A DNA stretch of 58,589 nucleotides, the filler included, from Dirinaria sp. TL-2023a (lineage: Eukaryota): the NCBI GenBank assembly GCA_051941275.1. It is 4 parts of 4 records of this genome, joined end to end, with 100 filler letters (N's around TTAATTAATTAA, not from the genome) between each part and the next. Parts side by side here need not be neighbours in the genome. Positions count along the whole stretch, not along the records: positions 44,044 to 58,589 come from JAVEBF010000598.1; 3 more parts are not named here. One strand, given 5' to 3'. How positions within the stretch are numbered: position 1 is the first letter of the stretch; each line of letters starts with the position of its first letter. This document shows positions 1 through 58,589 of this stretch, piece after piece. The notes under the pieces were generated by a model. That model was not told where the DNA came from and made no database searches. It saw only the letters and a list, made by a program, of their open reading frames with translations. Made by a program: the position numbers and the translations under genes.

Positions 1-47
<47 letters not shown>
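1..47. repeat. poly(A) homopolymer at the window/contig edge
   Basis: 47 consecutive A's at the start of the window. Confidence 0.95.
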
Positions 48-48
<1 letters not shown>

Positions 49-249
49 AAAAGATCCTCCCAACTCCAGTACCAGCGAACAAAGGCCGAACCAAATCTGA
101 AGAAACACCCGGATATGCAACCCAATTTTCCGCTGCGTCAATTATGTGTCGTGAGTGAGTGAGGCGCTTGGTCGAGCGAGCGAGCGGCCTTGAAAGTAAG
201 TGTACGTACACCGCGATGGGGAGGAAAAAAAGGGCTGGTTGAGATGAAG

Positions 250-284
250 CCCAAGCCAAGCCAAGTCAAGCCAAGCCAAGCCAA
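250..284. repeat. (CCAAG)n pentanucleotide microsatellite
   Basis: ccaagccaagccaagtcaagccaagccaagccaa, just downstream of the kinase stop codon. Confidence 0.85.
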
Positions 285-397
285 TCGATGTGGGAGGGAG
301 ATAAAGGTACGGGGCATCTAAAAAGATTATTTAATTTACATCGAAAAATATGCGCGGCGGCATCATCGAAAGAGCAAACAGACAGCACTCTCATGTT

Positions 398-3120
398 TCA
401 GAACACTGCGGCCAGCCCGCTCTTCGACTGCCTCTTGCTGAACCGCTTGCGTCCCATGAAGGAGTCGCTTTCCGGATTGGCCTGGTGGTGTTTCTGGAGC
501 GTGTTGCGCCCTTGCCCCGCCGTTTCGGGCCGTGGCGGAGAATCCAGATCCAGGTCTCTGCTGGACCCGGCTGCACCGCCGTTCTGCAGGCTCTGGTCGC
601 TGGTGTAGGAGATGGAGGAATTCTGCGAAAGGGCCATTTCGCGCGCGGTTTCGATGGCGTCCAGCCATTCCTGCGCCGAGGCTGACGTTGCAGAGCTGTC
701 TGACGATGAGGCTTTGGGGTCCTCGAAGGTGAAATGTTTGTCACGCTGCAGAGCGGTTAGACTTCCTGTCATAAGAGCACGAGGGGGTGGAGACATACCG
801 TATCAATAGACCAGTAATTCAAGCCCTTGGAATCCTGTGCTTGCTTCCAAGCACAATTTGCAGCGATCAAGGATATTTCAGACTTGGTCTTCTTTTCTTC
901 TCCGCCGGCAGCGACCATCAAGACCCGTGCACTCGACGTGATCATGACAAGTCTCTGGCGCTTCTTCGGCGCACTACTACCGAAGAATCTCGAGAACTTC
1001 TTTGGCGCATCGTCCCCATTCTGAGTGCCATTCGAAGTCTTCGGGCTACTTGGGTTTGTTGAAGATAAAACAATGAGGTTTCCCAGCTTGAGGATGCGTT
1101 CATTGCTTTTAGTGAGGACAGGCGACCACTCGATGTCGAGCTGCGTGGGTGGAGCTAGCTCTGTGATTACCCTTGGAGATGGTTTTGGGATCCCACTAGG
1201 TACAGGTCCGCTGTCATAATGGGTTGCCGAAGTGCTATGCGAAGGTTGGATGTTTGGAGGGTAGCTACTAGGATTGGCGTTACGGCTTGTTTGGCCGTTG
1301 AGCTGCATAGGTTCCGCCGGTACAGGTACGAAACTTCTAAGCTTGGGTGCCTTCTGCTTCCAAAGACCCCGCCCCCATTTGGCACTTGTGAAAAATTCGT
1401 GGTTCTTGACATGTTCAACTGTCAACCGCCTTGATGGATCCAGAACCAGTAATCGCTCAACCAAGTCTTTTGCGACTTCCGGGAATCCTCGAGGGAACTC
1501 GTAATTCAAGGCGATAATCTTCTGGAAAGTCAAGTATTCATTACCTGCTTTGAATGGTGGTCTACCTGCCAACAGCTGGTAGATAATGCATCCGAATGCC
1601 CAAAGATCACTGGCTTTGCAGGCATTTTTGTCGGTCAAAAGCTCTGGGCTGACATACTCAGCAGTACCAACGAATGAGTTCGCTCTGTTGTCTTCAGAGC
1701 CATCCAGAAGTTCGCCAGCAGCAGTGATGCCGTTTTGTGCTGTTGGCCTTATGTCCAAGATCTTCGCTGTCCCGAAATCAGTTATCTTGACGTGCATTTG
1801 ATCATCTAGCAGAACATTCTCGGGCTTTAGGTCTCGGTGGATCACCCCTCTCGCGTGCATAAAGTCGATGGTGTCCAGTATCTGTGCTCCATAGAACCTT
1901 GTGCAGTCTTCGTCAAATGTTCTCATGCGCTTCAGAACGCCAAGGAGCTCGCCCCCTGTGCATAAGTCCAGCACATAGTATAGCGATCGTTGGTCCTGGA
2001 AGGTGTAGAAAAGCCGCACGACGCCAGGATGGTCTGTCAGTCTATTTAGAGCATCTTTTTCAATTGTCACGTATTTCACTTTCTTTTCTTTTATGATGTG
2101 GTGTTTCGAAAGGATTTTCATGGCGTACTCTCTGCCTGTGTTTCGGTCTGTAGCTGCTAAAACGGTGCTATAGGAGCCCTCTCCGAGTGTTCGCCCAAAG
2201 TGGAAATCTTTCACACCCTTGGTGACACTCTTAAGCACAGGCTTGCCATTAGCATCTATTTCCTTCCTAACCCCGACTGCAGCGCCTTTCTCCTGCCATT
2301 CCTCGCTACTGGTCGGCAGAGGGCTATCGCCATTGTGAAGAGTCTGCGGTGCTGCTTGCGGTATAGAGTCTGCGGCTTGCAGACCTGTCGAGTTTCCCAT
2401 GCCTCTTGAGCTTTTCCGAGACGGCAAAGGGCTGTTGCCTCCATAGATTTGTTGACTCTGTCTGTAGGATCGGTCGGTATAGTCACCTTGAGCGGTCGGC
2501 ACTCCAGCCTGCATGGCTGTGGACGCGCCTCTTGAGCTACTCCTTTGCGGTAGTCCCATCACGGACGGCCTAGACGGCTCATTCCGTTGCCGATACGAAC
2601 CCTGCCTCTGAGGATATTTACCATTCGGGGTAGCTGATGATGTTTGGGTGTACATGGCGGACACTGGACGCGTTGTAGAACTCGGATGCCTCTGGTTGAG
2701 CGGCATCATTGTGGGATATTGGGGGAATTGAACTTGCTGCTGGCCTTGGTAAGTGAGCGGTATAGATTGGCGATTTGTTTGCCGTTGCGCATAAGGGCTG
2801 GGTTCCTTCGCTGCGAGTGGCTGCTGTTTTTCGACCGACTCCTGCAGGTTGTTGACCGAAATTGAGTCTGTGGAAAAGGCGTTCGGGTTGAAGTCCAGTG
2901 GGGATGGTGGTCTGTCATGGTCGTTTGCGGAGAGTGATAGCGGTACGGATGTAGATGATGTGCTTTTCAGCTGGCTTGTAAGAGGGGATGCAATAGTCAC
3001 CGGCGAGGTCGATCTTACTCCGTTCCTGTCATCCTCTGGCATGGATTTGGGAGAGAGAGCATCCGGATTGGCGATGCGCAAGCCTCCCAAGGATTGAGAC
3101 AGACTCAAGTCGCCGTCCAT
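398..3120 (-). CDS. PKH1: PDK1/Pkh1/Ksg1-family Ser/Thr protein kinase with C-terminal PH-like domain; 2 exons (3120-799, 745-398)
   Basis: Kinase motifs LGEGSYSTV, HRDLKPEN, DFG and the PDK1-type activation loop RANSFVGTAEYVSPE. Intron 798-746 (GTATGT...CTAAC...TGCAG) joins the ORF to RDKHFTFEDP...KRQSKSGLAAVF*. ATG 3120 (MDGDLSLSQSL) is taken as the start. Confidence 0.93.
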
Positions 3121-4376
3121 ACTGCCAGGAGCGACAGCAGACACAACCGGCCTGGTGTGAGAGGTGGGGGTTGTCTTTTGGGGGGGGGTTTGGTTTGCTG
3201 CAGACTGATAAGTGACAAGTGACAAGAGACAAGACACATTGAAAGACGATACAAGTATGTGACTTTACACGGGAAGCTTATTAGTAGTCTAGACAGGGGT
3301 CGCCTGTAGTCCTTCACATCAACCAATCGGCAATTATCTGCCCCTGAAACCTTCTACCGTCCTCAGCGTCCTCAGCGTCCCAACCTCAACCCCATCACAA
3401 TCCAGGTACATGGCCAATATTTGACTTGGCTTTCAAACTCTCCCTTATGCAGCTCCTATGACAAAATGTCCGAGGCACATCTAATGTGTGTAACGTACAT
3501 TTCCATCTGCTGGTTCTGTGTCCCAATTGGCGATAATGGTCAGATTGGACCGACAATTGTCCATGATCAGAAGTCTACATCTTCCCTAGCGAAAAAGGAT
3601 TCGAAGAGAGGACCCGGCGTCTAGAATGCTCTATCGTTCTTGAGACACCATTATTATAGAGTGTCCGCCTGCTTGATCCTACGAACAGGTCGATCCACTG
3701 TTGCAAAACCTCATTGATAAATTGAACCTAATCAACAGATGGAAGCTTGGAATTCCGGATCAAGACCTATCCAGGGTTTTTGTTGGACTATGGCAGAGCC
3801 CTAGAGAGGCAAAGGCTAGCCAGTCTGAGATAAGGTACTCATATCATGTAGATAGGTGTACTGTAAACCCAATTTTACTACAGCGAGGTACTCGTACCTG
3901 AATTATGCCAGGTAGGTGCGCACTACGTTTCCGTTATAAAACCTTTCGGATCAGCTACCTCAGAACCTCGGAATTTTCTAGGAGGCGAATCGTGGTGTCC
4001 GCATATTAGAGCAATTTCTTGTGTTTTCAGGCATGTTCAAAAAGACCTTGAGCTTACTGCATCGGAGCGGCTACAAATACAGTTCTCACTACATTCAGAC
4101 GCAGCGTTTGAATCAGTTTTACTGATGAAAATTTACCCAAAAGTTTATGGGATGCAGTTCATGCCGGCCAGCCTGTCATCAAGCTCTGCTAACAGTTTTA
4201 CCTTCCGTAGAACAGTTTCATCCATGGGAAACAGCGACCCTTGATCGCGAAGTGCAATATGCTTTCCCTAATGTACAAGAACCTGCTTACTGGAGGGTGC
4301 AAAATTTTTGAGATGCTAATTTTCCTCTCGTGTATTATCTAAGGGGCCTTTGCTTGCATCTCCGGATACACTCAAG

Positions 4377-6353
4377 ATGTTGCGCATGAAGCCAACCCAG
4401 ATCGAGCTCAACGCAAGAGATCTCAATTGGCATAATGCTCGACACGAAACCCGTCAGAAGCAGCGCGCGAAAGGTCATCGTATTCCTATCCAGGAAAATA
4501 TATTGTCACAGCACACATCTACCAAAATCCTAGAAGACAACATCCCAGCATACCAATCTCCTGATCGGCAGCTTTCTAGAGCCGCGGCCATCGTAGCCGC
4601 TCCGCAGATGCCCCTGTTTTCCAGAAAGCCCGATCTACACAAATTTTGGTCGGGTGTGATGGTTGGAGCCGGTGTGCTACCTAACATGCAGCATGTCGTC
4701 ACGCGGAAGCCCTTCATAGTTTCTGGTCCCTCTTGTTTATCGTCTGGGCTGCACTCTGCTAAAGCATCACTTCAAGAAGACTCTAGCGATAGGTGTGCCG
4801 TAGATGACGATTCATACAGGAATCGTACAAGCATGCACGGTCAGTCCAGAGCCCGCAGAAACACTACTTATCAGCACGATCTTGATAGTCTTTCGAGGCT
4901 GAGCGATGCTGAAGAAGATCACGAGAACGATGTCGACTCAGGGACGTCGCAGGCCTTGACCCAAGTTGATAGCTCGTACGGATACCGGCCATCTTCGTCT
5001 TCCTCCCGTAATCGAAGCCAAACGGATCGCGGCAGGGCCCATGCTCCAAGTCTACGTCGACGAGACTCACATCTGAGAAACCTAGACGGCTCATCCGATC
5101 CGCTCCCTCGACAAGACGATCCGCAGGGCAGGACTGCAGCAAGTGCAGGGCAATTCAGCATGGCTGAGGGTCCTCTAGCCTACCAGCAAACTCCGCCTCT
5201 GCATAACGGACTCTCCTCTGGAACCTTGGGAGATCTTGGTTTTCAAGGGAATTCAAGCTTTCACACATCGCCGTTCAGTCCGGATAGGCCCATGGATTGC
5301 TCTACACGCGCGTTTTCGTCATCACCTCCACAGCTTCCCCTTCCCATTGACAATGTTCGTCGGTTCTCGAACGCACATCGAAGGTCGCCGCTATACATTT
5401 CGCAAGTGCCTAGTTCAAGTTCTCCAGAGAAACGACCAAGGCCGCCGTCCGATACGAATGAGATCGACTTCAATCAGCAAATGGAGTTGATGAGACTTCA
5501 ATCACGCCGACGTAAACGGTACAAGAGGCGAAGCCAAAGCTACCCCTTCGTCTTATCAGAGACGGAGCCCATGTCGAATGGGCCGGACTATAGTGCTCGG
5601 CCTACCAACAATACTCCAATCAGCATACGACACAAGCCAACGGCTATCATTCCGGAAATTAGTTACACATATTCATCGCTGCCATCTATCAGAGGACACC
5701 TTGACACATCAAACCCCAGTTCGGCCAGTGAAATGTCCTCGGTCGCAGTCTCACCTGCCCGTCGTGACCCAAGTCCGTCTACGAATCCTCCTACACCATG
5801 CCATCATCCACCGTGGGACCCACCGCTTCCTGTACCACCTCATGCTTTTAGCGCTGTCCGTCGCGCTGTCTCGATTGCTCCCGCTCTACCATCGGCGACG
5901 CTTTCTCCGTCGCCCACTCCTCAAAACACGTCCTTGCTGATCAGACAAGGGCAATTGGAGCTCTCGGGGACGGAACCAACGCAACAGACGCCAAGCTATG
6001 AAGTATATAATGACCGTTTGCCGGCTTCTTCTCAGCCACAAACACCCCGAGGGCTGCCGACAAATGGAGTCCCGAGAAGTGGCTTGCCATCTATATACAG
6101 AGGAGCCTTCACTGCACCAGCGGGCATTGCTCGACGGACCGGACAGCGAACATCGCAAAATGCTGCTGATCATAGTCCGACGAGGCAGGGTAGCAGGAGA
6201 ATGGGTCTGCGGTTGGACGATCAGGAAAACGAGAGGCACGGGTACGAGAGAGAGAGGCGATGGAGAAGGCAAGCATCATCAAGAGGTTTGAGTTCGAACT
6301 CCGTGGACTGGAGCAGTGAGGATGCTGAAGCCAGAGATATTGACCAGATCTGA
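4377..6353 (+). CDS. Ser/Pro-rich disordered protein with N-terminal APC/C Cdc26-like motif (MLRMKPTQIEL)
   Basis: About 658-codon uninterrupted ORF. The first ATG gives MLRMKPTQIELNARDL, resembling the Cdc26 N-terminus MLRRKPTRLEL. The rest is low complexity. Confidence 0.7.
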   Translation: MLRMKPTQIELNARDLNWHNARHETRQKQRAKGHRIPIQENILSQHTSTKILEDNIPAYQSPDRQLSRAAAIVAAPQMPLFSRKPDLHKFWSGVMVGAGVLPNMQHVVTRKPFIVSGPSCLSSGLHSAKASLQEDSSDRCAVDDDSYRNRTSMHGQSRARRNTTYQHDLDSLSRLSDAEEDHENDVDSGTSQALTQVDSSYGYRPSSSSSRNRSQTDRGRAHAPSLRRRDSHLRNLDGSSDPLPRQDDPQGRTAASAGQFSMAEGPLAYQQTPPLHNGLSSGTLGDLGFQGNSSFHTSPFSPDRPMDCSTRAFSSSPPQLPLPIDNVRRFSNAHRRSPLYISQVPSSSSPEKRPRPPSDTNEIDFNQQMELMRLQSRRRKRYKRRSQSYPFVLSETEPMSNGPDYSARPTNNTPISIRHKPTAIIPEISYTYSSLPSIRGHLDTSNPSSASEMSSVAVSPARRDPSPSTNPPTPCHHPPWDPPLPVPPHAFSAVRRAVSIAPALPSATLSPSPTPQNTSLLIRQGQLELSGTEPTQQTPSYEVYNDRLPASSQPQTPRGLPTNGVPRSGLPSIYRGAFTAPAGIARRTGQRTSQNAADHSPTRQGSRRMGLRLDDQENERHGYERERRWRRQASSRGLSSNSVDWSSEDAEARDIDQI

Positions 6354-6607
6354 GGCAGGGGAAACGAGAGCCGATGGATGGCTTCAGACGCAGCTGTCAC
6401 AGCATACTTTGATTATCGAAACGTAGGAAGCATTGGAGACCACTACGGGCTAAAATTGGTCGACACAGCCATTGATCCATATTCAATTCCGTGCACTCAA
6501 ATGCGTATATAGCTCAACCATACGCTAGTGTCACGTCTTCGGATTGATACTTACCTTATTACTATGTTGTTGTGAGTAAGGTAAGCACCTCAGGGTGCTT
6601 TCACGGT

Positions 6608-6630
6608 TTAGGGTTGCAATGCAACCCTAA
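6608..6630. promoter_or_regulatory. 23-bp palindrome TTAGGGTTGCA-A-TGCAACCCTAA upstream of the MBL-fold gene
   Basis: Perfect 11-bp arms, each containing TTAGGG/CCCTAA, about 200 bp before ATG 6833. The regulatory role is inferred only. Confidence 0.4.
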
Positions 6631-6832
6631 GGTACCATGAACAGCAATTTGAGCACCACGTCATCAGACGCTGAACTCGTAATCGGTAATGCAACATTGA
6701 TCCTCGAATATTTCCGGTCCAGCCGGCAGCTCCTGCAATATGAAATCGACGGTAAAGTACTTATCTCTCGAATCTGTCCGTGTCTCTTCCCGCGCAAACT
6801 ACGACAATACCTAGAAGCATTCTCCCATAATC

Positions 6833-8084
6833 ATGGCTACTCCGGAACCTCCTCCGGCACTCAACATTCCCGATTCCCAGAGTACTGTGATTGTTCATGT
6901 GATCGATACTACTTCGCGCCTGCGGGTGCCCAGCAGATTTGCGCTGGAGCCTGAGATCAAAGGGTTCGATACCATGGAGGGCCCTTCTTTCTCCTTTCTC
7001 ATCGAGCATCCTGCAAATGGTCGTAAGGTCCTTTACGACCTCGGCATGCGCAAGGACTGGGAGAACCTCGCTCCCGCCATTGTTCGCCTAATCAGGAACG
7101 TGGGCGCCAGCATCACGGTTGACAAAGGTGTCGCTGATATCCTGGATGATGGTGGAGTCAAGCCTGACACTATCGAGGCTATCATCTGGAGGTGAGCCTA
7201 CTTCTGCAATGACAGAGACTCGAAGCGGGCTGATACGCTCCAAAGCCATTACCACTATGACCACATCGGAGATGTTTCGACCTTTCCTAAGTCTACAGCA
7301 CTGGTCGTTGGCCCTGACTTCAAGGAACATCTGGTGCCAGGCTACCCGACTGACAAGGACGCACCAATCCGCGAGAGCGACTACGAGGGGCGTCCACTTC
7401 GACAGATTGAATTTGATGATTCTAGTATCATGATTGGTCAATTCAGAGCGACTGACTATTTCGGTGACGGTAGCTTTTACCTGCTGGACAGCCCAGGCGT
7501 AAGTCACCCCAACGTATATCTTGCACCCCTTCGATGCTCGATTGTCACTGACCATACCCTGCCTTATACAGCATGCCGTAGGCCATATGTGCGCTCTTTG
7601 CCGCACTACCACTTCCCCAGATACCTTTATCTTTCTCGGGGGCGACTGTGCGCATCACGGCTCGGAATGGCGACCCACCCAGTACCTGCCGTTGCCGGAG
7701 GAGATCAAGCCATCCCCATTGCCTGCTTTATATCCCGGCGCGTGTCCGGGTTCACTCTTCGCTCCACTCCACCGCTTCCACCATGGTGACGCCGCTCCAC
7801 ACGAGCGTGACATTGACGCCATGACTCACCCATTCTGCACACCAGCCAACGGGATGTCCCATAACGACGCGGCAGCAATGGAAAGCACGGACCACATGGC
7901 GGAGTTCGACGCTCACGACAACATTTTGACCATGATTGCGCACGACAACGCGATGCTCAACATTGTCGACTTATTCCCCCGGGGCACAGCCAACGAGTGG
8001 AAGAAGAAGGGATGGCGTGAGAAGGCAATGTGGCGCTTCCTGGCCGACTTTCAAGAAGCCGTGAAAGAGAAGATGGAGCGGTAG
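6833..8084 (+). CDS. Metallo-beta-lactamase-fold hydrolase (N-acyl-homoserine-lactonase-like); exons 6833-7191, 7246-7498, 7572-8084
   Basis: Splicing GT-AG introns 7192-7245 and 7499-7571 restores the metal-binding motifs WSHYHYDHIGD (HxHxDH), DSPGHAVGH, GGDCAHH and a C-terminal AHD. Confidence 0.9.
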
Positions 8085-8473
8085 GCAATCAAGTGTGAAT
8101 TGTGATGGAGAAGGAGAAGAATGAGCCGAATGAGTCGAATGAGTCGATAGTATTTGGCGGTGAAGCCAGTGAAGCCAGTGAGGATTCTATTTGTTCACGA
8201 AACATCCCGGGTTGACGTTGGACCCCGTCCCCGCTGATTGGTCGGCCCCACATTCGGCCATTCTACGCTATGGCGTCAGATCGACGGCGCTAGGCGGTTC
8301 CGGGCATGCTGGCAAGCCATCGAATTGCGATTGGATCGTCTATCGACGCTAAGGGCTCCGGGGACGGTTTAAAGAGCAGCTCCCGCTGTTCCTGCTTTCG
8401 CTCTTTCAACTCACACAGTCTCACACTCTGAGTTTTGTAATTGCTGCAGCTCGCGGTGGATTGTCGCATACCC

Positions 8474-8590
8474 GGACCCTGACCCGGACCCTCAACCTCA
8501 CCCTCAACCTCACCCTCACCCTCACCCTCACCTTGACCCTGGCAGCCTCATATAACCCTACCTAACCCTACCTTACCCTCACACCCTCAC
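8474..8590. repeat. degenerate (ACCCTC)n / TAACCCT C-rich hexamer tract
   Basis: ctcaacctcaccctcaacctcaccctcaccctcaccctcacc followed by taaccctacctaaccctaccttaccctc. Confidence 0.75.
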
Positions 8591-8796
8591 CGGTCGATTG
8601 CCTTTTCCTTTGTTCGGAGGCCGCCATGCAATCTTGATGTCGTTGGACGAATACTTTACCTAGTCCACTTTCTTTCCTTTCCTCATCCCACCCCGAACCG
8701 CTTCTTCCGCTATCATCCCCATTCCTACTCCATTGGCGCATGTGAGTGATCCGCGACTTCAGTCACTCGATCCAAGCAGTCGTCCTTTCAATCATC

Positions 8797-9822
8797 ATGG
8801 GCTCACTACGGTTCGGCGATCTCTCCGACGCTTCTGCCATGGTCTTACCGCCTTATCACCATCGGTCCTTCGACCCTTCCTCGCTTTACTATGCCTCTCT
8901 TCAACGGTACTACTCAGGCAGCCCTATCAAGACATCCCTTCCTACCCGAGACGTAGACATTCCCACAGAGGGCATGGACAGCGAGCCTTTCATGTCGGTA
9001 CCAGCATCCAGTCCTTCACCGACTTCTTGCAACAAGCGCAAACGCGACAATGTTGACGATGGATCGAACCTTGGCCAGGAGCAGCACGTGCTGAATTGCG
9101 CACCTTCTGCCATCGAAGACGATCCAATGAATGGTGAAGGAACAGTCTTGCTCAACCCCTTGAACGAGGGACCGGTGTCCGTGAAGAACCTAATCCCAGC
9201 ACGGATTGATGAAAGATTTGACGTCAAATCCAACCCTGCCGCGGAAGCAGAAGCCTCATGCGTAGAAGCCAAAGAGGAGCTCGAATGCTTTCCCCCTCAG
9301 AAGTGCCGGCGTCGCGAATCTCCTCAGCTCATCACCGACGCGTTGGCTACCAATCTAACCAAAACCACAACCGAACAACCTATCATTGATCAGTTCACAC
9401 ACCTGCTCGGCATAGGCTGGACGCGCATTGCCTCTGACACGGACGTGCAGAAAGCCACGCGCGGATGGGCGAGATACATCGAGAATCACTACCCATTGCA
9501 CGCCGTCGAGGTCCTGCTTACAAGCAAAGCGCTCGAAGATGCTGTACTGGTATTCGCACGCGATGGCTCAATGGTAGCGCAGCAAGGCTTCTTTCTGTTC
9601 CGGGAAGATCTGAGCGAGGGAAGATTGGTCGCGTACGACTGGGAGACTTGCGTCAGCCGATTGCAAGCTTCGCCTCTGCTCTTTGAGGGGGTTGAGGAGT
9701 TGAAGGCTGCAAAGAGTCCGACAACCAGCGCGGTGAGGGTCGGCGGTGGTTGTGCGATGCTCTCGGACTCGGAAAAATATTTTGCGACACTACCTGCGGA
9801 TGACGTTATGGCCTGCGACTAA
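8797..9822 (+). CDS. Conserved fungal hypothetical protein (start ATG 8797 or 8839)
   Basis: Long ORF with a disordered N-half and a folded-looking C-domain LLGIGW...RGWARYIENHYPL...FFLFREDLSEGRLV. Confidence 0.75.
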   Translation: MGSLRFGDLSDASAMVLPPYHHRSFDPSSLYYASLQRYYSGSPIKTSLPTRDVDIPTEGMDSEPFMSVPASSPSPTSCNKRKRDNVDDGSNLGQEQHVLNCAPSAIEDDPMNGEGTVLLNPLNEGPVSVKNLIPARIDERFDVKSNPAAEAEASCVEAKEELECFPPQKCRRRESPQLITDALATNLTKTTTEQPIIDQFTHLLGIGWTRIASDTDVQKATRGWARYIENHYPLHAVEVLLTSKALEDAVLVFARDGSMVAQQGFFLFREDLSEGRLVAYDWETCVSRLQASPLLFEGVEELKAAKSPTTSAVRVGGGCAMLSDSEKYFATLPADDVMACD

Positions 9823-10367
9823 GGGAAAACGGATAGATGGAGTAACTGGCGCGTATGGAGAAGGGAAAAATGGAGTATAGTTGTTTTTGATTCCTGTCTA
9901 TGTCCGGTGCGAAGGGCTTTTTGGTGGCTAGATTCTCCGCCTACTGACTGGCTGGATTGGAAAAGGTTGGAGAGGCGGAAGCGATCTCTATCGCTATCAC
10001 ATCTACTAAGCGGCGTCATGCGATCTATCACTATGATTGATACATACATGAAGCTGGATGCAGCCGGGCATGTGATCAGCCCTTGGGCCCTCACTGTCGG
10101 GGTTGCGCAATTCTTGCACAAGCTCTAGCTTGATCTCCACAGGTCACGAAGGACGGGATCATGCGACTCTCCTTGAACCCAAAGCACTGCTCATCATTAC
10201 GGCCTGCAAGTCACCTTTCTGGATTGCCAGCATGGATCCCTTTCGTTCGCTTGACCGCGAATCAAAGATTGCAAGCTGGCACACTCGTCCAGAGTTCCCA
10301 GACAAGGGGTTGGATATGTGCAAGCAACACTTGGATGGACCACAGGCTTCTGTGTAGTGCGCACAAG

Positions 10368-10408
10368 CCAAGCCAAGCACAGCATAACATAGCATAGCAT
10401 AACATAAG
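10368..10408. repeat. compound (CCAAG)/(AGCAT) pentamer microsatellite
   Basis: ccaagccaagcacagcataacatagcatagcataacataag. Confidence 0.7.
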
Positions 10409-11006
10409 CTGGTCTCGGCATCGTTCCTTTCTGTTCCGCCAATCACATGAATGTTCAACTGCTCGCACCTGCCGCCTTTGGCGGCCACTCCTCCGTCTCT
10501 AATTCTCACTCCACAACTCTGTTCGCACTCTGATGTCGTCAAGCTCAATTCCGCGAATAGCAAATCTGCACTCGCCATCACCGAGGTACAGTACAGTCTC
10601 GAAGCACATACTCCGTACACATTTCCCTTTATGAGATGCGTCGTGTGATATATCTGCTCATAGGCTACCTATTAGCATGTTGCTTATTCTTTGGTTCTTC
10701 AATCTCCGCCGGATCTGCGAAGGTTGTCTCCGTGATGGCGATGCTGTCCATCACTGCCAGATTAGCGTATGAAACGGAGAGAACGCAGAGACGGCAGCTA
10801 ATCTTAGCACACGCTAGCCGTGTTCGGATTAGCGTGGGACTTTCAGCTGATGAGCTGAGGCTCGTGAGGCTGTAGAAAGCACTGAGCAAGGCTGGACCCA
10901 GAACTAATACCTTATAAATTAGACGCCCAAAGCATAGTTACTAGTCAAACGAATCATGAGCTTCTGCGCGGATAAAGTATATACATACCTAAGGTAGTTT
11001 GAAGTT

Positions 11007-13297
11007 ATGGCGGCATCTGACCCTGACCTTGAGAGCGGATCTCGCAGAGACAACCCGGCGCCGAGCCAATCGGACGGAACCCGCCAGGCCCCGAATACAG
11101 AGAAGTCCGACCCCTCGGACCCGTCTTCAAATGACGACTGGACCAGTCACTTAGATACCGACTATACTGTAGAGATCCTTGAGTTTCGAAGAGGGTTAAG
11201 TGAATGGCAAGTTGTACCCAAGGAAGAGATCGACGATCCGTCGGTACTCCCAGAATCTGTTCTCATTCGTCTGTTCTTGGTCGAAGGACTCGCGAAGGAG
11301 ACGATCACTTACTTTTCCAATATCCATGAAGCCTTCTTTCTATATCATTTTCGCAATGTTCTGCCCTATGAAAGGCTAGGTTTTGATCACAACTTCTTTT
11401 TTGGCAAATGGTCTCGTCGTGCGCTTCAGAATCTGGATCAATGGCATATAGAGGACCGGATCGCCAAGAGCCGACCTTTCAATTTAGACATGATCACCGA
11501 CCCTCAAAATGTCGGCGTGAACCATGACCGTTACGAGAGGGCAAACGGCGTACATCGGCCTTACAGTTCCCTGGAAGCGAACGCAAATATTATGGGTGAC
11601 CAACACTTAAGGCAAGCTGTGGAAGAATGCGTTTCCACGTATTACACGAAAGTCCAGAATGGTCTAATCGGTACGTTGTCCCGATACAGTTGCAACGGAA
11701 AACGGATGTCTTTCTTCGATGGTTAACTTGGATATTGTAGGGGTCCTCCTGTTTGATGCACCCCGTAAAGTTCGGATCACTCAAAAATTCTACAAACGAT
11801 TAGAAGAGGACATGTCTGCTAAAATAACGACTGTGCGGGAGTCCTTTTCAAACTTCACGCCGTGCCGTCGGCGCTTTAGAGCGCAGCTCGAGCTTTCAGA
11901 AAACTTCAAAGCACTCATCCAGAGTCCTGAGCAAAGCATAAGGGATATTGTGCTTCGTTTCATGTTAGACGACCATTTGGAGATCATGTTAGACTTTCGA
12001 GAAGCGCTCGATTTCATTGATGAGAACATGTTCAATGACGATGTTTTGCGCAACTGCCTGCAGCAATGGCGGTACCTCTTCGGCCAATGGAAAAGAAATC
12101 TGGCGAACGATGTCAGCTCGATTTCCTACGTTACTCAAGCTCTAGTCTACGAAAAGAAGCTCAACCATGCGGATCACTGTACGGAAGGTCCAGCCATGAA
12201 GCAGATTGAGAGAACCAACAGCATCAACCACCCGCCGATGCAGGCTGACTTCGACAAGCTAATGAAGGAGGTACAGAGCCTCACAGAACGTGCCGGATCA
12301 ACCTTCCAGTCCATCATGTCAACCATGTCCATCGTCGAAAGCGCAAAAGCTATTGCGCAGGCGGAAGAGATCTCCAAACTGACCAATCTGGCATTCTTTT
12401 TCATTCCACTGACTTTGTGCGCTTCGATATTCGGCATGAACATTACGGTGAGAATCCTCAAGCATGGCACCCTGGCTTGACAGGCCATCACGCTAAATGC
12501 TCGGCTAGGAATGGGAGGACCATTTACGAACCTGGAACTGGGTTGTCGTTTCCCTGCTTGTCACATTGCTCACATACATAGCCTTATACTCCAGAGAGAT
12601 GAGAATCGCACTCTCTATGAGCCCAACACATCTCCAGGCACTTAACGTCAACAGCGCGGCGCGCAATATCAGCCTCTCCAGTCTGTTCTTCATCTACTAC
12701 TCCAAAAGGGTTCTGAAAGGAACCAGGGCGATGTTTCGATTTTTCGTTTCCGAGGACGGATTGGCTTCCTTGATAGTTCTAATATTTATAGTGGGTTGGG
12801 CCTTGGGAATATGGGCAATCGCCACAAAGCCTGCGCTGAATTATGGATCACGCGTTGCTGCAGCAGCTGGATTTGCTGTTGGTTTGCCATTCATGGCATT
12901 CATGTGGATCGGCATCTCCATGGATGACGACAACCCACGAGTCGCAAAGCCTGCTTTCAGTCTGCTAGCCATCCTTTTCGTCTGCATAGGGGTGGGAATC
13001 TGGGCCCTTCTTAGATATGCCGACTTACCGCACGGGCAGAAAGTCAGTATCGCCGTGGGAATGGGGGTGGGGATTCCCTGTCTGTACACCTTATGGGTCA
13101 CCATGATACTATGGGAATTGCTCGATGGACTCGTGAAACCAATTGTTGCCAATGCGGTTGTCCTCGGAGCACTTGCACCGAGTCTGTGGCTGATCCTGAC
13201 GAAGTCCTCCCTGGACCAGGATGACAAGGTGTCTCTCAGTGTTGGACTTGGAATCGGGATTCCATGCTTCGTACCCGTTTTGGTGCCTTTTCTCTGA
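11007..13297 (+). CDS. CorA-like (GMN-motif) membrane protein with extended multi-TM C-terminus; exons 11007-11670, 11741-12447, 12509-13297
   Basis: Three ORFs are joined in frame by introns 11671-11740 and 12448-12508. The product has SIVESAKAIAQAEEISKLTNLAFFFIPLTLCASIFGMNITEW, the CorA TM1 plus GMN signature. Confidence 0.85.
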
Positions 13298-14603
13298 AAT
13301 TTGACGTTCACAAATTTCTACAAAATCACGATGCACTTAGCCAGCAAAGAGCACCTATTTTCCTATAAATTGTGCCAGCTACGGAATGTCCACTTCATCC
13401 AGAACCTGAGTTATATTTTCGGAATCCGGCAAATCTTTACATACTAGCTGCACATGCTTACCAAAACGGATCGAAAGGCCTCTCGAAACCTCTCACGATC
13501 ATCATATCAATCGTCAATGACACGAATCGAAGCTTTCGATAACTGGCCCTATATTATCCTAACTCGTCAGCCTACCATCATCAAGATGCCGACAATTACC
13601 GTCCCAGCATATACACTGAATTTTTTCCTCGCTTTATTCTCAATAATCATGTAGGAAGGGTTCCCTAAGATGTTCAACTCCGGGCAGACCTCATACCTGG
13701 AAGAGGAATTATCATCCAGATCCGTGGACCGAATCATAAGCATCACTTATACGCGGAAAATCTGTTGTCGTGATCAGTAGAGCCAAAGTCCCGCTTCGAG
13801 TCCAGCAACCAAAAGAACAAGTACGCTTCAAGAAAAAACAACTACGGACCCCGCGTACAGTACTTTGTACCTCTACAGCCCACGAAAAAGCGAGCGTCCG
13901 GATTTCCCAACCGTAAGGAAGACGAAATTTCGAATCAATATTCTCGCTCTCGCAACTCCGATACTTGTTCGCTATATTATAAGCGGGGGTCTCTAGGATG
14001 ATTACAAAAAGTTTGTCGCCTCAAATTATCTAACATTTCCCCCTTATATAAAGTATCAGCCATACAAACGAAAATCTCTCCCTTTTTGCCTTGTAAAAAC
14101 CTCAAATCCCGCGCACACGTATACACATACATATACTTTTCTACTATACATTCGTCGCGCAGCAACTCGATAGAGTCGAGAGAACTTTTCACAAATTTTT
14201 CCTTCCTCTCAGCATTGAGAAACCAGACTTAGAAAAGTTTCCCGCGGAGGGAGAAGGAGAAGGAGAGCAATGGGGTGCAGAAGGAAGTCCGTGTTTCAGT
14301 TCCTTGATGCTTATCCTACTTACCTCTAAATAGGTTAAAAAAAGGGTTTCTTCCCTTCTCTTCAGATATTCATATCCTGCAAAAAAAAAAAACTCACCCA
14401 TTTCAGATAATTCCCGTGAGATGTATATACTCTGCCAACGCGCGAAACCCGGCGCCTCGACAGTCCATCAAATTTTCAAAATCAATTCACTTCTTTATTC
14501 AATTTTGAGTTGGATTTTGTTTGGCGTTGTTGTTTTGGGGGGATTCATAAGCCATGATGAACGTCCTTTCCTTTCCCCCTCTTCCTTCCATCCCCTTTTC
14601 CAT

Positions 14604-14703
14604 NNNNNNNNNNNNNNNNNNNNNNNNNNNNNNNNNNNNNNNNNNNNTTAATTAATTAANNNNNNNNNNNNNNNNNNNNNNNNNNNNNNNNNNNNNNNNN
14701 NNN
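14604..14703. other. artificial contig spacer N44-TTAATTAATTAA-N44
   Basis: 100-bp linker with stops in all six frames; three identical copies in the window. Confidence 0.98.
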
Positions 14704-15767
14704 CCCTCCCTCTCTACCCACCTCAGTAAGGTAGCCTTCCATGCTCCCTCTTCTGGTAAAGGGTGTGGGAACGACAAAGGATGACAGCATCACGTCCGTG
14801 CAGCTGATAGGGAGAAATCCAAGATTCCCGTCCTATGATTTTGATCTACACACCCTCTTTCAAATGCCTTGCGCATCAAGCTATTACTTTTACGGCATTT
14901 GGTGTTTTTGTTCTTTTCTCTCTAAAGGGACACAATCATCGAGCTTCAAGTGCACGGAAAATTGAAAGAAGTTCTGACATCCGAGAAACAAAACCCCCCA
15001 ACGCTACTACCATGGCAGGAGTCAGCCCCCAAAGCTGACTGAGAGTATGAGTACATGGGTCGTCGAGGAAGCGGAGCGGAATTGCTTGGGTGGGGGGTCT
15101 GCACGCCTCTTGGACGCACAACAACTGTCTTATACATACATATCGTGCATCTGCAGTCATGGAGGCCCAGACACAAGCCATGACAGTAACACTGCATTGT
15201 TATTCTTATTAGAATATGATTGTAGGATACAGCGAACGTCCGGATCTGCCTCGGCATTTTCCAGATTGAAAGATCAAAAGAGTGTGTTTCAAACTACGGC
15301 AACTAATAATACTGCAACAACAACCTGATGAGCATGCAATCTGTAATTTGGAAAAAGGCATTTCTGGATTCGAAGCTCGGTCAGAGAATCCCCCCCAAGA
15401 CGGGCAGCACATGATCCCCCGATTTCGGCCAGCGGACGCAGTGGAGAGCACCAGTAAAGGGCTTGGTGACCTTCTGACATCGAGGGTCCAAGTCTTGGGT
15501 GGTGGTTGTTGTGATTGCTGAGGTAAGCTTTCGCTAAGGTCACACCACAGTCCGCCTGGGCGAATAATAGGGGCCCAGCTGCACCTCTTGTCGAGGACTC
15601 TCTTGGAAATCCCTAGAGCGGCCGAGATGAGTATTTTGTCCTGTACTTACACTACCTTACTTTGCTTGTGCGGGAGCACTGAGCCTATGGGCATAGGTCC
15701 TTGCTGTCCTGAACGGAATGACTCTGGTGATGATCGCCTTCGTTATAAACACACGTCGCGGTCCGAA

Positions 15768-18700
15768 TCAATCGTAGTTACCAAGCCCAACTTGGCTCGC
15801 AAAGGAAGTTGAGATGCTCCTCGCGTCCTCATCGTCATTCGGTCCGCGCGGCGTCCGTTTGGTGGATAGATTTCCGCCATACATCGGCGCATCGCTTGGT
15901 CGTCCGCCAGAGTCTACAAAACGCTTCAATCGGTCGGACTGGCTGAGGCTAATCTGTCTGGCGTCATTCATGGGAAGTGCGCGAAGGCTGACCCCTCCCG
16001 TACCGCCAACAGTACTGGCCCCGTTGATGTCTGACTCAGTGGCAGCGACCGACTCTCCAGCGACACTCTCGGTGGCCCGACTCGGCGCCCCGTTCGCACG
16101 ACGCGCGCCGTTAAGGCTTGGCCATGATTCCTGAAATCCAGAGAACATTTGAGGATACGCAGAAGGAACCCCAACCCCACCAATTGAAGAGGAATGAACG
16201 GAAGAAACATCGTCCGGGATATAGCCGACGACAGATCCAGCATCGGTATATTCTGGATGAGACCCGCCGCGGCCGTTGTGCGTGCCGTTGGCGATGTCTG
16301 AAGCCCGCCCGTGGGCCATTTGGTAGCGCTGGGGACCACGATACGACTGTTTGGGACGGCTGAATTGTAATAGAGATATCTGCAGGTTAGACAGCGGGCC
16401 TTCGACCAGACAGTTGCGTTCTTTGAAATGGACAAGCAAATAATGCCACAGAGGATGCTTGGAAAGGACTTTCGGATTGCCGAGGATGACCAGGCCATAC
16501 TTCGCTCGAGTCAGGGCAACGTTGAGACGACGAGGGTCGCTCAAAAACCCGATACCTTGATGGTCATTCGATCGGACGCAGGACAGGACAATGAAGTCTT
16601 TTTCCCGCCCCTGGAAAGCATCGACCGACGCCACCTCGATCTCCTTGTAATTCTCTTTCTTAAAAGTCCCAGTGCTTTGCATCGAGCTGACAACGTAGCT
16701 ACGCTGCCCCTCGTATGGCGTGATGATACCAATGTCCTGAGGCTGCACGCCAGCCTTGAAAAAGCGCGTGATGATCTTCTCGACATTCGAGGCTTCCGTA
16801 CGGTTGAGGTAGGAGGTACCCGAAGCAGAAATCTCCTCGTTACCGAGATTAGACCAGAACATCATAGGCGCATCAATGACAGGCCATGGGAAGTCAACAT
16901 CGCGACGAAGCCGTTGTTGCATGGTTACGCCATTCTGTAGAGAGCCCTCATAGAACATGTTGGATGGGAACTCTGATAGACAGGGATGCATTCGGTATTG
17001 GACGTTGAGGCGAATTGGCGCGCAGCCAAGGACAACAAGTCGCTCAAACAGAGATTGATTGAGGCCTGCTTTGGCAGCCTTCTTGTTCATTATAACTGGC
17101 CCAAGCTGTTGGTGGTCTCCGACCAGTACAACCTGCTTGCAGCCAAGTACTAGAGGAATCATGCACTCTGGCTCCGCAGACTGAGTCGACTCGTCAATGA
17201 GAACCGTCCGAAACTTGGATCGCGAGAGACGCGGATCGCCCGCACCAACACAGGTACAGCAGATGACATCTGCGTTCGCAAGGACCTCACGTTCAGCATT
17301 ACGCGTCAGCGTCGTATATTTCTTCTCGTCCTGGCTAGACAGCTCTCCAAGTTCGTTCTTGAGCTGGTTCAACTTGACGAGTTCGACATTGCTGTCGTTC
17401 ATGCGCACTTGCTCATGCAGGGAGAGAAATCCGACTGGCGACTCCACGTCTTCACGAGATTTGGCAGTGACTCGGACCGTTTTCAGGCCAGTCTTATGTA
17501 TACGCTCGCATAGCTGGTCGACAGCCACATTCGATGGAGCGCAAACAAGGACTTGCCCATCATTGATCTTAGCTAGGTGGTAGATTATGGTGGCTGAGGT
17601 AACCGTCTTCCCAGTTCCTGGAGGCCCTTGGATTAAGCTTAGCGGTTTTTGCAAGACGCTCTTGACTGCGTTGATCTGGCTCCCGTTGAGCTCTGGCAAG
17701 CCTGGAACGCTATATTTCTTCGGCATGTTTGTCTTCATCGGTGCTGCAGCAACTTCGTGACCAAGAAGCCGATGGAATATGTATCCAGAGACGGACATCT
17801 CATCTATAGCGAAAGTCTTCATCGCAAGCTGCATGCGGTCGAACGAGGTTGCTTTCCATACATAGTCGGCGCTGAAATTGTGCGTGCATTCTGTTGGCAC
17901 CGATTTGTGGTCGCCTTTAGTCCGGAGTTCAATGGTAACTTCATCAGATTGATTGTTAGGTATCTTGATCACATAACCCACCCCTTCCCACACTGGGCGA
18001 AGTTCGCCGGTATATTTAATGCGCATCTCATCCCCCACTGCAAGCTTGACATCTCCGAGCTCAAGTTTGGGGAGCACAAAGCTTGCGAGATGCTTATTGT
18101 TGAGCCCAAAGTCCCACCGTACAATGAGACCGTCTTGTGACTGAGATTCCTTGAGCTTCCTGTCGTAATCCGCTTCGATCTTTACGAGCGGACCAAAAAC
18201 ATTCTGATACTGATATGCGTCATCGTAGTTCAGCAGTACCGGCGCGGGCTCATCGTCAACCCCAGCACCCTTCTCAAGATCAGCGACCGTCGCTGCTGCG
18301 TTGTCTTTCCACAACTCTTCTAGCTTCGCAATGCTCTGCGGGCTCAAGTGGCGACCCCTTAATTGTTCCTGGTCGGATGGCGCTGCCACCAGCCAGCTCA
18401 GAAAGGAGCGATCTTCAATCAAAGGTTGCCACCGTGACACATCCCAGTTCATATCCTTCGATGAGGGCATAGCGGCGCAAGGTTGACGGCATAACAATAC
18501 TACCACCGTATCGGATTTCGCAGGTATGAAACCCAGTAGGAAGACGTTCTTCGTACCGCAATTGTAACATTCGAGGACTGTATCGCCCAGTGAGGAGCTG
18601 GGGTGGAGCTGTACTTCCTTATGCCGAGCTCGTACTAAGTGGTTGATGATATGAGATGAAGAGGTATTCCCTCGGGCGCTGCAGAACCATTTGCTGCAGG

Positions 18701-19095
18701 CCAGGCATCTAACAACTGAGCTAGGGTTGTGTATACCGCAATACCTAAGGAAAACCCCTTAGTATGAAGACTTGTGCAAGGAACCTTGACACGTACGCGC
18801 ACGCGTGCGGCGGAAGCTCTTTCTCTTCCTCTGCTTTCACAGCCTGTTTCCCATTTGCACCTTCGACCGGCATGCTAACCATGCTTTCGGTATCATCGTC
18901 ATCGAACGTCGCCGTGCCGTCATCGTCGTCATCATGTCGACGGCGCCGCGGGCCCCCGGTTAGGTTTCCCCTTCCATATTCCCGGTCCAGTATGCTCTCA
19001 TCTGCATCGATGGTAGAGAGGTCGTCGCCGGCATTGATGGTAGGTGCGGAATCCGATATCAAATGGTTTCCGAGATGCGTGAAAGCGCCTTCCAT
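15768..19095 (-). CDS. UPF1: Nonsense-mediated decay RNA helicase Upf1/Nam7; exons 19095-18797, 18744-15768
   Basis: [12 protein letters not shown] start. Intron 18796-18745 restores the CH domain HACAYCGIH...[11 protein letters not shown]1 motifs [39 protein letters not shown] and [10 protein letters not shown] are present. Confidence 0.97.
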
Positions 19096-19343
19096 GTTGG
19101 GCAAGCCAAGTTGGGACTTACTGTGCGATGATTCGATGCTTGGGAATGAAGCTTATAGAGCCTCCAACCAGGCGCAAAAGCCGTATTGAGTATCAGTATC
19201 TCCCCCTTCCCCTCAACATCCGGAATGCGTAGATAAGACACTTTGTTTCTCTCAGCCTGAAGGGAGAGAAGCGAAGATTGAAGTGACCGAATGTTCGCCG
19301 GAGCAGGGAGAGTATGCGAGTGGTAGGGTAGGGTCAAGGAGGG

Positions 19344-19376
19344 GTAGAAGTAGAAGTAGGAGTAGAAGTAGTAGAA
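19344..19376. repeat. (GTAGAA/GTAGGA)n short tandem repeat in the UPF1-IMP4 divergent intergenic region
   Basis: gtagaagtagaagtaggagtagaagtagtagaa. Confidence 0.7.
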
Positions 19377-19710
19377 AGTGTTGGGTGTTAAGGTTGGTTT
19401 ATGTTCCTTGCATCGGAACACCCTAGGCTGGCAGGCCCCCACTACTACCTAAGGTACCTACGGAGTACCTACCTACCCTCCTACCTTACCTACTCCTACA
19501 TAGATTCAACCGACCCGCGCCTTAGCCTCATTAAGAGCCACATTTACACTCAACAAACATGAAATAGAATCTGGTGGCTTGTCTCTACAAGCACAGTATT
19601 ACACAGTACATCGACTTTCAGCATCACGGATGCAGTTCAACTCAACGACAACACTGGATGAAAAGAACCTGCGCAGAGAGAAATAGGAAGCGTTTGGTGC
19701 ACCGGGTGAG

Positions 19711-20650
19711 ATGATCGTATGTCTGTAGCTGGGAAGTACTTCGACGCTGCTGACCGGCACAACAGAGAAAACAAGCTCGCGAGCGCCGCGACTATCTATA
19801 TCGACGGGCGCTCACTCTCAAAGATGCCGAGACTGCAGAGAAACGTGCAAAATTGAAGGCGTCCCTGGCGACCGGCAAGCCACTTGAACCATCTATTGCC
19901 AACGACAAAACTCTGCGCAATGACTATAAATTCGACGAAACTGCTCCGTCCACAGAAGATGCCTTGGCTCTGGACGATGAGTATGCTTATTTGTCCGGCA
20001 TTGTCGAGCCTCGACCCCTGGTGACAACTTCTCGATCCCCCTCCACACGCCTCTCTGCCTTCGCCAAAGAAATCCGCCTTCTTCTACCCACCTCCATTCG
20101 CCTAAACCGCGGAACTACTATCCTACCGAATCTGGTATCAAGCGCCAACGCATCTGGTCTCACCGACATCTGCCTTCTTCATGAACATAGAGGGACGCCG
20201 ACCGCTCTGACTGTCTCACATCTCCCCCATGGCCCTACCGCTTCATTTTCCCTGCATAATGTTCTTTTACGTCATGACTTGCCAGATGCTGCTCGAGGAA
20301 CGGTATCGGAATCCTACCCCCACCTAATCTTCGACGGTTTCACAACACCACTTGGGAAACGTGTCGTCCAAATTCTGAAGCACGTATTCCCTCCTCGAGA
20401 GGTAGCAACTACAAATCAGAAAGTGGGCAACCGAGTTGTTACCTTCAAGAACCTAGAAGATAGCATTGAGGTCCGGCATCATGTCTTTGTGCGTACCAGC
20501 TATCAAAGTGTCGAACTGGCAGAAGTGGGACCGCGATTGACGATGCGCCTGTTTGAGATCAGGGGAGGAACGCTAGAAAACAAAGAAGGAGACACCGAGT
20601 GGCATATGAATCAGTACACTAGGACAAGCCGGAAGAAAGACTATCTCTGA
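19711..20650 (+). CDS. IMP4: U3 snoRNP Brix-domain protein Imp4; exons 19711-19716, 19766-20650
   Basis: ATG ATC | GTATGT...GCTGAC...ACAG | gives MIRKQARERRDYLYRRA. Brix motifs TTSRSPS, LLHEHRG, HLPHGPTA and ELAEVGPR are present. Confidence 0.95.
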
Positions 20651-23600
20651 TCATTCGGACTCGGATCAACAGATCAACAGCTGCCTCGGCTACCACTGAT
20701 TGCCCCTATTGTCCGCTCCGACGGGGAACTTTGACAATAAAATCTTAGGACATTACTTAACCAGATCATGGGATCGGTCGCCAGAGAATCCGCTTAAAGA
20801 TATCGAGTAATTGCTTTTTTTTTTTGGTGAATGGCAATCTCTGTTCCACCAAATGGTCTAGCATAGCTTCGCCAATTGCCTCAATACAGAAGCCAATCCG
20901 TTATAATGAGTAGGGAAGATCATTCACTGACCGCAAGGGATTTTGACGGCTTTCGAGACTGAATCCACTGTCAAAAAGGGTGGCCGGACTACGTTCTCTT
21001 CAATCCTGCATCGTCAGTCCTACGTTCTTTGGCTCTGTACTTCACATCGCTCTTTAGCCTCTGCTGTGCATACTCCACGCCGGTCTTGTCTACTCTTTAA
21101 GGGCTAGCAGTGACCACGGCAGCTTCATGTTATAATCGACGTTCCTACAAATATTCTGGCCTCTACGCGTGAGACTCCACCTACATAGGCCTGATGCGTG
21201 GCCGTGGATCTTGCTTGATCCATATCCTAGAAGAGACGGTCCATTCGCGAGGCTTCAGGTACACAGGATGGATTACATGCTTAGACGATGTTCGCTTTTC
21301 CTTTCGCTGTATACATAATGAACTAATTTTTTATGCCCAATAACTCGCGTCAAAAACGAAGAATTGAGACCTCCGCAAACTTCCGGACAGTCTTCCAGAC
21401 AGGAGCAAAAGAGCAACACATGCGCATCAATAAGCTATGAGGTAATTTTCCCATAGCATAACCCCTTCTAAGCTTTAAGCAGACATTCTTTACCACTAGG
21501 CCGGTCGTTGCACGCAATTGAACTAAGACATCCTCATCATGATTGTCCTATAGCCTTAGGTACAAGACCGTAAGCTTTTTCAAAAAGAGAGCACATTAGG
21601 TAAGTTCAAATTCTTATCAACTATATGCGCTGGGTTCTAACATTTTCGCAAAGCTCATTTAGACCAGCAGAATTGTGCTACTCCCCATGAGGTCGAGGAT
21701 GATCGGTCTCCCAGGAACAGTGTTCACGACGGTTGCTCTTTTCCACGAACGAATCAACATCATCGACTTATTCAGAAGCTGGTTCATGCCCATCCTTCCA
21801 GGGTCTGGCGAGCACGTTAAAGATTATTACGCGATCGTCACGGGATGTGAGCGATCTCAATCTCATCAAATCAATTTCCAGCTAAGTGGATCCAGACCAT
21901 GGGAGCTTTCATTATCGCCTGATAGCTATTCTGAGATTGAGCCATTGAGGACGAATCCCAACGCCAGGTATCCTCAAAAGGCCGTTGGAAACTGATCGGC
22001 TAGCATGCTTTGCTAGTAGGACCATGTCATCGGGGTTTTGTCGCGGGTTCAGTGACAAGATCGTTGGCCAATAGCGCTGATCGCCATATCTTTGCGTGGG
22101 GTGGTGCTGAATCTTTTGGCTCTCTGGTAGCCTACAGTAGGTGCCATCTCGGAAAGCGAGGAACAGTTGCTAACTTGATAAGACTCCGTCGGTTGCCCTT
22201 GGAGGTGACCACATGATGTGCCGGCATGCATCTCATCCCATTCGCAATATGCAACAGCCATTAGGCAAGTGATGCAGAGTTCTATATCTGGAAGTCCTTG
22301 TTCCCGACAACGTTGGGTGGCATCGAACGAGGAACCTTGTTCAGTGGGGGCCGCGTCTTGGTCTCTTGACCTTCCTGGGAGAGGGCACGGTCGACGTTGA
22401 CGACGAACAGGAGGACTGAACACCGCGATGGAAGCAGATTCTCCGATGGGCCGCATGAGATCGGACAATAAACCAGTACCGATTGGGCTTTATGAAATGG
22501 GGAGAACTCAGCGAAGGCAAGATCACCGAGGGCACAGACCTGCAGGCAATCAGCGAGCTACCCCATTCGGGCTCCCACATGCAAGCGTGCGCCGCGAAGG
22601 AGCTTGGCCCGAACATTCACGCCAAAAAGCAAGGTGGAGAGCGACGACGGTGGACGAGTAAGGCGAACGTTGCATAAGGTAGTTTGAGGGGTCGTGGCGC
22701 GCGTCTGGCCCGGCACCTGGGCGGAGCGGCACCCTGGTAGGAACAAGCTGTCAGCTACCACGTTGCTTTCGGGAATTTGATTTAAGCTGAGAAAGCATGG
22801 TTCTGGACCTGGATTCTGGACTTCTGCCCGTCAAGCACGACTGCAGGATGTGCTGCTAGCAAGTATGCTGCTATTGCAGGCAACCGGGAAATGGAACCCT
22901 GGCAAAACCCTATAACAGCACCAAACTATTCTTGATGGGGAACCAGCGGGAGCATGGAATGCCCGTCCTACCTTATCTTGGGCAAGAATTGTGAAGGTGG
23001 TGAACGAATCAGAATGTGAGCTAAGGTTGCTGCACACACCTCGGCAGGGCATGAGGTACAGTAATTATTGTACCTTACCCTACTTACATTACTGATTCAT
23101 CCGTCTTCAGTGAACTACCCAAGGTCAGGTCAACATAACCCCAACTGTGTTTGGTGACACAGCAGAACCCGATGGTTCGATGAGCCGCTTCCAATTGCCT
23201 GATTGTTGGGGGATTAGCGAGCGTTCAACGGTGCCAAGGTCGACGGATGGTATAATCCAGGCGGTGTGGTCCGCAAGGTAGCAGAAGCGCTCAGGTACTG
23301 ATAATCCCCTCGTGACTCTTTACCGTATGCATTATTACTGCATTCCAACCAGGCTGGAAATCTCGAGACTGTGCTCAAACGATGTCTCAACCTCCTTTGA
23401 TCGTCATCGGCTCTGCGTCCCTCAGCCAGCCACGGCTGCTATTTCTACACACCCTGAACCTCTGCCGGTACTTCCTGAGTATAATCAAAATCCCGGCCGC
23501 CGTTACAGAGAGGCGGCATGCCCAATGTGGTCGACCACTCCACCAGTCCGATCTCGGCAGTAATCATGTTTACACAGAGATGAAATGGGCGGGATAGAAT

Positions 23601-25554
23601 ACAAGGATTAATATGGGGTGCGGTGGGTAAGGCACTAGCTACCATTCCGCTGGAAACGTGGCACCCCTTGGGCCCTTAAATCGCAGGGGATTCATGTACG
23701 AATGGCGTGCATGGAGGGATGATGTACATTACATGATCAGGTCAAAGCTCCTGGAGGATCGCTATTCCTCCGAGAGCTACCTTATGATCACATTCTCGAA
23801 AGCTGGATTGCTCGATCCCCAGGCTCAGTGTGCAAGTGAGATACCTGAATAATCAGCTTTGCTGCGGAATGGTGAGGGCCGTTCAGGGGTCCTATCCGAA
23901 GTGCCGGGTTGGGACTAGCTGAAGAAAAAAAAAAGAGCGAACCTGGAGACCAGTCAGATTTAGGGTACGGGGCTAGACAGGGCTATGAGGTCAGATCACC
24001 CACCGCGAACCGCGACACATGGGGAACTACGCGCAAAAGGAGAAAAGTGGGTGGGTGGAAGCTTCGAATGGGCGGCCCTCTTGGCGCCAAGCGACGCATG
24101 ACGGTGCAAATCAGGCACAAGCGAAGTCAATCGCATCCAGCAGGTGATGCGGCTCGTTTGGGAGACTGAGGGTGTGTGGAACGGTGGGATGAGAGCGGCG
24201 ACTGGCTCGATCATTGGTTCGTGGGAATCGACAGTTGGTGGGCAACTCGGAGGAATATGGGTATTCTTGGTATTTGTACGCAACATGACGCGGCAGACAA
24301 TAATGCAATGCAGGTCGAGAGTGAGGCGACGGGGACTGAGTCAGGACAAAGGGGTACGGGAGTAAGATAGTTTGCGGAGCTATTGCTGCAATCGAGGATT
24401 TTTGGTCATGCCGAGCAGAGTGCCAATAGAGTGCCAATACAGTACCTAGCCAATACAGTAGCCCATACAGTAAGGTAGTAGTGGAAGGGACGGTAAGCGT
24501 AAGAGTAGGGTAGGGTACCTAGGTGAGGTAGGTGTTGGTCAGGTAATCTCGGTGTGCCCGCCTTCAGTGACCTGACAGGCCCTTTTTTTTGATCAAAACT
24601 TGGAATTTGTGTTACGGGGGGGGGTTTGGCCCGGGGCAAAACCTGCCCTGCTTAGTTGTTTCTCAAGCTCAGCCCTCGGTCTTTCTTCCTTCGATTTTGG
24701 TTTGTTCAACAGGAAAAGCACTCTCTGAGGTGGAACCTACCTTACCTAATCTACCTTACCTACCTTACCTCACCTCACCTTTAACGGTTAACCCCTGTTT
24801 CCCATCGCATATGCAGCCTCTCTGCAACTCACGTAAATCTCCATCTGCGTGCAAAACCCTACAGCCTACCTTACAGGCACTCGTACCTAGTACCTGGACT
24901 AGGTACCACTTACCGTTACCTGTCACCTTACCTGCTTTACCTACCCACCTACCTTACTCATCATTCAATTTTTTTCATCCCCCATTCTTCCCATACACCC
25001 ATCATTCACCAAATCCCCCCCCTCCTTCTACACCTGAACAATCCCACTCCTTCTTTGTCGATGCACATAGCCCCCGCCGTTTCTACAAATATAGTCACAC
25101 TCCCTCGGTTCTTCGCCTTCTTCTGCTTCTTCTTCATCATCTTCATCATCATCAAATTGTTCAATTCTTCTGCACGAATCGTTAGACACGATCCCAACGC
25201 TCCTTGTTTGAAAACTTGCCCATCGAACTCATCAATTCACTGCGCTTGCGCTTGCTCCGCCTATTCGTCGACCCAAACAGGAACGTTTCATCGCAGTCAA
25301 CATCTTGAAACCGATCGGAGCCCAGCAACATCCACCGTTTGGGCCTGCCCGCGCCCCAAGCCTCACTTGTCACCCTCCGCATTCTACCGCTCAAGTCTTG
25401 TCTTCCAGAGGGCGAGATGCAGCAAACGGATTGCCTAGTTACATAGCATGACCACTGCTCAACGACATGTCTCTGTTTCCACTGGCCACTAGGCGGTACC
25501 GGAGAATGCAGACAAACTTCTGAAAATACCTGCTCGGCAATTGCGCAACACAGG

Positions 25555-28500
25555 ATGGCGCCGTCCGCAACAACTCCCCTGCCAATCTTGACCAATGGCT
25601 CGTGCAAGCAAGGCTGCCAGTCCCCCATGTCCTCGCCGTTTGCTTCGAGGCAGCAGGTCAATACAAACGTCCCTCTTACGTCAACACCGGTTTCCACTCT
25701 GACCCCAGCGGCCTCGTCATCCACCACTCCCGCAACTACATCAATTCAGTCATCTCCGGATGGTCTTCGAGGCCGTTATCCTTCTTTCCCCGACCCCCCG
25801 ACCCCTCTGCAATTGCCTGAGCCTACAACGGCTTTACCAGTCTCCCCCAGGCAGAGTGCTATGAGTGAAGCAGTGGCAATCAGCAAGGGGCCGGGCTTGA
25901 TACGAAGAATATCCCAGGGCGCTCAAAGTGCAACCTACCGCTTGCGGCGGCGGACATCCTCAAATCATGTTGCTAGCCGGGAACAGAGTTCGGGACCTGT
26001 CATCATGCGCCGAAGAAGCTGCAGCAAAAGCGAAGCTGGCACGGACGGCGGCCTCATGGGTTCAGACTTGGAAGAGGGTCACGAAGATCGACCCCAGAGC
26101 CCCAACGGTTTGCTGGGACTTGGGCTCTCCGCAGATGGACTCAGTCCAGACGACTCCCTGCCTAGAGCTGTAAAATGTCTCACAGAAGGCGGCATTGCAC
26201 CAATCGTCCCACCACTGCTGCGTGCGGGTACCATACTGACCAAGGTGACCAAGAACAAACGGAAGAATATGAAGTTTGTCTTGGACACGGACACTGGCAA
26301 AGTGTGTTGGGATAAGTCGAACATTTCGAAGAGGTTCTACCTTGACGACATTCATTACATACGACTTCAGAAAGATGCTCGTAATTACAGAGAGGAATTC
26401 CAAGTGCCTCCGGACGTAGAATCCCGTTGGTTCACTATCATATACGCTGATCAGCAACGATCCAAGGGACGGCATCTCAAGACTATGCATCTCATTGCTC
26501 CCAATCAGTATACGTTCGAACTTTGGACATCTACCCTTGAGGAGCTCACCAATTACAGACACGACCTTATGGCTGGACTTGTAGGTCAGGACGAGAAGAT
26601 ACTCAAGGGTCATTGGCGGCGCGAGATGGAAAAGATCTTCAAAGGAGCCCTGCGTTCGGAGGATGAAGAGAACTTGGATCTCGCGGGGGTCGAAAGCCTC
26701 TGCCGCAGTTTGCATATCTGGTGTTCGAAGAATGTCCTTCGGGCCCAGTTCGGAAAAGCTGATGCTGACGATACTGGCTATCTCAATTTCCTCCAGTTCA
26801 AAGATTTCGTAAGACGTCTCAAATATCGCACAGACATCAAGGAGATCTATAAGACGATCACTGAGAAGGACTCAGACGTCATGGACCTGGACCACTTCTT
26901 GCTGTTTCTGCAAGATACACAGCGGATTGATATCAATGCAAAAAGGGATTACTGGACCAAGGTGTTTACAAAGTTCGCAGTCAAATCAGGCTCTTCAAGT
27001 CCAATCCTGCCGGGACCCTCGGAAGTCTCTACATTAAAAATGGACTTCAGAGCTTTCTCAAGTTTCATCTGCTCGGAGCACTGTAAGATCCGCGAACAAG
27101 AGGGGCCAGCATACAAGTTGGAGCGGCCACTGAACGAATATTTTATCTCGAGTTCCCACAATACTTACTTGCTCGGACGCCAAGTTGGGGGAAGCTCCAG
27201 TGTGGAAGGGTACATTACAGCATTGCAAAGACGCTGCCGATGTATCGAGATTGACTGTTGGGATGGTGATGACGGCCGCCCGATTGTCAAGCACGGGAAA
27301 ACTTGGTCAGACTCGGTACCCTTCGCCGATTGCATCTCTGTTATTGCGGAGTATGCGTTCAAGACATCTCCCTATCCTCTTACTCTGTCACTTGAGGTCC
27401 ACTGCAACGCTGAACAGCAGCAGATCATGGTCGACATAATGGTTGAGAAACTTGAAGAGTGGCTCATTCAGGAGCCTTTGATGACCAACGCCCTCACCCT
27501 TCCTTCCCCCGAGGAACTCCGTCATAAGATACTTGTCAAAGTCAAAGCTGGCCTGAGGCCGAAACAAGCGCCAGATACAATTCCAAAGAATCGCGACCGA
27601 AGCTTGAGTTCACCGTTCTCCAGGCCGCAAGTCCTCGATAATAATATTATCCCGCAGGGCGTCGCTTTGCCGAGTCCCCCATCAATGAGTCCTCCCGATC
27701 ACGCCGATTCCTGGCTGGTCGGCAGAGGCTCGATGACGACGACCAGTATGAGCAGTGCCGATGACAGCGACGTCGGACAAGACGCGACACTGCGTCCCAA
27801 CAAACGGCCGAGCAAGCAAAAGAGCAAGATTATAAGCTCCCTCGGCAAGCTCGGCGTTTATACTCAAGGCGTGAAGTTAAACTCGTTCGCTTCCTATGAA
27901 AGCCGGACGTACAACCACGTGTATTCCCTTTCAGAAAAGAAGTTTGCGAAGCTTGGTAATACTGCTGAAGGTAAAGCGCAGGTAGAGAAGCACAACATGC
28001 GTTACCTAATGCGCGTCTACCCTGGCTGGAACAGGGTCACCTCAGATAATCCGGACCCGCTAATGTTCTGGCGACGGGGCGTTCAGATGGTTGCGTTAAA
28101 TTGGCAGACGTACGACCTGGGCATGCAGATGAACGACGCAATGTTTGCTTCAGGATCAGATCGTTCCGGCTACGTCTTGAAGCCTGACGAGCTACGATTG
28201 TCATCAGCGTTAGCGGAGCCTAAGCCGACAGTACCAGGGGCGTCCAAGATCCAACGCAAATTTATCCACTTCTCTGTTGATGTAATATCCGCTCAGCAAT
28301 TACCACGGCCAATTCGTATGAGCCCGGATGAGATCCTCGATCCCTATGTCGAGATCGAGATGTTCAGCGCTGAAGATAAGGGCAAAGGTCTCGCTGCTGG
28401 TGAAGGTGGCCAGGACGCTTCGGCTCGTAACGGCATGTCTGGGATAGGGTCACCACATCGTCGAAGAACTCCTGTGGTCCAAGCGAATGGGTTTAATCCG

Positions 28501-29037
28501 ATCTTCGACGAGCCCTTTAAACTTTCTTTGGACACGAAGTATCCGGACCTTGTTTTCGTGAGATGGACAGTATGGAATTCACCCGATGGGCAAAAGAATG
28601 CCAATAGCGCGAACGCCGATCCGCTGGCAACGTTCACCGCGAAGCTGAGCACTCTCGAGGAAGGCTACCGTCACCTTCCATTATTTGACCACAACGGCGA
28701 CCAATTCCTCTTCGCCACGCTGTTCTGCAAAATCAAGAAAGAGGAACCCATTACAATTGAGGCCGAGGAGCCGGCCGCAGAAAAGCCGGGCCGGTTCCGA
28801 TCTATCAGTCAAGCTGTGCTGAAGAGAACTCTCTCTGTCGAGAAAAGGACCCCTCGAGATCCAGATCGACGAAATGGGGGCAAGGTGGAAAAGAAGGGCT
28901 CCCGGATTTTTGGGACTCGCAACACCAACGGGAATGAGAGGAAGTCTAGTACAAACGGCACCGGACCGCATTTGAACGGCGCAGAAATCCCATTTAAAAA
29001 CCGACCGGACAACAGCTCTACCACGAACAGCGACTGA
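25555..29037 (+). CDS. PLC1: Phosphoinositide-specific phospholipase C (PH, EF-hand, X, Y, C2 domains)
   Basis: Intronless 1160-aa ORF. X-box YFISSSHNTYL...CIEIDCWDG...LSLEVHC, Y-box MRVYP...GVQMVALNWQT...GYVLKP, and C2 VISAQQLP...GYRHLPL. Confidence 0.95.
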   Translation: MAPSATTPLPILTNGSCKQGCQSPMSSPFASRQQVNTNVPLTSTPVSTLTPAASSSTTPATTSIQSSPDGLRGRYPSFPDPPTPLQLPEPTTALPVSPRQSAMSEAVAISKGPGLIRRISQGAQSATYRLRRRTSSNHVASREQSSGPVIMRRRSCSKSEAGTDGGLMGSDLEEGHEDRPQSPNGLLGLGLSADGLSPDDSLPRAVKCLTEGGIAPIVPPLLRAGTILTKVTKNKRKNMKFVLDTDTGKVCWDKSNISKRFYLDDIHYIRLQKDARNYREEFQVPPDVESRWFTIIYADQQRSKGRHLKTMHLIAPNQYTFELWTSTLEELTNYRHDLMAGLVGQDEKILKGHWRREMEKIFKGALRSEDEENLDLAGVESLCRSLHIWCSKNVLRAQFGKADADDTGYLNFLQFKDFVRRLKYRTDIKEIYKTITEKDSDVMDLDHFLLFLQDTQRIDINAKRDYWTKVFTKFAVKSGSSSPILPGPSEVSTLKMDFRAFSSFICSEHCKIREQEGPAYKLERPLNEYFISSSHNTYLLGRQVGGSSSVEGYITALQRRCRCIEIDCWDGDDGRPIVKHGKTWSDSVPFADCISVIAEYAFKTSPYPLTLSLEVHCNAEQQQIMVDIMVEKLEEWLIQEPLMTNALTLPSPEELRHKILVKVKAGLRPKQAPDTIPKNRDRSLSSPFSRPQVLDNNIIPQGVALPSPPSMSPPDHADSWLVGRGSMTTTSMSSADDSDVGQDATLRPNKRPSKQKSKIISSLGKLGVYTQGVKLNSFASYESRTYNHVYSLSEKKFAKLGNTAEGKAQVEKHNMRYLMRVYPGWNRVTSDNPDPLMFWRRGVQMVALNWQTYDLGMQMNDAMFASGSDRSGYVLKPDELRLSSALAEPKPTVPGASKIQRKFIHFSVDVISAQQLPRPIRMSPDEILDPYVEIEMFSAEDKGKGLAAGEGGQDASARNGMSGIGSPHRRRTPVVQANGFNPIFDEPFKLSLDTKYPDLVFVRWTVWNSPDGQKNANSANADPLATFTAKLSTLEEGYRHLPLFDHNGDQFLFATLFCKIKKEEPITIEAEEPAAEKPGRFRSISQAVLKRTLSVEKRTPRDPDRRNGGKVEKKGSRIFGTRNTNGNERKSSTNGTGPHLNGAEIPFKNRPDNSSTTNSD

Positions 29038-29284
29038 GCGCTGCTGAGCTACCTACTCGATCTTTGCATTTCATCACGGTGTTCTTGGAGAATTTTACGA
29101 AGACCCGCTTTGCATTCAGCGGAAGAATATACCCCTTGGACGGCACTATTTGATTCATGGTAATTGGGACATGTGCATGTAAGAAGAAAGGCCCCCAAGT
29201 CCGAACACCTTGAAGGTCATTCGCTTGCTATCGCCATACATATATTGTAAACAGTCGCTACATGTTTTTTTTTTTTTTTTTTTT

Positions 29285-29384
29285 NNNNNNNNNNNNNNNN
29301 NNNNNNNNNNNNNNNNNNNNNNNNNNNNTTAATTAATTAANNNNNNNNNNNNNNNNNNNNNNNNNNNNNNNNNNNNNNNNNNNN
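29285..29384. other. artificial contig spacer N44-TTAATTAATTAA-N44
   Basis: Same linker; preceded by a 20-T run (29265-29284). Confidence 0.98.
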
Positions 29385-31748
29385 CTCCACATCCTTCCTC
29401 CTCCCCTTCCGCCCCACAACCCTCTGATCCCTCGGATCGAACCCTCCATTCCCCCACAGCGCCCACTCAGGCGTAGGCTGCTGTCGGTCGACATAATCCT
29501 CGGGCCCAAAAGCTCCCCCCCGATCCAAACACTTAAAAAACCCCTCGTAATCGATCCTCGTGCACCAGGCGCCGTTGATGAAGAACCGCCGTGTATCAGC
29601 GAGCAGGATGCAGCAGCTGTGCGCGTGCTCGGCGGCGATGCCGTAGTCGAGCCCCTCCCTGGCGCGCAAGGCCTCGTGCAGGGAACGGGCGAAGGCGGCG
29701 ATCTCGGTATAGAAGGGGACATTTTGCATTGTTAGACCCGAGGAAGAGGAGGAGGAGCCGCAGTAAGTGACGCCTTTGATTTCGATGAAGCATGGCAGTC
29801 CCCTGGCTACCAGGGCGGCGTATTCGCTGGCTGCGTTGTCGTCGAGATTGAAGCCTTTGACGAGAGTGAGGCGGAAGACGGTGCGGGTGGTGGTGCGTTT
29901 TTCGCGCAGGATGTCTAGGCAGGACTGGAATCGGGTCCAGGAGTCGCGGTGCAGGGGCCGGTCGATGCGTCGGAGGTCCCGCTCGTTGCTGGCGTCGATG
30001 CTGACGTACAGCTGGGTCACGGGTTTCAGGGCGCGGAGTTGCTCCGGGTGCTGCGCGTTGCAGACGAGGAAGCTGCTGATTCTTTCCGAGTGCAGGAGGT
30101 GGAGGAATTCATTGATGTGTGGGTAGAAGATGGGCTCGCCGACGAGGCTGAGGGCACAGTGCCGGATGCGTAGGGCTTCTTGGAAGCGTTCTGCTCGCAC
30201 ACCGGGGACACCACGCATCATTTTGATTTTTTGCAGGTGCGCGGCTTTGGCTTGCTCGAATATCATGTCTGGCGGGTCGACTTTCCAGCGCCAGGTTGTG
30301 CCTACTGGGTTCGTGCCGTGCCGCCAGCAGAAGACGCATTTGTTCGAGCAGGATAGCGATGGCGTGGTTTCCATGCAGAGATGGCTTTGGATCCCGTAGA
30401 AGCTGTATTTGTAACAGGAGCCCCGGCCGCGGAGCGCGGATTTGGTCCAGCGACAGATCTTGACGCCCGAGTGGCTTCCGATGATGGCGTAGCCTTGTTT
30501 TGTGAGCGCAGCGTGGGTCGGAGAAGAGACTGGGACCATTTCTTTGGGTTCGGGTTCAGGTTCGATAGAGGATGGCTTGCCAACTGTGGTAAAATCGGTC
30601 GGAATGGGGGGGCTTGAACGAGCTTGGTCTCCGAGATCCTCCAAGTCGTTGATACTGGAGTTCTTCTTGACCTTTCGCCGGAACGGACGGCTCTTGGAAT
30701 TTCCCATTGATTCTAAGCTGGCTTCTTTGACAGCTTCCCCGTCACTTTCAAGCGGGTCACCGCTGCCTGGGACTCCTTCTCCCAGATGGCCATTGATTGC
30801 AATGTCTGACATGGTCTTTCTGACACCTTCCCTCCATTCAGCAAGTCTTTGGACTGAATCTGATTTGACATCTCCAAGGCCCAGCGGGAACGCTCTCTTG
30901 CGGCCAGTCAGCTTTGCCATCCATTTATCCACTTCTACCGCTTGTGAACAGAAACCCTCCTCTTCCGTCTTCCAGCTTTCCTTGTCTCCGAAGCCAAAAA
31001 CGGAGTACCCAGCGAGACCGGATAATGGGGCAGTATCGATGCGGAAGTCATGATGGGTTTCTCGAAGATGGTCGGTGAAATTGTTTAACACGGTATCAAT
31101 GTTGTAGGTTGGTATGACGAGAAGATAGAAATAATCAATGCCCAATTGAGGAGTGTTGGGTTTTGGCGGCTTCGTGAAGTAGTCATCGTATTCAATGTAG
31201 GATAAATCGTGTAATTCAGGGGCCAGGACGCTTATAGGACTATCTGATTGAGGCGCTCTCGTGTCACCGAGATCTTCTGCTAATTGCCTTGCGGATTTTT
31301 CCGTAGTACCGGTCAGAGACGAGAAGAAGATAAGTGGTTGCAATTTTGTCTCAATTTTACTTCTTGATGTCTTTTCTCTGGGGACCCTGGAGCCCAAGAC
31401 CCGCTTTGGATTGGCAAGTTTCCTGGGCCGTTCTTTGACAACTTCGGTAGCTGTCCCTGCATTATGGACTATCGAGGTATGAGAAATTGGGAGTTTCAGC
31501 TGAACACCGGACAGCGCTTTGCTTTCGCCTTCTGGAGGACTCTTGAAACCATTACCAATCTTACGTTGGGAGGAGGAATTTGGTGATGTAGCGATTGGCT
31601 TTGACCGCCGTGTCCGCCAGTCGAGAAATATCCGGATCGCAAGGAGGACAATGGGTATCGTCACTAAGGCGGGAAATCGGTAGACGTGCCACGCATCGAA
31701 TGTTATGGAGAGCTTCTCGACAGAGGCTCGTCCGGGTGCATCTCCCAT
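29385..31748 (-). CDS. TYW1: tRNA 4-demethylwyosine synthase (flavodoxin + radical SAM); 3' end cut by the contig end
   Basis: N-terminal TM segment, flavodoxin SLTGTTE...VFGFGD, then HSGVKICRWTK, GSCYK, radical-SAM CSNKCVFCWR, ALSLVGEP, IEIKGVTYCG and TPEWA...GFDP. No stop before the spacer. Confidence 0.95.
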
Positions 31749-32027
31749 TGCTGGTCAGAAGCGACCTCAAATGATACTATCTTACGGAGATGTGGGGAAG
31801 GGCACGGAGGGGTTTTGAAGTGCTCGGCTGACCTTCGGCCTTGGCGTTTATCTACAGTACCTCGACCTTTAGCTATGTATGTTGACGTTCTCATCTACGC
31901 GCTTTCTCATGGTCCCCATCTCAAAATTTTGTAATTTGCTGCAGCTATGAGAAGCAGGCTATATATTTTTGATCGAGTCACCTCGAGGATCTGAAGCTTT
32001 GCTTTTGTCCACTTACTATTTGCCAAC

Positions 32028-33026
32028 ATGGATTTCCCCAATCACTGCGAGGACCTGACCGCTCCTGGCTACTTCAACTTTGGTCTCTCAATGTGAATCT
32101 CTCTCTCTCTTTCAAAGCCGGCGATGTGGCCGATCTGCGGGATCAAGCTTATCATATATGAACAGTTTTATCCTCCTCGGCATCCTTGTATCCTATCTCC
32201 CGCAACATGTTCGTATCATTGCCCGCCGATCATCGCAAGGCATCTCTCCCTACTTCGTCCTCCTAGGCACGACATCCGGAACATGCGCTTTCGCAAATAT
32301 CATTACCCAGCCCGCAAGCCGTGCAGACTTGGCCTGCTGTAGAGAAGTCAGTGGTTTCGAGTGTTTCGCCGGCCTGCTAGGTGTCGCACAAGTAGGCGTA
32401 CAATGGGGCTGTTTTTGGTTCATGTAGGTCCTTGGCTGGGCGCCATGAATGAGCCCCAAACAGAGCTGATGGCATGCAGTCTTCTTCTCTTTCTTACTTT
32501 CTTCCCACGTGCAACATCCCACAAACCGCTCTCTCAGCACGCACCCACCTACCGCCTGGCCCTGACTATAACTCTTGTATGCCTCCTGCATCTCTTGCTC
32601 ACTGTGATGGTCACGATTGCCATCTGGTACTTTGATCCTGCTCACCTTTATGCTCTCGCTGCAGTACTCGGCGTCGTTGGGACGCTCTTGGCTGCCGTGC
32701 AATTTCTTCCGCAAATATATACCACCTGGCAGCTACAAGAGATTGGCAGTCTGAGTATTCCGATGATGTGCATACAGACGCCAGGTAGTTTTGTGTGGGT
32801 TGGAAGCTTGGCTGCCAGGCTGGGCTGGCCCGGTTGGAGTACATGGGGAATCTATTTGGTTACAGGGTGTCTTCAAGGCATGCTCCTAATCATGGCAATA
32901 AGCTTTGAAATCCGAGATAGAAAGCAAAAGAGAGACGGAGTCGCAATATCGGAGCCGAACGGACACGCCCGCCAGGAGAACGAGCAGCATGATGAAACGA
33001 CTAGGCTACTAAGTGACGAGCATTGA
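32028..33026 (+). CDS. PQ-loop repeat membrane protein; exons 32028-32092, 32166-32423, 32480-33026
   Basis: Two PQ motifs (VSYLPQH, QFLPQI...GSLSIPM) and multiple TM helices. Introns 32093-32165 and 32424-32479 join the frames. Confidence 0.88.
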
Positions 33027-34189
33027 CTACGAAAGTATCTCCACAGTCACGACTCAATATCAATGCACAAAAGCCTGTTCAATGCTCCGCTCCGCCGACC
33101 AGCCGTGGTGACGTTCGCAGCCGCTCGAACTATACCGAAGCTCTAACATCAAGATCCTGTTGATCCTTGTCTATTCTGCAGGCCATCAGCTATTACTTCA
33201 TGCTCTGCAGCCTCGAGACATGTACGTCGGCACGCGATAGGCTTCGCGCATGGACCCACGGAGTACCTGGTATACAATCCGACTAAGGGATCATGAGAGA
33301 GCGCTTGAGGAAGCAGCTTTGAACAGGCCCTTGGACAACAGGTCGGTCTTGTCCGGCGGAGCCGACAACCGAGCCTCAATGACCGTTTGATACTGATCAA
33401 CCGACATTGCACCAATCATAAGGTGCGAACGATGAGCATCCGCTGCGAGAGCAAATGTCAGACAAGGGCTTACCGTATGCGCTCCTGGATGCGAAGTTTA
33501 GCCGAAGTAGCTGATGATGCAAAGTTGAGGCGCGATCACGCAACTCCCAACATCATGGGAAACCTGCAAGGCTAAGCCGCCGGGACCTGGCGGCACTCAT
33601 GCGTAACATCGATCCTTGCAGCGGAGGAGGCTCAATAGCTGCATCTGGGATGACCAAGGTGAAGGTGGCGTCCCCACACCTTTCTAGAAAGCCGTTGGAG
33701 AAATCTGACAAAATGGATGAATGCTTCGGAACGCCTGATAAGACAGCCGAATCACCTTATGTTCCGCTAGAATTGTACGACATGAAGGCCCAAATATGGT
33801 CCATCCAAAGCGTCATCACGCGTCTCAGCGGCCTTTGTTCCATTCCGGGTCTGACGAATGCGCGAGAGGATAGTCTAAGCACTCTGACCGCTTTGACAAC
33901 TTCTGCTAGTCAGACGTGTAGGGGTGTTGTTGGCGCTTCATTGCGCTTCAGTCGACGATGACTTGCACTTCCCTTGCTTGCGTGCTCGCCCCTCAGAATG
34001 ATGCCAATGTACTTTCAGCAATTTATTGCGCTCAATCCCGTTTGTTCTTTGTGTAGATTCTCTTTTTGCCCGTCTTGCAGAACGTCATCTTTTTCCCTTG
34101 CACGCTCGGGCGGCTCTGCAACACTTGACTTTTTTCTTGCATCCATCTCATTGCCAATCTGGAAAGAGAGTTATTATTGTAGTTGAACC

Positions 34190-35495
34190 ATGGCGCCCTC
34201 GCTGGTCGAACCAGTCTTCTCTGCCCATTTGGGTGGCACTAAATCAAAGCATGACCTAACCTCCACCCAAGGTCTCAAAAGCTCCAACATCCAAACCTAC
34301 GAGCCAGGCCGTACTGTCATCGAAGACCACGAGTCGTACGAACACGAGCACCTGCTGCCCACCTTTCCAGACGTGAAATGGGAGCCCCTCGAAGAAGTAC
34401 CTTACAATGATAGAGGCATTAATGGCGATCCAGAATTCCGCAACCTCCTCGCCGAGGCGACGGACATTTTCGACTACACCCCAAAAATCGGTACCGAGAT
34501 ACTCGGCGTGAACCTGGCCAAACTCACAGCGGCACAGAAGGATGACTTGGCTCGGCTGATTGCCACCCGTGGTGTTGTGTTTTTCAGAGATCAAACCGAT
34601 TTAGATATTGAAGCTCAGCGCGAACTTGGACAGTACTTTGGAAAGCTGCATAAGCATGCTACGACATCCGTTCCCCAAGAGCCAGGCTTAGAAGACGTTC
34701 ATGTCGTTTACACGGACGAGAAGTCAAAAGACCAGAGGGCCAAGTTTGCACCGATATTTCTCTGGCATTCGGATGTAAGGCGACATTCCCAGTTCAATCG
34801 CCACAACCACTGATAGCATTAGGTCACGTACGAGCTTCAACCGCTCTCATACACTAGCTTGAAGCTACTCACCGGCCCTCCTCGTGGTGGAGGCGGTGAT
34901 ACGCTCTGGGCGTCTCAATATGCTGTCTACGATGCTTTGTCGAAACCCATGCAACGATACCTCGAAAGCCTCACGGCATTGCACTCGGCCGAGGTTCAAG
35001 CTACAGGATCGAGGGCAGTGGGTCGTGCTGTGCGTCGGGATCCAGTCACCACGGAGCATCCGTTGGTCCGTACCAACCCAGTCACAGGCTGGAAGTCGGT
35101 ATTCTTCAACCCGGGCTTCGTCACCCAGATCGTCGGTGTTCCCAAGACCGAGAGTGATGCCATCATAAACTACCTTAACGAAGTTATTTCTACCACACAA
35201 GAGCTTCATGTACGGTTTCAGTGGAGGAAGAATGATGTGGCCTTTTGGGATAATCGAGTTTGCGTTCGTCATCTTGAATGATCTTGGCGTTTGGCAGTTG
35301 GCTGATGCATCACAGAATCATTCTGCGTCTTACGGATTCGCACCGCATCGTCGGCACGCTGTCCGCGTTGGATGCCAGGGAGAGCGTCCGACCTTCGATC
35401 CGAAGGGCACATCTCAGGAGGAAGAGTACATTTCTCGGTATAGATTACCCCAAGTCAACAAAGACGGGTCCGGTCAATCAAATTACAACGACTAA
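34190..35495 (+). CDS. TauD/Jlp1-like alpha-ketoglutarate-dependent sulfonate dioxygenase; exons 34190-34774, 34823-35263, 35316-35495
   Basis: TPKIGTEI, RGVVFFRDQ, spliced WHSDVTYE (HxD), GGDTLW, HPLVRTNP and spliced WDNRVCNH...RHAVR. Confidence 0.92.
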
Positions 35496-35921
35496 GCGTC
35501 AATCGCCCACATGGCGCGAATCCTGGAGAGGGGAAAACAATGGATCCCTCATTGCTCATGCTGTGCGCTTGAGCTCATCCATGCCTCAGCGAGCAAGCGC
35601 TTTACCTCCAAAAGTGCTTGAAGCTCCACATGCAGGTCCTCAATGTAAAATAGAATAGATATGATTAAATAAGGCCATCACAATCCTCCTTTCCCTTGCA
35701 AGGCCATCAGAACAGCTCGCGACTTATGCGGCCCACGTCTTCTCTCCCCAAAATTCTCATCTACTGTATCCTCGACGTCGTTTTAAACACAGGGCTTGGC
35801 AGCCAGTCAATCCCTAGTCTATCTCTTCTATTACCACACCTAGAAACTGCTTACTCCCACTGTAAGCCATCATCTCTTCTATTTGGGATATCGAGCATAA
35901 TTAGGCCGTTTGCTATTCATA

Positions 35922-38791
35922 ATGTCGCAGGAAACGGAGCCATCACTATCCGAATACGCACGGTTTCACGGACTAAGCATTTACCATCTAGATTACAATC
36001 CCCTATCTGGCCTATCCAAGGAGAGCATTCTACAAAGTCACTTAAAAGATCCAGATCGTTGTTTTAAAATAGACAGCTCTCTGGACGTAAACTTAGAAGA
36101 GAGACTACAGTTTGGCGAAGATGAAGCCCTGGTGCTGGCCTCACTCGCAGAAAACCCACGGAAAATCTTCGCCTTTGACCAAGATCTAGAGATTGATACT
36201 CATCGAGTCAGAAATATGAAGGTGGAAGTCCCTATGCTCACAACAGATCACGAGATTGATATGCTACACTTTGCATCCCCCCTCGTGCCTGATTTGGCTC
36301 ATGAGCATCTTCCGTTTGAAAGTGTAGACGACGAGGCTGATCAGGGTCTGTTTTGGCCATCGCAATTGTACAGATTACCAGATGAGTATATGACCGAGGC
36401 AGAGAAGGAGCAGCTCGAAATCTCCAAGGACGATCTGATGTCCATGCATGAAACACTTCACTCGAAGGCCAACGAAGAAGAAGGTCTAGTCTTCGACCCA
36501 GGAGACACAACTTACAAACGGGTATGTACTTGTTCCTATCATAAATGCTTTACTATTCTCAGTTCGGTCCTTAGCATATACCGATGGAGCCTTTAACACC
36601 ACCGCTTCTGCCACTGTCGCCAATATATCTCCCTTATGAACCATCCTCTGATACTGGCCATCTTGAGATTTTATCGAATCCTTCTAGCCCTACACTTAAA
36701 GAGCTTAATGATATCGAAAGACGGGTTTTTAGAGAGGACATAAATACAAAAAATGAACATGATCTGGTGACTACCGCCAAAGCGGCGGAAGCAGTGCTCA
36801 CCGATTATGAGAACATCGGTGAAATCTACTCCCCACTCAAAGGCATTGAGGAACCGCCATCGTCCCCACCAATACGAAAGCCACCACATCGGGACTCGAA
36901 AGTTGAAGTTCCAATGACACCTCCTCATTCAGACCTCCCACCTCCTTGGAATCGTAAAAGCGCCTCGTTCAAGGACGCGTTGCATGAAGTTATTCATAAG
37001 ATGCCGTCGCCACTACCGAAGCCCAAAGGCCCATCATCTGAGGGCATAGATGAGTTCGTTGCTAGCTCTATTGCGCCTGTCGCAGCCCAAACGGAGCGCA
37101 GCATAGAGCAAGAGCAGCTACAGGAGGCTGATACTACTCACAGGGTAGCAGTCCCTGTTATGGACTTCTCTTTGCCTATCGCTCCATGGAAGGTCTCTTT
37201 AGGTAGCGCTCCTCTTAAGCAAAGCCAGGTGATCAGGCCAAACTTAGTAGAATTGAAGCATTCGCAATTACTCAAACACTGTTGGCCAAAGAGTGGCAGC
37301 ACCGGTACCTCATTGCAGTGGATGCCGTTCCCGGCAGCTCTTGGCCGTGTCGAGACTTACGAGAGTATCACAGACGACCAAGTACTCGACGATTTCTTAT
37401 CTCAGCCGGAATGCGTCGACGGTAATACGCTTACATGGAAGCGAGAAGGCCTACGAATCTTTGATAGTCCTGAAGATGAGGAAGATGAGGAAATGCCGGA
37501 AGGCGTTTTCCCAAGCGAGACGGACATAGGATCCTTGCTGCATAAAAGGCGGCTTGAACTCGAGCAACTCAATGATTTGGATAAGCAGGATGGATCTGAC
37601 AGTGACCCATACGAACCGCTGGGGAAACCTGTGAATCATGAAGCGTTCCGCAAGGTCCCCAGATTGTCGCCGCGGGTTACCTCCTCCAAAGCAGAAGCGA
37701 CGACGAGTGAGGAGCCGCAAATAAAGGGCACAGAGAAACAATCTGATGTTTTCTCTGCAAGAGAATCGTTGGAAAACTTCATGAGCATTCGCAATCAGGG
37801 TGCCAAAAGGTCTGGGCTCACCGCACGGAAATATTTCCCAGTCAAACAGAATGAACTCCAAACAAATACAGAAACCATGAAAGAGGAGCCTAAAGTACCG
37901 GCAAAGCATCTAGAGGCGACTCCTTCGTTGGGGATATCAGCTGTGGCCACCCCAGAATTCGATGTTCCTCATGAATCCACGCCATTCGTGGTGTCCACGT
38001 CATTCCTTCTCCACCGCAAGCTTGCGCAGCAGGTGCAGCGGCTCTACCCTTCCGCCGAGTTCATAGAAAGAGATTTTTCCTTACATTCGGCTCAGAGTGA
38101 AAAGGGAACAGGAAAGGTTGACGAATCTGCGTCTAATGCAGTCACAATGAGAGATGAGGCTGACATCATAGTCTCACCCAGTACTGGCTTAGTCTTGACA
38201 ACTCTGCAGAAAATCAAGCAGCGAGCGCTACCAGGACAGGCTTCTAAGGCAGCGATTCGGGAACGCATTGAGCGGATAGCTATGCGCTACGAAAGGCTTG
38301 TGGTGCTCGTGAGTAGCAACAGTATGGAAGAATTGCAAAGTGATACATTCAGTCCCGTTGTCAGAATCCTAGATGAGAAAGATTGCGAGGCGCTTGTGGA
38401 CTTTAACGCTTTTTGCTTAGGTATACATGAAGAAATTCAGGTCATCTTCACTGCTGGGGACGCAGAAACGCTGGCAAAATGGATAGTTGGGCTCATGATC
38501 AAGCACGGCTACGCCAATGGGCAAATGAAGCTATTGCAGGAAGAGACATTGTGGGAAATTTTTCTCCGCCGAGCCGGCTTTAATGCCTTTGCCGCTCAGG
38601 CCATACTCGCGGAGCTCAAGGGGCCTGACACGAGCAATTTTGAGAAGGAATCTCGAGACTCTGCAGCGTACTTTGGACTCGCTGCCTTTATTCGGATGTC
38701 GTTGCAGGAAAGGGCACACAGGTTCGAGCGTTTGCTAGGTGGTCGGAATCTCATAGAAAGCGTAAGCACAGTCTTGGATGCTCAATGGTAG
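35922..38791 (+). CDS. Large protein with C-terminal XPF/ERCC4-like and HhH-like region; candidate meiotic Zip2/SHOC1 homologue; exons 35922-36521, 36575-38791
   Basis: Intron 36522-36574 (GTATGT...TTAG) fuses two ORFs in frame (about 940 aa). The C-terminus has FIERDF...EADIIVSP...RYERLVVLVS and ETLWEIFLRRAGFNAFAAQAIL. The gene is well supported; the family call is from motif recall. Confidence 0.7.
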
Positions 38792-39091
38792 GACAATTTA
38801 GAAACGCCGGGCATCATCATGACTATTCCCTGTGCATATATCTATTGCCGAGAGTCATGGACGCAGAGACCTTTTCCAACAAGATGTTGATCCAACCATG
38901 GGCAGCTAGCCTGATCGGGCAAGAGCACCGCATACCTAAGATGGAACTCCACCCGCCAAGCTCTTCAATAATGACTTTGTTTCTGGCATATTGCCCCGGG
39001 ATCATGGAACTTTCATGTCGCTCAAGTGGAAAGCTTGAAGGCATTCCGTTTTGTTCGTCTACCGCAGTTGACTGAGAATGTGCTAGCGAGG

Positions 39092-40617
39092 ATGGTCACA
39101 TATCGCCCATGCCTTGTCGGGTCCACTGCGGACTTGAATAAGCATTCCGCCAACGAGGCTCTGAATAATGAAGTATCAAGTTATACAGGCTCTGCCGTCG
39201 ATTCGTCTCCAAATGGTCCATCCTTCATTGGGCAAGGACATAATTTTTTCAAGAGCGCTCAATGGCAAGCCTCACGTGGCCCACCGCCTGACCTGGACAT
39301 GAGTGGCTGACTCGATCTTAGGTCTCCAGATGGTACCACGATTCTCGCATCTTCTGCCGACAATAATTTAAGATCTTACATCCTGTGAATACACACCCAG
39401 AGTTCCTCAAGGTAGATACGACTAACACCATACCCTAAGCTAGACCGACAGATCTCCTTACCAGTACGGAGCCTCATGACCTGCAACCCTACAGGACCCA
39501 CGTACTTCCAGAACCAGCATATGCCACCGCTTTCTATCCGCAGTATTCGCTCCATGAGTCTTCAACTACGCTCTTCCTCACGTCCCTGCGTCAACTACCG
39601 ATACGACTATATTCGCCTTTCGCACCCACTAAAGTGGCTTCATACCCTCTGGTATCTCCGACGACCGAAGCCTTCATCGCGCCACATTCACTCGAGTTCT
39701 CACTGGAAAATCCAAATCATCTCTATACCGGCAGCGAAAGCTGTATCAGTACCTTCGACATCCAGAGAGACGGTGAAGGGCCATTTGAGAGGAGATACAC
39801 TACGCCTTCTCGACGAGGAACGGCTGATGGGCGTGTAGGCATGAAAGGTATTGTAAGCGCGCTTGCTGGCAACGCAGATCGCATCCTAGCGGCAGGGACG
39901 TTCACGCGATGGATAGGGCTGTGCGACGCACGTGGTGGTGTCGGAGATATTCCTGCGGTCTTCCCACTAGATGGAGATAAGAAGCGCCCCGAGGGAGGCG
40001 TCGGCCAGGGTACAGGTATTACGCAGCTTCTCTGGAGCAGCTGTGCCCGCTACCTTTGCGTTACTGAACGGAACAGTGACGGAATTGGTGTCTGGGATAT
40101 CAGAGGATCCGGGCAGCGTCTGGCGTGGTTAAAAGGAAGAAAGGCTTTGACTCCGCAGAGATTAGGTGTAGAAGTCGTGGGTGGAGAGGTCTGGGCTGGA
40201 GGAACGGATGGAAAGATCAGGGCCTGGGAACAGCTAGGAGCGAGCGAAGGCATAATAGAGCCAGGGTGGGAATTTCATGCTCATGAAGGTATGTCAATCT
40301 TTCGAGAAATTTAGCCGTGGACGATTTCATGCTGATATGCACTGTCAGATGCTGTTTGTGCCAGTACGTTTCACTACTCGGGCGCCGTGCTAGCGACAGC
40401 GAGTGGGCAGAAACATTTCGATACTAGCTCATCCTCTAGAGCGAGGACAGGTGCGGAACAAAACGAGGACAAGTTGTCATGCGAAACGAGTACGCCAAGC
40501 GGAACAGGTTCATCAAATGAGGAAACGCTGTCAAAAAACAGGACGGTTTTGACGAACAGTACTTCGCCTCGTATATCTGGGAACTGGGATAGCAGCTTGA
40601 AATTGTGGAATCTGTAA
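39092..40617 (+). CDS. SWT21: WD40 protein Swt21/TCAB1(WRAP53); exons 39092-39264, 39322-39384, 39444-40288, 40349-40617
   Basis: The spliced product reads NFFKSAQWSPDGTTILASSADN...ASYPLVSPTTEAFIAPHSL...TPQRLG...VLATASGQ. The first intron needs a GC donor. Confidence 0.85.
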
Positions 40618-41067
40618 GACTACACACATCATGCCAAGAAGCGAATTATGTTGCACAATGAATAAGGGTTTCCAGAATAATTTAGCTTTCTTTAGGAGGC
40701 TGTTGAAAATTTAAAAGACACCGGCTCTTGATATCTGGCAGCAGTAGCTCTAAGCACAAATATTTGCGAAAAGACAGCCAGAGGTCTGCAATGGCGTGGT
40801 ATGCCAATATATGTTTAAGATTACCAATTACCGCAGTATCTCTTTCTTTGCAAGTGACCGAAATTCTCATGGCCCTTGACTAAGATATCTGAAGCAATCA
40901 GCCGAGCCAGCGCATGGCGCGCTTCTCGGACACTGCCGTCTTGGCGCTCTAGAAATTTCCTAAAGAAGTTCTCCAAGCAGCTTCAAGGTCTCAATTGATC
41001 TCGCAAGACAACGTATCTACCGATCAATTTGCATTCACTAAGCTCCCGCATCTACCTACTTTTCAAA

Positions 41068-41562
41068 ATGGTAAACATGATCGATTTTTCCATCCGACCG
41101 TTGCGCTAACAGCTCGTAGTCCACCGCCCTCAAGTCCATCAAATCTCTGGCACCACTACTCGATCGCGTCCTTGTTCAGAGAGTCAAGGCCGAAGCGAAA
41201 ACCAAAGGCGGCCTTTTTCTCCCGGAAAGCAGTGTGAAGGAGCTCAACGAGGCGACCGTGTTAGCCGTTGGCCCGGGCGGACTCGATAAGGAGGGCAAGA
41301 GAGTCACACCGAGTGTTGCACCGGGTGACAAAGTCCTGATACCTCAGGTATGTCGACGTATTCTCTAGACGAAAGCCTCTGCCAGTAAAAGGATATTGGC
41401 TAATTAAGAGGATTGCAGTATGGAGGAAGCCCAGTCGTGGTGCAAGAAGAAGAGTACACGCTATTCAGGGACCATGAGTAAGTCTTCGATACCTGCCACG
41501 TTGGAAACGAGGCGCGTGAGACTGACATGAACAACAGGCTTCTAGCCAAGATCAAAGAATAG
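41068..41562 (+). CDS. HSP10: Mitochondrial co-chaperonin Hsp10 (GroES); exons 41068-41070, 41120-41347, 41419-41477, 41538-41562
   Basis: Absent from the ORF track. Manual splicing gives M|STALKSIKSLAPLLDRVLVQRVKAEAKTKGGLFLPE...VLAVGPG...GDKVLIPQ|YGGSPV...YTLFRDHE|LLAKIKE*. All three introns are GT-AG with branch points. Confidence 0.95.
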
Positions 41563-42285
41563 CGCAGTTTGCTCGCTGTGCGCCTGTACCAAGATTCCCT
41601 GTACCTCTACCATCCTTCGATTTAGCAAGCACGGTGGAGGAGTTGTCCTGACTGCATAAAAAAGCGGTGCATCTACAAGAATGTAATTATTATTGTGATT
41701 AATACATCTCCTCTCTCCATCAGTGCGCTTATGGACTTGAATCCGGGTCCTTTCGCGGCCATGCTGTCGGATGCCGGTTCGCGTTGCGTTACCTTCCAAC
41801 CTCAACCTCTACGAGAGGTCAATGTTGTTGGGGACTCTTATTCTCGAAGGGAATTTACATCGTCATGTCAAAGCTGTCGTAGCAGGTATTCCAATATAAA
41901 TTGTGCGTTGCCAGCAGTTCTCCATCTTCACTCCATCTTTTCACCCAATACAATCTCAAGGCAATCTGCAATCTCGAATGTCTGTTCTGTGGGCTCATCG
42001 ACTCTCTGCTCTAAGACGCGCAGACTTGATAGTAGCTCTGTCCCAGCTACTGATTCTAATTCTTCTTTGATCAATCACGTGATTTGAGATCATTACATCA
42101 GCGCCAAGCCCTCTGAGCCTCCCAACATCGAAGCGTCGCATACTCCAAAGGCGACACAATCTCACTCCGCAACCACGTTTTTGCATTACTCCAATTTCCT
42201 AATAACCCTACTTGATTCCGTCGGAGGTAGATTGTACCGCGGACATTCATCCAGCTCCTCAGTCCCTCCGAGAGGTACCACCGCA

Positions 42286-43165
42286 ATGGGGTCCTCTTCA
42301 TCGACCACGCCTCTACTCTAGTATCTCTTCTCTACCCTCAGTCCAACATCCTCAAAAACTAACATATCTAACCAGCTCCTGCATCGCCTACCGCACCACC
42401 ATCCTCACAGAACACACCACCTCAGCCGCCTCCCAAACATCCTCTCTCGCCTCCCTAATTCTGCCCAAAATCTCGCACAAAACGCCTCAAAAACTAACCT
42501 ACGAGCACAACCAAAACTTCATCCACTACATCGCCGACGCACCCTCCGACTACCCAGACGGCGATCCATCCGCCGGGGGGCTCACCTACCTCGTCGTCGC
42601 ATCCTCCAGTTTCGGGCGACGGATCCCATTCGGATACCTTGTGGAAATCAAAAAACAGTTTCACGCGCGGTATGACCCGTCAACGACGGACTTCGCGGAT
42701 CTGCCTCCCTACGGCGCGGCGGATTTCAATCCGCAGCTGAAGAGCCTGATGGTCGGGTACGGCACGACGCAGGCGGGGCAGCAGGACGCGATCACGAACG
42801 TGCAGCAGGACATCGATAACGTGAAGGGGATCATGACGGAGAACATCGAGCGGGTGCTGGAGAGGGGCGAGAGGATCGATTTGTTGGTCGATAAGACGGA
42901 TCGTCTTGGAGTAGGGGCGCATGATTTCCGCATGCGCAGCCGCGGCCTGAAGAGGCAGATGTGGTGGAAGAATATGAAGCTCATGGTCCTGCTGGGCGTC
43001 GTGGTTGTGTTTTTGATTTATTTGTTCGTCGGGTTTGGGTGTGGGTTGCCTGGTATGTTTTTTTTTTTTTTGTTTGCATCCACCTCATAATCATTCAGAT
43101 CCGTGGGAAAGATTTACTAACCGGTAGCAGGCTGGTCAAGATGCGTAGGCAAATCAAAGGATTAA
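42286..43165 (+). CDS. Longin R-SNARE (VAMP7/Nyv1-like synaptobrevin); exons 42286-42320, 42376-43052, 43131-43165
   Basis: MGSSSSTTPLLY|SCIAYRTTILTEH longin start, synaptobrevin IMTENIERVLERGERIDLLVDKTDRL, TM segment and GCGLP|GWSRCVG tail. Confidence 0.92.
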
Positions 43166-43255
43166 TAAATCGGCGATTGCATGAGAGAGAGAGAGGGGCG
43201 TAGGCGTCCATTTCAATGGCATCGGAACTTTGTATATATTCATTCTCAGAACCAT

Positions 43256-43277
43256 TACTGTACTGTACTGTACTGTA
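43256..43277. repeat. (TACTG)n microsatellite
   Basis: tactgtactgtactgtactgta in the 3' region of the SNARE gene. Confidence 0.8.
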
Positions 43278-43943
43278 TCTGATATCCTCACCACCCCCGC
43301 CACCCCCCTGGCATTCTCAATATCCTTATCCCTTCATCCTCAGTCCTTAGTCCTTGGTACCTGCGTTCAAAAACTCCCTTATCCCTAATATCTCTCATAT
43401 CAAGAATCCCACGGAAAATGTACCTACCCTACCCTTACCCCTGCGCTCCTCCCGACACAAGAATTTTTGAAGCAGGATTTTTAATTCTTTTCTAATCTGA
43501 GCATACCTACATGTAGCGTACTGATACTCGAACAAAAGGATAGTATATTCTATGTGAATGAATGATGGTGTTAAAAACGGCGGATATTGTATATTTGCCT
43601 GAAAATAAATTAATTAAGGGATCTTGGATAGCAGCCCCCCTTTTTATGTATCTTCAATTTTTTTTTTTTTTTTTTTTTTTTCCTTTTTTTCCCCTTTTTA
43701 GAAAAAAGAAAGACTTGAAAGTTGCGCGGTCACGCCAAGGGGAATTATTGGAATGTACAGCCGGGGATTTGAATTCGGATTGGATTGGGAAAATGTATGG
43801 TTGAGAGCTACTGTGGAGTGCAGAGTGGGATTTAGATCTTGCTGGGGGGAGAGGGAGAGGGGTGAGGTATGTGGGTATTTTATATTTCGTGTTTTTTTGG
43901 GGGGGGGGACGCCTTATTCGATTCTTTTCCGTGAAGTCTGGTG

Positions 43944-44043
43944 NNNNNNNNNNNNNNNNNNNNNNNNNNNNNNNNNNNNNNNNNNNNTTAATTAATTAAN
44001 NNNNNNNNNNNNNNNNNNNNNNNNNNNNNNNNNNNNNNNNNNN
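43944..44043. other. artificial contig spacer N44-TTAATTAATTAA-N44
   Basis: Third identical linker. Confidence 0.98.
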
Positions 44044-44044
44044 C

Positions 44045-44362
44045 TCGGATCAACTCAAGCTTGCCAAGCGAATCGAACGGCTCTTGTCTCCAGAACGTGG
44101 GTCTCTCATCCTTGGCCGCCAGATTGGTAGCAGTGTGCCTGGGGAATATAATGCTGTGGACAATAATGGAACACGCTTTTCGCATGACATTGCCTCCTTT
44201 CGCCGGCTCTGGGATCAGGTAGCGGAGGAAGTTGGGCAAGGGTGCAAGTTTCGGGTGGAAGCCACAATGGATGAAGAAGAGCTCGGAGAGAATAAGAGCC
44301 AGGGACAGCATTGGGCAGAGCCCAATATTAAGAGAATACGGTTTGGAGTATGGAGGGAGTAG
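44045..44362 (+). CDS. 3' fragment of a fungal SAM-dependent methyltransferase (AusD/Trt5-like C-terminus); 5' part is off-contig
   Basis: Open from the contig edge: DQLKLAKRIERLLSPERGSLILGRQIG...FSHDIASFRRLWDQV...RIRFGVWRE*, matching the recalled C-terminal pattern of this family. Confidence 0.7.
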   Translation, partial: SDQLKLAKRIERLLSPERGSLILGRQIGSSVPGEYNAVDNNGTRFSHDIASFRRLWDQVAEEVGQGCKFRVEATMDEEELGENKSQGQHWAEPNIKRIRFGVWRE

Positions 44363-44564
44363 CCACCTCACCCGCTGGTTGCTTACCTTTGTGTGTGGTT
44401 GGCGTGAGTGATCATCCCCAGGATCGGCAGGTATCAATCCCTAATCGTAGGGACGAGAAGCAAATGGTGAAGACCTAATTCTGTCGATTTAATGCATTTG
44501 CATTGACAGCTTATGCGCAGCCCAAGCTTACAAACGGGATATCCATCTTGTATGTTAGAAGATG

Positions 44565-45972
44565 CTATAATTTGCTTCTTATCCATGCCTCAACCGCTGC
44601 TGCAATCTCAATATTATTCTTCTCCAAAAATAGGAAATGAGCGTTTCCATGTATTCCAAAGGCAGGAAGATTTAAGAAATCCACCATTACACCTGCTTGC
44701 TGCAAATAACGAACCGTGCAATAGTCGTACACAGCGTGATAGCTAGCTTCGGACGTAACTACCATCTGCGGTATTCTTGCCAGGTTAGGCAGCTTTTTCG
44801 CCGGGGAGGCCTGCATGACACATTCGCTCAAGCCTGGCCCTGCGGGAGGAATTCTCTTGCGAGATAAGTCTGTAGCTGGATCTACCACGGGAGGACTGTA
44901 AGTAATGGGAATATTGGTGAGGCCATAAGGACGGGTAACAGCGGTACTATTTGTGCTGACGCGATCTTCAAACGGCGGACCTTGCGGCTCAAGACTGACG
45001 AGTGCCTTGACTAACGCGGGTCGTGCATCTGCGATGAGGAATCCGAGTGTCCCACCTTGGGAATGCGTGATGATGGTTGCAGGACCGATGCGGTCTAGTA
45101 AAGCAGCACCGGCACGTTGATTAATACTCTCCACAATGACCTGAGAGTTTTTTCAGCCCTACAGACAAAGGCACAGGTCAATAGTAAAAGAAGGGCAATG
45201 ACTGATTTTGCATACCGTGTTATTCTGGAATTGAACTTGAGAAGCATAGAATGCATCAAAAACAGGGTCGCCTTTTTCTCCGGTCTTGAAAATTTGTGAT
45301 AAGTTAGCTCTAATTCGATCCATCACAAGATCACACTAAACATTACCCCGGGCCATTGTGTGTGCAAGCGGGCCTGAGGCCACAGATCCGAATTCTGAAC
45401 TCTAGTGAAGCGCTTCGAAATAGTTTCTGCTGAAAGTGTGGCCAATGTGCCACTGCCAGGCATGTAAGCTGATCGACCGCGTTGCGGCTGATCGACCAAA
45501 AAAACCGTATACCGTCTCCGAAGGAACCATGAGGCCCATCCTTCCCTGCCATCAGGTGTGTTGAGCCAATTCTATATTCGCAGCGTCCAATCACTCAGCG
45601 CCAATTTAGTAAGGCGATACACTTGCCTGCATTCACGGTGAAATGGCTGCTAAACTTACAGTGCCGGTTTGTGCCTGGCCATGTATGAAAATAATAGCTT
45701 CTTGATGCTTCGCTCCGCCTTGTGGTACAAGCTTCTCGACATACATCTGATCCGTGAAAAGATGCATGCCTGTGCCATCCTGTTCAATCGGTCAGCCAGC
45801 ATAGGCATCTATCGGAGATGGATAGGCAAATCACATCGACGTATTCCCCGCCAACGTAAAAGTAGCTCCGTGTGGCCAAAGCTTCAGGACTACGATTTGG
45901 ATTCAAGGGAGAAGTGGCGAGTACGAATGCACGAGGCATCACGACCAGCAACGGCCACATGAGACCAATCAT
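44565..45972 (-). CDS. Probably secreted alpha/beta-hydrolase (esterase/lipase-like); exons 45972-45835, 45779-45660, 45571-45347, 45284-45216, 45140-44565
   Basis: Manual splicing gives a stop-free protein: hydrophobic leader, [75 protein letters not shown], nucleophile THSQGG and GIHGNAH. The start could be 45972 or 45960. Confidence 0.9.
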
Positions 45973-48522
45973 CTTAATAACTAACGACATCATGCTCGAC
46001 GGAGCTACCGTCCTGCGATTCTGTTGAGAATGGAACGACGAAAGAGCTCGTGGAGCGCTGGACTGCTCTGATGCGCCTATATGGAAGATGTGGGGATTAA
46101 ACCGCTCCACCAACGATCAAGAATCATAGCTGGTGTGGTGGGTGGAAATCTGCATTAGTGCAAAGCTAATGTAGTCGTACCTACATGTATGCAGTAATCT
46201 CGGTGATTGGTCATCAACAACTCTACCTGACAGTCGATTGTATATAGTAGTGTTACTTGTGAAGATGCTGGGATCTAATACTCTCTCGCCAAGTAGTCAT
46301 GATTGACTCGATAAAGAATGTTGCGTAACAGAGCGGTAAGACATTATTCGCAGTAAGAGCTCGCTTACTATACCATGTAATAGGCAGCGCGTTGACAGAA
46401 TTCATTCCCTACTATTGGAGAGTCGGGAATGAAAGTGCTCGGACTCGGCCAATGTCTTAGGGAGAGGTCGCAGACCAAGCCGCTTCATACGATGAAAGAA
46501 GATTATTAGATCGAGGCCTCCAAAATGCTGTCGCTAATACAGATCTTCCATTTGCGTGTCCAAGCCATCTGTGCCAAGGTTTTTCTCTTTTGATCTTCGA
46601 GTAATGTAATCAGAATATTTCTCCAAATAATCCGAGTCTAGATTGTAGCTTACTGTATTTGCGCACGTAGAAAGCAGTTTCGGAACTGCTTTCTACTGTG
46701 GACAAAGTGGAGGGGAGGAAGGGTAAGTTTAACCGAGAAGCGCCTCATCAAACTTGTGGTAGGGACTGGGGCATAGCTGAAGCTCTTCCATGACGGATCA
46801 TCAACACTGTTTCACCTTCAAAGCTTCCGGTATCATCCATCATATAACTTTCTAATAATCAGATGAGGCTTATATTATAGCAATTGCAGTGGATTAATCG
46901 AGGAGCAGAACACATGCTTGTCAACGATGAGGAAGCCAATGCGCTTATCAAGGCAAAACATTCTGCGCACTACCCAATTCTCTTCGAAATCACTAGGCGT
47001 ATATCATTCTACTCTGCTCTTACATCATCATTAGTTTGCTTCACATCATGAGACGAGGCTTCAGCTCTCTCATCTGTTCCCAGCATCGTGATCTGGGATG
47101 TATTCTATGAGTCAGCGGTATACTCCGCAGTATTTTATATGAGTCAGGGACATCTTCAGCAGTGGTCCAAGTCGGAATTCGAGCCGCAATATTCCATTCA
47201 CTCTTGGACTCGCTCGCCATACTGAAATGAATATGGTTCTCATCATCTTCGAAGAAGAACGAGAAACAAGCGTAAAAATCGGCCTTAATCTGGACGCTTC
47301 TCACGATCTACGATGACAACTCAAATGACTACCTGACTAGAGTCCCTTCCCATTCCCATTACATTGAAAATGCAACAACTTTATTATTTTCCGAACTTCA
47401 ATGCAACACTCTTCGACTTTCGCTAGACAGTAAAATATCATCGGATCAGGAACTATATTTTCACACACTCCAGCTCTCTCGTCATCATCATCTCCTTTCG
47501 ATAAAATGATATTTAAGAGCCTTGTTTTTCTATGACTGAGAAGAAGCCTTGCACCAAAAGTTGAACTTATAAGACATCATCTTTCCAAGACCATATCAGC
47601 GCGCTAGAGATATTTCCTCGTCAAAGTTGTTTCTGACAGTAAGGGAACGATATCTCGCCTCCATTGCGCCAGACTTTATTCATCGTTGAATTCCTACGTC
47701 GGGCGCTTTTCTGACCACGAAGCGTTCAAGTTCGGAGATGTCTTCGTCCACGCTTTCCGCGAGATTCAGTACATTATTCACTCCTTTGATACCTGGAGAC
47801 AAAACTTTATAACACCTCAGAGTGCTGCAGCTTTGAGATCAGGCTTTGGGAAGAATTTAATGATCCACTCGTACATTTAGTGCTAAGTTCTTTGCGGAGT
47901 CTTCATCTTCATTTTCTTCCTCTTGGAAGTCTCGTTGACGTGATTGATCATTCACCTCAATGAAATTGTTGAAGAAGATCAGAAAAATCAGATTGAAAAA
48001 CGCTCGAAATGCGCGATTGCTCCATGCTTGACATTATATATATACCGTTCGACACTAGACATTTATCTCAGCTTTCTCCACTGCTAGGCAAACCCTCCAT
48101 CGTGTCCGTTTCAAATCAAATAGTACCTGCAAATCTACGACAAATACATGCTCCATTCCTAGATCATCATGACGAAGATATCTAGGCGCCCAGCTAAGTC
48201 TAAGTCGAAGGCGAAAGTTCACTGCGGAGATCACGAATTAGAGTGCAAAGTTTGCCATGACACTGGCGATTAGGAACTTGCAACGTCCCTTTAAGAAGTA
48301 AGATTTTTTTCTTGCTAGGTTAATCGAGACTATTAGGTTGATCTTCAGAGAATGAAGATACTTCAGTAAGTAACGTTATCGTTTCTTCGAGCTGCGAGAT
48401 GGCAGTACTCGTACGTTCATTTCCAGATCAAGCATCAATGTATATCAAGCGGGATATCCCTGATGGATGATACGATAAATTTGAATTGAGGAATTCTCCC
48501 TTCTCAGTGCAATTGCATCTGA

Positions 48523-49040
48523 CGCGTAAGAACGCTCAGTCTTCGTATCGAGCCGATTGCGCAGAAGATTGACAAGACCACCTGGTCGGACATATATTAT
48601 ATCAATCATTACGCAAATCGAGATACATGCTACAAGGACTATTCCAAGCTAGCCGAACTTCTAGATCGGGAGGTACTCAAGAGCACCCGGGTCGTATTCT
48701 GCACCATCCCATCTTGCAGAACTGCAGCGCTGTGTTAGGAGGTTGGAGTCGATGGAGATCTCAATTGGTACCCTCAATTCTCAATACACACGGACTTAAC
48801 TAAGACTACACTTTGAAAAGCCTGACGCTCATGGTAATTTCCCGAGCGAAAATGTCTAATTCGGACCGGACCACCGGCCTACCTGTCATCGCTATCCCAA
48901 CGAGGTGGCACAATGAACTAAATAGGCAAGCGGTCATGGTCCTCATCCTAGTGGATCTGATTAACTTTCTATGATGATGCTATCATTGAAGCTCTGCACC
49001 ATTATTAGAGACTTTTCTTACCCCTAATTATTTATCTGAC
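48523..49040 (+). pseudogene. Probable decayed Upf1-like (SF1) helicase fragment
   Basis: YKDYSKLAELLDREVLKSTRVVFCT (48631-48705) parallels [24 protein letters not shown] of intact UPF1. GAC CAC CGG C CTA CCT GTC ATC (48869-48890) resembles a frameshifted GDHxQLxPVI. Stops and frameshifts are present. Confidence 0.4.
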
Positions 49041-50221
49041 GGCGAAATGGAGTTCAATACACATCAGACCATCAGCAGTCGCAGATGATTTTAATCTTGT
49101 TCGCCCTGGGTGTTACATCCTTCAAGCTCAAGAGAGAAAAGATGTTCATATACAGAACTAGTTTATCTCAAAACAACTGATGTCAAAGGTGAACAAGACA
49201 TGATGAATGCTGTGACACAGAGGGTGATGGAAGAGTTGAAAGAAATTGATCATTTACCAAAAGATCTCGGACTCCGGAGCGCTTGAGAGTATGGTTAGCG
49301 AGCTTCATCGATCAAGAGAAGAGCAAGAACAAGTACCTGGATGCTTTAGTTAGATAGAAAATTCAGCGTAATTTTCCGTCAGATGTCTCTGTGTGGCAGA
49401 GAATTGCTCTGCTCAATTGTCAAGGATCTTAGGAGTATGGTCCGAGAATTCGAGGCTGGGCGAGGATATGAATTTCGATTTGAGTCGGCGCCAGAGGGGT
49501 GATCCCATTCAAAATTCGCCAAGAGAACGAACAACAAATTCTTGAAATCTATGAGCTCAGGAGTTAACTTTCCAGGTCAAAGATGAGACATGAATTCAAC
49601 TGTGATAGAGAAGTACAACTAAAGAATAAATAGCACAAAGCTTCAAGATCGCTGCTGACCGAGAGACTCCAGACGAGACACCTTTAAGGGCTTCTGAACC
49701 TGCTCGATCATCGTTCTTTTTTGTATGAATTTCAATTCCATACTTCTCGGACCATGACGCTCATGAATACCCGTATTTCCGATGACCAGGAAAAATGCTC
49801 CAAGGCAAGCGCAGAGTCCACCAACACAAATTCGCGCGCGTTCTCAGATGAACGACTATCACAGCGTCGTCATGTTGAACTCCGCATCCTTTGAAAGACG
49901 TTACATTGGCTAGGATTCACAGAAGAATGGAGGCAATTTGCAACGGCGAAAATAGAGCGTCTATCCGAGAGACTGGATTTTGGAATTGTTCGATATCATC
50001 GTTGAAGAATCAAAATCTCCAAGGTAATCAGCACACTCGAAAATGCCTGGAGTACTTCAAAGCCAATCAATAATTCAATCGAACAGTCATCACACAAAAT
50101 CAGGCAAGGAATGGAAGCGAGACTGCTCTTAAGTGTTCAATACTCATTATCCCAGACGCCTTATACTCAGCTTAAGAAGTGATTATCGACATAAACCTTC
50201 TCTACTCATTCACAGACGGAC

Positions 50222-51049
50222 GAACCGGATCGGCTCCTGAACGTGTACCTCATCGCCTATGCCATCTGGCATGTTCGTTCGTTGTTCTTTTCGGGCGGCA
50301 AATAAAAGCTCAAGAGTTCGAAAAAGCGCGGCGCTCGAGCATTAGAAGCTGATGGTTTCGATGTCGCAGAGAATCGCGAGAACAAGATGAACGAGATCAT
50401 TCTCGATCTCGTCAAATGCAATATTCTCGAGATGTTTGAACGTATCATTTGTGACGAGATTCAGAAAATGAAACATCACAACACTCTCGCTCACAAGATC
50501 ATCGTCGATCTTTGAGCTCTCATTATTAATTTTCTGACGATCATCTCAATTATGAATAAATCGTTCGATCTTAACGATCTTTTTCGACTGCTGTATCAGC
50601 TCGATTGAATCGATTTCGAAAAGCAAGATTATTTCTTCTCGCTCGAAGACTACGCAGCAGTCTGAGAAACAATGAAGAAATAAACATCGCACGATTCTCA
50701 GATGCGTCAGATTCGATAAGTTTTAAACTCAGTATTTTTCCGTCGTCTCGTCGTTTCTCTCGTGCAAAAGACTCAGATTAATCTCGAAATCGCTAAAACT
50801 CTATTTTCGTCGATTCTCAATCTGCTTCAGATGCAACGAATTTTTGCGTTCGAAGTGAAGAGATCGAAAGATCGTTTGATTCGATTTGAGTAGAATCTGT
50901 CTCACTTCGAATGTGTGCACGCCGAGCTTTTGACGAGAAAAGCAGAGACGAAGCTGTATAAAAGAATTCATGATCAAGTGACTCAAAATCTATATCAAGA
51001 GTATGATGAGAAAAAGAAATATCAATTTTCGTCAAAATGTAATATCTGA
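50222..51049 (+). pseudogene. Decayed SNF2-family helicase/ATPase (motifs II-III and downstream), point-mutated
   Basis: One frame of about 276 codons with about 7 stops and no apparent indel. FERIICDEIQKMK (motif II, DE at 50453) and NFLTIISIMNKSFDL (motif III LTATPxxN, 50531-50563), then ILNLLQMQR and EL...ETKLY. Confidence 0.75.
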
Positions 51050-54000
51050 TGCATTGAGTGCATCAGATCTTCACAGTCAATCGTCGCAAAGTTCTCATCT
51101 TTTGTGATTGATCTTCCACACAATGACTCGTGAAGCTGTATCTGATCAACCTCGAGTATAATGTGATGAGTATTCGCTCTAGTCATCAGAATTCTGAGCG
51201 CGAAATGCCCGTCGATGCTTTCAACGACAAGGCGTCAATCTCTGATCTTTTCTACACAGCTAACAACTAGCATCACAAGTGGGAACATGAACACTGTTTA
51301 TGCTCAGAAATCTCGACAATCATGTACCACCAGCGTCTATCCACGGATACAGTTCAGAGACGAAAAGTCCAAAAAGAGCAAGAATTAACGATCTTACAGA
51401 AAAGGCGTGGTTCGTTATGATGCGCAAGGCATAAACCCAGCAACAGGTAGATTTGACTTTTCGCGTCTTGCACGGACTCCGCTCATATCGGATTCTTAAT
51501 CGGCTCAGCGCTGGATTCTATTTCCGTACTGAAAGGAATGTTGCGGAGCGTTATTGCAACTTTTCGAAGAAGATTAAAGACGTTGAAGTCGTTCATAAAA
51601 CAGATATTCTATCAGTTAGTGTCTGACACAGAGCAGGAACGAATGAATTTTATCACATGGAATCAATCTATCTCAATCTGTATCAACCGGGCAGTCAACA
51701 ATGATGGCGCAAATCAGGAGCATAGAGAACTAGAGGATCATATCCAAGTATGGTCCGAGAGAAGCTAGGGAGAAACCAGCAAAACCATGCAAGGAGTCAT
51801 ACTCAACAGCTCGTTCATGAACATCGGTTGCTATAAATTCTTCTCAAGATAAATTCGCCACTTTATTGGATATCCTCGCAATGAACGAAAATTGGACGTC
51901 AGAAATCGTCGATTCTCTGCAACACAAAGGACTTTCCGAACGCCGCATTCGACTAGACGGAAATCATTGACGAGCTGAGCGAAGATCTACCAGACGATCT
52001 CTCAGGAGATATCAATGTTATTTGCACTGTTTTGGTTCTAATTTATTTTTGCAGTCACTTTGTCGAAGGTATCACCTGGGGGACTGTGCAGAAGAAGATG
52101 GACTCGGAGAACATTAATATGATTCAGAAAAACTCGCATTCGATCTCTACATGACCCATAGAGATGTATATCTCAACTGATTTCGCAAAACGATTGAAGA
52201 CTCGTCATCAAGGATCAAGCTTGACGTAAATCGTGATATGGAAACCGAATCATTTAACACTTTCAAGAATTTGGGCAACAAGGCTTCTCATATATCATGG
52301 GTCATGAAACCTGGAGAGATTAGAACAAGGTCACACATGGACGACGAATGCGAAGAGATGTGTCGGAGTATCAGTATGATATCGTTATACACTCGTCCTC
52401 GCTGATGAACCATTCCCATCACAATCAGTTGCTATCAAAAGAGAAAAATCACAAACGAGGATAACGATCTAAGTAAAGCTCCATAGTTGACAAGATCTTA
52501 ACAAGGTCGCACTGTTAAACAATGCGCGTTTCTTCAGGAAGACAAATGATCAAAGAAAGCGCTCGTGACCCAAAAAAATATATTCCGAGATCTCAATTTT
52601 AAAAAAAATGAGCATAAACAACGGTGGAAGTTTCAGAAGAGGTGAGATATATAAAAATATGATTTGCTAATTCAACAACTACAAACAGTCTTTGAATGCT
52701 AAGAGTCGAACATTTCGAAGAAAAGAATCGTTCTTCTTGCGAAATTAAAAGTAGAAAGATTATCTAGATCGCAATCAAAGATCAAAAACACAATAAAGAG
52801 CGACGCTGAAGAACAGAGAGATAGTACTACGACTGATATTTAAAAAACGGTATCAGATGCCCACTTGACAGAGTGCAGATCAATATACATTATCTCACAT
52901 CTCATACATTCTCACTAGCTGAATCTAACCTATCTGGCCCATTATTTACACAAATAATGACGATACCGTACGACAACTTAGATTTCTCATAGCTCTACTT
53001 CTCACGTTGATAGATCAAGTCGGAATCCGCCACTCTCAATAAGTTTCAAATTATCAAAAGTCTCTCAAACCCAATGATCCAAATTCGTTTCTTCACATCG
53101 AAGCCTTAAAAATCGTTGTGAACTTCCGGTCGCCGAATCCCTTCATTACACTCTGTTGTGGTAGCAGGACAAGAGCAACCAAAAGGATTACTGCATAAAA
53201 TTGTAGAAGATGGTAATACGAGGAAAGAATACAGTACAGAGCAGAGCGAGGAGAATGAAGAGAGAGAAACAAACGCTCTAATTGATTCCTGGAGGTACTA
53301 TATTAATCTCATCAATCTCTCTACTATCAAAGCGTTTTCTGTCTTCTCGCGCACATCAGACTCTCTACTTTGTCCTGAATGATGGCCTTGCTCATAATTT
53401 CAGCAAAACTTTTTTTTTTTGAACTATAATCTAGCTCGATTAAAGATACGGTTCAACATTACCCATTCACGCCAACCGTTTCAAGTTTCCCTTACACTCT
53501 TCAGTTTAGATATTTTTTCGCTGGACATCAAACCTCAAAAATTCCATCATCCGGTCTTCTTCATGCCTCCCAAGCCAGAAATCGAAATTTTCAAATGAAG
53601 AAGACTAAATCGATCTTAACTTCCGTCGCATCTCAGAAATCAGAAATTCCAATCCGCACTTCGAGCAGAGTAACTTCTTGCCTTGAAAAAATTCTTGCCC
53701 AAAAAGCGTTACAGCGATGAAGAAGCTGATGTCATAATTGTAAAGCTCAAATTAAACCCGAGTTATGACAGCCAATTCTGGTTGAAACTTCGTGACTTGA
53801 AGGTGAAGAAATTAGAAGTTAAAAATCGATTGAATAAATTCGAAGGCAGGCTCACGAACTTGGACAAGCAGGAATTCCCACAAAGCATGGAGCTACGACG
53901 GCAGCACAGTCGAGTTAAAGACCTCAAAAACAAGGAAGTTCTGACTTGGTAGCTAAGATTGAGTAGCTTGAGAGCTGAGCGGGACACGCCAAAGGACAAG

Positions 54001-54290
54001 AGTATTTCATTTGTGATTGGAATCACGCTGCCACTGAGTTTCTTTCGATTGAAGTATTTTGCAGTCTGAGCATCAAGAGATACCTGTGCTTCAATGGCAC
54101 AAGGATGCAAACTTGAGAGCCGAACAAAAAACGAGGTACCTACCTACTAAGGCACTTACCTCACCAAAGACGCCAGACTACTGAGAAGCCCACAGACATC
54201 GTTAGACGTCGTCAGACTTTGTAAAAAGATGATGTTGTCGCGGGTCTGCCGGAATTTCATGCAATATATTCCTGCAGAACATAATTTATC

Positions 54291-55673
54291 TTCAATGACG
54301 GACACTTTCAGCTTGAGCTAGCGAAACAACTGAGAAAACTTGCCGCCGAAAAAGCGTGACTCCTTATACGTACCCACTCTTCCACGATTGGGCGGTAACT
54401 TTGATCGAGCTGTGTCGAGAGTTTGTACTCCTTTTTCCATATATTCTTAGGTTCTAAAATATTATCCAGATGATGGAAAATTATACTTCAATCGCACAGA
54501 ATTTGCAACCAGAAAAATAACAAAGATATGAAAGCTGTCTGTGGGACGGAATGTTACGAAACTCGCGAATTGTCACTTGTCAGAAAAATCCTCAATAACC
54601 ATCAGCTGAGACCTTTCCGACGCCGCGCGAACAATGTAAAGTTCGAAAAGTCTGCACCAAGTTCTACTCTCTTTTCTGATCGATCACTTTCGTCGTCGAG
54701 TTCTCGAGTGAGATCTTTATCTTTGAGTATCTCGAGTTAAAAAAGCTAAGACAGTCGATATATCGGCCATAATATATGTTCTCAAAAAGCTCCGAGGAAA
54801 CGTGAAACTTCAATGGATCAGTTACTTTGATCAAGAAAATTCAATAGCGCAAACCAAGACTAGAAAAGTATGAAAGCCACAAGCCACGTCGCAGAATAAT
54901 GAGAGATTATTCTACGTTTGATCTTGAGCTGGCAAAGAAACTCAACGCTCGAAAAGCGGAAACCAAGCTTGTTAAAGCAAGTGTTTTTTATGGTTTAAGC
55001 TGGTACCATACAGGAATCCACGGTTCAGACACTGCTGAGTATCTCTCCTTTTAAATCCGTATTAGCTTTTTCCGCGGTCTATATTTCAATTGCTATCTCT
55101 CCTTCAATCATCTCGATCATTCAATCAAAGAAATCTACGAAAAACCAGAAAAACCCATTATCAGCGGACATTCGAAGAGCTTATTCTTAGTAATGAGTTC
55201 CAATAACGAACTTTTTCAGCTTGAGCTAGCAGAGCGGCTGAAGACGCAAGCCGAACGCTCACAAAAAAAGAATGTACCGCTCTGAACCTGCTTTTCATAT
55301 GACTAACAGTGTACACGTTACACGATTTACTCTTCAAACACTGCGCATTTATTCTTTTTTCCAGAATTCTAAGCGTGGAGACTCAGTTCGACATTGAAGA
55401 GCAATTATTAGACAATCTCATCATCTCCCCTCTCACAAGTGTCCCTGCTGGATTTTATTTTCTGAATTTGAGATGTTTATATAGAAGAATATCTGCGCTT
55501 AAATCGCATCGTCAATTCAAATCAAGAGTCGAGAGAATAAGCAAAATTCAGTGTTTGTTTAAATTGAGACTGTATCAAAAATATTTGATCCAGTATATTC
55601 TTTCGGAATATCCATCTCAGATGATGTCTTCAACGACAGATACTTTTTATGTGAGCTGGCCGAGCGACTGAGA
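54291..55673 (+). repeat. Four diverged copies of a coding-like repeat F/S-N-D/N-x-x-F-x-L-E-L-A-x-x-L
   Basis: Copies at 54291-54335 (FNDGHFQLELAKQLR), 54902-54946 (RDYSTFDLELAKKLN), 55199-55243 (SNNELFQLELAERLK) and 55629-55673 (FNDRYFLCELAERLR). Confidence 0.65.
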
Positions 55674-58589
55674 AATGACGAAAAAGATCCACTTTTGCTC
55701 TATTCACCCTGTTTATGATTGAGTAATAATATTATTCAATAGCTGAGCGCTTTTTCTTTTAACTACTGTATATCTACTTTTCTAAATTTCGAGTTAATCT
55801 GTGCTTTGATTCCACTTCCAGTTAGAACGGAAAAAAATTCGAGATCTGCATCATCTGCGAAAACTCGAACATGTCTCAATCTTCGTTCGAAGTTATATTC
55901 CACAAAAACGAACACTTTGTTGCGGTTGCTAGTACCATTGGTTGTGGCGGTACTTAGTACTTGCCACCATGAACGGTGGCAATCACCGTGGCAACCGCTT
56001 GTATTTAAATGACCATTCCGTAGTTGCAAATGACAACCTTTCCATGAACCATGAACAGTACCCTACCAGACTTCGTATTCTCAAGCTGACAAAGCAATCA
56101 AGAAAGATCGACGTCGAAAGAAAAAAGGTTCCCTGAACATACACTTTCATAACTGAGACCATGAACAGAAAATTATTCTACTTAAGATCCTGTGTACGTC
56201 TTTCATTTTCTAGATTTCAAGAGATATCTGCATTTCAACCGCGAGCCATATTCCACTTACAAAAGCCGAAGAAAACCATAAGAATTTATATCCGCACGCA
56301 GAAAAGTAAAATATTTTCTCCATCTCCCATCTCTACAGTACCGTCTTCGATAATACATATTCATCAGCGGGGAGTTGTTCCAGGGGGTGCTTGCCATTAT
56401 CGCTTTGCGAAGAAGACACTAGTCAGTCAGCGGGCAGGTAGTATCTTCTTTAATTGCTTTTCAGGAGCTTCTAGACTCAACAAACAAGACACCTTCTAAG
56501 GTACCCCTAAATTCTTACATATGACTAAATTCTCATGACCAGTAGTCTCTGGCGATACCACGAGATTCATTTTTTGAGCTGGGAAAGTACCTGAAAAATT
56601 CAACATCTCAGAAGAAAGAACAAGGTTATTGAATTATAATCGTGCTGTTCTTTATGATTGAGGGCTGAGAACGTCTCAAGTCCCGCCCTTAAAATGCTGG
56701 AGGGCAGCTGTCAAGACTTATCTATGGCATGTTTCATATTTCAACTTTTCAATCATTGTCCAAGATTCATATCTATAACGAAATAAACAATGGTCCGAAC
56801 CGAGGAGCCCAAAAAGGACACACACAAGATCCAGTATCTACATCGTAAAAATCTATCATAAACTCAATCTATGCTGAATTTCTCGATTATTCCACTATTT
56901 TGACTTACTTCAATAAAAAAAGATTCTAAAATGGAACATACAGGGAGGACTATCTCCCACCCTCACCTCCTAAGCGGATTAAAGAGGAAGTAGATGAAGT
57001 ACGCCTTACCTTGAGCTATGGCCACTAGGATGAATGGATCAGGGCTAAAGGAGTCGTTGAGGACGTTACGGGAAGCTATGAAATATCTACGAGGTAACGC
57101 CTATAAAAAGACTAGTGAGGCGTATGCAAAGAGATACGCTACAATGGAAGAAGCTGGGCAGTTATTACGCAACCATGGCCTGAAAAGGGTTATCTGGTCG
57201 GATAAGAACCTTGAAGAAGCAGTTGCACAGCTGGAATGATGGCGCAAGGGCTTTTTTTTGTGTGTCTAATGGAGTTGAGGTGGAAGGAGCGGGGGTACAA
57301 CCCCCGTGGCGTCATTTCGTTAGTCAGCAAGTAGTATTTAGCTGGCGGGAGCTTTTGCTCCTTTACAAATGCATCCTGCTTTCTACCCCATTCGAATGCA
57401 CATACCTTGGTGACCAACCATTTCTAGATTGTACTTACTTAGGGGACGGTTATCTCGTCGTCAAATGCAAAGCATCTTCCTCTCATCTCATCATTTTTCT
57501 ATCATTTTGATAGCGTCAACAAACTATCAAGTCCATCGACTCGTACAGTAGTCACCATTACCAGGTTTTTTTCTTCTAGCTCTTTAGATCGTGCAAACGT
57601 TCTTTTAGCTCTTCACATCATGCAAACGATTCATCTGCCCCTCACTGTTCGATCAATCAACTCTCACTTCCATCAACACCCACTCTCTCAATCTACTTCT
57701 GTCTTGTAGAGCGTTCAATATGCCGTCGCCGCCGAACTTACTCAAAAACATAATTCATCAGACTCATCAAATCAACGATTTTGTCCTCGCTACAGATACT
57801 AGCCATTTCTATCGAAGACGTCCATGTGACTATTTACAGCATCGTGTCCACAACGCTGCGATCACCTATATTCAGAAAGCAAAGTTACAAAACACACACA
57901 AAGAGCACAGTCACACGAATAATCAATCAACTATTCCCAGAATTGAGTCACTGACAAAGTCGATCTTTAACGAAGGTCGTGAAGGACTTTTCCGCCGCTA
58001 CTGCCGAATCTAAATGCACAGATTATTATCGCTTCTTTCTTTCGAAGGGAACAGTCTCTTCGGATCTCGGTAGTTCATTTTTCACGGGCAAGACCCCCAA
58101 GCTCTGAGGAAACAGTCCCCCAGGCACCTCTATTTATGAGGAGGTAGGCCAAAATCTAAAAAACCCTATTTCGAAATGCTATTCCCCAACCACAGATAAC
58201 CCTTTCCAAAACTAGCGCAACAACTGAAAAAGCCTAACCCCCAAAGAAAGACAAAATCTCTCTGAATATACTCTTTCATGATTTTTCCGTAAACGCTACC
58301 TCACTTTTGGAGTAAACCCGAACCCAACAGCAGAGCCTCAGCAATTCTCACCAAACCATATACATATCCAATTCACCATCTTCCTCCTCATCTACTCCTA
58401 CCGTAGATCCTTTATCTGCACCACCCACCTTCCTAGATCATCACGCCCCCAAAAACCCATAGCTGATTTCCCAAAACCCCCCGCAAAAAAGAAAACATTG
58501 ATCAAAAATGCCTCCTTGCTGTTCTCACATTACCCCCCAACCCTAATCAACCAACCCAAAATATATCATCCCACCTTATCCCATATCCC

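Follow-up and report, generated by a model that had tools for sequence, protein, structure and literature searches.

RIP is the textbook example of genome defence in fungi and is recognised in surveys by its CpA to TpA footprint. In Neurospora crassa and other Pezizomycotina, canonical RIP (RID/DIM-2) introduces C:G to T:A transitions on both strands of a sharp-edged tract about the size of the duplicated segment, and leaves a dead gene copy. Its specificity is set by the 3' base of the cytosine, and CpC is the least favoured context in Neurospora. A different kind of editing is known from APOBEC3G, which acts on retroviral cDNA and deaminates the 3' C of the dinucleotide on a single strand (CC to CT, GG to AG, TGG to TAG). 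TpCpG hypermutation of transposons in Pucciniomycotina was reportedly described by Hood in 2005, and a later study (Horns et al. 2012, PMC3318451) likewise deals with it. A 2025 kingdom-wide survey presents CpA preference as common to RIP-like defences (PMC12543289). Within the literature open to us (subscription papers, e.g. Clutterbuck 2011, lie outside it), we found no description of a CpC-dominant RIP; CpC is there just one of four tabulated contexts.

Here we describe a tract in an ascomycete fungus, Dirinaria sp. TL-2023a, in which CC and GG are almost absent. It lies in a window of 58.6 kb (the whole stretch of DNA that was analysed, 58,589 nt with filler), within a contig that occupies positions 44044-58589.

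A CC/GG desert

Dinucleotides were counted in positions 50356-51207 (852 nt; A264 C168 G160 T260) and compared with expectations based on mononucleotide composition. The first-pass annotation had reported about four CC and no GG in this interval, and the counts were exactly 4 CC (33.1 expected) and 0 GG (30.0 expected), with Poisson tails of 2.7e-10 and 1.1e-13, respectively. None of 20,000 mononucleotide shuffles gave CC<=4 or GG=0. Its description of TC, GA and TCGA as abundant, with CG and CA/TG still common, was also correct: TC (103 vs 51.2 expected, O/E 2.01), GA (88 vs 49.5, O/E 1.78) and CG (56 vs 31.5, O/E 1.78) were enriched about 2-fold, TCGA was found 18 times (3.0 expected), TCG 38 times (9.6 expected) and CGA 29 times (9.8 expected), and CA (55, O/E 1.06) and TG (51, O/E 1.05) were normal. 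TA was rare (31 vs 80.5 expected, O/E 0.39).

A sliding-window check, which had been proposed together with these claims, set the desert apart from the rest of the 58.6 kb. Among all 852-nt windows (step 50), the minimum of CC+GG was 5, at 50351, whereas the minimum outside 49500-52100 was 33 and the overall median 98. With 500-nt windows, a mean CC/GG O/E below 0.4 was seen only in 50251-50750, 50501-51000 and 50751-51250. The interval 50356..51207 proved to be the core of the desert, but the full tract is wider and is flanked by partly mutated DNA:

46000..50262, no strand assigned: left flank, partial mutation of CpC type, in patches with strand bias (index 0.44 for 46701-50262)
50263..51230, no strand assigned: saturated CC/GG desert of 968 nt, GC 0.399, (CpC+GpG)/(TpC+GpA) 0.06 vs 0.84-0.91 in gene-rich segments
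51231..56000, no strand assigned: right flank, partial mutation of CpC type, in patches with strand bias (index 0.34-0.37)

The tract is CC-free from 50263 and GG-free from 50355; CC is back at 51208 and GG at 51231. Between 50263 and 51207, CC occurs at 50740, 50922, 51116 and 51150 only, and 50355-51230 is GG-free throughout. GC in the tract has dropped from ~0.51 to 0.40, and O/E is 1.79 for TC/GA vs 1.03 for CT/AG.

In the left flank, patches at 46644-46844 are depleted in CC alone and at 47244 mainly in GG; in the right flank, the depletion concerns CC at 51444 and GG at 53444-54244 and 55044-55444. CC/(CC+TC) and GG/(GG+GA) of the left flank are mostly 2-4 sd under the baseline of 214 genic windows, and CA/(CA+TA) is near this baseline. 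No ORF and no Pfam domain were found in 46000..50262, and a six-frame Pfam search of 44044-58589 gave a weak alpha/beta-hydrolase match only.

An SNF2-family helicase relic

Two adjoining frames of the desert resemble SNF2-family helicases:

50345..51034, + strand: SNF2-family helicase relic (DEAQ box, motif III and beyond), single frame with 6 in-frame stops (3 TGA, 2 TAA, 1 TAG)
51031..51237, + strand: Helicase_C-like continuation of the relic, frame shifted by one, stops 1 TAA and 3 TGA

The 50345..51034 relic has no Pro, one Gly and no Trp. When used as a phmmer query it gave 24 matches (best E 2.6e-12), SNF2-rel_dom and/or Helicase_C were present in 11 of the 16 matches scanned, and a profile of 16 intact-looking homologues matched residues 8-225 with 144.8 bits (E 2.3e-46), in support of the SNF2 frame proposed in the first-pass annotation. 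Direct Pfam matches were below the cut-off (E 0.31 and 0.043, the latter to Helicase_C), and the relic had 0 matches in a word-indexed protein search. For the 51031..51237 part, tblastn aligned residues 984-1035 of the database protein P0138 (E 2e-6) and residues 390-456 of P0125 (E 3e-9); TGA codons at 51109 and 51124 stand opposite Trp of both. The motifs follow one another as DEAQ box, LTATP motif and Helicase_C. Judged by this similarity in the correct domain order, the relic is a pseudogene fragment, ~1 kb long, of an SNF2-family helicase.

As a whole, the relic contains 6 TGA, 3 TAA and 1 TAG. Three of the six TGA are not opposite a conserved Trp, and the non-TGA stops are distributed over frame 2 (2 TAA and 1 TAG) and frame 1 (1 TAA); therefore, other mutations occurred too. 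The ends of SNF2 homology (50210/50366 to 51237) coincide with the tract ends within ~100 nt, and no further part of the SNF2 gene lies beside the tract.

Repeat search and blastn self-comparison detected no further copy of the tract in the 58.6-kb window. A 30-nt inverted match (50527-50556 / 56146-56175, 80%) was regarded as chance because its second arm lies in DNA devoid of SNF2 homology. In metagenome contigs, a 48-nt pattern representing the conserved motif in purine/pyrimidine code had 0 matches, and neither a RID nor a DIM-2 gene was found within the window.

Direction and context of the change

At family-conserved columns, ACC reads ATC (50543), CCA reads TCA (50546 and 50729), CCT reads TCT (50900), GGT reads GAT (50576 and 50870) and TGG reads TGA (50606), and the codon examples given earlier (ACC to ATC, CCA to TCA, GGT to GAT, TGG to TGA) are thereby confirmed. 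Compared with intact homologues, conserved Pro, Gly, Trp, Thr and Ala of the relic have become Ser, Asp, TGA, Ile and Ile/Val, respectively. The changes deduced at conserved columns comprise 17 C to T or G to A vs 4 reverse transitions and 5 transversions, and 11 of the 17 sit at CC/GG.

In a codon reversion test, eight context models were scored against the profile of 16 homologues with a column-shuffled null. Reversion of CC to TC / GG to GA gained 113.4 bits vs 78.7±8.9 in the null (z 3.9, 0/1000 shuffles) and restored 11 of 22 conserved mismatches. This was the sole model that beat the shuffled null on the window relic; the other seven had z from -2.5 to 1.4 (1.4 for CC to CT, -1.8 for CA to TA, negative for CG to TG). 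Among trinucleotides, [C]CN and N[C]C were all depleted, and A/G/T[C]A, [C]G and [C]T were at or above baseline. Eight context models were also applied in silico, to saturation, to 138 windows taken from gene-rich DNA of this same fungus. Saturated CC to TC / GG to GA gave a GC of 0.398 vs 0.3988 in the tract, and its dinucleotide distance to the tract was the smallest of the eight (0.0595, compared with 0.127 for unmutated DNA). Distances were 0.14-0.20 for CpA-type RIP and 0.105-0.113 for APOBEC3G-type CC to CT, in line with the earlier statement that neither fits, and the CA to TA and CG to TG models fitted worse than no mutation. Simulation, reversion test, conserved columns and trinucleotides agree with the proposal that the 5' C of CpC was changed to T on both strands. 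Relative to intact homologues, the tract is a case of C-to-T hypermutation at CpC on both strands.

A second locus and database proteins

With a reduced SNF2-family alignment as a probe, a search for related loci yielded three, two of which (L001 and L003) had no desert. The third (L002) is in an unrelated metagenome contig, JAABUU010001149.1, and has no DNA similarity to the 58.6-kb window:

L002, ~1651-2950: second CC/GG desert, ~1.3 kb, GC 0.398, index 0.07, located in another pseudogene of this SNF2 family

The edges of this desert fall mid-gene in a gene that is otherwise nearly intact. All 8 in-frame stops over ~800 codons of the pseudogene are TGA, of which 6 are opposite Trp of P0138, 1 opposite Glu and 1 opposite a gap. 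Reversion of CC to TC restored 9 of 15 mismatches (z 5.8, 0/500 shuffles). As a control, the part of this pseudogene with normal composition had z<0 for all eight models. Reversion in the desert was also positive for TC to TT (z 4.0) and GC to GT (z 2.9), with CA to TA at z -2.5, and a minor second mutation context might thus exist beside CpC in L002. TC to TT and GC to GT sites in this locus partly overlap C runs.

Four of the 24 family matches (P0122, P0123, P0125 and P0131; 192-852 aa) lack Pro altogether and contain 0-1 Gly; where the family has Pro they show Ser/Leu/Phe, and where it has Gly they show Asp/Glu/Asn. Their Gln, His, Cys, Met and Arg are ordinary. P0125 had no relative among genome contigs and viral contigs. 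The CpC signature recurs, then, at an unrelated locus and, by proxy, in database proteins, in a set of examples that carries the ascertainment bias of having been located with one gene family as a probe.

Comparison with known systems

The tract shares with canonical RIP the C:G to T:A transitions on both strands, the dependence on the 3' base, the sharp-edged, repeat-sized segment (968 nt here, ~1.3 kb in L002) and the dead gene copy. According to a Neurospora study, RID-mediated RIP acts within the repeat, whereas DIM-2-mediated RIP spreads to adjoining DNA (10.1101/115501); the partial, strand-biased mutation of the flanks parallels this spread. However, canonical RIP targets CpA, and the target here is CpC: TA O/E is 0.39 and CA/TG O/E 1.05. 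Canonical RIP creates TpA, whereas this tract does not, so its GC falls only to ~0.40, and the new stops are almost solely TGA from Trp. The claim that TpA-based RIP indices would miss such a tract holds: TpA/ApT is 0.34 and (CpA+TpG)/(ApC+GpT) 1.47, in the non-RIP range by the RIPCAL thresholds (>=0.89 and <=1.03, respectively; PMC2621366). The further suggestion of some CpA hits stands only in part, as the few TAA/TAG stops make it possible but CA/(CA+TA) does not depart from the genic baseline.

The Pucciniomycotina system is likewise a RIP-like, context-specific C-to-T change in fungi with a non-CpA target, and targets vary by lineage. However, its mutated C has T before and G after it, whereas TCG is here a product and not a target (38 vs 9.6 expected, with no loss), and the present host is an ascomycete. 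APOBEC3G editing resembles the tract in the CC dinucleotide, G-to-A hypermutation and Trp-to-stop changes, but it affects the 3' C on one strand; here it is the 5' C on both, with TC/GA enriched and CC and GG both lost. The CpG depletion and TpG/CpA gain of 5mCpG decay are not seen either (CG O/E 1.78).

Classical AT-rich, low-GC RIP regions have been reported in Xanthoria and Cladonia, relatives among the lichen fungi. Therefore, the CpC change may be a second process and not the sole one. If it is RIP, it would be an unusual second specificity. The class to which this fungus belongs is itself tentative, its UPF1 being 88% identical to that of Xanthoria and 85% identical to that of various other classes.

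Possible origin of the tract

We consider it probable that RIP-like, enzymatic, CpC-specific hypermutation produced the tract. A duplicated gene fragment would be recognised first, and its cytosines would then be deaminated by a methyltransferase-like or deaminase activity with C, and not the canonical A, as the preferred +1 base. Cytosines with a 3' neighbour C would be converted (CpC to TpC, with GpG to GpA opposite), and CpA, CpG and CpT would be essentially spared. Such action would have reached saturation in a piece of ~1 kb from a multi-copy SNF2-family helicase gene, where about 95% of sites or more are gone, and would have remained partial, in strand-biased patches, over ~4-5 kb on each side. 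In this scheme, the dependence on a sequence duplication, the premeiotic timing and the enzyme are inferred.

The main competitor is deamination independent of homology, by a CpC-preferring DNA cytosine deaminase or an aberrant methyltransferase that does not sense duplication and is directed to heterochromatin, to a mobile element carrying the SNF2 gene or to incoming or extrachromosomal DNA. The CpC signature itself needs no homology sensing, no partner copy was seen in the 58.6-kb window, partial mutation extends to ~10 kb of flank that lacks SNF2 homology, and the clear cases all belong to one gene family, as expected for a targeted element. Nevertheless, both strands are saturated, and the edges coincide with gene-fragment ends here and fall mid-gene in L002, which together form the classical footprint of a partial duplication. 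In addition, the DNA deaminases known to us (APOBEC, DddA) are specified by the 5' and not the 3' neighbour. We therefore view homology-independent deamination as rather unlikely, if a serious candidate.

Less probable by far is slow decay, that is, CpC methylation followed by spontaneous 5-methylcytosine deamination over a long time. Direction and context agree with it, as does the graded, partial loss in the flanks; however, at least about 95% of CC/GG are gone (5 left vs a median of 98 per 852 nt) in a relic that still scores 144.8 bits, and the borders are sharp, within tens of bases. The L002 pseudogene has TGA stops only over ~800 codons, which requires a CpC rate very many times higher than that of all other changes. 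It is even harder to credit a sequencing, base-calling or assembly artefact, e.g. a modified base in CpC read as T, as the identical signature occurs in a separate contig of a different record and, by proxy, in four proteins from databases; in addition, the relic is truncated and frame-shifted and has TAA/TAG stops, and the change is limited to ~1 kb within a 14.5 kb contig. Finally, RIP is common in Pezizomycotina, to which this fungus belongs, but ordinary CpA-type RIP or CpG decay that merely looks odd through local composition is refuted by the dinucleotide counts above (including TpA/ApT), and CA to TA and CG to TG have negative z; we give it practically no credence.

Implications

Beyond this locus, we tentatively raise the possibility that some Pezizomycotina, perhaps lichen-forming ones, have a hitherto undescribed second RIP-type pathway, strict for CpC, with an enzyme or specificity factor unlike the CpA machinery. 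No TpA-based RIP detector would see such a pathway, which would stall at ~40% GC. Its relics would lack Pro and Gly and be broken only by TGA at former Trp codons, and gene callers that read TGA as Trp would list them as long database 'proteins', a class now overlooked or wrongly translated by annotation. Deamination of C in double-stranded DNA by an enzyme that responds to a 3' neighbour C would represent a new specificity. The Neurospora study describes the RIP agent, methylase or separate deaminase, as still debated (10.1101/115501), and a CpC pathway would be a naturally occurring variant with which to study how the RIP target base is determined. Mutational genome defence in ascomycetes would then be more diverse than the indices can see.

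Nucleotide composition of the tract

The window comprises four pieces of ~14.6 kb, and the tract depleted of CC and GG lies in the fourth (44044-58589). The spacers (14604-14703, 29285-29384 and 43944-44043) each consist of two runs of 44 N flanking 12 bases. The first-pass annotation had reported a near-total loss of CC and GG here, with abundant TC, GA and TCGA and with CA, TG and CG still common. Our counts for 50356-51207 agree: CC occurs 4 times vs 33 expected and GG 0 times vs 30 expected, observed/expected ratios are 1.8-2.0 for TC, GA and CG, 1.05 for CA and TG and 0.39 for TA, and TCGA was counted 18 times vs 3.0 expected. None of 20,000 shuffles approached the observed counts. CC and GG together number 5 in the poorest 852-nt stretch, at 50351, 33 in the next-poorest stretch elsewhere in the window, and 98 at the median. 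At the left edge, the C->T strand reaches ~90 nt beyond the G->A strand.

Features of the tract and its flanks
50263-51207: CC-free stretch, with four exceptions
50355-51230: GG-free stretch
~50210/50366 to 51034: homology of the SNF2 relic, first frame (tblastn)
51031 to 51237: homology of the SNF2 relic, next frame (tblastn)
46644-46844 and 51444: flank patches depleted of CC only
53444-54244 and 55044-55444: flank patches depleted of GG only

A weaker depletion extends over ~46-56 kb, where CC/(CC+TC) and GG/(GG+GA) are mostly 2-4 sd under the level of the 214 genic windows used as baseline, often beneath the lowest value among them, and CA/(CA+TA) is close to the genic baseline. This depletion takes the form of strand-biased patches, and no ORFs or Pfam domains remain in the region. 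The sole gene-like remnant in the fourth piece is a 195-residue open frame with a weak alpha/beta-hydrolase match (44565-45152, minus strand). Beyond an intervening stretch of normal DNA, a small patch at 57444-58000 is strongly depleted of GG (GG/(GG+GA) 0.08-0.18) and more weakly of CC.

The other three pieces are eukaryotic and gene-rich, with genes for a protein kinase, UPF1, PI-specific phospholipase C, TYW1 and a DUF7102/SAM_6 protein. Identity of the UPF1 frame is 88% with Xanthoria calcicola and 84-85% with members of several other Pezizomycotina classes (top matches 91-97%), and the host is therefore a filamentous ascomycete. Judged by these identities, Lecanoromycetes (lichen fungi) would be only the nearest named class.

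Identity of the relic and direction of change

The tract contains a pseudogene fragment of the SNF2 helicase family (the relic). Its Pfam matches to SNF2 and Helicase_C were both sub-threshold and a word-indexed protein search returned no match, but phmmer against 1.8 billion representatives gave 24 matches at E<=1e-3 (best 2.6e-12). SNF2-rel_dom and/or Helicase_C were present in 11 of the 16 matches scanned, and the family hallmarks are a DEAQKLK box and an LTATPMxNKPxDLxGLLxLLW motif. Against a profile of 16 intact-looking members, the relic scored 144.8 bits over 218 residues in a single frame. With tblastn, it corresponds to positions 613-869 and 984-1035 of P0138, a family protein of 1436 residues, and the remainder of the gene was absent from both sides. 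It is thus a piece of the gene ~1 kb long, and its ends match those of the tract.

Five lines of evidence concur on the direction and context of the change. Among the relic's 230 codons, Gly occurs once and Pro and Trp are absent. The codon changes from which a direction had been proposed recur at family-conserved columns, where Pro is read as Ser, Gly as Asp and Trp as TGA, and Ile is found at conserved Ala and Thr columns. All these substitutions fit C->T at a C before C, or G->A at a G after G. We compared eight context models in a reversion test, in which codons revert at permitted sites and the gain in profile score is set against shuffled profile columns. CC->TC, the context originally suggested, was the sole model whose gain exceeded that from shuffled columns (113.4 bits vs a null of 78.7+-8.9; z 3.9, reached by 0 of 1000 shuffles) and repaired 11 of 22 conserved mismatches. 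CA->TA, CG->TG and CT->TT gained less than their nulls, and CC->CT, which places the change at the 3' C, reached a z of only 1.4.

When each model was applied to saturation to 138 windows of gene-rich DNA from this fungus, CC->TC fitted clearly best, with a GC of 0.398 (tract, 0.3988) and the lowest dinucleotide distance (0.0595 vs 0.127 for unmutated DNA). In the tract, [C]CN and N[C]C trinucleotides are depleted for every N, and cytosines followed by A, G or T reach or exceed the baseline.

A second case in a metagenome

A search of metagenome contigs for family relatives yielded three loci, one of which, L002, holds a similar tract at ~1651-2950 (GC 0.398). The ratio (CpC+GpG)/(TpC+GpA) is 0.07 there and 0.06 in the window's tract, vs 0.78-0.91 in genic DNA. 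No DNA similarity was found between L002 and the window.

Pseudogene at L002
1099-3516, contig JAABUU010001149.1: SNF2-family pseudogene of ~800 codons

The pseudogene aligns in one frame to P0138 residues 70-852 (E 6e-66), and the tract spans its N-terminal half, stopping just short of the DEAH box. CC->TC again stood out in the reversion test (z 5.8, 0 of 500 shuffles, 9 of 15 mismatches repaired); TC->TT (z 4.0) and GC->GT (z 2.9) were positive too. No model was positive in the part of normal composition, or in the intact gene at locus L001, a circular control as its own protein is in the profile. All eight in-frame stops are TGA; aligned with P0138, six face Trp, one faces Glu and one faces a gap. 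This matches the prediction for a pure GG->GA process, because GG->GA makes stops from TGG only. The direction and context of the change, CC->TC, are well supported and replicated at an independent locus.

With TGA read as Trp, the pseudogene would be an open frame. Convergent with it is an intact SF1 helicase gene (AAA_11/AAA_12; L002:4144-6516, minus strand), whose nearest relatives are 95-97% identical. In terms of the family protein, the L002 tract ends (~2900-2950) roughly where the relic starts (50210-50400 in the window). Both points map to P0138 residues ~615-650, in an acidic linker preceding the DEAQ box where many short database matches begin. The shared point could mark an exon or recombination boundary, or could be due to chance.

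Related database proteins

Pro is missing, and Gly is found at most once, in four of the 24 family matches (P0122, P0123, P0125 and P0131; 192-852 residues), which have Ser, Leu or Phe at Pro columns, Asp, Glu or Asn at Gly columns, ordinary Gln, His, Cys, Met and Arg, and retained Trp. CpA-type RIP depletes codons that contain CA or TG and does not match this footprint. These proteins are probably hypermutated relics in which the gene caller translated TGA as Trp. Their share of Phe/Tyr/Met/Ile/Asn/Lys is 40-47%, vs 36-37% in the window and L002 relics, so contexts beyond CpC may be hit in them. Three other matches (P0132, P0136 and P0143) show what looks like broader, AT-rich degradation, with up to 73% of these residues; mutational decay therefore seems to strike this SNF2 family often in fungi.

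Possible mechanism

Near-total loss of one dinucleotide, with frame and similarity kept and borders sharp, argues that the tract would be made by episodic enzymatic hypermutation; slow decay of methylated CpC is a poor fit to the same features and improbable. Several features are shared with RIP: a context set by the 3' neighbour, changes on both strands, a tract of gene-fragment length and a weaker, strand-biased spread into the flanks. According to a Neurospora study, RID-mediated mutation is confined to the repeat and DIM-2-mediated mutation spreads outward; from the CpA preference common to both pathways, the authors propose that the context is determined by a separate deaminase (10.1101/115501). 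We therefore favour, with some confidence, a RIP-like process that would be CpC-specific and act on both strands, and whose homology dependence we infer. The main rival, possible but rather unlikely, is that a deaminase or methylase attacks particular DNA irrespective of homology. An artefact fits poorly and is very improbable, and ordinary RIP, also a poor fit, is scarcely credible.

A search of openly available full texts found no report of CpC-dominant RIP. The RIPCAL paper defines the (CpC+GpG)/(TpC+GpA) index and reports CpA dominance (PMC2621366), a 2025 kingdom-wide survey describes a CpA preference common to RIP-like defences, its main text leaving CpC and TpC unmentioned (PMC12543289), and studies of lichen-fungus genomes describe classical low-GC RIP regions (PMC12542154; 10.1101/2025.11.25.690456). 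Among the papers found, TpCpG hypermutation in Pucciniomycotina comes closest as a precedent for a target other than CpA (PMC3318451). It is plausible that the CpC-specific process would serve this fungus as a repeat-targeted defence.
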